Positions 1-45,349 of a stretch of 45,349 nucleotides of DNA are shown here, piece by piece (the stretch's first letter is position 1; each line of letters begins with the position of its first letter). The notes under the pieces are model-generated. The model saw only the letters and a list, made by a program, of their open reading frames with translations. It was not told the origin of the DNA and searched no databases. A program made the position numbers and the translations under genes. This DNA is from an uncultured bacterium (lineage in GTDB: Bacteria > Cyanobacteriota > Vampirovibrionia > Gastranaerophilales > Gastranaerophilaceae), in the NCBI GenBank assembly GCA_900553845.1, contig USEW01000001.1, positions 1-45,349 of the forward strand, given 5' to 3'.

Positions 1-142
1 TTATATTTGTTATATCCAAAACTTTTTTATGTTGTTCATATTTTTTGTACAAATTATTTAATTTATTAATAAATGCTTCATCCACTTTTGAGGCATTTGT
101 TGAAAGTATAATAAAATTTTTATGTATTTTATAACTTATCAT
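1..142 (-). CDS. hypothetical protein, N-terminal fragment (gene runs off the left edge)
   Basis: Open frame from ATG (complement of 140-142) to the window edge, reading MISYKIHKNFIILSTNASKVDEAF... An AGGGA SD-like motif lies ~11 nt upstream. No family recognised. Confidence 0.3.
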   Translation of the reverse strand, partial: MISYKIHKNFIILSTNASKVDEAFINKLNNLYKKYEQHKKVLDITNI

Positions 143-278
143 ATTTTATTTATCCCTAATATAGTTTTATTATTATACATTTTTTAAAGGATGTTAACTA
201 TACTAAAGTTTGGTTTTTGTCTAATTATTGTTTTATTCTTAACTATTCATAAAATTGTTTTTATACTAAAATAACAAT

Positions 279-1253
279 ATGAATATTACATATAAAAGCA
301 CAGGCGTTGATTTTGAATGTGACAAGCAAATAAGCAGTCATTTAAAAAAACTTGTTGATGTTGATACAATAAACAGTTTTGCGTCGTCATTTTATGTTGA
401 AAGTAACAATGAAAAACGAATTGGTCTTGCTGCAACATGTGATGGGGTTGGTACAAAAATTATACCGCTTTTACAGTACAAAATGTTTAACACCATTGCA
501 AATGATCTTGTTGCTATGAATTTTAATGATTTGGCTACAAAGGGAGCTTACCCTTTGTTTTTTCTTGATTATATTGCTAACAATAATATAAGTATTGATA
601 ATTTAAAAATCTTTTTAAGCGAATTAAGTGATATTTTAAGAAAATATAATTGTAGACTTATAGGAGGCGAGACATCCCAGGTGAAGGATTTAATAAAAGA
701 AAACATATTTGATGTCTGCGGTTTTGTTGTCGGAAAATCAATTATTGAAAAAAATAGACAAGGAAAACTTAAACTCGGCGATGTTATTGTTGCTTTAAAG
801 TCAAATGGGATACATAGCAATGGATTTACTTTAATCCGTAAGCTCTATGAAACAAAACAATTATCCCAAAGTCAATTTATTGAAACATTAAAACCTACTT
901 ATATTTATTTGAATGAAATTCTTGAACTTTATAAACAGGGTTTAATTAAAGAAACAGCTAACATTACAGGAGGCGGTCTTGAAGGAAATATAAAACGTAT
1001 AATTCCTGAAAATTTAAAAGCGTGTGTTTTTAAAAACATTGTTCTTGAAACAGCCAGCAATATATTTAAAGAACTTATGAGTATAATTGGTGAAAAAGAA
1101 GCCTTTAATATATTCAATATGGGAATAGGAATGGTTCTTATTATTGAGTCTGGGGATTTTAACAAAGTAAAAAATATATGCTCAAAATACGAACCTTTTA
1201 TTATCGGAGAAATTGTTGAAGATGACAAAAATTGCAATTTTTGCTTCTTATAA
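279..1253 (+). CDS. purM: phosphoribosylformylglycinamidine cyclo-ligase (AIR synthetase)
   Basis: 324-aa ORF with a PurM-type CDGVGTK motif and IGGETS segment. It is followed by purN in operon-like overlap. Confidence 0.9.
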   Translation: MNITYKSTGVDFECDKQISSHLKKLVDVDTINSFASSFYVESNNEKRIGLAATCDGVGTKIIPLLQYKMFNTIANDLVAMNFNDLATKGAYPLFFLDYIANNNISIDNLKIFLSELSDILRKYNCRLIGGETSQVKDLIKENIFDVCGFVVGKSIIEKNRQGKLKLGDVIVALKSNGIHSNGFTLIRKLYETKQLSQSQFIETLKPTYIYLNEILELYKQGLIKETANITGGGLEGNIKRIIPENLKACVFKNIVLETASNIFKELMSIIGEKEAFNIFNMGIGMVLIIESGDFNKVKNICSKYEPFIIGEIVEDDKNCNFCFL

Positions 1254-1776
1254 CGGTTCAAATTTTGAGGCAATAATAAGATATTTCCGTTGTTTAAAAA
1301 ATAAAAGGTTAAAAAAAAGTAGACTTGATTTTGTTTTAATTACAAACAATAAATATTCTTATGCAATCAAACGTGCAAAGAAATTAAAAATAAAACATTT
1401 TTTTGTTGAGCATGACAATTTATGCAATTTTCTAACTATAAACAAATACGACCTTTGTATTTTAGCAGGCTATATGAAAATAATAGACAAAAAAACATTA
1501 AAACTTTCAACATTCATAAATATCCATCCTTCCTTATTGCCTGAATACAAAGGAAAAGATGCCATAAAGAGGATATATAAAGATAAGAACGCTAATTACT
1601 CCGGTGTAAGTATTCATTATGTAAACGAACATATTGACGATGGGAAAATTATTGAACAAAAAAAAGTTGAGCTTAGTAAAAATACAAGTTATGCAGACTA
1701 TGAGAAGAAAATCCATAAAACAGAGCATTTATTATATCCTAGGATTGTTGAAAAAATTATATTGTCTTTGTGTTAA
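1222..1776 (+). CDS. purN: phosphoribosylglycinamide formyltransferase
   Basis: Reads MTKIAIFASYNGSNFEAII..., with INIHPSLLPEYKG and the HYV.E.IDDG motif typical of PurN. The ORF opens at 1213; ATG 1222 is the preferred start. It overlaps the purM 3' end. Confidence 0.85.
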   Translation: MTKIAIFASYNGSNFEAIIRYFRCLKNKRLKKSRLDFVLITNNKYSYAIKRAKKLKIKHFFVEHDNLCNFLTINKYDLCILAGYMKIIDKKTLKLSTFINIHPSLLPEYKGKDAIKRIYKDKNANYSGVSIHYVNEHIDDGKIIEQKKVELSKNTSYADYEKKIHKTEHLLYPRIVEKIILSLC

Positions 1777-1811
1777 AATAAAATTTACGGGTATAGAAAA
1801 AAGTTAAAGAG

Positions 1812-3908
1812 ATGAAATCAAACTGGAAAATTATTGATAATAACACTTTTCAAAATATTGAAAAAGAATTTTTGAATATTGTAGGAAATGAAAAACTTGC
1901 ACGGATTTTAATAAATCGGAAAATTGATACATTAGAGAAACTAAATAATTTTTTAAACCCAAATGATTCATATGCATTTGACTACAATGTATTTGTAGAT
2001 ATGGAAAAGGTTTTATCAAGAATTGATAAAGCAATAAACAATAACGAAAATATTATAATATACGGTGATTTTGATTGCGATGGAGTAACATCAACAGCCG
2101 TTCTTTATAAAACGTTAAAAGAAATAGGGGCCAATGTTGACTACTATATTCCAAACAGAGTTGATGAAAGCCATGGACTTAACACAAAAGCACTTGTCAA
2201 AATTTTGTCAAAGAAAAAAGCAAAACTTATTATAACCTGCGACTGCGCAACATCAGATATTGAAGAAGCAAAATTTATAAAAAGTTTTAACTGTGATTTA
2301 ATAATAACCGACCATCATATAAGCAAAAAAGAACTTCCCTTTTCGTACGCAATATTAAATCCCAAAGCTCAAGGTTCTCTAAATGAAAATCTGAGCTTAA
2401 GTAGGATTGAAAGTTTAAACGAACTATCTGGTGTCGGTGTAGCTTTTAAACTCGCTTTAGCATTAATAAATAAATACAACAAGTCCAAAGAATTAATTGA
2501 AGATTTAATTGTTTTGGTCACAATTGGAACAATAGGGGATGTTGTACCAATATTAAATGAAAACAGGTATTTTGTACAATCGGGTCTAAATTTAATAAAC
2601 AAAGCTAATAAAGGTATACAAAGACTTATTGACACACATCCATATGCCTCGACAAATAAGAATATAACAAGTGATTTTGTGGCTTTTCAAATAGTTCCTA
2701 AAATCAATGCAGAAGGTAGACTAACATCAATAAATGAAGCTTTTACACTTCTTACCTCAAAGGATGAAGATGAAATAAACTATGCGATAATGACATTGAC
2801 AACACTAAACGAACAACGTCAGAGTCTTTGCAATGAAGTTTTTATTGAAGCAAAAGAGATGATTAAAAATGAAAACTTAGATAAAAATGATGCTATAATT
2901 TTGTATAATCCAAACTGGCATCCCGGCATTGTTGGGATTGTAGCTTCAAAACTTGTGGAGAGATACAACCGTCCTGCTATTTTATTTACATATGACAAAA
3001 TAAAAAAACTTTACCGCGCCTCTGGAAGAAGTGTTGAGGAAGTGGATATTCATGAACTTATCAAAACTCAAAGTGAATTTCTTGAATTTTATGGCGGACA
3101 TAAAGGCGCAATTGGGTGTGCGTTTTCAAATAAAGTAATTACATTTGATGATTTAAAAGCAAATTTAAATAAAGCTTTAAACGAAATGACAGAGGATATA
3201 ACTTACAATAAGTATGTTTATATTGACTCAAAGGTTGATTTTGAAGATTTAACTATTGATTTTGTTAATAAAATAAACCAGTTTGAGCCCTTTGGTGAAG
3301 GAATGAAACCTCCTTTATTTTTGCTTAAAGATGTAATAATTAAGGAAAAGAAGATTATAGGTGTAAATAATAACCATTTAAAATTTGTTATTTGTAACAA
3401 AAATAACACTAATAAAACTATCGAGTGTATGTTATGGAATAAAACAGATATTAATGCAAAAATAAATTCAGATATTGATATAATATTCGTACCTAAAATT
3501 TCACAGTTTAACGGTGAAACAAAAGTTCAGCTTGAAATTGTGGATGTTGATTGTAAAAATATATTAAATACTAGAAACAGCCAGGAAGATAAAAAATGTA
3601 CACTTAAAGATCTTATAAAAACCGCGTGTGGAATGATTGTTTATGCTTCCAGATATAAAAATGGAGAAATTGACTTAAATATTCTTTCGGAAAAATTATC
3701 GGTAAGTATTAATTTTATTGTTATATTTCTTAAAATATTAAATGATATAAGAATGATAGATATAAAAAAACGCAGCAACAGCATAATAAAATACGAATTT
3801 CTTGGTGCAAAAGGAATGCAAGCAATAATAAATAATAACAAATTTGAAAACTTAAATAACGAATTTCAAAAAATCAATGCGGATAAGGAACTTGAGTTAA
3901 GTATGTAA
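1812..3908 (+). CDS. recJ: single-stranded-DNA-specific exonuclease RecJ
   Basis: 698 aa with DHH-family motifs (GDFDCDGVTS, ITCDCA, ITDHH) and a DHHA1-like GGHKGAIG. Confidence 0.9.
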   Translation: MKSNWKIIDNNTFQNIEKEFLNIVGNEKLARILINRKIDTLEKLNNFLNPNDSYAFDYNVFVDMEKVLSRIDKAINNNENIIIYGDFDCDGVTSTAVLYKTLKEIGANVDYYIPNRVDESHGLNTKALVKILSKKKAKLIITCDCATSDIEEAKFIKSFNCDLIITDHHISKKELPFSYAILNPKAQGSLNENLSLSRIESLNELSGVGVAFKLALALINKYNKSKELIEDLIVLVTIGTIGDVVPILNENRYFVQSGLNLINKANKGIQRLIDTHPYASTNKNITSDFVAFQIVPKINAEGRLTSINEAFTLLTSKDEDEINYAIMTLTTLNEQRQSLCNEVFIEAKEMIKNENLDKNDAIILYNPNWHPGIVGIVASKLVERYNRPAILFTYDKIKKLYRASGRSVEEVDIHELIKTQSEFLEFYGGHKGAIGCAFSNKVITFDDLKANLNKALNEMTEDITYNKYVYIDSKVDFEDLTIDFVNKINQFEPFGEGMKPPLFLLKDVIIKEKKIIGVNNNHLKFVICNKNNTNKTIECMLWNKTDINAKINSDIDIIFVPKISQFNGETKVQLEIVDVDCKNILNTRNSQEDKKCTLKDLIKTACGMIVYASRYKNGEIDLNILSEKLSVSINFIVIFLKILNDIRMIDIKKRSNSIIKYEFLGAKGMQAIINNNKFENLNNEFQKINADKELELSM

Positions 3909-4004
3909 ATTTTTGTAAAAAAAATGTTCAAAACTAGCAAAAAATATTATTATGATTTTTAAATATATGATACTAAAATTTTCTACTTAAAGGAGGGAAT
4001 AATA

Positions 4005-4406
4005 ATGTCAATGGAACGAATTAATGGAGCTATGTCATACCAATGTCAGGTGCCTCAGTATAATGCTGTAAAAATAGATATCCATCAACCAAAAGTACAG
4101 GCTCCTGGAAACAATGACTGCAGGGACTCTCGCTGTCATGAACATGAACGCGGATATAGACAAGAGCATCCACATGGTTCAAAAGGTAATATTTATGGTC
4201 AAAAAGGCAACGGCAGTGTTTCAATGCCACGTCCTTCAAATGTTGTTGTTTCGAAAAAAGAAAAACCTGCAAAAGAACCGGTTATTGAAGAAATAAATGA
4301 AACACTTGTTGAGGAACAAAGTCCTGTAAACGAAGAGTTATCTCAAGTTACAACAGTCGAACCGGTTGTTGAAGAACCAATAGAAAAAACAGAAGCAGAA
4401 GTTTAA
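4005..4406 (+). CDS. hypothetical small protein: His/Arg/Gly-rich N-terminal half, acidic P/V/E-rich C-terminal half
   Basis: A strong SD (AAGGAGGG) lies 8 nt upstream of the ATG. 133 aa, no recognisable domain, low-complexity tail (EPVIEE, EPVVEEPIEK). Confidence 0.55.
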   Translation: MSMERINGAMSYQCQVPQYNAVKIDIHQPKVQAPGNNDCRDSRCHEHERGYRQEHPHGSKGNIYGQKGNGSVSMPRPSNVVVSKKEKPAKEPVIEEINETLVEEQSPVNEELSQVTTVEPVVEEPIEKTEAEV

Positions 4407-4446
4407 ATTTGAAATTGACTTTAAAAAACATTTTAATTTTCATTTT

Positions 4447-4487
4447 AAAAAAGGGGATTGAATAATTTATTCAATCCCCTTTTTTTT
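4447..4487. terminator. bidirectional rho-independent terminator between the convergent hypothetical gene and pilT
   Basis: Perfect 13-bp stem AGGGGATTGAATA/TATTCAATCCCCT (4452-4480), flanked by an A-run upstream and a T-run downstream. Confidence 0.85.
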
Positions 4488-5565
4488 ATCTTGTTGCCTT
4501 GCCGGTTAGCCGCATAAATTCTTCCTGACGGCTAGTTTTTGACAAAGCGTCTTCAAAAGTAATTAATTTTTGTTTATATAATGATTGTAAGGCAGTTTCA
4601 AGAGTTTGCATGCCACTTGCCGTTGAAGTTTGAAGTATTGAATAAATCTGAGCGGTTTTACCCTCGCGGATTAAGTTTGCAATAGCGGTGTTATTAAGCA
4701 AAATTTCTTGAGCCATTACCCTGCCTTTTTTTGTTACACCATCTTCAAGCAATTTAGGTAATAAAGTTTGTGATAAAACAGCAACCAGACTTGAGGCAAG
4801 CTGAATTCTTATTTGTGTTTGTTGACCTTCTGGGTATACATCAACAATACGGTCAACTGTTGAGGCAGCATTTGAAGTATGCAAAGTACCAAATACCAAA
4901 TGGCCTGTTTCAGCAGCTGTTAAGGCAAGTGAAATTGTTTCTAAATCACGCATTTCCCCAAGAAGTATAATATCTGGGTCTTCACGTAAAGCAGATTTTA
5001 AAGCGTTAGCAAAACTTCTTGTATCTTGTCCAAGTTCGCGTTGATGGACGATACCTTTTTTTGAAGTATGTATAAACTCAATTGGGTCTTCAACAGTTAA
5101 AATATGATCTGCACGTGTTGCATTTATATAATCAATCATAGCAGCCAGAGTAGTAGTTTTACCACTGCCCGTAGGTCCTGTAACCAGAATAAGTCCACGC
5201 GGTTTTTCACAAATTTTCTTTACAATTTCTTTTAAACCCAAATCTTCAAATGAAGGTGGAGTTGTGTTTATGCTTCTAAAGGCTGCTGCATATGTTCCGC
5301 ACTGTTTGTATATATTAAGACGAAATCTACCGGTATTTTTTACGGTATAACTCATATCAAGCTCCCAGGTCTGTTCCAATTGACGTCTTTGTTCGTTTGA
5401 TAATATAGGAAGCAGCAATTCTTCAATACTTTGCCGGGTTAGTACAGGTAAGTCCGTCCTGACAAGTTTGCCATCAATGCGCACTACAGGTGGCATATTC
5501 ACTGACAAATGTACATCACTCGCTCTCATATTTATTGAATTTGTAAGCAATTCATCAATATACAT
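4486..5565 (-). CDS. pilT: type IV pilus twitching-motility ATPase PilT
   Basis: 359 aa with Walker A GPTGSGKTTT, LGEMRD (Asp box), and the PilT/PilU-type His box and C-terminus. Confidence 0.85.
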   Translation of the reverse strand: MYIDELLTNSINMRASDVHLSVNMPPVVRIDGKLVRTDLPVLTRQSIEELLLPILSNEQRRQLEQTWELDMSYTVKNTGRFRLNIYKQCGTYAAAFRSINTTPPSFEDLGLKEIVKKICEKPRGLILVTGPTGSGKTTTLAAMIDYINATRADHILTVEDPIEFIHTSKKGIVHQRELGQDTRSFANALKSALREDPDIILLGEMRDLETISLALTAAETGHLVFGTLHTSNAASTVDRIVDVYPEGQQTQIRIQLASSLVAVLSQTLLPKLLEDGVTKKGRVMAQEILLNNTAIANLIREGKTAQIYSILQTSTASGMQTLETALQSLYKQKLITFEDALSKTSRQEEFMRLTGKATR

Positions 5566-5683
5566 TTTTTTATTTATCTCCTGATATTATATATTATTGC
5601 ATTATTTGAATAAAATTTCAACAGATATTTATTATTTCTGTTATAATAGAAACGTAATAAAAACATTTAAAATAAGAAAGATA

Positions 5684-5814
5684 TAACTAGAGTCTGGCAA
5701 TATATGAAATAAACTAGTACAATGATTGGACTTGGTTTTAATAGAGTGGGGGAATATATGAAAGAAACCAGGATAATGATTGGACTTGGTTTAATAGAGC
5801 GAGGGAATATATGA
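5684..5814 (+). repeat. 53/54-bp leader-unit repeats: one partial, one degenerate, one intact. The last mini-ORF (5758-5814) overlaps the kdsA ATG by ATGA.
   Basis: ATGs at 5704, 5758 and 5811 (spacing 54 and 53). Unit 2 reads MKETRIMIGLGLIERGNI*. Same family as 7388-7690 and 11340-11410. Confidence 0.8.
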
Positions 5815-6632
5815 AAAAAGTAAAATTGAATGATTTTGAAATAGGCGGTGATAGACTAACAATAATGGCTGGACCTTGTGTCATAGAAAGTGAAGATATT
5901 GTATTTAAAACGTGTGAATTTTTAAAAGAGCTATGCTCTAGTCTTGATATAAACTTTATTTTTAAATCTTCGTATGATAAAGCAAATAGAAGTTCGATAA
6001 ATTCATATCGCGGGCCGGGTATTGATAAAGGACTTGAAATTTTAAGTAAGGTTAAAAAAGAATATGATGTTTCTGTAGTAACGGATGTACATATGCCATC
6101 TGAGGCTTTTATTGCGAAAGAAGTGGCAGATGTGATTCAGATCCCGGCTTTTTTGTCGCGTCAAACTGATTTGCTTGTGGCGTGTGCTAAAACCGGGCGT
6201 GTTGTTAATATAAAAAAAGGTCAGTTTTTATCACCATATCAGATGAAAGAAACAGCAAAGAAAGTATCTGATTCAGGAAACGACCGTATTTTAATAACAG
6301 ACAGAGGTGTTTCGTTTGGTTATAATAACCTTGTAGTTGATTTTCGTTCAGTGCCAATAATACAGGAAGATTTATGTTATCCGCTTATTTTTGATGCAAC
6401 ACACAGCGTACAGCTTCCTGGTGCAAATGGTAAAGATTCTGGTGGTGAAAGAAGATTTGTGCCGACTCTTGCTAAAGCGGCTGTTGCAGCCCAAGCTAAA
6501 GGGCTTTTCTTTGAAGTTCATCCAAATCCAGACTGTGCATTATGCGATGGGGCAAATATGATTGATTTCAAAACTGCCTCTGAGTTGTTTAAAGTAGTGA
6601 ATGATATTTATAAACTTGTTAATAAGAAATAA
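5811..6632 (+). CDS. kdsA: 3-deoxy-8-phosphooctulonate (KDO8P) synthase
   Basis: 273 aa carrying IFKSSYDKANRSS, QIPAFLSRQTDL and DATHSVQLPG, which are typical KdsA signatures. Confidence 0.9.
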   Translation: MKKVKLNDFEIGGDRLTIMAGPCVIESEDIVFKTCEFLKELCSSLDINFIFKSSYDKANRSSINSYRGPGIDKGLEILSKVKKEYDVSVVTDVHMPSEAFIAKEVADVIQIPAFLSRQTDLLVACAKTGRVVNIKKGQFLSPYQMKETAKKVSDSGNDRILITDRGVSFGYNNLVVDFRSVPIIQEDLCYPLIFDATHSVQLPGANGKDSGGERRFVPTLAKAAVAAQAKGLFFEVHPNPDCALCDGANMIDFKTASELFKVVNDIYKLVNKK

Positions 6633-6643
6633 AAATAAAATGA

Positions 6644-7393
6644 TTATAAACTATAAAAAACAATTGAAGCTGCAACAGAGAGGTTTAAAGATTCAACTTT
6701 ATTTTTCATTTTTATAGTAAAAAATTCATCTGCAGCCGTAGAAAGTTCATTACTTAATCCAGTGGCTTCGGAACCAAACATTATTATTTTTTTGTCTTTG
6801 AACTTTATTGTTTCCAAGCCAACATTTGTATCTACTTTTGTTGCATAAAACTTGTGTTCGGAAAATATTTCTTTGAGTGTTGGCAGGTCATTAATTTTTA
6901 CAATTGGTATCTTTAAAAAATTTCCTACTGAAGAACGGATAACTTTTGGGTTATAAATATCGATTGTATCCCCATATAAAATAATTCCTTCCACACCAAA
7001 TGCGTTTGCACTTCTTAATATTGTACCAAGGTTGCCAGGGTCTTTTATATTTTCAAAAAGAGCTATTGTTTTTTTGTTTTTTAAATCATTTATATTATAA
7101 TCAACTGTGTTAAAAACAGCAACACTTTTTGAAAAAGAATCTGTAGTTGAGATTTTTTTTAAGATATTTTCATTCACAATTATGAGTTTGGAATTTTCAA
7201 CAAAATCAAATTCTGGCACTTTTGAAGAATGTATAAAGACATTGTCAGCTTTTAAGCCAAAGGAATATGCATCATAAATAGCTTTAAACCCTTCTACAAC
7301 AAACTTTTTATGATTTTCACGGTATTTTTTACTGTTTACTAATTTAACAACATGTTTAATTTTTTCATTATCTTTGCTATTTATCTCTTTCAT
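6644..7393 (-). CDS. TrmH/SpoU-family RNA 2'-O-methyltransferase (RlmB-like)
   Basis: 249 aa with the SpoU motifs NPGNLGTILRSA, FGSE..GLS and SLNLSVAASI. Confidence 0.8.
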   Translation of the reverse strand: MKEINSKDNEKIKHVVKLVNSKKYRENHKKFVVEGFKAIYDAYSFGLKADNVFIHSSKVPEFDFVENSKLIIVNENILKKISTTDSFSKSVAVFNTVDYNINDLKNKKTIALFENIKDPGNLGTILRSANAFGVEGIILYGDTIDIYNPKVIRSSVGNFLKIPIVKINDLPTLKEIFSEHKFYATKVDTNVGLETIKFKDKKIIMFGSEATGLSNELSTAADEFFTIKMKNKVESLNLSVAASIVFYSL

Positions 7394-7690
7394 AAATTCC
7401 CCTGTTCTATTATACCAAGTCCAATTCTTGTTTTACATTATTTCATAAATTCTCCAGATCAATTAATTCAAGTTCAATCAAAGTGTAGGTTTCTTTCATA
7501 AATTCCCCAGCTCTATTAATTCAAGTCCAATCAAAGTGTAGGTTTCTTTCATAAATTCCCCAGCTCTGTTAATTCAAGTCCAATCAAAGTGTAGGTTTCT
7601 TTCATAAATTCCCCTGTTCTATTATACCAAGTCCAATCAATGTGTAGGTCTTTCATAAATTCCCCAGCTTTTGTATTAAAGTCCAATCGG
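7388..7690 (-). repeat. tandem array of ~53-bp leader units directly upstream of, and in phase with, the TrmH-family start codon
   Basis: Minus-strand ATGs at 7656, 7605, 7552, 7499, 7446 and 7393 (spacing 51, 53, 53, 53, 53). Each is preceded by GGGGAATTT. The mini-ORFs read MKETYTLIGLEL(T/I)ELGNL*. Confidence 0.9.
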
Positions 7691-7935
7691 TGGTTTACGC
7701 TTCCCGCTCCTGTGGAGTTTTCTTCGAAAACACCTCTGTTCGCTGGTACCAAATTATTTGGCTTGTCACAATCCTTGCATCACGTTACAGGCTTCGCCTT
7801 TCACTTCGACGGATTGTTCCAAGTTACGGGCTCGCTCGCATTCGCTCGACTGTGCCCTACCAAAAATTTGACTCTGCACTTTTGCGCCTGCTGAGCCGCA
7901 GCCGCTCAAGTGCTGCGCTTTGGCTTACGCTTCTT
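7681..7935 (-). repeat. GC-rich module of the leader-element family (candidate structured RNA or 5' leader)
   Basis: A ~250-bp GC-rich block in AT-rich DNA. It shares segments with 10951-11290 in the opposite orientation (GAAAACTCCACAGGAGCGG.AAGCGTAAACCACCGATTGGAC; CGAAGTGAAAGGC.AA.CCTGTAACG; GAGTCAAATTTT). Confidence 0.7.
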
Positions 7936-9577
7936 TTATCAACCTATTATATTTTCGGTACCATCTTTTTTCAACTTTTGACAATAAGTTGAAATCAATA
8001 CATTTTTCTTCAAATGGGAATTTAACGAGAGTTTTAAGTTTTAATTCTCCGTTTTTATCTTTAACAGTATAAACTGTATTTTCAAGACGGACTCCAAAGT
8101 TTTTTTCCTTATACAACCCTGGTTCGATTGTAAACACCATGCCGGGTTTAAGTTTTCGTCTTGAAAATTTTGATTTTGAAATAGTTGGCGGCATTTCATG
8201 AACGTTAATACCGACGCCGTGTCCTAAAGCATGGTTAAATAAAAAACCGTCATTTTTTGCAGGCTCAAGTATTTCACGTGCTATTTTATCAAGTTTATAC
8301 CCATTTTTAATTCTTCTTGAGAAAAATGCATTTAAAAACGCTTTCAGAACCAAGGTATATATTTTTTTATGTTCATTATCTGGTATACCACGACAGAAAG
8401 TCCTTGTTATATCAGTGGCATATCCGCCTTCAAAATATCCGCCTGTGTCAACAAGAACATAGTCACCATCTTTAATATTACACTTTTCATCTGGGAAACT
8501 ATAATGTATAATTGAAGAATTTGAGCCAAAACCTACAATGGGTGAAAAACTTAAATTAGTAGCAGCATGTTTTGTTTTAAATTCGTTTTCAATAGTATTA
8601 TAAAGCTGCTTTTCGTTAATGGTAGCTCCACTTGCTATAATATTCTCAACTTTTTTTATAACATTATCGGTTCTTTTAAAAGCAGATTTTAAATGGTTTA
8701 TTTCTTCTTTTGTTTTTACCGATTTTAAAGTTGAACTAAAATTGTCGTTTTTGATATTAAATTTTATGTTTAAAAGATTATAATCAAAAAGATTTATGTA
8801 ATTTTTATTTATTAAAACATTTGCTATATCATTGCAACTATTTAAATAATTAATATAATCATTCTGTTTTAAAACAATAATAGATTCATTAAAATCATTT
8901 TTATCAGGGATTTTAAAATCCGTAAATAAAATAGCTGGTTTATCTTTGTGAATAATTAAACGGGAGAAAAAAGTTGATGAAAAGTTTTGCAAGTAATTTC
9001 TTAAATTTGTAATATAAGCAATATCAGCAAGATTTGAAATAAAGAAAATGTCATGATTGGACTTAAGTGATTTCTTTAATCTGTTTATTTTTTGAAACGT
9101 ACACATACCGGAAATATACTTAGGTACAAATGACAAAGATTCTTTTATCTCGTTTTTTTCTGGTTTGACGAATTCAAGAACAGGGTCACTGTTTAAAAAT
9201 TCATAGTTTACAAAATAAGAAGCAAACAGTTTAAAAAAATTAAACGATATTTTTTTAGGGTTAATTAATATTTTTTCGTTAAAATTAATTGTCGACTTTA
9301 AAGCATTAAAAAAAGACTGGGATAAAGAAAGTTTAACAATTTCTATATTTTTGTCTTTAATCTGAATTGAGGCCATTTCATGGTATCTTGGGTCAACAAA
9401 AAGCCGGATTTTATCTTTTGAATAAAGAACTTCACCTTGAGAGCCTTTAAAACCTGTAAGATGATAGCGTGCATTATAATTAAGCTCATTAAATTCTGTC
9501 AAAAATTCGTTTGTTGAGTTAACTAGTAAAAACTTTGCATTTTTTTCATCTAATAATCTATTTAAATAATCAATCAT
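7925..9577 (-). CDS. aminopeptidase P family protein (Xaa-Pro aminopeptidase, M24B)
   Basis: 550 aa with a creatinase-like N-terminus, the M24 core (DTGG.Y..GYATDITRT, HGVGINVHE, EPG.Y) and an M24 C-terminal extension. Confidence 0.8.
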   Translation of the reverse strand: MIDYLNRLLDEKNAKFLLVNSTNEFLTEFNELNYNARYHLTGFKGSQGEVLYSKDKIRLFVDPRYHEMASIQIKDKNIEIVKLSLSQSFFNALKSTINFNEKILINPKKISFNFFKLFASYFVNYEFLNSDPVLEFVKPEKNEIKESLSFVPKYISGMCTFQKINRLKKSLKSNHDIFFISNLADIAYITNLRNYLQNFSSTFFSRLIIHKDKPAILFTDFKIPDKNDFNESIIVLKQNDYINYLNSCNDIANVLINKNYINLFDYNLLNIKFNIKNDNFSSTLKSVKTKEEINHLKSAFKRTDNVIKKVENIIASGATINEKQLYNTIENEFKTKHAATNLSFSPIVGFGSNSSIIHYSFPDEKCNIKDGDYVLVDTGGYFEGGYATDITRTFCRGIPDNEHKKIYTLVLKAFLNAFFSRRIKNGYKLDKIAREILEPAKNDGFLFNHALGHGVGINVHEMPPTISKSKFSRRKLKPGMVFTIEPGLYKEKNFGVRLENTVYTVKDKNGELKLKTLVKFPFEEKCIDFNLLSKVEKRWYRKYNRLIKEA

Positions 9578-9697
9578 AAATTTAATTAAACCATAAAATT
9601 AAAAAATGTAACAATTTTTTTCGAAACTAGCAAATTATTTTATGTTGAGATGTTATGTAAATGGAACCATGTAAATAGCAGGAACATTATAATATTT

Positions 9698-10213
9698 ATG
9701 AAGATATCTAACTTTTTTTTAAAACATATGCCGCAAATAAATATAAAGAAAGATTTTATAAAGAAAACTGTTGATTTTTGCGATCAACATGTATCATCTC
9801 CACAGCAGCGTCTTGCAATAGGTGTTACAGCTCTTTTAACTCAGCCGTTAATTGACTATTTTAATAAAAATGTTGATGAAAAAACGCGTGATATTTCTGT
9901 TCAAAAAACTATTGCAAAAACAATTGTTGGAATGACAACAGGATATTTTATACGTGACTGGTGTATTAAATTATCAAATGCAAAAATATTTAAACCTGAT
10001 ATAAAAGATATTCCAGCTGATAAGTTAAAAAATTATCATAACGCAATGGGGACTTTTCTTGCAACGATAATAATGTTAGGAACGAATTTTTTAATTGATG
10101 CTCCTTTAACGGCACTTTTAACAAATGGCATAGCAAAACCTTATGATGCAATAAAAAAACATTTTTCAAAACAAAAACAACCTCAAAAGTCGGTTATAGA
10201 GGAGGTTAAGTAG
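9698..10213 (+). CDS. hypothetical membrane protein
   Basis: The ORF opens at 9650; ATG 9698 (MKISNFF) is preferred. It has predicted TM segments and no recognised family. The gene immediately downstream has similar architecture. Confidence 0.5.
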   Translation: MKISNFFLKHMPQINIKKDFIKKTVDFCDQHVSSPQQRLAIGVTALLTQPLIDYFNKNVDEKTRDISVQKTIAKTIVGMTTGYFIRDWCIKLSNAKIFKPDIKDIPADKLKNYHNAMGTFLATIIMLGTNFLIDAPLTALLTNGIAKPYDAIKKHFSKQKQPQKSVIEEVK

Positions 10214-10215
10214 AT

Positions 10216-10881
10216 ATGAGTTTAAAAAATATATTTGAAAAAGGTAAACAATTTTTATATAAGCAGTTTTCAGAAGGTGGTGGAAACATGCTTATCTGGA
10301 TGGGTGCCTTAGGCTGGTTCACATCTGCTATTGCGCAGGTTGTTGTATTAAATTTAAATAAAAAAATACCGAAAGAAGAAAAAGGATTTTTAATAAGACA
10401 GGAAATAGCTGATGGAGCTGTCAACTGTGGAATGTACCTTGGGTTTACAAAATTGGTTCAGACCTGTGTGAACTGGGGGTTAGAAAAAGGAAAAATAACA
10501 AGTGATACAATAAAACCCATTGTTGAAAAAGCAGCAAAAGATAAAAAAATCGAACTTTCAAAACATTTTGAAAAAAGTAACATATCGGATTTATTGAAAG
10601 ACAACGTAGATGATCTTGCTAAATTTAAAAAATTTAAAAACGGTGTCGATATTTTAACAAATTTAATAGCATCCGTTATAGCTTGTAATATTGTAACTCC
10701 CCTTGCACGTAATTATATTGCTTCAAAATGGTCAAAAAACAATAAAAAACAAAATCCTGCTCCTACAGTTGAAAATAATATAATTATAAAACCAAAACCT
10801 GAAAGTAATATAGTTTTTAAAGGAAGAGCAAATATAAATCCGTATACTCAAAGTGTAAGAACAAATCCTATTTCAATATAG
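10216..10881 (+). CDS. hypothetical membrane protein
   Basis: 221-aa ORF starting 3 nt after the previous stop, with an SD GAGGAGG upstream. It has hydrophobic segments and no recognised family. Confidence 0.55.
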   Translation: MSLKNIFEKGKQFLYKQFSEGGGNMLIWMGALGWFTSAIAQVVVLNLNKKIPKEEKGFLIRQEIADGAVNCGMYLGFTKLVQTCVNWGLEKGKITSDTIKPIVEKAAKDKKIELSKHFEKSNISDLLKDNVDDLAKFKKFKNGVDILTNLIASVIACNIVTPLARNYIASKWSKNNKKQNPAPTVENNIIIKPKPESNIVFKGRANINPYTQSVRTNPISI

Positions 10882-10950
10882 TCTTTAAACCTAGCGTGCT
10901 ATAGATTTTACTTTAATTAACATAAATATTTTTGTTTTTGTTTTATAATT

Positions 10951-11290
10951 AAAAGCGTAAGCCAAAGCGAGTTTGTAATTTTGTCTGACGCGAAGGCGGC
11001 AGCGAAATACAAACGGAGCCTATGAATGAGCGACGTAAGAGTTTTAAAGAAAACTCCACAGGAGCGGAAAAGCGTAAACCACCGATTGGACTTATTCGCC
11101 AACAAGCGGGGGGAATGCGTGAAAAAAGCGTAAGCCGTGCGGAGTCAAATTTTGACAAGTGCGCCGTGCGTGCTTGAAAAACTCACCTAGCACGAAAGTT
11201 CGCAGCAATCTGCCGAAGTGAAAGGCAAACCCTGTAACGGAATGCAAAAATTGCAAGTTGTCAATAATTTGAAACAAACGTGCAAAGAAA
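10951..11290 (+). repeat. GC-rich mosaic module of the leader-element family upstream of dnaB
   Basis: Three copies of AAGCGTAA(G/A)CC (10953, 11070, 11127). It shares blocks with 7681-7935 in inverted orientation, but the blocks are permuted. Confidence 0.7.
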
Positions 11291-11339
11291 ATTATAATGA
11301 AATGAGTTTGGATGCCACAGGTGGATAAAAGATGTAATA

Positions 11340-11410
11340 AAGCGAGGGAATACATGAAAGAAACTTACATTCTGGTTGGACTTGATTTAATAAAACGGGG
11401 GAATATATGA
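11340..11410 (+). repeat. single 53-bp leader unit. The mini-ORF 11354-11410 overlaps the dnaB ATG by ATGA.
   Basis: Reads ATGAAAGAAACTTACATTCTGGTTGGACTTGATTTAATAAAACGGGGGAATATATGA = MKETYILVGLDLIKRGNI*. ATG 11354 to dnaB ATG 11407 is 53 nt. Confidence 0.8.
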
Positions 11411-12753
11411 AAAAAGAGAAAGTGACAAAACTTCCGCCACATAATAAAGAAGCCGAAGAATCAATTTTAGGAGCAATTCTTGTCAATCCGGTTGTTTTAA
11501 ACAGAATTGTAGAATATATAAAACCAGAAAGTTTTTATTTTAAAGCTCATAAGGTTATTTATGAAACCATGCTTAATTTGTATAATAGAGGAAATGTGCA
11601 GATTGATATTTTAACAGTATCCGATGAATTAAGAAATCAAGGGGCATTGGAGGCTGTTGGGGGTCGTGATTATATAAACGATCTTGCATTAAATACGATA
11701 ACAACTGCCAATATTGAATACTATGCAAAAATGATTCAGGAGAAGTCAATAAAGCGTCAACTTATTGCAGCAGGGTCGGATATTGTTGAAATGGCATATG
11801 ATAATTTGACAACAGAGGCTACACTTGATACAGCGGAAAAACTTATCTTTAATATAGCTCAGGAGCGCACAACAACAGATTTAATTGCAATAAAAGATCT
11901 TGTATTAACAAGTTTTGAACAGATTGAATATCGTTATAACCATAGAGATGAACTAACAGGTACATCAAGTGGGTTTTATGATTTGGATGAAATGACATCA
12001 GGCCTTCAAAAATCGGATTTGATTATTTTAGCGGCACGTCCATCAATGGGTAAAACAGCATTTGCATTAAATATTGCACAAAATGCTGCATTACGTGACA
12101 ACAAACCTGTTGCTATATTCTCTCTTGAGATGCCAAAAGAGCAGCTAGTAAAACGTATGTTATGCTCAGAAGCTGAAGTTGATACCCAAAGGCTAAGTTC
12201 AGGCAATATGCAACCAAAAGACTGGGAAAAATTAACCGAAGCCATGAATTATTTTACCGATGCCCCGATATATATTGATGACGCAGCAGGTGCTTCTGTT
12301 ATGGATATACGTGCAAAATGCCGCCGGTTAGCCATGGAAGAAAAACAATTGGGCTTAATTGTAATTGATTACCTTCAGTTGATGGAGGATAATTCAAAAG
12401 GCGATGACCGTAACCAGCAAATATCAGCCATATCTCGAGGGTTAAAGACACTTGCCCGTGAACTTCAGGTGCCAATTATTGCCTTGTCCCAGCTATCTCG
12501 TGCTGTTGAACAACGAAAAGATCGCCGTCCTATGTTGTCTGACCTTCGTGAATCAGGCGCAATCGAACAAGATGCTGACGTTGTTATGTTTATTTATCGT
12601 GATGAATATTATGAAAAAGATAATCCTGAAAATAAGGGTAAAGCAGAAATTATTATAGCAAAACATAGAAACGGACCGGTTGGCAGTTTTGATTTACTAT
12701 TCCAGGCAAATATTACAAAATTTAAGAATCCTGCTCGCACTGCTACTTTTTAG
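11407..12753 (+). CDS. dnaB: replicative DNA helicase DnaB
   Basis: 448 aa with the N-terminal PPHN.EAE.S.LG motif, Walker A ARPSMGKTAF, and IVIDYLQLM and SQLSR motifs. Confidence 0.95.
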   Translation: MKKEKVTKLPPHNKEAEESILGAILVNPVVLNRIVEYIKPESFYFKAHKVIYETMLNLYNRGNVQIDILTVSDELRNQGALEAVGGRDYINDLALNTITTANIEYYAKMIQEKSIKRQLIAAGSDIVEMAYDNLTTEATLDTAEKLIFNIAQERTTTDLIAIKDLVLTSFEQIEYRYNHRDELTGTSSGFYDLDEMTSGLQKSDLIILAARPSMGKTAFALNIAQNAALRDNKPVAIFSLEMPKEQLVKRMLCSEAEVDTQRLSSGNMQPKDWEKLTEAMNYFTDAPIYIDDAAGASVMDIRAKCRRLAMEEKQLGLIVIDYLQLMEDNSKGDDRNQQISAISRGLKTLARELQVPIIALSQLSRAVEQRKDRRPMLSDLRESGAIEQDADVVMFIYRDEYYEKDNPENKGKAEIIIAKHRNGPVGSFDLLFQANITKFKNPARTATF

Positions 12754-12846
12754 TTAGTATTATGTTATTAGTAAAAAACAATCATTATTATTTTAATAAT
12801 CGTAGTGCTTTTTATGATAATATTAAAATTATTTTTAATTTGAGCT

Positions 12847-14133
<1,287 letters not shown>

Positions 14134-14209
14134 CTATACTTTTTCTTTATATTTGCTACTTTATTATAAGATTTTAACACATAAAAATTTTAAATATATA
14201 ATAAATAAA

Positions 14210-15361
14210 TTAATTATTTTTCTTTTCGCGTTCTTTTTGTTTTGCAAGTCTTATTGCGTTATCAATTGATATTTTAGCAAGCGGTTTGCGAGTACGACGG
14301 TCAAAAAACACAAGCCAATGATTGTTTTTGGGGTTATCAACTGCAAATGAAAGCCGACCTGAAACTCTATCCTGCGGATTTATTGTTTTCATAAGAAGTG
14401 TGTTATCTGCAAAAACAGAAGGATAAAATACACGATTTAATTCACTTATTAAAGCAAGGTCAAAACTTGAAAAGGATTTATCAGTGTTATTAAGTATAAT
14501 TAAAGATAAATTATAAGTATTCATTTCGCCAAAGGGGTCTTTTTCAAGTTTAACGTTTGTTATTTTTACATCAAGTCCTTCAAGTTTTAATTCATCAACC
14601 ATTAAAGCTTCATCTGAAATAACAGGCAATTCAACAGGGGTAAGCACACGGACTTTAATTTCATCACCTGGAGAGATTAAAACATCCTTACCTTTACGGA
14701 ATAGACTTATTCCAAGCCCAATAGCACCACCAATAGCAGCACCGCCTGCTATTGTATACCCTTGAGATGCAATAGCCGCTTCAATACCAAGGAGGTTTAA
14801 AGCAGCAAAACCACCAACAACACCGCCTGCTATGGTATAACCGGTATCAACTAAAACTGTTTTTGCAACGCCTTTTACAGGATGCATTTTGGTTGACATT
14901 TTTCCCTCAATAGGAATTTGACGCCCATCAGGTGTCACTAAATAGTCAAAATTTATCTCAATCCAACCATCTCGTCCAAGGCGTTTTGAATCTTCCATTT
15001 CTTTAACTGTACCATGTGCAACCGTACCAATAGGCAAAACAACCCCGCCTTTTCCTTCAACATCCTGCGTTATCTGGGCAAAAAATTCGTCACCCTCTTG
15101 AGTAAAACCTGATGATAACACTTCTGATACTGTCATTTTTATTACATCTTTTGACTTAATCTTATGTGTTTCACCTGTAAATATATTCTTTACTTGGTCA
15201 TCATTATATTCATAAAATTGTGCATGTCCTTCTAATTTTTTTGTATTTTCGTTTGCAAAACAATTAGAATTTGAACAAAATACAAAATTTATGATAAATA
15301 TCTGGAGTATAAAAAAACTTATTATTCTTTTTATTCTTCCCATATAAAACAAATTCCCCAA
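14210..15361 (-). CDS. hypothetical secreted/membrane protein with a duplicated Gly-zipper segment
   Basis: 383 aa with an N-terminal hydrophobic signal-like segment. The segment GYTIAGG(V/A)(V/A)GG is repeated twice. The C-terminal beta-rich domain is of unknown family. Confidence 0.5.
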   Translation of the reverse strand: MGNLFYMGRIKRIISFFILQIFIINFVFCSNSNCFANENTKKLEGHAQFYEYNDDQVKNIFTGETHKIKSKDVIKMTVSEVLSSGFTQEGDEFFAQITQDVEGKGGVVLPIGTVAHGTVKEMEDSKRLGRDGWIEINFDYLVTPDGRQIPIEGKMSTKMHPVKGVAKTVLVDTGYTIAGGVVGGFAALNLLGIEAAIASQGYTIAGGAAIGGAIGLGISLFRKGKDVLISPGDEIKVRVLTPVELPVISDEALMVDELKLEGLDVKITNVKLEKDPFGEMNTYNLSLIILNNTDKSFSSFDLALISELNRVFYPSVFADNTLLMKTINPQDRVSGRLSFAVDNPKNNHWLVFFDRRTRKPLAKISIDNAIRLAKQKEREKKNN

Positions 15362-15385
15362 AGTTTAAATAATCAATATTATCGT

Positions 15386-16939
15386 CTATTTTTTACTTAA
15401 AGTCAAAATGTTATTTGAGTCTTTATTTTTGATAAGTAGTCTTTTATTTTTATAGCAATACATAAAGTAAAAAACTACGCCCAACAACAGCCATATTGGA
15501 AATAGAACTGAAGATATCTCCAAAAATTTCATTGAATACAGCATCAATCCGCCGCTTAAAATTATACCCAATATTGGAAATAAAGGTGAAAAAGGAACTT
15601 TAAAAGGACGATGACGATTTGGTTCTGTTTTTCTTAAAATCAAAACAGCTATACAAACAATGATAAATGATGTGAAAGTTCCAAAATTGCACAATTCCGC
15701 CGACACTTTTAAATCCATAAATAAAGAGCCAATTATAACAAGTGTTCCACATAAATACGTTATAACATGGGGTGTATGAAATTTTGGATGTATTTTTTTT
15801 AAAAAAGGCGGCAAAAACCCATCCCGACTCATTGAATATATAATACGAGTAGTTCCTAATTGGTACACCATTATAACAGAGCTTAATCCGGTTAATGCAC
15901 CTATTGAAATTAATCCTGCAACCCAATTTTGATTTATATACATCATAGCTTTAGCAATTGGCGCATGGATATCAATCATAGTTTGCGGCATTATACCTGT
16001 TAAAACAAGCGCTACAAGAACATATATAGTAGTACAAATAAGCAAAGTTCCAAGAATACCTATTGGCAAATTCTTTTGCGGATTTTTTGTCTCCTCAGCA
16101 GCCGTTGATATTGCATCAAAACCAACATAAGCAAAGAAAATAATAAAGGCTCCCATTGTGATCGCTCCAAAACCATTTGGACAAAATGGCACCCAGTTAT
16201 GAGGTTTTACATAAAACATACCAACTCCAATAAATAGAAAAATAACAGCAAGTTTTACAAATACCATAAAACCCGCAACTTTAGTTGATTCTTTTACCCC
16301 GCGAACAAGTATTAGTGTCACAGCAACAAGCAGCAATATAGCTGGTAAGTTTATTGAAAAAGGTATTAAATTAAAAAGTTTTGGAATAACCAAATCAGGA
16401 TTCAAATTTGACTTTTGACATACTTCAACTGCGCTTCGATAGTCGTTAACAAGCCATATCGGAGGATTAAGCAACCAGTTTGGAAGGAATGGAAAACCTT
16501 TTAAAAATTGTAGAAAATAGTCAGTCCACGCACAAGCAATAGTAATATTTCCGACTGCATATTCAAGCATCAAAATCCAACCTACAATCCAGGCTGCAAA
16601 TTCTCCCATTGTTGCATAAGTATATGTATATGCACTTCCTGAAACTGGCATCATTGAGGCAAATTCGCAATAACAAAAAGCGGTAAATACACAAGCTATT
16701 GCGGCTAAAATCATTGACAAAACAACTGACGGTCCTGCTCCAAATTCTGGTGTTGAGCCAACAGCTGCAATACCAATAATTGTAAATATACCTGTTCCTA
16801 CAACAGCACCAATTCCTAATATTATTAAATCAAAAGCATTTAAATTTTTCTTTAATTTTGAATTATTTGACTCTTGTATAAATTCATCGGCTGTTTTTTT
16901 TGATAGTAAATTATTAATAAATTCTTTTATTTTTTTCAT
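15386..16939 (-). CDS. APC-superfamily amino acid permease (cationic amino acid transporter-like)
   Basis: 517 aa, polytopic, with a conserved SAYTYTYATMGEFAAWIVGW block. It is a tandem paralogue of the upstream gene. Confidence 0.8.
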   Translation of the reverse strand: MKKIKEFINNLLSKKTADEFIQESNNSKLKKNLNAFDLIILGIGAVVGTGIFTIIGIAAVGSTPEFGAGPSVVLSMILAAIACVFTAFCYCEFASMMPVSGSAYTYTYATMGEFAAWIVGWILMLEYAVGNITIACAWTDYFLQFLKGFPFLPNWLLNPPIWLVNDYRSAVEVCQKSNLNPDLVIPKLFNLIPFSINLPAILLLVAVTLILVRGVKESTKVAGFMVFVKLAVIFLFIGVGMFYVKPHNWVPFCPNGFGAITMGAFIIFFAYVGFDAISTAAEETKNPQKNLPIGILGTLLICTTIYVLVALVLTGIMPQTMIDIHAPIAKAMMYINQNWVAGLISIGALTGLSSVIMVYQLGTTRIIYSMSRDGFLPPFLKKIHPKFHTPHVITYLCGTLVIIGSLFMDLKVSAELCNFGTFTSFIIVCIAVLILRKTEPNRHRPFKVPFSPLFPILGIILSGGLMLYSMKFLEISSVLFPIWLLLGVVFYFMYCYKNKRLLIKNKDSNNILTLSKK

Positions 16940-18498
16940 ACTTTTGACTCTATTTCGTTAATCTTTTGGTTATCATTTCCGTCTTTCAGTTTATTAAGTT
17001 CATTTTTACGATTAACCTGATAACCGTAACTAAAATATATTAACGCTCCAAATACAAGCCAAATTGGGAAAAGCAATCTAGAAGTTGTCAAAAATTTCAT
17101 TGAATAAAGCATTAAACCAGAACAACACACTATACCTAAAATAGGGAATAAAGGTGAAAAGGGAACTTTAAAAGGACGATGACGATTTGGTTCTGTTTTT
17201 CTTAAAATCAAAACAGCAACACAAACAATGATAAATGATGTGAAAGTTCCAAAATTGCACATTTCAGCCGCTATATTAATATTAAAAAATAATGATCCGA
17301 AAATTATACAAGTACCCACAAATATAGTTATAACATGAGGAGTTTTATATTTGCTATGCACTTTTTGAAAAATAGCAGGTAAAAAATTATCCCGGCTCAT
17401 AGCATACAAAACACGAGTTGTAGCAAGATATAAAACAAGTAATACAGAAGATAGCCCTGTTAAAGCGCCCAAAGAAATAAGTCCTGCAACCCAGTTTTGT
17501 CCGACAAGTCTCATAACATGAGCTATTGGAGCGTGAAGATCTATTTGATTTGTCGGTATCATACCTGTTAGAACAAGCGCTACAAGAACGTAAATAATTG
17601 TACAACATAATAATGATCCAATAATGCCTATTGGCAAATCTTTTTGAGGGTTTTTAGCTTCTTCGGCTGTTGTAGCAATGGCATCAAAGCCTATATAAGC
17701 AAAGAAAATGATAAATGCACCCATAAATATACCGCTAAATCCGTTTGGTGCAAATGGCACCCAGTTTTCAGGCTTCACATAAAAAGCACCTGTAATAACA
17801 AACATCATTATAACGCTTATTTTTATAAGCACCATAAGTGAAGCCATTTTTGTCGACTCTTTTATACCTTTAACTAAAATACACATCAATACTATAGCCA
17901 TTAATATTCCAGGAAGATTTAATGAAATTGGAATAGCGCCCAAATGAGGTATTTCATCAAAAGGATTTAACCCATTTTTTTCACAAAAAGCAAAAGCACT
18001 TTGATAGTCACTTATAAGCCAAATTGGCGGGTTTGTTATAAATTGTGGCAGAAAATGGAAACCTTTTAGGAACTGAATAAGATAACCTGTCCAGGCACTT
18101 GCTACAGCAATAAATCCAATAGCATATTCAAGAAGAAGCACCCAGCCGACAATCCAGGCTGCAAATTCTCCCATTGTTGCATATGTATACGTGTATGCGC
18201 TTCCCGCTACGGGTATCATTGAGGCAAATTCTGAATAACATAAAGCTGAAAAAATACAAGCTATTGAAGCAATAACCATTGAAATAACCAGCGCTGGACC
18301 GGCACCAGGTCCTTGAGCGCCACCAGCTGCTGCTATACCAACAACCGTGAAGATTCCTGAACCTATAATAGCTCCTACACCTAACATTACTAAGTCAAAT
18401 GCTGTTAATGTTTTGTTTAAACCTGCTTTTTTGGCATTTTCTATCATTTCGTCAGGATTTTTTATTTTAGTAATATTTTTAAATAAATTTTTCAACAA
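16936..18498 (-). CDS. APC-superfamily amino acid permease (paralogue)
   Basis: 520 aa in the same family. Its stop overlaps the start of the downstream paralogue (ATGA-type junction at 16936-16939). Confidence 0.8.
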   Translation of the reverse strand: MLKNLFKNITKIKNPDEMIENAKKAGLNKTLTAFDLVMLGVGAIIGSGIFTVVGIAAAGGAQGPGAGPALVISMVIASIACIFSALCYSEFASMIPVAGSAYTYTYATMGEFAAWIVGWVLLLEYAIGFIAVASAWTGYLIQFLKGFHFLPQFITNPPIWLISDYQSAFAFCEKNGLNPFDEIPHLGAIPISLNLPGILMAIVLMCILVKGIKESTKMASLMVLIKISVIMMFVITGAFYVKPENWVPFAPNGFSGIFMGAFIIFFAYIGFDAIATTAEEAKNPQKDLPIGIIGSLLCCTIIYVLVALVLTGMIPTNQIDLHAPIAHVMRLVGQNWVAGLISLGALTGLSSVLLVLYLATTRVLYAMSRDNFLPAIFQKVHSKYKTPHVITIFVGTCIIFGSLFFNINIAAEMCNFGTFTSFIIVCVAVLILRKTEPNRHRPFKVPFSPLFPILGIVCCSGLMLYSMKFLTTSRLLFPIWLVFGALIYFSYGYQVNRKNELNKLKDGNDNQKINEIESKV

Positions 18499-18532
18499 TA
18501 GCTTATCTCACTTTCTTATTATTAACTTTAGC

Positions 18533-19411
18533 TTACGCTTTTTTTATTAAAGGATATCCTAATTCTTCTCTTTGTTTCACATATAATTTTGCAACACTTG
18601 ATGCCATTTTACGAACACGGTTTATATAATTTATTCTCTCATCTTTACTTATTACCCCACGAGCATCAAGCAGGTTAAAGGTATGAGAACATTTTAAAGT
18701 GTAATCGTATGAAGGCAAAACAAGATTTGCATTTACACAGGAATTAACTTCGTTTTCATACAAATCAAACATCTGAAATAAGCTTTTTGCATTTGACACT
18801 TCAAAATTATACTTTGATTGTTCAATTTCGTTTTGTAAGTATATTTCACCATATTTTATACTTTTATTCCACATAACATCAAAAACAGAATTCACATTTT
18901 GTAAATACATAGCAATACGCTCAAGCCCATAGGTAAGTTCAAGCGCAACAGGTTTTATTTCAAGCCCGCCTACTTGTTGGAAATATGTAAACTGGGTTAT
19001 TTCCATACCGTCAAGCCAAACTTCCCAACCTACGCCTGCTGCACCAAGCGTTGGTGATTCCCAATTATCTTCAACAAAGCGAACATCATGTTTTGATAAA
19101 TCAATCCCCATCGCTTTTAAAGAATCTAAATATAATTCTTGCGCATTATCAGGTGAAGGTTTTAAAATAACCTGATATTGAAAATAATGTCCCAAACGAT
19201 TTGGATTCTCGCCATATCTTGCATCTGTTGGTCTTCTGCATGGTTCCACCATTGCTGTATTCCAAGGCTCAGGTCCAAGTGAACGCAAAAAAGTTGCCGG
19301 GTTCATTGTGCTTGCACCTTTTTCAATATCATAAGGTTGCTGGATTATACAGCCATAATCACTCCAGTATTTTGACAAGTTTAATATTAATTCCTGAAAA
19401 GTTAATGCCAT
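18533..19411 (-). CDS. glyQ: glycine--tRNA ligase alpha subunit
   Basis: Reads [27 protein letters not shown], typical of GlyQ. The ORF opens at 19471, but homology begins at ATG 19411. No glyS lies adjacent. Confidence 0.9.
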
Positions 19412-19727
19412 TTTTATTCCCACTTTAATTTTTATTTTTACAATACATCTTATTTTATTACAAATACACAATTTTTCAAATTAATTTTATAAACTTTGTT
19501 ACGAAACTTGAAATCTATAAAAAACTTATTGATCTAATTTTATTAAAGATTTGATTAAGCGGCAATATAATTGGAATAATACAAGTATGGAAAATATTAT
19601 ACAGAAAAATTAAAAAATGCTTGAATATATTATTCTCGGAATTTAATTTTTTGCAATGTTTATTTTATTAATGAAGGTTAGTCGTTCATTTTCAAAAAAT
19701 AGTTCCTAGTTTTTAAAACTAATATTT

Positions 19728-20576
19728 CTAAGCTTTTTTTCTATATCTTTTTCCTTCAAACTCATGAACATTTTCAACAGCTATAAAAGCATTTTCATCA
19801 ATTTCATGAACAAGAGATTTTAGTTTAACAAGTTCCATACGTGAAATAACACAATATACAATACGTTTAGCTTTACCTGTATAACCACCTTCTGCATCAA
19901 TATAAGTTACGCCTTTGTCCAGTTCTTTTAACAAAGCATCGCCTATTAACTTCGAATAGTCCGTTACAATAAAAACAGACTTAGCTTCATTAAACCCGTC
20001 AATAGCCATATCAATAACTCGATAAACAATAAAATAAGTCAATATTGAATACATTGCACGGTCAAAACCATATAAAAAACCTGAAAGCGTATAAATAAAT
20101 ATATTAATACACATAATAATTTCACCAACCGAATAACCTATTTTTTTTGTTAACCGGATAGCAATAATTTCAGTTCCATCAACAGCTGCCTGACTTTTAA
20201 GTATCAATCCAACACCTAAACCCAAAATTATTCCACCAAAAACAGTTGCCAAAATGGCATCATTAGTTGCAACGTGATGATGAAATAATGACAATGACAA
20301 AGATAGCATGCTTATTGCCCAAAAGGTATTAATGACAAATCTTTTTCCAAACCGTTGAAGTGCCAAAAATATAAAAGGCAGGTTTAAACAAAATGTAAAA
20401 AGCCCCAAAGGGTATTTTGTTATCGTACTTAACATCATTGAAATACCAACAATCCCGCCATCAATAATTTTATTTGGAACCAAAAAACACTCAAGCGAAA
20501 AAGCTGCTAATGCTGCACCTATTGATATTACAATTAAATTTTTCAAAAACTTTATCATAAAAAAATTATACACCAA
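19728..20576 (-). CDS. YitT-family membrane protein (DUF2179 C-terminal domain)
   Basis: 282 aa with five to six TM segments. The N-terminal IDGG..G pattern and the C-terminal soluble domain are typical of YitT. Confidence 0.65.
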   Translation of the reverse strand: MVYNFFMIKFLKNLIVISIGAALAAFSLECFLVPNKIIDGGIVGISMMLSTITKYPLGLFTFCLNLPFIFLALQRFGKRFVINTFWAISMLSLSLSLFHHHVATNDAILATVFGGIILGLGVGLILKSQAAVDGTEIIAIRLTKKIGYSVGEIIMCINIFIYTLSGFLYGFDRAMYSILTYFIVYRVIDMAIDGFNEAKSVFIVTDYSKLIGDALLKELDKGVTYIDAEGGYTGKAKRIVYCVISRMELVKLKSLVHEIDENAFIAVENVHEFEGKRYRKKA

Positions 20577-20636
20577 ATTTATATCCGTTGTATAATATTA
20601 ATAGCGGATATTTAATATTTGAAGGTAAAAAATTTA

Positions 20637-21647
20637 ATGAAACAAAAACTTATGTCAGGTATGCGTCCAACAGGTAAACTACATTTAGGACACTTTATAG
20701 GCGTTTTATCAAATTGGGTTAATCTCCAAAACAATTATGAGTGCTTCTTTGGTGTTGCGGATTTACATGCTTTGACTACTAAATATGACAACACAGAAGA
20801 TTTACAACAAAATATTATGGATGTTGTCATGGATTGGATAAGTTGTGGGATTGACCCAAATGTTTCAACTATATATGTACAATCAAAAATACCTCAGGTA
20901 TGTCAGCTTCATGTACTTTTAAGTATGATTACACCTCAAAATTGGGTAGAACGCGATCCAACCTTAAAAGATATGGCTAAAATACTTAGAGATAAATCTG
21001 AAAACACATCCTCCATAAGCTATGGACTTATGGGATATCCTGTTTTAATGTCAACGGATATTCTGATTTTTAACGCACAATATGTTCCAGTAGGAATTGA
21101 CCAGGTTGCACATATTGAAATTACACGTGATATTGCAAGACGATTTAATAACATTTATAATACTGATTTTTTTATTGAACCCAAACCGCTTTTAACGCAT
21201 GTACCAATGCTTTTAGGTGTCGATGGTCAAAAAATGGGAAAATCATTCAATAATGATATTAAAATTTCCGATGATGAAAAAACTACAGAAGAAAAAATAC
21301 TAAAAGCAATAACTGACCCAAACCGCATCAGAAAAACAGACTGTGGTAATGTTCAGAACTGTCAGGTTGCTTTTAAATATTATGAAGCATTTGCAAAAGA
21401 TAACTTTGAATTAATAAATCAAATAAAATATGAATGTCAAAATGCTCAAATTGGTTGCCAAGATTGCAAAAAAAGACTTGCTTGCTTAATTAACCAAAAA
21501 TTTGAACCAATTCGTCAAAAACGAACTGAACTGGTCTCAAATCAAGATACAATTAAACAAATTATTGAGGAAGGTAGCAAAAAAGTCCAGAGTGAAAACC
21601 AAAAAATATTGGATAAAGTTAATGAAATTATGCATATGTATAAATAA
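20637..21647 (+). CDS. trpS: tryptophan--tRNA ligase
   Basis: Carries SGMRPTGKLHLGH (HIGH-like) and KMGKS (KMSKS). The ORF opens at TTG 20619; ATG 20637 is preferred. Confidence 0.9.
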   Translation: MKQKLMSGMRPTGKLHLGHFIGVLSNWVNLQNNYECFFGVADLHALTTKYDNTEDLQQNIMDVVMDWISCGIDPNVSTIYVQSKIPQVCQLHVLLSMITPQNWVERDPTLKDMAKILRDKSENTSSISYGLMGYPVLMSTDILIFNAQYVPVGIDQVAHIEITRDIARRFNNIYNTDFFIEPKPLLTHVPMLLGVDGQKMGKSFNNDIKISDDEKTTEEKILKAITDPNRIRKTDCGNVQNCQVAFKYYEAFAKDNFELINQIKYECQNAQIGCQDCKKRLACLINQKFEPIRQKRTELVSNQDTIKQIIEEGSKKVQSENQKILDKVNEIMHMYK

Positions 21648-21649
21648 AA

Positions 21650-21997
21650 CTATTTTTTAAATATAAAAAAGACTGCAATAACTATAAATACAAAACCAAC
21701 TAAATAATTCCATTTAAACTCTTCTTTCAAATAAAACACTGAAAAAATACTAAAAACAACTAAAGTTATAACTTCCTGTAATGTTTTTAATTGTGCAGCA
21801 CTAAAAAACTCATGCCCGATACGATTGGCAGGAACCTGAAAACAATATTCAACAAATGCTATAAGCCAACTTATCAAAACTACTATAAAAAGAGGAGACG
21901 ATTTATATTTTAAATGTCCATACCAGGCAAATGTCATGAATATATTTGAAATTGTTAATAATATTATTGGAATTATTTGTTTTATCATATACTTCAT
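21650..21997 (-). CDS. small DMT-superfamily membrane protein (DUF486-like)
   Basis: 115 aa with four TM segments and a FAWYGHLK motif characteristic of the DUF486/DMT family. Confidence 0.6.
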   Translation of the reverse strand: MKYMIKQIIPIILLTISNIFMTFAWYGHLKYKSSPLFIVVLISWLIAFVEYCFQVPANRIGHEFFSAAQLKTLQEVITLVVFSIFSVFYLKEEFKWNYLVGFVFIVIAVFFIFKK

Positions 21998-22026
21998 TAT
22001 ATATCAAAAACAAATTTTTTTTTACA

Positions 22027-22245
22027 CTATTTTGCAATTAACATTTCATCTATACTTTTATCAACAATTTTAGCAAGCTTTACAGCATTACATAATGAAA
22101 TATTGTGTTTTGCATTTTCAACATTGCTAATATATGAAATACTAAAACCAGTTTTAAATGCAACATCTTCTTGTGATAGTTTTAGCCTAAGTCTCTCGAT
22201 CTTGAAATTAAATCCAAAAGTTTGTAATAATTCTATATCGTTCAT
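22027..22245 (-). CDS. XRE-family helix-turn-helix transcriptional regulator
   Basis: 72 aa. The segment LRLKLSQEDVAFKTGFSISYISNVENAKHNISL matches the HTH_3 pattern. Confidence 0.8.
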   Translation of the reverse strand: MNDIELLQTFGFNFKIERLRLKLSQEDVAFKTGFSISYISNVENAKHNISLCNAVKLAKIVDKSIDEMLIAK

Positions 22246-22343
22246 AATACTAGTTTATGGTCTTAAATACAAATCTTCCATAATCTAAAGTAGAATAATT
22301 TGAACTATAGTACAATTTTGCTATATATTTTTTAATAATAAAA

Positions 22344-22366
22344 AAAGAGTCTACAATAGACTCTTT
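22344..22366 (-). terminator. rho-independent terminator acting on leftward (minus-strand) transcripts
   Basis: 10-bp stem AAAGAGTCTA/TAGACTCTTT with a 3-nt loop. On the minus strand it is followed by a T-run. Confidence 0.7.
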
Positions 22367-22950
22367 AAATGGTGGAAAGAATGCGTCTTATATCGAACCA
22401 TACATACGGACACTGAAAGAACAGTTGGCTAGCGAATGCAGTACAAAACTGATATATATGTTGAACCAGTGGGCATTAAGGAAAGCTGCTTAAATTCACT
22501 TTCTAATATCTATTGTTCAGCAAACACATGCACCACAACTACACCACACACAACAAAAACACTTTATTAGCACAACCCCAAAATCATATCATGTCAGTTT
22601 GGTGAATAAACACATCATTTGTTATTTTTTGACTGTATGCTTTCCGCTGGTACTGTGCTGGTGATACAGTGCGTAGCGGAGCGTAGCACGAGCGTTAGCG
22701 AGCTTGCTGTATCCCGAATGCAGAAGTCCGAGCTGAAAAGGGAAAAGTACGGAAACATAAATGAAAACAGAAATAATAAATGCAATTCTAAAAGCAGCTC
22801 CCAGAGCGGGGTAGAAACAATTTTACCTTTTTATGGTTAAAAGTTATACCATGCAAACAGTAAAAACCTGGTCAAGGCAGCGTGAGTGGCCTCTCGTGGA
22901 ATGTTTAATATAATCTACTGATGTAATTTTTATGCTATAATTAACGCAAG

Positions 22951-25560
22951 ATGATGGAAGTATGTACAATGCTCACTAACAAATATCAGGCAGTAGCAGA
23001 AACAACACGATTACAGGCTCTCGTGAATGATAAAAACTTCCTTCCTATTTATGCCTCATCCAATGTGAAAATATACCCTTATCAGATAGCCTCAGCTAGG
23101 TTTGCTCTACGCTCTGATTATCTAAAAGGTTGTATATTATGTGATGAAGGCTCTCTCGGTAAAACTTACGAGGCTCTTTTGATTGCTGGGCAAAAGTGGT
23201 ATGAAGGCAAAGAGAATATTCTTGTATTAATGCCTTCAAACTAATTCCTCAATGGTTGGGAAAATTAAGCAAAGACTTTACTCTTCCTCATATCTTTTGG
23301 AATAATACCCCTCAAATACCTGAGGATGAAGGGATTATTATAACTACTTATGACTTTGCTCTCAAATACTCTGACCGTATCAAAGAGCGAGTTTGGGACA
23401 TGGTAATTTTTGATGAGGCAGATTGCTTATCAAAACCTGATAAGCAGATGACGCAGACCCTTAAAGACTCCGTAAGAGAGGCGTATAAACTTCTCTTAAC
23501 ACCGACACCTATTACAATGGATATAAGGGATGTTTACGGACTTATACATTTCATAGATGAGAGTGTACTACCTGACCCTGACGAGTTTTATAAGAGGTAT
23601 TTTCGTAAACCTGAAAACTACCCTGAACTCACAAGCTGGGTTTCTCAGTTTTGTTTCAGAACCCTGAAAGCACAGGCATGCGACTATGTCTCATTTTCTA
23701 ATAGGATACCTTTACGGTGGATTATCCTCTTCTTAAAGAAGAAAAAGAACTCTATACCCTTCTTCATACCTACATAAAAACGGATGATAAGGTGGCTTAT
23801 GAAATGGATGAGTATAACCTTGCTCTAATGCTTTTCAATAAGTTATCTTCATCTCCTCAGGCATTTACTAAAATGTTACAGCCCGCTATACAAAGAACTT
23901 ATGGAGTGGAGAAAGCCGTTTTGCAAAAGATTTATGACTTAGCCTCTAATATTCAAATAAACTCTAAGACTTTGAGTCTGATTAAAATACTTAAGCAGGT
24001 ATTTAAACACCTGAAACAATGCAAGGTTAACGAGAAAGCTATTGTATTTGTAACAAGTAATATTACTCTTGAAGTTCTATATGACATCTTAAGGCGAGAA
24101 GGCTATAACATCCTCAAATACAAGGACAACGATACGCTGGAACAATTCAGAAATGATGATGAGGTGCAGATTCTTGTTACAACCGACTCCTCCGCTAAAG
24201 GGCTGGACATTGAGTATTGCCCTGTAGTTGTAAACTATGACCTCTTATATAATTCGATTGAAATGTAGCAGAGGATATGCCGTTGCCATAGACAAGAACA
24301 AAAGTCTGATGTACTTGTTATCAATATGTTAAGCAAAGAAACCTTGCTGATGTTCGCATGCTGGAACTTATTAACAAGCGTACTCTTCAATTCAACGGCA
24401 TTTTTGGGATGTCTGATGATATTGTAGGCAATTTTGACTTGAAACTCAAAGAAGTCCTGACTCAATTTAGACCAGCCCAAGAGGTGGCAGAGTCTTTTAA
24501 ACAGAACCTTGAAACACACAAGACAGCTAATACAGAGCTTGTGGAGAATGCTGAGAATTTATTGTTTACTACTTTTACAAAGTCAATAGCTGAACAGGTA
24601 ACTGTAACCCCTAAATATATTGAAGAAGAGACAGAAAAACTTAACTCTGAATTGTGGGAGCTGGTAAAATACTATTTTCTATATGAAAAACCTGATTGTT
24701 ACGAGATAAACGATAGCGATAGAACCCTCAAACTTATTGAAAGCTATAGACCGTATCTCTTTAGTTATAAGGATGATAGACTAACAAGACAAAAAAGTTA
24801 TGAGGGATATTCTGAATACGGTATGAGTCCTGATTTTCGACCAAGTTTTAAGCGGATAACCTTCACTTCATTACTCGTAAAAGGTATATTGAAAGAGCTT
24901 GACGCTATTGATACCTCTGAGGCGATTTTGTATGTTGATTCTGATATTGAGCCATGCTAGATTGGATTGTATAATTATTCCATAACAACGAGTAAAGCAG
25001 ACTCAAATAAACTATTCCAACACCTTCTAATCGGGCAGACGCAAACAGGGAAACACCTTTCTGATAAAGATTGTAGGGAACTTTTGTCTCTTCCTGTTGC
25101 TAAAATTGAAGAGCCTGAAAGGTTTTCTCGTTTCAAACTCTTTGAAGATTTTGAAACCGCTGGGAACTTAGATGATAAGGTAATTAAAGAGGATATTTTA
25201 AGAGATTATATTAAGAGTAAGGAAGGCTCGATTGCTTATGAAGTCGAGAGAATTAAATTAGAGGCAGGGCGAAAGAAGTCTAAAATGGAAATTGACCTCA
25301 ACGATTTAAGGACAGAGATTAAAGAGCTGAATAAAAAGCTTTCTGATAAGATGACTGACCGACTTGAAGAGTTGAAGATTACGAAAAGACTAAGATTGAT
25401 TGAGAAGGAACTGAAACAGAAGGAAGAGAGCCTCTTCTTTTCTAAGGCAGAAGTGGATGTTGAAACAGAGAAGAAGGTTGAAGAACTTACAAACTCGTAC
25501 AACTTTGAGGTGCTTACTTCTTGCAAGTTTAAATTAAGATTGCTTAAACAACAGGCATAA
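22951..25560 (+). pseudogene. SNF2-family (SF2) helicase, disrupted by three -1 frameshifts and two in-frame TAG codons
   Basis: Motif I DEGSLGKT, motif II FDEAD, motif III LTPTP and a degraded motif VI QRICRCHRQEQ. Reading frame changes near 23240, 23715 and 24340. TAG at 24266 and 24958. Confidence 0.8.
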
Positions 25561-25604
25561 AACACATTTTCATGGTACAATCGCATTAATAAAAGGGGAT
25601 ATAT

Positions 25605-27438
25605 ATGATAGAAGATATAGCTAGAGTATCAGGTCAAAGTATGGATATTGAAGGGGCAGAGAAAGAGAAGTTAAGGTCTGTTTTTCCTCAATGTTTCAAT
25701 GAAGGAAAGCTGGATATAGACAAGCTTTTAAACCTTTGCGGTGAGTATATTGATGAAGATTTTGAGAAGTATAAGTTTGAGTGGAAGGGCAAAGCTGAGT
25801 GTCATAGGATAGCAGGTAAACGCTCAACTGGTACACTTAGACCATGCCCTGATGAAAGTGTGAACTTTGATACAACAAAGAATATGTATATTGAAGGAGA
25901 TAATCTCGAAGTCTTGAAACTCTTGCAGACATCTTACTATCGTAAAGTTAAGATGATGTATATTGACCCTCCGTACAATACAGGTAACGACTTTGTGTAT
26001 GAAGACAACTTTGCAGACCCAATGGCGAAGTATAAAGAAGTAACCCAGCAGACAACCAAGTCAAACCATGAGACAATGGGAAGATACCATACAAACTGGC
26101 TTAATATGATGTACCCAAGACTCCGACTTGCCTCTAACCTCTTGAGGGATGACGGGGTGATTTTTATCTCGATTGATGATAATGAAGTAACAAACCTCAG
26201 AAAACTTTGTGATGAAGTTTTTGGAGAGGAGAACTTTCTTGCTCAAATAATATGGAAAAAAAGAGGTGGTCCTCCTAATGATAAAATTCTAGGTGCTATT
26301 CATGAATACATAATTGCTTATGCAAAGGATATGCAGAAATTAACCATCTATAGAAAAGAACGAACAGGAAAACAATTAGACAGATACAGAAATCCTGACA
26401 ATCATCCGAAAGGCAAATGGGCTGCTGATAATTTAATGGCGAATGTTAAAGGTGGTCGTTATGTTTCATCATTGTACTATCCAATTATAAATCCAGTTAC
26501 TGGTGAAGAACATTATCCGTCATCAAATGGAAACTGGAGATACAACAAAGAAAAAATGCAACAATTATTGGATAACAACGAGATATATTTCGGTGAAGAT
26601 GGCAAGGGTAGACCAAAACTTAAAAGATTTTTGTGTGATGTTCAAGATGGAGTTCCTTTTGCAACATTATTTGATTATCTACCTCATAATAACAAAGCTA
26701 CTGCAGAACTTGCCGAGTTCATAGGAAGTGTTAATATATTTGACACTCCCAAGCCTAGTGATTTAATCAAAGAATTAGTTAAGATGAGTTCTGCAGGAGA
26801 TGATATAGTTCTAGACTTCTTCTCAGGCTCTGCAACCACAGCTCATGCAGTAATGCAGTTAAACGCAGAAGACGGTGGAAACAGGCAATTCATCATGGTA
26901 CAACTCCCTGAGGTTTGTGATGAAAAGTCGGAGGCATTCAAAGCTGGCTACAAGAATATTTGTGAAATAGGCAAGGAACGCATACGCAGAGCAGGAACAA
27001 AAATTGCCAAAGGTGATACAGGGTTTAAGGTATTCAAACTCGACACTTCAAACCTTGTTAAGTGGGAGTCAACACCGACCTCTGACCTTGATTTGATTGC
27101 GGATAGAATGAACTTGCTTAAAGACACAATTAAACCCGACCGTAACGACTTAGACATGGTTTATGAAACAATGCTCAAAATGGGAATACCTCTTGATTAC
27201 AGCGTAACAGAAGTATCAGTTAATGATAAGAGCTTACTCAATAGGAGATGATTGCCTTGTGCTTGTTTGCCTAGACTACGGCAAAGACGGAATAACCCCT
27301 GAGGATATTAAAACAATATGTGATGACTTCACACCTGCTAAGATTATTGCCTCAGAGAGAGCATTCAAGGATGATGTATCACTCTCAAATGCTTACTATA
27401 TACTAAAAGACAGACATATTGAAATGAAACTGTTATAA
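25605..27438 (+). pseudogene. mod: Type III R-M Mod-like DNA methyltransferase (beta-class N6A/N4C), C-terminal frameshift
   Basis: Carries DPPYNTGNDF (motif IV) and DFFSGSATTAHA (motif I). The frame shifts around 27222-27252, and the tail continues as AYSIGDDCLVLVCLD... Confidence 0.8.
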
Positions 27439-27450
27439 AGGAGATAAGTA

Positions 27451-28356
27451 TTGACTAACAGCTTTGAACTACTTAGAAATAAATACATATTAGATATTCT
27501 TGATGGGGATAAATTATTTGAGACACAAGGAGATATTAGAATTGCTATGCCATATTTGAGTGGACCTGATTTATGCGGTTTATCAACAAGATTTGGTTAT
27601 CCTAGCCAGTACAAATGGGGGAGTGGTAATCCTAGTCGCTGGTCATATTTAGATAGCACAATATCTTTCTGTATTGAAAATAATTCTATTGACAAACTTC
27701 TAAGCTTTATGTTTAGCAAAGAGAATTTTAAGCAAGCATTGAGAAATGTCAATGTGGATAAAATAGATTACTACCATGAGTATATATGTACTAAAGCAAT
27801 TACAGAAATAAACAAGATTCTTTATTTTTCGGATAAACAACTGGTAAAAACAAACAATAACTTCTACATCAAAGAAATAGGTCAAGAAGTAACAATCGAA
27901 ACACCTGCTCTGAAAGTAATTGATAGAGAGTATATAAAAGGCTTATGTGAAAGAGCCAGCAAAGACATTGATGAGAATAATTTTGATAGTGCAATTACCA
28001 AGTTTAGAACCCTAATAGAAGAAGTGTTTTGTTATGCCATTGAAAAGGCTGGAGAGACTCCTTCTGATAGTGGGGATATTCAAAAGCTTTATAATCAAGT
28101 TAAAGACCTATATAATATGCACTCTAACAAGGATATGGATAAGAGGATAAATAATCTTCTATCAGGGTTAAACAAGATAATATCTTCTATCGCAGAGATG
28201 AGAAACGGAAATAGTGATTCTCATGGAGTTGGTAGTAAACGCATAAATATAATAGAAGAACATCATGCAAGATTGATATTGAACTCAGCGTCAACAATAG
28301 CAGAGTTCTTTCTTGCAGTTGTAAATAGGAAACAAGCTCAACTGGTAACAGTTTGA
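27451..28356 (+). CDS. abortive-infection protein with an Abi_C-type C-terminal domain (intact)
   Basis: TTG start 7 nt after an AAGGAG SD that overlaps the mod stop. The C-terminus FDSAITKFRTLIEEVF...IAEMRNGNSDSHG...HARLILNSASTIAEF resembles the Abi_C (AbiJ-like) domain. Confidence 0.6.
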   Translation: MTNSFELLRNKYILDILDGDKLFETQGDIRIAMPYLSGPDLCGLSTRFGYPSQYKWGSGNPSRWSYLDSTISFCIENNSIDKLLSFMFSKENFKQALRNVNVDKIDYYHEYICTKAITEINKILYFSDKQLVKTNNNFYIKEIGQEVTIETPALKVIDREYIKGLCERASKDIDENNFDSAITKFRTLIEEVFCYAIEKAGETPSDSGDIQKLYNQVKDLYNMHSNKDMDKRINNLLSGLNKIISSIAEMRNGNSDSHGVGSKRINIIEEHHARLILNSASTIAEFFLAVVNRKQAQLVTV

Positions 28357-28416
28357 CACCAGATAATAGGGTGGCGACAATTTGTTCCCCACCTAAAACA
28401 AACAAGGAGTAAATAA

Positions 28417-29282
28417 ATGGCTAGTGACAAAGTAAGAATAGATGTGCAAGGTGAAAGTATTGCAATATTAAAGGTTAACGATGATGATTATATCTCATTA
28501 ACAGATATGGTGAAAGGTTTTGAAGGTCAAGGTGCTTTAATTGAACAGTGGCTAAGAAACAAGGATACACTTCTATTCTTGGGAACTTGGGAAACTTTAT
28601 ATAATGAGAATTTTAATTCCCTCGAATTCGAGGGAATTAAAAATGAGGCTGGTAGAAACAGTTTCTATATGTCTGTTAAAAAGTGGATTGAATTAACTAA
28701 TGCTAAGGTATAATATCTCAAGCTGGTAGATATGGGGGAACTTTTGCTCATAAAGACATAGCCTTTGAATTTGGCTCATGGCTTAGTCCTGAATTTAAAC
28801 TATATCTCATTAAAGAATTCCAACGATTAAAGTTAGAAGAAAATGAAAGAAAGTCTCTTGATTGGAATCTGAATAGAACTCTTTCAAAGATTAACTACAG
28901 AATCCATACAGATTCTATTAAAGAAAACCTAATTCCTCACAAATTAACCAAGAAAGAACAAAACGGTACATACGCAAGTGAGGCAGATGTTCTTAATATT
29001 GCTTTGTTTGGCAAGACTGCTAAACAATGGAGAGAACAAAATCCTGATGTAAAGGGAAATATTAGAGATTATGCCACGATTGAACAACTTCTTGTATTGG
29101 CTAATATTGAAAGTTTCAATGCTGAGCTTATCAGACAAAATATACCACAAGGAGAACAATTAAAAGTATTAAATGATATGGCTATAAGTCAATTAAAATC
29201 ACTGTTGGCTAGTAATGTAGCTAAGAAATTAACAGTTAAAGGAAATATACCTTTAATAGAATACAAAGAAGATAAAAACTAG
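28417..29282 (+). pseudogene. KilA-N domain protein, one -1 frameshift near 28705-28715
   Basis: The N-terminal ORF ends ...ELTNAKV*. The next frame continues GIISQAGRYGGTFAHKDIAFEFGSWLSPEFKLYLIKEFQRLK, a KilA-N hallmark. Confidence 0.7.
28611..28642. repeat. 32-bp perfect palindrome TTTTAATTCCCTCGAATTCGAGGGAATTAAAA (copy 1, inside kilA-N)
   Basis: Read directly from the sequence. It is centred on GAATTC, and a second copy lies at 29389-29418. Confidence 0.9.
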
Positions 29283-29388
29283 TTGTACGCTCAAATCGTA
29301 CAACTCAACCGGTTACAAAGAGTAACCGGTTGACTACAAATTGAAGTCAACCGAATTGTACGAAATAGTCGTACACTTGAAGAGGAAA

Positions 29389-29418
29389 TTTAATTCTCTC
29401 GAATTCGAGGGAATTAAA
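29389..29418. repeat. second copy of the palindrome (one arm mismatch), 24 nt upstream of the res start
   Basis: Reads TTTAATTCTCTCGAATTCGAGGGAATTAAA. Flanking bases are also shared with copy 1, giving ~38 bp of similarity. Confidence 0.9.
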
Positions 29419-29441
29419 AAAAAGACAAAGGACAGGACTAA

Positions 29442-32400
29442 GTGAAATTAAAGTTTAAACATCAAGATTTTCAAACAGAGGTGGTAAATGCAGTAGCAGA
29501 CCTATTCACAGGGCAAGAAAAGTCCAGTATGACCTTCTCGATTGACGAGAATGCAGGACAAATGCGGTTACTTCAAAATGAGTTTGGGTTCGGCAACAAG
29601 CTTATGATTGATGATGAAACACTTATCTCTAACATGCATACTGTTCAGAGACGCCACAAACTTCCTATCAGTAGAGACTTTGATTCAAAGCAATACTCTA
29701 TCGAAATGGAGACAGGCACAGGTAAGACCTATGTCTATACAAAAACTATTCTTGAACTCAATAAGAAATACGGTTTCACTAAGTTTATTATTGTTGTACC
29801 TTCTATCGCAATCAGAGAAGGGGTCTTTAAGTCTTTGCAAGTTACAGAGGAACACTTTAAAAACCTTTATGACTCAGTACCTTATCGTTACTTTATTTAC
29901 AACTCCTCCCAGCTCTCAGATGTTAGAACTTTTGCTACATCAAATAACATTGAGATAATGATTATCAACATTGACGCATTTAAGAAGGCTGAAAATATCA
30001 TTAACCAGGAGCAAGACAAGCTCAACGGTGAAACCGCAATGAGGTACATACAAGACACTAATCCTATTGTAATTATAGATGAACCTCAATCTGTAGATAA
30101 CACTCCAAAAGCAAAAGAGGCGATACAGTCTCTTAATCCGTTATGTATACTCCGCTATAGTGCAACACATAGAGAAAAGATTAACATTCTTTACCGTCTG
30201 ACTCCTGTTGACGCTTATCAAATGGGACTTGTAAAACAGATTTGTGTGTCATCAAACTCTGTAGCTAACGACTTCAACAAACCTTACATCTACTTGAAAT
30301 CTGTATCAAATGAAAATGGATTCTCAGCTAAGATTGAAATTGATATTCAGGGCAAGGACGGCAAGGTGGAAAGAACCACAAAGACAGTTAAAGCTGGAGA
30401 TGATTTATATGTGTTATCAGGCAATCGTGAACTTTATCAGGACTATGTTATTGAAGGGATTGACTGTACAAAAGGTTTTGAATGTATTGAGTTTTCTAAC
30501 TCTGATATTGTTAAACTGGGTAAAGCTATCGGAAGTATTGACGAAAACATCATGAAGAAAGCTCAGATTTACAGAACTATTGAGGCTCATCTTGATAAAG
30601 AACTCAGATACTATGATAAAGGGATTAAAGTCTTGTCTCTGTTTTTCATTGATGAAGTAAAAAAATACCATACAGAGACAGGGGAGAAGGGAATATATGC
30701 TGAAATGTTTGAAGAGTGCTACAGGGAACTCATCAACAAACCAAAATATGCAGAGTTGAAAGACAAGTTCAATCCTGATGTAGAAAAAGCTCATAACGGT
30801 TACTTCTCACAGAATAAAAAAGGTATTTATAAGAACACAAAAGGCGATACACAGGCAGATGATGATACTTACAACACAATTATGAAGGATAAAGAGTATC
30901 TGCTTTCTTTTGATTGCCCTATGCGTTTTATTTTCTCGCATTCAGCGTTAAAAGAGGGCTGGGATAATCCAAATGTATTCCAAGTTTGTACTCTGATAGA
31001 CCAAAAGTCCACATTCACATGCAGACAAAAAGTCGGCAGAGGTCTGAGGTTGTGTGTAAACCAAGACGGTGAAAGAATAGAAGACAGAAACATTAACATC
31101 CTTCATGTTATGGCTAATGAGAGTTTTGCAGAGTTTGCTGAGAAGTTGCAGAAAGAGATTGAAGATGAAACAGGCATGAAGTTCGGAACTCTTCAACTGA
31201 GTGCTTTAATGGACTTGACATACGAGGAAAAAACTGAGATAGAACATACCATGAACGAGTCGGACGCTTTTGATGTGTTTGAAACTCTTATACAGAATGA
31301 TGTTATTGATTTTGACGGAACAGTAAAAGACGAGGGTAGGAGTAAATTAGAAGAACTGGAAGATTTTAAAATTGCAGAACCTCTTAAACAAGAGGTTAAG
31401 AAAATGGTGCAAGAGTCAAAACCATTGACCTTTGAAACTTTAAAAGAGGTTAAATGTGTTGAGACGGTTATTGAAGAGAAAACAATCTCGCATGAACAGG
31501 CTAGTGAGATTATGGAAGATCTTAAGGAGTTTAAAGTTGTTGCAAAAGACGGTAAGATTAAGGATACAATGAAGGCACAACTTGCCTCAGGCAAACTCGA
31601 CTTAATCCAGCGTTGGGGACAGGCGAAGACTAGGGCGATTGTCCAGGCATTAGAAAAAGCAGACAACCGACCAGTAATAAGAGACGCCTCAAAAGAAGTT
31701 ACGGTTAGATTAAAGTAACAGACTATTGTTTCACCTGAGTTCAGGGAGTTATGGGACAAAATTAAACAGAAAACCACTTACAGAGTAAATTTTGATATAG
31801 AAGAGTTAGTTAAAAAATGTGTTAAAGAACTACAGGACATGGACTCAATCCCTAGAGCAAGACTTGTTTCTAAAGTAGCTGATATTGAGATTGAAAACGC
31901 TGGAATTACGCACAGCGAAAAACACATTAAGACTCAGAACTTAACAGAGACTTTTGAGAGTATACCTGATATAATACGGTTAATCTCAACAGAGACCTTG
32001 CTTAAACGCTCTACGGTAGTTAGAATAATACTAGAGAGCGGAAGACTGCAGGACTTTGTTAATAACCCTCAGGGATTTTATGAGAAGGCTCTTGAAATCA
32101 TAGCCCGCAACAGGCATTCTATGGCGATTGACGGCATTAAGTATGTGAAATTAGCAGGTGAAGAGTATTATGTTCAGAAGATTTTTGACTCGGCTGAACT
32201 TATTGCCAACCTTGATAAAAACGCTGTATCAGTTAATCATAGCGTATATGACTACTTAATTTACGATAGTGGAGTTGAAAGCAGATTTGCAGAGAGTCTC
32301 GATAATGACCCTGATGTAAAAATGTTCTTTAAAATACCTTCAAGGTTTAAGATTGAGACACCAATAGGCTCATATAATCCTGATTGGGCTGTATTTATGG

Positions 32401-32582
32401 AGAAAAATGGAGAACAGAAACTATATTTTGTACTGGAATCTAAAGGCACTAATACATTATTTGACCTCAGAAGTCCTGAACAGCTCAAAATTCATTGTGG
32501 GAAACAACACTTTGACGCTCTTGATGTTACATTCCCTGCTGAACCAGTTAAGGACTGGAAAGAGTTTAAAGCGACTGTATAA
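29442..32582 (+). pseudogene. res: Type III restriction enzyme Res subunit, interrupted by one in-frame TAA (31716-31718)
   Basis: GTG start. Helicase motifs METGTGKTYVY, IIDEPQS, RYSATH and the SHSALKEGWDNPNVFQ/GRGLR block. The C-terminal PD-(D/E)xK-like segment NPDW...VLESKG lies in the same frame after the stop. Confidence 0.85.
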
Positions 32583-32709
32583 TCAAAAGAAAAGAGTAGT
32601 TAAATAAGCATTTATATCGTATAGAGATACTTTAAACCTGCTTAAATATCGCCCATTTATTTATTTGTATATAAACGGCGTCTTCGCTCGCGGTTTAATA
32701 GATAAAGAA

Positions 32710-32740
32710 AAGCCCTCTAATAGTAATTATCAGAGGGCTT
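32710..32740 (-). terminator. hairpin terminator downstream of the resolvase operon
   Basis: Stem AGCCCTCT/AGAGGGCT (32711-32718 with 32732-32739). On the minus strand it is followed by TTTTCTTT. Confidence 0.5.
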
Positions 32741-32897
32741 GTTGCATTCTAAGGAGCAATGCAATCTATTGAATTTTCAGGTCCATAAAAAGTACACTTT
32801 TTGTGGACTCTTTCCTAATGCGAAAAATTAACCTTTTTAGAGATGAATTTATAGAATTTTTGTACATGAAACACACCTAACATTTTATGGGCTCTGC

Positions 32898-33480
32898 TTA
32901 TTTGTAGAATGTACTTTTTGCAATATTGCACATCGACATAACATCTTTAACTTTAATCAATCCATTTTGATAAAGTTCATAAGTCCTTAAAAAATCCTTT
33001 GGCAATTCTGCGGTAGGTCTGCCAAACTTAACCCCCTCTTGATTTTGCCGAAGCGATTCCCTCTGCCTGTCTTGTTTTAATATTATCTCTTTCACGCTCG
33101 GCAACATAACTAAGTAATTTTAAAACAATATCTGTAATTAAACTTCCCGTAAGTCCATTTTGATTGTTTCGAGTGTTTAAAATCGGCATATCAAGGACTT
33201 GAATATCTACTCCCATATTTACAAGGCTTTCCCATTCGCTACAAATTTGTTTGTAATTCCTGCCTAATCTATCTATGCTTTTTACAATCAACAGGTCGCC
33301 ATTCCTTAATTGTGCCTTCATCTGCTGATATTTTTCACGACCGACAAAGTTTTTTCCAGAAGCTTTTTCAACTATGATTTCATCAACCTTCAAGCCGTTG
33401 AGGCTGTCTATTTGTCTATCTTCTTTTTGTTCACGTGCTGAAACTCTTATATATGCAAAGGTTTTAGCCATGATTAACAT
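32898..33480 (-). pseudogene. small serine recombinase (resolvase/invertase), +1 frameshift in a G5 run
   Basis: N-terminal AYIRVSAREQ (catalytic Ser) with the resolvase core. The C-terminal HTH (KFGRPTAELPKDF...) is in another frame. The junction sits at the C5/G5 run 33032-33036. Confidence 0.8.
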
Positions 33481-33656
33481 ACCCCCTTGATTGTTTTAAT
33501 AAAATCGTTTGTTAGTTCGTAATCATTGCCGTAACAAGTTATTGTTTTGACTCCACATTCACGCAATCGCTTTAAAATTCTTTGTACTTCTGTTTTTGTA
33601 AGCGTTTCTTGAAATTCATATAGGTAGTCAATTAAAACTTTTATTTTTCTTTCCAT
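33474..33656 (-). CDS. hypothetical small protein
   Basis: 60-aa ORF whose 3' end (stop codon at 33474-33476) overlaps the resolvase 5' end (start codon at 33478-33480) by 7 nt, suggesting an operon. No family recognised. Confidence 0.4.
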   Translation of the reverse strand: MERKIKVLIDYLYEFQETLTKTEVQRILKRLRECGVKTITCYGNDYELTNDFIKTIKGVC

Positions 33657-33712
33657 GTCCTGTTTACCTCATTTACTTAACTTCTTTTGAGAAAGTGTAA
33701 GAGCCAAAGCCC

Positions 33713-34006
33713 CTACACAATTTCAAATTTCATGTAACTTGAAACTTTTAAAAGTGCTTTGTATAACTCTGCATATTTTGTTTTCAAAGTTTTTGTATCA
33801 ACATTGTTACAGGTAATTTCATTAAGTTTAAAGGTATACGCACATGCTTGAAGTTCAAGAACATTTGCTTTGTTCATAAATTCTTTAACTAATGCAACTC
33901 TTTCATCTTTGAGTTCTTTAAGTTCAGCAATTTTGCTTTCAAGTGATTTGATTACCTTTGCTTCATCTTCAAGGTTTAAATTTGTAGTGATAACTTGCGT
34001 TGCCAT
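33713..34006 (-). CDS. hypothetical coiled-coil protein
   Basis: ATG 34006 is preceded by a perfect AAGGAG SD 8 nt upstream. The tracked ORF opens earlier, at 34060. 97 aa with heptad-like KIAELKELKDERVALVKEF. Confidence 0.5.
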   Translation of the reverse strand: MATQVITTNLNLEDEAKVIKSLESKIAELKELKDERVALVKEFMNKANVLELQACAYTFKLNEITCNNVDTKTLKTKYAELYKALLKVSSYMKFEIV

Positions 34007-34166
34007 GTTTTGCTCTCCTTCGTTTATTCTGTATTCGTTTACGTTTACATGATACATCACAAAATAAACAGAGTCAAGTAAAAAGTTTATACTTTCGACA
34101 CATTTGTTTATATCTGTATTGACTGCATTGACGATATAGTGTATCGTATAATTACGAGGTACAAAT

Positions 34167-34421
34167 ATGAACGAAAACGAAAAAGAACTTAAAGCGAAAG
34201 AGCTTGATGAGCAAGCAACAGAACTATTGAAAAGAAAAGTTAAGGCGATGATAGTAGAAAAAGGCTACACTATGGAAAAATTAGCAGATGACCTTAATGA
34301 AAAATATTATACAAAGGAAAGCAAAGCCAATTTATCAAACAAACTTAAAAGAGGTTCGTTGAGATACATAGACATGCAAAGAATAGTCGATGTTTTAGGG
34401 TATACTATCGAAATTCGATAA
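34167..34421 (+). CDS. putative small DNA-binding (HTH-like) regulator
   Basis: 84 aa, divergent from the 34006 gene across a 160-bp control region. The segment GYTMEKLADDLNEKYYTKESKANLSNKLKRGSL resembles an HTH. Assignment is weak. Confidence 0.4.
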   Translation: MNENEKELKAKELDEQATELLKRKVKAMIVEKGYTMEKLADDLNEKYYTKESKANLSNKLKRGSLRYIDMQRIVDVLGYTIEIR

Positions 34422-34539
34422 AATAGGCAATAGAAGGTAAAAATAAAAATTTTTTGTAATTTTTTTTTATTACTCTTACGGAAGCTGTCTATTAATGGTA
34501 TTCTTTGCACCATTTTGTTTTTTATGTTACAAATTGACT

Positions 34540-34559
34540 TTGTGGCAAGATTGTGGCAA
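34540..34559 (+). promoter_or_regulatory. direct repeat TTGTGGCAA-GA-TTGTGGCAA upstream of fic (possible operator)
   Basis: Two identical 9-mers at 34540-34548 and 34551-34559, 16 nt before the fic ATG. A TTGACT lies just upstream (34534-34539). Confidence 0.3.
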
Positions 34560-34574
34560 AGATAAGGAATTTTT

Positions 34575-35657
34575 ATGGCAGAGTTTAAACCGATTTTTTC
34601 TATAACTAACACTATAGCAAATAACCTTCTTGAAATAGAAAGAGTAAAAGAAGGCATTAAAACCCTGCCTATTAACCCTACTTTATTAGCATCGCTTAGA
34701 GAAACAGCGAAACTTCAAACAATTCACTATTCTACCCAAATTGAAGGTAACAGGCTAACGCAAGATGAAGTAAAAGAGCTTATAAGCAAGAAAAAAGTTG
34801 TTTCAAATACTGGCAGAATAAGAGATGAAAAAGAAATTAAAGGCTACTACACAGCTCTTGATTATATAGAAAAACTTGCAAAAACAAATGTTCAGATAAC
34901 AGAAGAAAACATTAAGTATATTCACGCACTTGTAGTCGGGGGTGGAAGTTCAAAAGTTAAACCTTCTGAATATAGGGAAGGACAGAATGTTATAACAGAT
35001 TCCTTATCGGGTAACATCGTTTATATGCCTCCAGAGGCTAAAGATTTAGCAGATTTAATGAAAGAATTTGTTAGTTGGATAAACTCCCCTAATGACATTC
35101 CTATCCCTATTGTTGCAAGTATTATTCATTATCAGTTTGTAACTAATCACCCATATTTTGATGGCAATGGCAGAACTGCAAGACTTCTTACAACACTTGC
35201 ATTGCACAAAGGTGGTTATGATTTAAAAGGGATTTATTCACTTGAAGAATATTACGCAAAAGACCTGCAAGGGTATTACGAAGCGATAACTATTGGTAAT
35301 TCCCATAATTACTATTTAGGCAGGGCTGAGTCTGACATTACAAAGTGGATTGAATACTTTATCAACGGTATGTCGATTGCTTTTAAATCTGTTTACAGCA
35401 GGGCAAAAGAACAAGAAAGTTCTAAAGATGGTATTAAGGTTTTAAGAGAACTTGATACAAAGCAAAGACAGATTCTTAACCTGTTTGAAACTCAAAAATT
35501 TGTTACTACTAAAGATGTTGCAGAGTTCTTTAAGTTTTCCCCACGCAGTGCAAGACTTCTCGTGTTAGAATGGGTAAATACAGGATTTTTACTTGCAATA
35601 GGCGAAGGGAAGAAAAGAAAGTATCAGCTTAATGAAAAATATGAGAAAATATTGTAG
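34575..35657 (+). CDS. Fic-family protein (class II type with an N-terminal inhibitory motif and a C-terminal winged helix)
   Basis: Active-site motif HPYFDGNGRTAR. The N-terminal YSTQIEGN matches the (S/T)xxxE(G/N) inhibitory helix. 360 aa. Confidence 0.85.
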   Translation: MAEFKPIFSITNTIANNLLEIERVKEGIKTLPINPTLLASLRETAKLQTIHYSTQIEGNRLTQDEVKELISKKKVVSNTGRIRDEKEIKGYYTALDYIEKLAKTNVQITEENIKYIHALVVGGGSSKVKPSEYREGQNVITDSLSGNIVYMPPEAKDLADLMKEFVSWINSPNDIPIPIVASIIHYQFVTNHPYFDGNGRTARLLTTLALHKGGYDLKGIYSLEEYYAKDLQGYYEAITIGNSHNYYLGRAESDITKWIEYFINGMSIAFKSVYSRAKEQESSKDGIKVLRELDTKQRQILNLFETQKFVTTKDVAEFFKFSPRSARLLVLEWVNTGFLLAIGEGKKRKYQLNEKYEKIL

Positions 35658-35753
35658 TAAATAGCATATTCAAAGTTATGAGAATACCTATAGGCAGTAT
35701 TACACAACAAACGCACATTTCATAAGCAGTCATGAACAAAGCCTTTACAAACT

Positions 35754-36327
35754 CTAATTTATCCATTTTACAACAGTTTCCCCTTGATAACCCTTAACCC
35801 AGACATACCACGCATAAGCAATAGCTTTTGTCGTGTATTTTTCAAAATCACCACCATTGGCACAGTTGATTCTGGAGCTTGATACATAGATAACTTTGGG
35901 CAGATACGTGGTAAAAAGTTCTTTCCTGCTCTTGCTTTCAAGAAATAATACTTTTAGAAACATACAAACATTTCTGCCTTCATCAACCCTTGAGAGGGCA
36001 TTTTCAACAAATTCTTGTGAATACTTAAAAGGTGGATTAGTTATGATATCAGCGTTATGATATGGCTCGGTGTTGTTTAAAAAATCTTCAACACTTCCAT
36101 AACCCCCTATTGATAAGGTTGGTAGCTTTACCTAATTTTCCTGCTTCTTCAAAAACCTTTGCTAAATGCCCTTCACCGCAGGCACATTCCCAGATATTAC
36201 TTAAATCTGGCTCGACCTCTAATAATAAATGCCCTACAATTGGTTCAGTTGTGTAATAGTCGTTTTCTTCTCTTGTGCCTTTGCCGTGATTAGTTGCCCC
36301 TAAGTTTATAAACATTGATTCTTTCAT
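35754..36327 (-). pseudogene. orphan phage-type N6-adenine DNA methyltransferase, +1 frameshift in a G5 run
   Basis: N-terminal part has ECACGEGHL (SAM motif I-like). The downstream frame has IITNPPF (motif IV). The frames join at the C5/G5 run 36103-36107. Confidence 0.7.
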
Positions 36328-36440
36328 AGCAGCCTCCAGTTGGATTTCTATGAAAGAATTTAGTTTTTAATAACTCAATTCTAATGTTTTACAATGCCAT
36401 TGTGTCAGTATAGTAATATCCTTAAAACTCAATCAGGACT

Positions 36441-37496
36441 TTAATTTGCCAATTTGTCTGATTTGCTAATACTATTTTTTATACATTTTAAATAGTGTTC
36501 ATTAAAATCTTTGCAACCACATTCCAGTTTATAGTGAACACAAAAAGGATATCTTTGCATTATTGTTTCAGCTGTTGTATTTCCCGCCTCATCATTATCA
36601 ATAAATAGATAACATTTTTTGTATTTTGAAAATTCGACTTCTTGAATATACTTTAGCAGACTATTCACACCATTACTTGGAGTTACAATATGATAAAATT
36701 CAATTTGATTTTGTTCTGTTAAGTATTGATAAAGAGCATATCCATCCATGTAACCCTCAACTATCGCCAAAATTTCTGTTTTTGATGTATAGCAATTTAC
36801 CATAGCCATTGATGTAGGCGTTCCTTTACTTCTGCTAATTTGTTTTTTTGTTAGGTTGCTATCACGGAATTCGAAACCAGTTATTGTGCATTCAGCAGAA
36901 TTAGCACTATATTTGAATGTTGGCATTACCCACTTATGAGTTTTTAAATCTATTCCGATACCACAATTTTCAACTGTATTCTTATTAAATCCTCTATGTT
37001 TCTCGATATACTTTAAAGCTTTATCATGTCTTAATAATTCTTCATTACATTTAGCCATATAAAGCAATAATTCTTCTTGCTTTTCTTGTGTAAATATGTC
37101 AATTTGATTATCAGATTTAGGTCTGATTATACATTTATTATTGTATTTTGCAGAATTAATATTACTAAAACTAACAGTTTTACTATTTTTATCTTTAGCG
37201 TATATCTCCTTTAAAATTCGCTGAGAATGCTCACCATTACTTGCAAAACAATAAAGAATACCTTTTTTAGGATTGAATTTGAGATTATCCCTATGCTTAT
37301 CTTGACAATAAGGACATTGCCAAATGTATTCTCCACCAATTTGTTTTTCAGCATATCCTAGATATGCCTCTATTTTATCCAATGTTAATTTTTCAAATTC
37401 CATGTAATACCTTTCTTTTAATACCTTGTGCCATTTTGGGTAAAACGGCAAATTAAAGCGCAGTCGTACTTTATTAAGTTCTCCAGGTTGGCACAT
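36441..37496 (-). CDS. DnaG-like primase (CHC2-type zinc finger plus Toprim domain)
   Basis: Carries CPYCQDKHRDNL...YCF (zinc finger) plus IVEGYMDG and FIDNDEAG (Toprim E and DxD). An alternative start at ATG 37403 has a better SD. Confidence 0.7.
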   Translation of the reverse strand: MCQPGELNKVRLRFNLPFYPKWHKVLKERYYMEFEKLTLDKIEAYLGYAEKQIGGEYIWQCPYCQDKHRDNLKFNPKKGILYCFASNGEHSQRILKEIYAKDKNSKTVSFSNINSAKYNNKCIIRPKSDNQIDIFTQEKQEELLLYMAKCNEELLRHDKALKYIEKHRGFNKNTVENCGIGIDLKTHKWVMPTFKYSANSAECTITGFEFRDSNLTKKQISRSKGTPTSMAMVNCYTSKTEILAIVEGYMDGYALYQYLTEQNQIEFYHIVTPSNGVNSLLKYIQEVEFSKYKKCYLFIDNDEAGNTTAETIMQRYPFCVHYKLECGCKDFNEHYLKCIKNSISKSDKLAN

Positions 37497-37503
37497 TACT
37501 ACC

Positions 37504-38946
37504 CTAGATAATGTCTTCTAAAAGTTTAACGCCTATACTAACATCGCCTGTAGGCATCTGTGATAAAGAATACTTAACACCTTTTGGCTTTGATTCTTTT
37601 ACATTAAGAAGAAAACCTTTTTCAGAAGCGATATCATTAACATATTTAATGATTTCCTCAAAATTTTTATCAAACATTTTTCTACTGCAACCGAAAGCAT
37701 TGTAGTGTGTACGTTTTAAATCTGTTATAGTAAATTCTTCATCCAGATGTTCTTTAAAGAAATCAAAAACACGTTCATACAAATCCTTGTACGCAGGTTT
37801 AAGTTTGATAAATTCCTTGAAATTACTACCTAGAAAATTTACAACACTAATAGCTTGTTCCATATCTAGAGGACTTATAACATGGTTAGCAGGATGATTT
37901 AAAACTGCAAATAGACAAGATAATTTTAGAGCCTTCAACTCTCTCGATTTTAACTCTCTCGCAAGCAAAGTATTTTCTTCATTGTTGACAAGCTCATTAA
38001 GTGATATCTTGTATGTATGAAAGACTTGTTTAAATGTTTCGTCCAACAACTCAAATACACTGTTTGAATTAACATTTAAAAATGTCGAGAAAAAACTATT
38101 ACCTAATTCATCTGCTTTTCGAGCAAAATTTTTGGATTGCTCTAAAGCTTTATCAACATCTTCTTCTATAGTCAATTTTGTTTTTGGCATATAAATGATA
38201 GTTGCCCTACGCCCAAATCCCATTTGCATTAAGCTATCAAACATTCCTTTTAATTCACTTGCAAACAATGTTGGGTCAGAATACAACAAAATATTACAAG
38301 GAATATTACTCAATTCATCTTCTCGATTTTCAGTTTTGATACATTTGCTACTAAGTTTACCATCATATAACTCAAAGATAGACTGAAAACATTGTTGGTC
38401 TTCTACCTTAGAATTTTTTAGCATTAAACCAAATTCGCCCATTTTAATCATTAAAGAGCCAAAATCCACACCTATTAATGCTTTTGCATCACAAAATATC
38501 CCCTCTGGTGTTGCTTTGTTAATTTCAAGTGTTATATTTCTGATACAAGAAGAATCTTTTTTTACTAGAGTTTCAATCTGTTTTTTATCGCTTACATTCG
38601 CCAGTTGTTCTTCATAACATCGTCTGATTTCTTCTGTTTTTTGTAACTTATAATCTTCTGCCTTATTTTTAATCCATAATCGACAATTTTTAAATATATA
38701 GTTATCCATTTCGTCTGACATTTTGTCCTTGCCATATCCACTTGGCTCAAAATTGATTGCATAATAATTTGGATAGCCTTGCTTTCCAAATTCTGAATAA
38801 TGTACTCTTTTAGCTGTAATCATTTGAGCCATTTTAGCCAATGCAACATTTAATATTATTGCATCTGAATGACTAGGATATCTCTCCTTAAATAATACTA
38901 GGATTTGATTTAATATTTTGGGGGTTTGAAAAGTATTGCTCATCAT
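37504..38946 (-). CDS. hypothetical replication-associated protein (DUF3987-like guess)
   Basis: 480-aa intact ORF immediately upstream of the primase, an arrangement typical of island/phage pri-rep modules. The domain assignment is tentative. Confidence 0.35.
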   Translation of the reverse strand: MMSNTFQTPKILNQILVLFKERYPSHSDAIILNVALAKMAQMITAKRVHYSEFGKQGYPNYYAINFEPSGYGKDKMSDEMDNYIFKNCRLWIKNKAEDYKLQKTEEIRRCYEEQLANVSDKKQIETLVKKDSSCIRNITLEINKATPEGIFCDAKALIGVDFGSLMIKMGEFGLMLKNSKVEDQQCFQSIFELYDGKLSSKCIKTENREDELSNIPCNILLYSDPTLFASELKGMFDSLMQMGFGRRATIIYMPKTKLTIEEDVDKALEQSKNFARKADELGNSFFSTFLNVNSNSVFELLDETFKQVFHTYKISLNELVNNEENTLLARELKSRELKALKLSCLFAVLNHPANHVISPLDMEQAISVVNFLGSNFKEFIKLKPAYKDLYERVFDFFKEHLDEEFTITDLKRTHYNAFGCSRKMFDKNFEEIIKYVNDIASEKGFLLNVKESKPKGVKYSLSQMPTGDVSIGVKLLEDII

Positions 38947-39022
38947 GTTATCTCCTTCTGTTTTTTATTTTTAGTCTAACCTTTAGAGATATATGATTCA
39001 CTAACTTTAGTCATAACTTTAG

Positions 39023-39979
39023 TTATGACTTCAATTTAAAATGTGGTAGTTGAAACCCTTGTTTTTCAAGCATTCTTATCGCACCATCTAAGGATTCTAC
39101 AAGCAGTTTGTTTTTAATATTTAAAACTTTTTGTTTAATATTGTTTTCTGTGAGTTTTGGGGTAAGTATTTTGCCTATTTCTTTGTATGTTCCCTTCTTT
39201 CCAGCAGTTAACAATGCTGATTTTGCACCAATAATATTAATTTCTTCTTTTGTCAATTTATATTTATTGGTAATAGAATTTCTATTATCTGCTTCTATTG
39301 CAGTTTGGGATTGTTGACTTGCTATATTTTTTCTGATTACTTTAGCCTTAAAAAGACACTTTAAATCCAAAATATCTAACGTTGTATTAATATCAAGATA
39401 TGGGTCTTGCAAAATATCGTATTCTTCATCAACATCTTCTACATACACACTTGTATAAATTGATTCATTTCCTACAATCCCTTTGGGATATTCTGCTACA
39501 CAAATATTAGTAATATTCAAACATTCTGGCTTAAATAAGTGAAGTGAAAGCAAAACATCAAAATACTTTGTTCCTAAAATTGTATATGATTTAGTGATTC
39601 TTGTTCTATCGATAGATTTGATAAATGATTTTAACTTTGATTTATAGTTTTTGGGATTGTTTCTATTGTATCTGTATTGGTATTCAAGGTTATTTTTAAT
39701 AAGATTTTTTATATATTCTTTTAGCCAGATTTCAGCATTTTTCTTGTTCCTACGTTTAATTGAAATATTTATGTACAATGAGTCTGCCACTATCTTTAAA
39801 AAAGGAAATGCATCAGACAACTCATTGCAATATAGCTTGAGTTGATACTTGTCGATGTTGAAGCTGCTGATAAGAAACTTGATTTCTTTTTCATTATTCC
39901 AGTATAAAAGTTTTGCAATTATAGCCAAATTTGTATTATTAACATAATATGTTGTTTCTGCGACAGTTCTTTTTACCAC
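39023..39979 (-). CDS. LuxR/GerE-type HTH regulator with an unknown N-terminal domain
   Basis: The C-terminus LTKEEINIIGAKSALLTAGKKGTYKEIGKILTPKLTENNIKQKVLNIKNKL fits the GerE HTH pattern. Confidence 0.55.
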   Translation of the reverse strand: MVKRTVAETTYYVNNTNLAIIAKLLYWNNEKEIKFLISSFNIDKYQLKLYCNELSDAFPFLKIVADSLYINISIKRRNKKNAEIWLKEYIKNLIKNNLEYQYRYNRNNPKNYKSKLKSFIKSIDRTRITKSYTILGTKYFDVLLSLHLFKPECLNITNICVAEYPKGIVGNESIYTSVYVEDVDEEYDILQDPYLDINTTLDILDLKCLFKAKVIRKNIASQQSQTAIEADNRNSITNKYKLTKEEINIIGAKSALLTAGKKGTYKEIGKILTPKLTENNIKQKVLNIKNKLLVESLDGAIRMLEKQGFQLPHFKLKS

Positions 39980-40062
39980 GATTTCATACCTATTATTTTG
40001 CTTATTATACTACAAAAGAAATGTTTGTTTGCTTCTTCTGAATTTTGTGGTATCGTTGACGC

Positions 40063-41679
40063 ATGAAAAAAGCTGTATTATATGCAAGAGTATCAAGCAA
40101 TAGACAGGAAAAAGAGGGTTTTTCTATTCCTGCCCAAATTAAGTTATTAAAGGACTATACCTTTCAAAACAATATTCAAATTGTAGAAGAATTTGTTGAA
40201 GCTGAAACTGCTAAGAAATCAGGCAGAAAAAAGTTTAATGAGATGGTTAGCTATCTTCATGAACACGAAGATAGAAGAATTATACTTGTTGAAAAGGTGG
40301 ATAGATTGTATAGAAATCTACCAGATTATGGCACAATAGACAATATTAAAGGTCTTGAAATTCATTTTGTTAAAGAAAATGAAATACTGTCTGAAAACTC
40401 CCGTTCAAGTATCAAATTTATGATAGGGATACGTGTTCTAATGGCAAAACAATACGTTGATAACCTTGCAGAAGAATCTGCAAAAGGTTTGAATGAACGT
40501 ATTGAACAAGGATATGCACTGTATCCGCCGTTAGGTTATATGTATGGCAATGACGGTACACACAAACATGCTATTATCAAAGACCCTGAACGTGCCGAGT
40601 ATGCTGTTAAAGCGTTTAATTTATTTGTTTATGAAAATCTATCAGCTTCTTCTATAAATAATATTCTGTATGAGGAAGGTTTAAGGAATCCAGACGGAAA
40701 TAAATATGCAGTTTCAACCATACAGAGAATGTTCAAAAATCCAATGTATGTTGGGGATTATATATATCAAGGAAAGTTATATCCAAATGGTAAACACGAA
40801 CCGTTAATAAGCAGAAAGTTATTCCAACTTGCACAGGAAAAACTAAATAATGCTAACAATACAACAAGACAATATGATGTAGAATTTCCTTACATAGGTC
40901 TGTTTAAATGTAGCGTTTGTGGTTGTAGTTATATAGCAGAAAGAAAAGTTAAACCAAGTGGTAAAGAATATATTTATTATCATTGTACAGGCAAAGGTAA
41001 GATTAAAACTTGTAAAAAAACTTCCTACATAAACGAAAGTAAAATTGATAAGTTTATTATAGAAATTCTTAAAAATTTAGAGAATTTACCTCAATCACTT
41101 ATAAATGAAATCAAAGATTGCTTGAAAGAAATTTATGACCTTAAAAATGAATACAGTAATATAACCCAAGATAACATATATAAGCGTATTAAAGAAATTG
41201 ACCGAATGATACAGAACGGCTATAAACACATGCTTAGAAGTAACAATGACATGGAAAATGAGCTGTGAAATGCAACTTATACAGAATTAAGAGCTGAAAG
41301 AGAACAGCTTATGGATAAACTGTCTTGTATTGATAAAGCTGATGATGATTTTTACAAGCAATCTGATTTAATATTGAAGTTCTGTAAGAATGCAAGCAGA
41401 ATTTTCATGGAAGCAACTCCATCAGAAAAAAGAACAATTTGTGAAATAATTGGTTCGAACTTTACAGCAAATGGCAAAAATATAGATATAACGCTGTATC
41501 CTATCTTCTATGACATAATAGAGATGAATCGTCTAGGTCATTCTCAAAATGGAAGGTTCGAACTCTCTAAAACTCAATCAGACACGAAAAAAGAGCCTCT
41601 AGTGAAGGCTCTTAATTTAAATGGCGGGAACGACGAGGCTCGAACTCGCGACCTCTTGCGTGACAGGCAAGCGCTCTAA
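40063..41679 (+). pseudogene. large serine recombinase (island integrase), in-frame TGA at 41266-41268
   Basis: Carries AVLYARVSSNRQ (catalytic Ser), the recombinase domain and a zinc ribbon CSVCGC...YYHCTG. The C-terminal domain continues in the same frame after the TGA. The last ~90 nt of the ORF merely read across the tRNA-Asp terminator and gene. Confidence 0.8.
41586..41613 (-). terminator. rho-independent terminator of tRNA-Asp
   Basis: Stem AAGAGCCT/AGGCTCTT (41591-41598 with 41606-41613). On the minus strand it is followed by TTTTTT, 8 nt after the tRNA CCA end. Confidence 0.75.
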
Positions 41680-41698
41680 CCAACTGAGCTACGCTCCC
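41622..41698 (-). tRNA. tRNA-Asp (anticodon GTC), CCA encoded
   Basis: A 77-nt cloverleaf folded by hand: acceptor GGGAGCG/CGTTCCC, D-arm GCTC-AGTTGGTTA-GAGC, anticodon stem CTTGC/GCAAG with loop CTGTCAC, T-arm GCGAG-TTCGAGC-CTCGT, discriminator G. Confidence 0.9.
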
Positions 41699-41778
41699 AT
41701 TCACTTGTCTTTTTTATTATATAATAGTCATTTTTTTTTTGCAACTAATTTTTTTAGTTTTTATTTCGCCTTAATAGA

Positions 41779-43209
41779 CTACATTTCATATGCGATAACC
41801 TGACATAATTGGATTAATGTATTTGAATAAAAGAATAACATAAATATTAAAAAGGAACATAAATAAAGTAATACTTTAGGGGCCTGTGCCCGATTACATA
41901 TATTTTTTAAAGGCGGTTTTCTCATAAAGAAACTTTTTATAAAGTTTAATGAATAAAAAATACAACATAAATTTAATAAAAATATAAATGCTAAAAGTGT
42001 TATATATAAGTAGTTACCACGGACTAAACTTGAAAATAAATATAATTTTGAAATAAAACCACCTGATAACGGTATACTTGCAAAACTTAGCAAACAGATT
42101 GTTAAAGCATATGTATAATAGGGTCTTATGTATATAATACCTTCATAATCAACAAGATTGTTCATATTTTTTGAACTGTTAAAAAATATTAAACCGGCAA
42201 ATATTCCAACATTTGTTATAATGTACACAATTAAATAATATAGTATTGATGAAATACCATATACATTTAATGCACTCAATAATCCTGTTATCATAAAACC
42301 TATATTTACAAGTGTGTTAAACCCGAAAAATTCTTTTACGTTTTTTGATTTTATAACTTTATATATTCCATAAGATATTATGTATAAAGATGAAAGTGAT
42401 AAAAATATGTCAACAATATATGAGTATGATGTTTTCATAATTAGTGACAATTTGATTAGTACATTTAAATAACATACCGGAATAAAAGTTGTTATAAATG
42501 CACAATTTGCATAGCTATTATTTCTATAAACATTACCGTTTATTATTAATATTTTACCAATAATTGATAAAGTTATAATTATATTTATATAACTTATTGT
42601 TGAACCAATATTGCTTATATTTTGGTTTATATAATTATATATTTCGTTAAAATTAAAACTTGAGGTTATTAAATATAAATACATAACTCCAAATAAGAAT
42701 AAACCGTCAAATACAAAATTTTTTATTATAAAATTTACAATACTTTCTTTTATTTCAACTCCACGAACAAAACTTGATATTAAACATAATGTCAATGTCA
42801 ACATTTGCAAACCTATAAATAACAATATAAAATTATTGGCGCCTATAATAATTAGTCCGCTTAAAATTCCTAAAATAAGCATATTATAGTATTCAAAAAC
42901 TTTATTACGAATACGATTTATAAAATTTCTTGATAAAAAAGCAATCATTATACCTGATGCAAGTACAAGTATTTTGAAGAACAGTGCAAAACTGTTTGAT
43001 ATTATATTCCCGTTAAAGGCATAATATGGCGGCTCAACTTGATTAAAACTTATAAATAATGATGCAATTATAATTGAACATATTGAAAAATATTTTATAA
43101 ATTTATGCAGGTTTTTTGTTATAAAAAGTGATAAAATCATATTTATAAAAATAATTAACATTAATAGAATTTCAGTTGAAAATGAGCTAAAAATATCCGA
43201 TAAAAACAT
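41779..43209 (-). CDS. nuoN: NuoN-like (complex I / Mrp antiporter-like subunit), highly divergent
   Basis: 476 aa, polytopic. The block order resembles NuoN (..LSFASIPLSGGFISKLYLF..), and it follows a NuoM-like gene. Conserved motifs are poorly preserved. Confidence 0.5.
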   Translation of the reverse strand: MFLSDIFSSFSTEILLMLIIFINMILSLFITKNLHKFIKYFSICSIIIASLFISFNQVEPPYYAFNGNIISNSFALFFKILVLASGIMIAFLSRNFINRIRNKVFEYYNMLILGILSGLIIIGANNFILLFIGLQMLTLTLCLISSFVRGVEIKESIVNFIIKNFVFDGLFLFGVMYLYLITSSFNFNEIYNYINQNISNIGSTISYINIIITLSIIGKILIINGNVYRNNSYANCAFITTFIPVCYLNVLIKLSLIMKTSYSYIVDIFLSLSSLYIISYGIYKVIKSKNVKEFFGFNTLVNIGFMITGLLSALNVYGISSILYYLIVYIITNVGIFAGLIFFNSSKNMNNLVDYEGIIYIRPYYTYALTICLLSFASIPLSGGFISKLYLFSSLVRGNYLYITLLAFIFLLNLCCIFYSLNFIKSFFMRKPPLKNICNRAQAPKVLLYLCSFLIFMLFFYSNTLIQLCQVIAYEM

Positions 43210-43215
43210 AATTAA

Positions 43216-44751
43216 TTATACTCCGAATAAATCACTAACTATTATTGTAAATGTATCTATTATTTTAACTATGGAACCTGTGAATACTCCAAAAAATAAT
43301 ATTGTTAAAAATATCAATAAAAGCACGCTGAATTCATTTATTGATATATCGTCAATTGTTTTATATTTGTCATTATAATTAACAAGAAAAGTTTTATTTA
43401 AAACGCGCAATGTTGAGATATAATTGAAAAATACATATAAAAGTATTATAGTCATAGACACAATTGTCAACCAATTTGTACCAATATCCATATTTATTAC
43501 GCCTATCATTATCATAAATAAACCTGCAAAAGAAATTAAAAAAGGTATATTCATTTGAGCAAAACTTATTATTGCAGCAAAATTAAATAACCTTGGCATA
43601 CTAATTGCAAGCCCGCCTAAATCTTTTAATTCAAGTTGATTATTTGTCTTTCTTGCAATTGCAGCTATTACTGTCATTAGACCTGTTATAATTAAGGCAT
43701 TTGATACTGTGTATATTATACTTCCTTTTATTGAAAATTCATTTAATGCACAAATTGATATCAATATAAGGCTAATATTTGATAATGAAAATAATGTAAC
43801 AATAGATTTTATATTCTGTTCAATATAGGCTTTTGTTGTTGAAATAATTAAATTTACAAGGCTCAATATAATAATATACATAGCTTGAAGCTTAAATATT
43901 TCAGGGAAAATAAGTAAATTAAATCTGTATAATCCATAAATACCTATTAATTGGCTAAATGACACTATCAAAGTACTTATGGGTATTGGAGAATTTTTTA
44001 CATTATCAATAAATAATTTATGAAAAGGAAATATACCCATACGAATTAAAAATCCAATCAAAAAACATAAAAAGACAAAAATTTGAAATGCCTGTGTATA
44101 AATCAGTTCATTAATATTTAAATTTTGCATATTGGCTGTTAGATTATTAGTAATTTTAAAATTGTAATATACAAGAATTAACACAGCTAAACATATTAGC
44201 GAAACGCTAAAAAATGATGAAGCTAAAAATTTAATTTTATCTTTTGTATTTTCAAATGTTGAACTCCATAATGTATTGAGAAAATATAAAGGAACAATTT
44301 GTAGCTCGCAAAAACATACAAAAAGAATAGCATCTTTTGCACAAAACAACCCCAAAAGTGATGATTGCATAATCAAAATAAGTGAATAATATAATTTTTG
44401 TCTGCTTGTAATAAAGTATTTGCTAAAGGATAAAACAACAAAGGTTATAAAACAAGTTAATACGACGAATAATATTGAAAATCCATCCAAAGAAAAAGTG
44501 AAAGTAGCCCCCATACAGGATAGCCACTGTGACGTTCCAAATTTTAGTGTTTCTTCATAGGATACGCCATACAATTCAGGGTTAAAATATGCAATAAGAC
44601 ATATTGAATATAAAAGATTTATAAATGCTATTCCTTTTGCAAACCTTCTTATCACCTTAGAATCTTTTGGAAATAAAGGTAGTAATATTATTAAACAACC
44701 GATTATCGGGATTAGTATAAGTGCTTTTATTGATAAAAATTTTTCAATCAT
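43216..44751 (-). CDS. nuoM: NuoM-like (complex I antiporter-like subunit)
   Basis: 511 aa, polytopic. FCELQIVPLYFL and FPFHKLFIDNVKNSPIPISTL correspond to the NuoM E..P and PFH.W.PDAH..AP..S blocks. Confidence 0.55.
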   Translation of the reverse strand: MIEKFLSIKALILIPIIGCLIILLPLFPKDSKVIRRFAKGIAFINLLYSICLIAYFNPELYGVSYEETLKFGTSQWLSCMGATFTFSLDGFSILFVVLTCFITFVVLSFSKYFITSRQKLYYSLILIMQSSLLGLFCAKDAILFVCFCELQIVPLYFLNTLWSSTFENTKDKIKFLASSFFSVSLICLAVLILVYYNFKITNNLTANMQNLNINELIYTQAFQIFVFLCFLIGFLIRMGIFPFHKLFIDNVKNSPIPISTLIVSFSQLIGIYGLYRFNLLIFPEIFKLQAMYIIILSLVNLIISTTKAYIEQNIKSIVTLFSLSNISLILISICALNEFSIKGSIIYTVSNALIITGLMTVIAAIARKTNNQLELKDLGGLAISMPRLFNFAAIISFAQMNIPFLISFAGLFMIMIGVINMDIGTNWLTIVSMTIILLYVFFNYISTLRVLNKTFLVNYNDKYKTIDDISINEFSVLLLIFLTILFFGVFTGSIVKIIDTFTIIVSDLFGV

Positions 44752-45349
44752 AGGGTCTTATCTTCTCTTTTACTTATTTTCTCAAAAATACAAAATGGTT
44801 GTATATTTATTATTTTACATAAAAATTTATAAAACCTTTTAATAATAAAGAAAAAATCATTGGCATATAAATTGTTTATGGCAATATTTTGTATTAATTT
44901 GGGCTTTAAATTAATTAAAGCATTTTGTTGTGATAATTTATAGGTTATTATAATACCAAGAATGTTAAACATTAAATAAATTTTTGAGATTAAATTAAAT
45001 TTAATACTACATATTTCAAGCGTAAAGTATTTTTCAAAGCAACTTAATAATATTAAAGGTAATGTTAAAATAACAATAGGCAGTTTTATCCACTGACTTT
45101 TATTGTCAAATGTTTTGTCTTTATTATATAGAATAAAAAACAAACGGAATGATGCAAAAGTAACTAAAAATGAAATAACATTAATTATTATAAATAATAA
45201 TATGTCTTTATCACTTAGCAAATTATAAGAAATTAATTTTAATGAGAAAAAGCCTGCAAAAAACAAGTTTGAAAGGGACACTATTCCAATTAAAAAGCAT
45301 ACAAGCGGGATTTTAGAATTTAATTTTATATATTTTAAATTATCAGAAT
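44748..45349 (-). CDS. membrane protein, 3' part of a gene running off the right edge (NuoL C-terminus by position)
   Basis: The frame stays open to the window edge upstream of the tracked GTG at 45281. Its stop overlaps the nuoM-like start. The identity is inferred from gene order only. Confidence 0.35.
   Translation of the reverse strand, partial: SDNLKYIKLNSKIPLVCFLIGIVSLSNLFFAGFFSLKLISYNLLSDKDILLFIIINVISFLVTFASFRLFFILYNKDKTFDNKSQWIKLPIVILTLPLILLSCFEKYFTLEICSIKFNLISKIYLMFNILGIIITYKLSQQNALINLKPKLIQNIAINNLYANDFFFIIKRFYKFLCKIINIQPFCIFEKISKREDKTL

Follow-up and report, generated by a model that had tools for sequence, protein, structure and literature searches.

Bacterial VNTRs, or minisatellites, lying beside genes are used for MLVA typing. 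Pneumococcal BOX elements have the modular organization boxA-boxB(n)-boxC, are defined by their capacity to form stem-loops and are not known to be in phase with start codons. Closest to the repeats considered here are the mycobacterial MIRUs, reportedly described by Supply et al. in 1997. These are minisatellites of 40-100 bp with a variable copy number (PMC2734929, PMC3635867). They include a 53-bp class, lie in tandem in intergenic regions in the orientation of the flanking genes, and occupy 41 loci in H37Rv (PMC12548453, PMC2734929, PMC3635867, PMC4213456). An ORF within the MIRU is coupled to the downstream start codon at -4, which is thought to limit the impact of the repeat on expression (PMC12548453, PMC2734929, PMC4213456). 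In coupled uORFs and synthetic bicistronic designs, a short ORF that has an SD of its own overlaps the main start through ATGA and can deliver ribosomes to it (PMC12548453).

A comparable arrangement is present in the window, the whole 45,349-nt stretch of Gastranaerophilales DNA analysed here. Upstream of trmH, the minus strand from 7394 to 7656 is made up of five contiguous units (51, 53, 53, 53, and 53 nt; Table 1), and the unit is also found directly 5' of two further genes, kdsA (5704-5810, plus strand) and dnaB (11354-11406, plus strand). A preliminary description, based on the trmH array, held that no element with this organization had been described; this was mistaken, because MIRUs are VNTR minisatellites whose ORFs couple to the downstream start at -4. 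Compared by description, the two share tandem intergenic units of 40-100 bp, orientation with the gene, variable copy number, presence at several genes and an in-unit ORF overlapping the downstream start at -4 (here at kdsA and dnaB, but not at trmH). By this analogy the element appears to resemble the known MIRU minisatellites closely and would not be a fundamentally new kind.

Architecture of the Arrays

Units of the trmH array carry ATGAAA at the 5' end and an SD-like GG(G/A)GAATTT at the 3' end, the SD lying 5 nt upstream of the ATG in each unit. Intact units are 18-codon ORFs whose TGA overlaps the following ATG. Minus-strand ATG codons at 7656, 7605, 7552, 7499, 7446, and 7393, spaced by 51, 53, 53, 53, and 53 nt, were confirmed as first reported, the quoted mini-ORF peptides proved exact, and the 51-nt unit does fuse in frame to the next (U1 + U2), giving a 35-codon ORF with ATGA at its end. 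Some details needed correction. The sequence preceding the ATG at 7446 is GGAGAATTT and not GGGGAATTT; the latter is the SD of U5, which serves trmH and is accompanied in that unit by TGGTATAAT. The first ATG is also preceded by a further half-unit that matches the unit profile over positions 17-59 (E = 3e-6).

Tandem Repeats Finder assigns 7386-7688 a period of 53 with 5.8 copies (83% matches, score 375). The window contains the GGGAATWTATGAAAGA motif 11 times, compared with an expectation of 0.14 from shuffles, and a profile made from the units matched every copy with E-values of 1e-12 to 1e-19. Because of these results and the spacing of the units, the trmH array is not attributable to chance. 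Nor is it CRISPR-like, as had been recognized: the units are contiguous, without the unique spacers of similar length that characterize a CRISPR array.

The trmH start codon is backed by array-less orthologues of equal length and N-terminus, and the start codons below all three arrays are supported by orthologues. Each of the three arrays has the orientation of its own gene and ends exactly at the start codon. Coupling at -4 is seen at kdsA, at dnaB and at every internal junction of intact units. The ATGA chain that was said to run into the trmH start holds between intact units, but its last link is broken: the proximal unit codes for no more than MK* and stops 44 nt short of the trmH ATG at 7393. 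Intact 53-nt units all end at -4, degenerate units all stop earlier and none reads into the gene. The three known loci of the unit all fall inside 6 kb of the 45-kb window. Unit identity is 90-98% inside arrays vs. 71-83% across arrays, a pattern that points to local amplification. The arrays also mislead gene calling: DnaB has been called at 456-479 aa, with N-terminal extensions that run through the repeat.

Between the aminopeptidase stop and the first trmH-array unit lies a GC-rich module of ~240 nt, whose first bases are the aminopeptidase stop codon itself (GCG TAA); this stop is thus supplied by the module and not by the 53-nt unit. The kdsA array sits in a divergent spacer, and no unit ORF starts in overlap with the stop of an upstream gene, the operon-type position. 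A weak similarity of the kdsA unit to kdsA nt 51-77 (p ~0.007 in nine tests) is treated as unproven. The modules upstream of the dnaB unit contain an internal SD with GTGAAAAAAGCGTAA (VKKA*) and a half-unit-like segment. A protein search with a 51-aa ORF called in a GC-rich module found only the ORF itself.

Table 1. Features of the trmH, kdsA and dnaB regions of the window.
Feature	Coordinates	Strand	Length	Description
K1 (kdsA array)	5704-5757	+	54 nt	Degenerate, MK*
K2 (kdsA array)	5758-5810	+	53 nt	Encodes MKETRIMIGLGLIERGNI*; stop overlaps kdsA ATG (-4)
kdsA	5811-6632	+	273 aa	KdsA-like, DAHP_synth_1 family
trmH	6644-7393	-	249 aa	TrmH/SpoU-family RNA methyltransferase, PF00588 + PF22435
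U5 (trmH array)	7394-7446	-	53 nt	Degenerate; ATGAAATAA = MK*
U4 (trmH array)	7447-7499	-	53 nt	Product MKETYTLIELELIDLENL*; -4 overlap
U3 (trmH array)	7500-7552	-	53 nt	Product MKETYTLIGLELIELGNL*; -4 overlap
U2 (trmH array)	7553-7605	-	53 nt	Encodes MKETYTLIGLELTELGNL*; stop overlaps next ATG (-4)
U1 (trmH array)	7606-7656	-	51 nt	Carries TGGTATAAT
Leading half-unit	7657-7688	-		GATTGGACTTTAATACAAAAGCTGGGGAATTT; leader and SD without the 5' ORF part
GC-rich mosaic module	7689-7931	-		Between aminopeptidase gene and trmH array
GC-rich mosaic modules	10950-11331	+		Paralogous; upstream of dnaB unit
Partial unit	11332-11353	+		3' end with SD; upstream of dnaB unit
D1 (dnaB unit)	11354-11406	+	53 nt	Encodes MKETYILVGLDLIKRGNI*; stop overlaps dnaB ATG (-4)
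dnaB	11407-12753	+	448 aa	Replicative helicase DnaB

Origin at dnaB and Variation Among Assemblies

Where did the unit come from? In a related Gastranaerophilales species (L031-L034, which share an identical DnaB, P0132), two to at least four units of 52 nt, ATGAAAAAAGAGAAAACGAAGGTTGGACTTGGTTAATGAAACAGGGGAAAGC, lie ahead of dnaB. The first 19 nt of this unit are the start of the dnaB coding sequence, and the dnaB leader and SD make up the remainder. Since it opens with dnaB's own first 19 nt, the 52-nt unit can be identified as a duplicated dnaB translation-initiation region, and sequence comparison indicates that the unit of the element began as a tandem duplication of that region. This composition, together with the variable copy number, upholds the earlier suggestion of a slippage-amplified translation-initiation cassette. 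In L023 one 52-nt unit is left, in decayed form, sharing 16 identical nt with the dnaB start of L023 itself.

The 52-nt units and those of the window are collinear and differ by one T (GGTTAAT vs. GGTTTAAT). The extra T of the 53-nt form removes an internal TAA, and the ORF consequently reaches the ATGA. In the 52-nt form the ORF ends 16 nt upstream of the next ATG and yields an 11-residue product unlike the 53-nt peptide, so -4 coupling is not conserved across the family. In the window, the 5' parts of the units have lost their likeness to the dnaB coding sequence. Local duplication of each window gene's own start was considered as another source and rejected, as the 5' parts are unlike the coding starts of trmH, kdsA, and dnaB.

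The trmH array is present in four independent metagenome assemblies with identical TrmH, with five units in the window and L002 and six in L001 and L003. In the latter two, U4 is present twice and the two U4-type units differ at one base. The kdsA array has one unit in L007 and two in L006 and L008. A sister strain (~96% DNA identity) has no full unit at trmH, and there the leading half-unit abuts the trmH ATG directly. In relatives whose TrmH is 71-73% identical, trmH is preceded by a 38-nt spacer without any profile match. Copy number thus differs between isolates at trmH, kdsA and the dnaB of the related species, as read from short-read assemblies, among which one-unit differences between near-identical sequences could reflect assembly collapse.

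Scans for the unit in GTDB genomes, JGI metagenomes and viral contigs returned chance matches only. The GTDB pattern scan (TTGGACTTGN{13,15}GGGAATNTATGAAA) gave one match, a single SD-ATG context without a repeat in a Clostridiales MAG; the JGI scan gave one unrelated, coding match and the viral contigs gave none. Whole spacers compared by blastn with phages and plasmids had no match.

A Tolerated Repeat as the Preferred Reading

The reading we favor, with a probability of roughly 0.7, is that the array is a VNTR whose unit is a duplicated dnaB initiation region that has spread locally and is near-neutral or mildly modulating. The unit consists of a leader of ~33 nt with GRTTGGACTTG and the SD-like GGGGAAT, the ATG, and ~20 nt that go back to the opening codons of dnaB. 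The dnaB start would have been duplicated in tandem in an ancestor of this Gastranaerophilales group, and replication slippage or unequal recombination would expand and contract the arrays. In the species of the window, copies of the unit would then have reached the kdsA and trmH start codons, within 6 kb, probably through ectopic recombination anchored by the GGGGAATnTATGAAA microhomology that the sites share.

Each unit may be able to load a ribosome and so give rise to a meaningless short peptide. With a 53-nt phase (3n+2), each mini-ORF would terminate on the ATGA of the start that follows, where ribosomes are possibly handed on by termination-reinitiation. Serial reinitiation of this kind, as proposed in the preliminary description, is plausible in view of the SD 5 nt before the ATG and the -4 ATGA overlap. 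Because the mini-ORFs end in the next ATGA, upstream initiation would neither extend nor overrun the real gene, and for that reason the repeat would be tolerated, with a near-neutral or mildly modulating influence on expression.

Retention of the GRTTGGACTTG block in different species hints at a function outside the favored explanation.

Alternative Explanations

Could the arrays instead set the expression of their genes? They might act as copy-number-tunable translation enhancers (a contingency locus), in which SD-ATG pads pass ribosomes to dnaB, kdsA, and trmH through termination-reinitiation, with the dose set by slippage. The placement of an SD before every ATG and the extension of the ATGA overlaps to kdsA and dnaB are in keeping with this, arrays with copy-number variation persist in at least two species, and short coupled uORFs are able to supply a downstream gene with ribosomes (PMC12548453). 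The idea is nevertheless unlikely. The link to trmH is broken by the MK* unit, the 52-nt relatives terminate before the next start is reached, and the sister strain has no full units at trmH at all. Moreover, the targets are housekeeping genes for which phase variation is not obviously needed, and each gene retains its own SD whatever the copy number. Equally doubtful is the bolder proposal of a portable initiation cassette that homes via SD-ATGAAA microhomology and whose copy number tunes the essential dnaB, kdsA, and trmH in gut Melainabacteria; if true, it would be a minisatellite expression rheostat, seen soon after its birth from the 5' end of a gene.

Somewhat less probable again is a series of tandem promoters, in which each unit would supply an extended -10 (TGnTATAAT ~7 nt before the SD) and extra units would add transcription starts. 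TGGTATAAT is present in U1, in U5 and in the dnaB half-unit of the sister strain, TGGTTTAAT or TGATTTAAT occurs in the kdsA and dnaB units, and MIRUs of the senX3-regX3 spacer show promoter activity (PMC4213456). However, a sigma-70 scan placed no promoter-like site within the array; the nearest one is upstream, at 7974-7946. The -10 hexamers are poor (TGAATTAAY in U2-U4, TGGTTAATG in the 52-nt relatives), a -35 element is absent, and a transcript from such a site would start almost at the SD. A general promoter/SD motif of the genome was also rejected, as other genes of the window use AGGAG-type SDs without the GATTGGACTTG block.

A functional small peptide, or an attenuation leader peptide, is a very improbable product of the mini-ORFs. 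The ORF is open across 18 codons in eight distinct units, with the common pattern MKET..[IL][IV]GL.LI..GN[IL], but the variable columns number 5, 7, and 7 by codon position, without third-position bias, and pairwise single-nucleotide codon differences comprise 32 synonymous vs. 81 nonsynonymous changes. The peptide is not under purifying selection. The conserved blocks are conserved at all three codon positions alike, which places the constraint at the level of DNA or RNA. Some units are cut to MK*, the 52-nt relatives give a different product, and the concatenated mini-ORF and in-frame read-through peptides had no homologue among 5.8 billion protein sequences. No significant structure emerged when the array RNA was folded (z = +0.77 vs. 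shuffles), alternative RNA structures were not found, and the sense strand of the array contains no terminator-like site. On the substitution pattern and the lack of structure and terminator, both a leader-peptide attenuator and a functional small protein were discarded. The z-score and the lack of any Rfam match (the whole window at the gathering threshold, both spacers at E up to 10) likewise rule out a structured RNA, a REP, BOX, or ERIC-type repeat and a cis-regulatory RNA.

Least credible of all is a repeat mis-built by a short-read assembler: there are N-gaps within the arrays of some scaffolds and L001, which has one extra near-identical unit, exceeds the window in length by exactly 53 nt, but the same order of mutually diverged units recurs in four assemblies made from different samples, the assemblies of the sister strain contain the kdsA array as well, 52-nt dnaB arrays exist in another species, and most units are diverged enough (2-30%) to be placed unambiguously.

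Relationship to Known Systems and Implications

The element shares with ordinary VNTRs head-to-tail repeats of tens of bases, slippage or unequal recombination and strain specificity, but its unit is a complete SD-ATG-ORF module of fixed phase, present at three start codons. It is like a coupled uORF in that an SD-bearing short ORF terminates at the main start through an overlapping ATGA; it differs in being iterated up to five to six times with variable copy number, and in that coupling is not conserved (the broken trmH link and the 16-nt gap of the 52-nt form). With its GC-rich modules and, after them, a short tandem module repeated a variable number of times beside genes, the mosaic recalls BOX elements, whereas the array here is unstructured and phased to start codons.

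The differences from MIRUs are several. MIRUs belong to the Actinomycetota and the present element to the Melainabacteria, and base composition differs, the array region here having ~30% GC; given this and the Gastranaerophilales host, homology to the mycobacterial MIRUs is implausible. No coupling links the 53-nt units to an upstream gene's stop codon, the 52-nt sister form is not coupled at -4, and three loci within 6 kb of the 45-kb window compare with the 41 of H37Rv. An origin is also visible here, in the duplicated dnaB initiation region.

The MIRU layout, in which a phased mini-ORF ends on the start codon of the host gene, would thus not be peculiar to mycobacteria and appears to be an independent invention of an uncultured lineage from the gut. 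How a MIRU-like element is born may be readable in these genomes, from a 52-nt repeat of the dnaB leader and first six codons, through the gain of one T, to the ATGA-chained 53-nt form. The subsequent presence of this form at two other genes offers a concrete model of how MIRU-like elements could originate and be tolerated, and the arrays may be used as VNTR markers to type Gastranaerophilales strains.

Repeat Arrays at the trmH, kdsA and dnaB Start Codons

Five units in tandem, U1 (distal) to U5 (proximal to the gene), make up an array before trmH. Reading of the minus strand across 7200-7900 confirmed the ATG codons of the preliminary description at 7656, 7605, 7552, 7499, 7446 and 7393, the last being the gene start, at intervals of 51, 53, 53, 53 and 53 nt, and all six open as ATGAAA. 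The array was recovered by Tandem Repeats Finder at 7386-7688 (period 53, 5.8 copies, 83% matches, score 375), and the window has 11 instances of the 16-mer GGGAATWTATGAAAGA, where 0.14 would be expected by shuffling. The mini-ORF peptides were as first described, as was the in-frame fusion of the 51-nt unit with the next unit; the common motif proposed before each ATG is present as GGGGAATTT at all but one, ATG 7446 having GGAGAATTT instead. The proposed chain of ATGA overlaps leading into the trmH start was not borne out: the proximal unit reads MK-stop, so the chain ends 44 nt short and never reaches trmH.

Two things had been overlooked, a half-unit (leader and SD without the 5′ ORF part) beyond the first array ATG, and the presence of further arrays. 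A profile built from 11 units matches the 45 kb only at trmH, kdsA and dnaB, and all three arrays are co-oriented with the downstream gene, each ending precisely at its ATG. The TGA of the last mini-ORF overlaps the gene ATG at kdsA and dnaB. The trmH start is supported by array-less orthologs sharing its length and N-terminus, and that of dnaB by the conserved N-terminus MKKEK(T/V)TKLPPHN. Since the remaining genes of the window have AGGAG-type SDs and lack the GATTGGACTTG block of the unit, this is not the generic start context of the genome.

Array and module features (window coordinates unless a contig is named)
Feature	Position	Strand	Context
Half-unit	7657-7688	-	upstream of first trmH array ATG
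kdsA array, degenerate 54-nt unit and intact 53-nt unit	5704-5810	+	directly 5′ of KdsA-like gene
dnaB array, one intact unit and partial unit	11354-11406 (intact)	+	directly 5′ of dnaB
GC-rich mosaic module, ~240 nt	7689-7931	-	precedes trmH array
Paralogous GC-rich module pieces	10950-11331	+	upstream of dnaB
GC-rich mosaic module, sister strain	L006 5846-6000		

With kdsA and trmH convergent, their upstream arrays (5688-5841 vs. 7363-7692) form inverted repeats with 71-86% complementarity around a 1.6-kb gene pair; inversion or gene conversion between them could occur. The kdsA unit (5758-5810; IMIGLGLIE) also weakly resembles, in frame, KdsA residues 19-27 (5861-5887; IMAGPCVIE), a similarity that at shuffle p ~0.007 in one of nine comparisons is not convincing alone.

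Origin at dnaB

A 90%-identity cluster of DnaB (proteins P0126-P0139) comprises many Gastranaerophilales variants called at 448-479 aa. Behind the variation are gene callers that carried the frame through the upstream leader or repeat (e.g., ...RRLDLVNETGES running into MKKEK): where 456-479 aa were called in place of 448 aa, the start was set in frame inside this region, an annotation artefact. In a related species with DnaB P0132, tandem 52-nt units of sequence ATGAAAAAAGAGAAAACGAAGGTTGGACTTGGTTAATGAAACAGGGGAAAGC lie 5′ of dnaB, with two units in L033, four in L034 and at least three, with N-gaps, in L031 and L032. Each joins the opening 19 nt of the dnaB coding sequence to a 33-nt leader with GGTTGGACTTGG and an SD, and the array is simply the dnaB translation-initiation region duplicated in tandem. 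Another relative, L023, has a single decayed 52-nt unit (ATG to GAG) with 16 nt still common to its own dnaB start, and no unit was found at the dnaB loci L035-L038.

The 53-nt units of the window are collinear with the 52-nt form apart from a single added T (GGTTAAT to GGTTTAAT). The 52-nt mini-ORF, MKKEKTKVGLG, ends at a TAA 16 nt 5′ of the next ATG; with the T added, this TAA is lost and the period becomes 3n+2, so that the ORF reaches the ATGA of the next start. The ATGA chain is therefore a derived trait of one lineage and not family-defining. The neighbors of dnaB vary by species, being nadB/nadC in the relatives (L023-L038), while in the window (9650-12753) the gene lies downstream of a 221-aa ORF, 4 kb from trmH. 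Gene order suggests that a rearrangement moved dnaB near the other two array-bearing genes.

GC-Rich Modules

The modules adjoining the arrays (51% GC against a background of about 30%) have blocks and a recurrent AGCGTAAGCC motif in common, and each terminates in a half-unit beside a start codon. The first bases of the module before the trmH array replace the aminopeptidase stop, the protein ending ...LIKEA (AAA GAA GCG TAA) vs. ...LTK in relatives, and a 149-nt version in the sister strain runs exactly from peptidase stop to trmH start. Some hairpins are present, with modest folding potential (z = -2.65, -0.85, and -1.42), and Rfam gave no match to the modules. They may be small mosaic or mobile insertions, or long variants of the 53-nt-unit repeat family. 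Within them, a CTCC-ACA-GGAG hairpin (7706-7718, plus strand; 11065-11053, minus strand) leads into a T-run on the strand opposite trmH and dnaB, and for antisense transcription the two together score as a weak intrinsic-terminator-like site.

Elsewhere in the window, a small ORF (29004-29282) lies between two copies, 94% identical, of the 36-nt perfect palindrome GAATTTTAATTCCCTCGAATTCGAGGGAATTAAAAA (28608-28643 and 29385-29420), which look like repeated hairpin or terminator elements. Two adjacent, paralogous amino-acid permease genes (15386-16939 and 16936-18498, minus strand) are 76% identical over a 300-nt stretch, which points to tandem gene duplication.

Mechanism and Alternatives

What kind of element is this? 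The best reading, to which we give a probability of about 0.7, is a copy-number-variable minisatellite (VNTR) whose unit is a duplicated initiation region, spread from dnaB and tolerated. The array would grow and shrink through slippage or unequal recombination, and in the window's species kdsA and trmH, within 6 kb, would have acquired the unit from dnaB, probably through ectopic recombination via shared GGGGAATnTATGAAA microhomology. Unit identity, at 90-98% inside an array, drops to 71-83% from one array to another, a pattern typical of local amplification. Every unit could recruit a ribosome, and the key to tolerance would be that none of the array's ATGs lengthens or overruns the true gene: all intact ORFs of the 53-nt form end at -4 and all degenerate units stop earlier, and the 51-nt unit only fuses with the following unit and does not read into the gene. 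Ribosomes may be handed on by termination-reinitiation, but each gene retains its own SD, so that the array is probably near-neutral. An adaptive rheostat is one rival, in which copy number would set expression.

Tandem promoters are another. U1 and U5 carry TGGTATAAT, which looks like an extended -10 element but is absent from U2-U4 and the 52-nt relatives; a sigma-70 scan found no promoter-like site within the trmH array, and a good site (TTGAAA-17-TATAAT) lies upstream of it at 7974-7946. Shuffled controls fold at least as well as the array RNA (z = +0.77), which has no Rfam match.

A functional peptide would call for purifying selection, of which the eight intact 53-nt units give no sign: variable columns number 5, 7, and 7 at codon positions 1, 2, and 3, and pairwise single-nucleotide codon differences comprise 32 synonymous and 81 nonsynonymous changes. 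Conservation in the conserved blocks (ATGAAAGAAAC, GRTTGGACTTG, TTAATAGAG, and GGGGAAT) extends to every codon position, which points to nucleic-acid-level constraint or recency.

An assembly artefact is a very unlikely rival, as the trmH array was recovered unit for unit on contigs from four other assemblies with identical TrmH (99.8-100% identical to the window); it is real and dynamic. It has five units in the window and L002 and six in L001 and L003, the additional unit being a near-copy of U4, and the L002 kdsA array has an internal scaffold gap and an additional unit. Such one-unit differences among near-identical assemblies could reflect assembly collapse, whereas differences between strains are robust. 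In the sister strain (98% TrmH identity, about 96% DNA identity) trmH has zero full units, a half-unit directly adjoining the ATG, kdsA has two units (L006, L008) or one (L007), and dnaB has the half-unit only. Relatives with 71-73% TrmH identity, one carrying the NCBI name Candidatus Gastranaerophilales, have a 38-nt peptidase-trmH spacer and zero unit-profile matches. Upstream of kdsA in one with 71% identity (L013, 7567-8000) are two copies of a different ~135-nt repeat containing AATTGGACTTCAACGC ... GAAGTCCGTCAT, which has a ATTGGACTT core in common with the 53-nt unit and whose ends can pair.

Comparison With Mycobacterial Repeats

The closest described elements are the MIRUs (mycobacterial interspersed repetitive units), minisatellites used for typing (PMC3635867). 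These repeats, 40-100 bp long, occupy 41 loci in H37Rv, with copy number polymorphic at 12 (PMC2734929), and those of the senX3-regX3 spacer occur in 77-bp and 53-bp forms with promoter activity (PMC4213456). The -4 coupling of the MIRU ORF to the downstream start likely minimizes the effect on expression, according to a passage of PMC12548453 citing Supply et al. (1997). The window element appears to work like a MIRU; homology is implausible, the phylum being a different one and the GC content about 30%. Unlike MIRUs, the element shows no coupling to the stop codon of the preceding gene, three loci only are known so far, and its origin, at dnaB, is visible.

Scanning for the unit in GTDB representative genomes, JGI metagenomes and viral contigs gave chance matches only, blastn against phages and plasmids gave no matches, and protein-level searches with the mini-ORF peptides and the ORF in the GC-rich module gave no additional loci. 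So far, the repeat family has turned up only in a few Gastranaerophilales species from gut metagenomes.

Follow-up and report, generated by a model that had tools for sequence, protein, structure and literature searches.

The five co-directional genes at positions 22951-32582 of the window (the whole stretch of 45,349 nucleotides that was analysed, from an uncultured Gastranaerophilaceae bacterium) are a mostly defunct copy of a restriction system that is widespread and has three genes, for an SNF2 motor, a Type III methylase and a nuclease. The block represents, in decayed form, a Type III variant that has been little described, and not a new five-gene system. The explanation considered probable is that of an inactivated operon for a DrmD-like Snf2 ATPase and Type III Mod and Res, carried on an integrative island, in which the mod-res junction is a recombination slot for accessory genes.

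An initial annotation had described a defence locus founded on Type III restriction-modification (R-M), with five plus-strand genes, tight or overlapping junctions and abortive-infection-type extra genes wedged between mod and res, all of which was borne out by the positions of the ORFs and by PADLOC and Pfam profile matches. The first gene is an SNF2 pseudogene (22951..25560, + strand, as are all the features below), encoding a DrmD-like ATPase in five fragments that make up 867 codons once read through. It is followed by a pseudogene for a Type III Mod, an N6-adenine methyltransferase (25605..27438; PADLOC MTase_III, 7.2e-198), an intact AbiJ-family gene of 301 aa with Abi_C/HEPN features (27451..28356; PADLOC AbiJ, 3.5e-85), a pseudogene for a KilA-N protein of ~288 aa (28417..29282; PADLOC PDC-S22 family), a spacer of recombination debris (29283..29441) and a Type III Res pseudogene of 1046 codons, with an SF2 helicase and a C-terminal PD-(D/E)xK nuclease (29442..32582). 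The stop codon of mod indeed overlaps the Shine-Dalgarno sequence of AbiJ, in TTATAAAGGAGATAAGTATTG. Just 5' of the SNF2 start lies a promoter-like extended -10, TGCTATAAT (22933..22941), which is a consensus match only and is kept in loci L001 and L002-L012. Similarity between related loci and the window starts at ~22929, and three genes that lie 5' of SNF2 in close relatives are missing here. The island around the block holds DUF6471, SoFic, Toprim, DUF3987, a large serine recombinase and tRNA-Asp.

The SNF2 product matches Pfam SNF2-rel_dom and Helicase_C and has DrmD (PDLC02619, 293 bits) as its best PADLOC model; against NCBIfam DISARM_DrmD_b it reaches 285 bits, the cut-off being 950. 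On these profile scores it is best classed as a DrmD relative and not an equivalog, and the link to DISARM is therefore closer than was first allowed, although DISARM had been set aside correctly in that DrmA/B/C are absent. Weak PADLOC matches to the C-lobe were to DrmA and BrxHI/BrxHII, profile matches in the PDB included 1z63, RapA and CHD1L, and the best Foldseek matches were RapA and chromatin remodellers. The family has the two RecA-like lobes and Snf2 motifs of Snf2-family ATPases, with Walker A, DExx and motif VI invariant among 29 homologues; the window copy itself is broken. The predicted length of about 870 codons and the long coiled-coil tail both held up, an intact homologue (P0001) that is 95% identical to the window copy being 871 aa long and having a long helical hairpin tail (residues 759-848) in its AlphaFold model. 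One search returned more than 6,900 proteins at E<=1e-20, a count that includes more distant Snf2 helicases.

Type III Mod-Res complexes methylate one strand of an asymmetric site, which is thereby hemi-methylated, and cut unmodified DNA in an ATP-dependent reaction that needs two inversely oriented sites. The Mod of the block has the features of such a subunit, with a match to Pfam N6_N4_Mtase (1.5e-38) and with the DPPY and FxGxG motifs seen in its translation as YIDPPYN and DFFSGS. A frameshift lies towards the 3' end of the gene, and the central target-recognition region is unlike that of close relatives. The Res, which adjoins mod in the manner of Type III systems and is broken at codon 759, matches PADLOC REase_III in both its N-terminal (7.4e-226) and C-terminal (3e-50) parts as well as Pfam ResIII and RE_endonuc. 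An intact relative scores 351 bits on NCBIfam PRK15483, where the cut-off is 564.

The locus had been called partly decayed. The decay is real, but heavier than that, with four of the five genes (SNF2, Mod, KilA-N and Res) broken by a total of eight lesions and AbiJ alone intact. SNF2 carries three 1-bp deletions (about 23241, 23713 and 24340) and two GAG>TAG stops (24266-24268 and 24958-24960), together with a Gly>Glu substitution at an invariant motif VI residue (about 24296). A 2-bp deletion near 27231 puts the last ~65 codons of Mod out of frame, KilA-N has a 1-bp deletion near 28706, and in Res an AAA>TAA stop (31716-31718) falls between the helicase and nuclease domains. Phase variation is frequent among Type III mod genes of host-adapted bacteria, and the disruptions might on that account be read as phase-variable switches, or else as programmed recoding or assembly errors, in a locus that still functions. 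This is scarcely credible, since none of the eight lesions lies in a long repeat tract, three of them are in-frame stop codons, and they are spread over four genes. Five metagenome records, each from a different sample and one of them possibly the source of the window itself, moreover carry the block with 100% identity, and because the decayed sequence is the same in all of them the lesions are real. The intactness of AbiJ may be chance, as with eight lesions over about 8.7 kb a 0.9-kb gene would escape with a probability of about 40%. AbiJ could be the sole gene of the block that still works, with restriction dead in this lineage. For annotation this means that these genes in the window are pseudogenes, in a lineage that has lost this restriction barrier.

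A survey of 80 species-representative loci, counted from SNF2 homologues, showed that the five genes are not a recurring architecture and that only SNF2, Mod and Res stay together; conserved co-occurrence was found for this core, but not for the AbiJ and KilA-N accessories. The SNF2 homologues were 38-87% identical and came from several phyla, with hosts among the Gastranaerophilales, gut Alphaproteobacteria, Clostridia, Desulfovibrionaceae and others. Among the 43 loci whose flanks reach 7.5 kb or more on each side, Mod and Res adjoined the SNF2 homologue in 42. The order was SNF2-Mod-Res in 35 loci and Mod-Res-SNF2 in 19, where the gaps are of 13-30 bp, and two loci were divergent. Identity of SNF2 to the window copy also followed that of Res closely (Spearman rho 0.94). 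SNF2, Mod and Res are a conserved core in which the order permutes and the adjacency is kept. It could be argued that SNF2 is a separate gene of the defence island, functionally unconnected with the Mod and Res beside it, given that it has its own promoter-like site and that the helicase of the EcoR22I system is dispensable for the phenotypes tested. Such independence is improbable in view of an adjacency that holds across phyla and survives permutation, the short gaps to res where SNF2 comes last, and the correlated divergence.

Of the two genes between mod and res, AbiJ matches its PADLOC profile over the full length (residues 3-295) and Pfam Abi_C with 68.5 bits (cut-off 24), and it carries the Rx6H HEPN motif as RNGNSDSH at residue 251. 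For KilA-N/PDC-S22 and Bro-N/PDC-S13 proteins, PHROG contains homologues over the full length whose annotation is transcriptional regulator or anti-repressor, and the status of KilA-N, Bro-N and RhuM as defence genes is that of PADLOC candidates only. A 36-nt palindrome is present both inside the KilA-N gene (28608-28643) and in the spacer that follows (29385-29420). The spacer also contains several hairpins and, just upstream of res, the scar of a Bro-N gene: in relatives Bro-N/PDC-S13 genes come before res, and their 3' end is matched by the final ~27 nt of the spacer.

The mod-res slot was empty in 10 of 55 loci and occupied in 45, by one to three co-directional ORFs belonging to at least 29 unrelated families (clusters). 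The occupants matched Bro-N/PDC-S13, RhuM/PDC-S05, KilA-N/PDC-S22, AbiJ, YaaC, Mrr_cat and GIY-YIG, with T5orf172 domains also among them, and about half of the at least 29 candidates were without a Pfam match. The ribosome-binding region of res is kept regardless of the cargo. Genes also occupy, less often, another slot, which lies between SNF2 and mod. Outside the window AbiJ recurred in the slot of one locus (L013, 67% identical) and KilA-N in the slots of three (L045, L056 and L060, about 50% identity); the two together were not found in any other surveyed locus. The interchangeable occupants number at least 29, AbiJ and KilA-N among them. The mod-res gap is a site at which extra defence-type genes are swapped, and therefore the block is not a fixed five-gene system. 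That the five genes form a single integrated and co-evolved five-component defence system, in line with the layered unit of the initial annotation, is suggested by their common direction and tight or overlapping junctions, but is most improbable when AbiJ and KilA-N never share the slot elsewhere and when other loci have either nothing between mod and res or genes from the 29 unrelated families.

An alternative of more weight, though still unlikely, is that slot genes such as KilA-N, Bro-N, RhuM and T5orf172/GIY-YIG are selfish or regulatory hitch-hikers derived from phages, which occupy a permissive and well-expressed intergenic site and are not defence effectors. The regulator and anti-repressor annotations of the PHROG homologues are consistent with this, as are the GIY-YIG and T5orf172 domains among the occupants, the candidate status of the PADLOC PDCs and the recombination scars in the spacer. 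Against it, the slot also receives bona fide defence genes (AbiJ and an Mrr-type nuclease), and every occupant runs in the direction of mod, to which it is tightly coupled. Seven embedded candidates from other systems have furthermore been confirmed as anti-phage (bioRxiv 10.1101/2024.01.29.577857).

In the preferred explanation, that of a three-gene operon with a recombination slot, the Snf2 ATPase of intact relatives would be a dsDNA translocase working with the Mod-Res complex, which it might load, for which it might clear the DNA, or which it might back up. Single accessory genes would have recombined into the mod-res junction, where, as read from the sequence, they are probably co-transcribed with mod and translationally coupled to it, so that a second layer, e.g. 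an AbiJ HEPN RNase-type abortive-infection effector, would be expressed together with restriction. A bolder version, offered tentatively and viewed with some doubt, is that the Snf2 ATPase is an obligate third component of a distinct, phylum-spanning Type III class, a Type III/DISARM hybrid with Res replacing DrmABC, and that the mod-res junction serves as a dedicated expression slot, with translational coupling, for swapping abortive-infection effectors as a backup layer. Type III R-M is usually treated as a two-gene system, whereas this large Snf2 ATPase subfamily is almost never without adjoining Mod and Res. In the literature searched the association was noted once, for EcoR22I, with its function unexplained. 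A role of the motor in loading, in clearing DNA-bound inhibitors or in sensing anti-restriction proteins could extend the mechanisms of both Type III systems and DISARM, and the slot supplies a short catalogue of candidate accessory defence genes, at least 29 in number, from gut bacteria that have been little studied.

Comparison with known systems shows partial likeness to several. Window AbiJ resembles lactococcal AbiJ in its full-length PADLOC match, Abi_C domain and Rx6H HEPN motif, but is embedded in the R-M operon of a gut bacterium; the mechanism of the lactococcal protein is not known (PMC13064643). As the initial annotation held, the hallmark genes of DISARM and BREX are absent: neither DrmA, DrmB (DUF1998) nor DrmC (PLD) was the best PADLOC match of any block protein, and PglZ, PglX/BrxX and BrxC gave no PADLOC matches in the block. 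Class 1 DISARM (drmD-drmMI-drmA-drmB-drmC) likewise has an SNF2-like helicase directly 5' of an N6-adenine methylase, and the helicase of the block has DrmD as its best PADLOC and NCBIfam match, below the equivalog cut-off. The block differs in that Res gives the helicase-nuclease function, in that its methylase belongs to the Type III Mod family (PF01555), DrmMI being pfam13659, and in that the core triplet DrmA/DrmB/DrmC is absent among the best PADLOC matches. The same gene order might suggest a degenerate Class 1 system that has lost drmA/B/C, but there is very little chance of this, for Res holds the place of DrmABC beside Mod in 42 of the 43 well-flanked loci, the methylase is of the other family and the DrmD score is far under the NCBIfam cut-off.

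The block resembles the canonical Type III systems EcoP15I and EcoP1I in its Mod motifs (DPPY and FxGxG), its Res with SF2 helicase and nuclease, the order mod then res and the translational coupling, and differs from them in the conserved third gene for a Snf2 ATPase, in the other genes found at the mod-res junction of 45/55 relatives and in the PRK15483 score under its cut-off. Accessory genes within R-M loci are familiar from the PrrC/Rlo genes embedded in Type I loci. The Type III R-M system EcoR22I, from E. coli ECOR22, is accompanied by an SNF2 helicase that is drmD-like (Silas et al., bioRxiv 10.1101/2023.04.06.535777); in that system mod and res alone sufficed for restriction and Ocr-triggered cell death and toxicity-suppressing transposon insertions were confined to mod and res. 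It shares with the block a Type III mod/res adjoining a drmD-related SNF2-like helicase (likened by description) in a mobile-element hotspot, and a long Res (>1040 aa, compared with 1046 codons in the window) with a C-terminal PD-(D/E)xK nuclease; conservation of a drmD-like SNF2 beside Type III mod/res is what the 42/43 loci and the rho of 0.94 show. No embedded genes were reported for EcoR22I, and the window copy is a pseudogene array. The E. coli loci that were found have an SNF2-like helicase of another kind (1088 aa, about 25% core identity) and DUF4391 next to Res, and a DNA-level search of E. coli genomes for SNF2 with a proteobacterial homologue gave no match. In the guilt-by-embedding study the systems named as hosting nested genes were Hma, BREX, DISARM and Type I R-M (Payne et al., bioRxiv 10.1101/2024.01.29.577857). 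The loci surveyed here also have variable accessory genes nested within a multi-gene defence system, and among these genes KilA-N, Bro-N and RhuM match PADLOC PDC-S22, S13 and S05, which were derived from embedding, but the nesting is in a Type III operon, at its mod-res junction. Both themes of the locus, SNF2-linked Type III R-M as in EcoR22I and embedded defence genes, are therefore precedented.

The genes of the block at 22951-32582 are evident from profile searches, and the ORF listing and three-frame analysis place them in a single co-directional run on the + strand. The run opens with a Snf2-family ATPase gene, now broken into five pieces (Pfam SNF2-rel_dom and Helicase_C; top PADLOC model DrmD, PDLC02619), followed by a Type III Mod (PADLOC MTase_III, 7e-198), an AbiJ-family protein matched over its full length (PADLOC AbiJ, 3.5e-85; Pfam Abi_C), a KilA-N protein matching the PADLOC candidate family PDC-S22 and a Type III Res (REase_III, 7e-226 plus 3e-50; ResIII and RE_endonuc). 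The SNF2 gene comprises 867 codons once read through, against the estimate of about 870 in the initial annotation, and the stop codon of mod and the ribosome-binding site of AbiJ overlap. The observation of five co-directional genes at these coordinates, with that junction, was therefore correct.

The suggestion that the block is partly decayed was also borne out. Alignment to an intact locus that is 94% identical (L001), together with other relatives, revealed eight lesions that break four of the five genes. SNF2 has lost a single base at three places and gained two GAG>TAG stops, and it also has a Gly>Glu change at an otherwise invariant residue of motif VI. Mod has one 2-bp deletion, KilA-N one 1-bp deletion, and in Res an AAA>TAA stop severs the helicase from the nuclease. 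AbiJ is the sole intact gene (301 aa, with an Rx6H HEPN motif), which could be explained by chance at this lesion density (about 0.4). None of the eight lesions lies in a repeat tract, making phase variation unlikely, and five metagenome records, each from a different sample and one possibly the source of the window itself, carry the entire block with 100% identity, so that assembly error is unlikely as well. An alternative genetic code with TGA read as Trp does not account for the fragmentation, since the stops include TAA, TAG and TGA and the frames shift.

The read-through SNF2 matches hundreds of intact proteins of ~870 aa, the closest from Gastranaerophilales gut bacteria, on contigs that carry the order SNF2-Mod-X-Res with X either a 266-aa protein or a YaaC protein. 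A survey in which one genome per species was scanned yielded 80 loci from several phyla, onto which the window's proteins were mapped by tblastn. Of the 43 loci in which SNF2 is flanked by 7.5 kb or more on each side, 42 have both Mod and Res adjoining it. The order was SNF2-Mod-Res in 35 loci and Mod-Res-SNF2 in 19, mostly from Alphaproteobacteria and with a res-SNF2 gap of just 13-30 bp; two loci were divergent. Such adjacency, kept across phyla despite permutation of the gene order, is the classical signature of a functional unit. The ATPase motifs are invariant in 29 SNF2 homologues. Identities to the window are closely correlated between SNF2 and Res (Spearman 0.94) and less so for Mod (0.74), because its central target-recognition region has been swapped even among close relatives. 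When Mod (25605-27438) is compared with those of three relatives (L001, L003 and L013), the N- and C-terminal parts are nearly identical and the central ~190 residues cannot be aligned, the pattern that would be expected of target-recognition domain swapping.

The junction between mod and res is variable. The mod stop lies 10-18 bp from the res start in 10 of 55 species loci, and the others hold one to three co-directional ORFs, which fell into 29 clusters by BLASTP, about half of them lacking a Pfam match. The commonest occupant of this slot is a Bro-N protein (PADLOC PDC-S13; 13 loci), and further matches are to RhuM (PDC-S05), KilA-N (PDC-S22), AbiJ, YaaC, 23S_rRNA_IVP, DUF6602, GIY-YIG/T5orf172 and Mrr_cat. 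The res ribosome-binding region (ACAAAGGA) is kept irrespective of the cargo. On a Monoglobus plasmid RhuM sits instead between SNF2 and mod, which together with long SNF2-mod gaps in nine loci indicates a second, rarer slot. AbiJ occurs elsewhere in one locus, L013 (Mod-AbiJ-BroN-Res), and KilA-N in three (L045, L056 and L060). Co-occurrence in homologous loci thus holds for the triad of SNF2, Mod and Res but not for AbiJ with KilA-N, which were never found together in the slot outside the window's lineage among the species loci surveyed. The proposal of a five-gene system was not upheld, as only the triad is kept and the slot contents change; the window's block is a decayed member of a family of SNF2-linked Type III R-M systems that have a slot for accessory genes, and it is this family, not the window's dead copy, that is of interest.

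Turnover of the slot has left traces in the window itself. The spacer upstream of res is 159 bp long and closes with ~27 nt (29415-29441) that encode KKDKGQD*. In L036, L017 and L013 the Bro-N/PDC-S13 gene ahead of res has a matching 3' end, which suggests that the KilA-N cassette replaced a Bro-N cassette. A 36-nt palindrome is present in two copies that are 94% identical, one within the KilA-N coding region (28608-28643) and one in the spacer, 22 nt upstream of the res start (29385-29420). No repeated palindrome of this length is expected by chance, and among 96 loci it is restricted to the window's lineage. The Bro-N remnant and the second palindrome copy are both scars of recombinational cassette replacement.

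Methylation and cutting by Type III Mod and Res are well established. The Snf2 ATPase would translocate on double-stranded DNA in concert with them, and the slot genes may be co-expressed as a second layer of the abortive-infection type. For the KilA-N, Bro-N and RhuM occupants there is a serious competing explanation, in which these are regulatory or selfish genes derived from phages and not effectors.

To the left of the block are housekeeping genes (glyQ, a YitT-family gene, trpS and a DMT_6-family gene). To the right lie a truncated serine resolvase (33028-33480, -), DUF6471 (34167-34421, +), an intact Fic-domain protein (34575-35657, +; PADLOC SoFic defence model, 1.2e-54), Toprim, DUF3987 and a 401-aa large serine recombinase (these three within 36441-41268) and then tRNA-Asp (41622-41698, -). 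Downstream of the dead R-M system, the SoFic match gives the island at least one further defence gene. Portions of this right flank recur beside res in relatives, and the region from resolvase to tRNA-Asp has the look of an integrative element with the defence block as its cargo; no attachment-site repeats linking the left edge to tRNA-Asp and no flanking direct repeats were found. A plasmid origin was rejected when megablast against plasmids gave distant KilA-N matches only, and a phage origin with just three SNF2 relatives among 2.9 million viral contigs. Close relatives have three extra co-directional genes directly upstream of SNF2 (L001 198-3237; L003 7176-9902), encoding an RHH protein of ~60 aa and proteins of 442-480 and 363-369 aa, for which Pfam, NCBIfam and PADLOC gave no match. 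They are missing from the window, where similarity to the relatives starts at ~22929. A divergent gene ~700 bp upstream of SNF2 (22027-22245, -) encodes a 72-aa HTH_3 protein that could be a controller protein; small HTH genes likewise lie ahead of SNF2 in the Monoglobus plasmid and E. coli loci.

The top NCBIfam model for SNF2, DISARM_DrmD_b, scores 285 bits (cut-off 950), and PADLOC DrmD 293 bits. A model of the intact 871-aa homologue P0001 (pLDDT 75) has two RecA-like lobes, a beta-rich domain, a ~90-residue helical hairpin and a terminal strand; the top-ranked Foldseek match is RapA, which covers almost the whole length, and chromatin remodellers come next. A separate model of the 315 residues at the C-terminus (pLDDT 83) had no significant PDB counterpart besides a weak RapA match (E 6.6e-3). 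PHROG 62, a family of phage helicase proteins that are very large, aligns over residues 28-842.

Class 1 DISARM has the drmD-methylase pairing in common with the window but requires DrmABC, which is absent from the block. The embedded genes from which the PDC families derive are described in Hma, BREX, DISARM and Type I R-M, and Type III is not among the host systems named in the part of that study drawn on here (Payne et al., bioRxiv 10.1101/2024.01.29.577857). Literature searches on COG co-occurrence, DUF4391 and genes between mod and res returned nothing useful. Another helicase-linked Type III variant, HTH-helicase-DUF4391-Mod-Res, is found on E. coli chromosomes (L090 2494-11760; L091 2466-11745) with a SNF2-like helicase of 1088 aa (PADLOC 'HKD+Snf2' C3a139, 2e-132); among 5426 complete E. 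coli genomes the query Res found matches in 170, and both of the two inspected had this arrangement. The E. coli plasmid pEC316_2 (L089 8652-18404) carries an HTH gene, a SNF2-related protein (987 aa), a DNA methyltransferase (1046 aa) and a DEAD/DEAH helicase-family protein (1120 aa), a set also present on conjugative plasmids including many from Klebsiella and Salmonella. It is another SNF2+methylase+helicase triad, with a SNF2 core ~27% identical. In EcoR22I, the Type III system of E. coli ECOR22 with a drmD-like SNF2 helicase, mod and res alone are enough for restriction and Ocr-triggered cell death (bioRxiv 10.1101/2023.04.06.535777). Its helicase was not reached by searches of E. coli DNA with Bilophila res and SNF2 or by a second protein search, and the likeness to the window's triad is drawn from the published description. 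As a helicase-linked Type III system, EcoR22I therefore provides a precedent for the triad.
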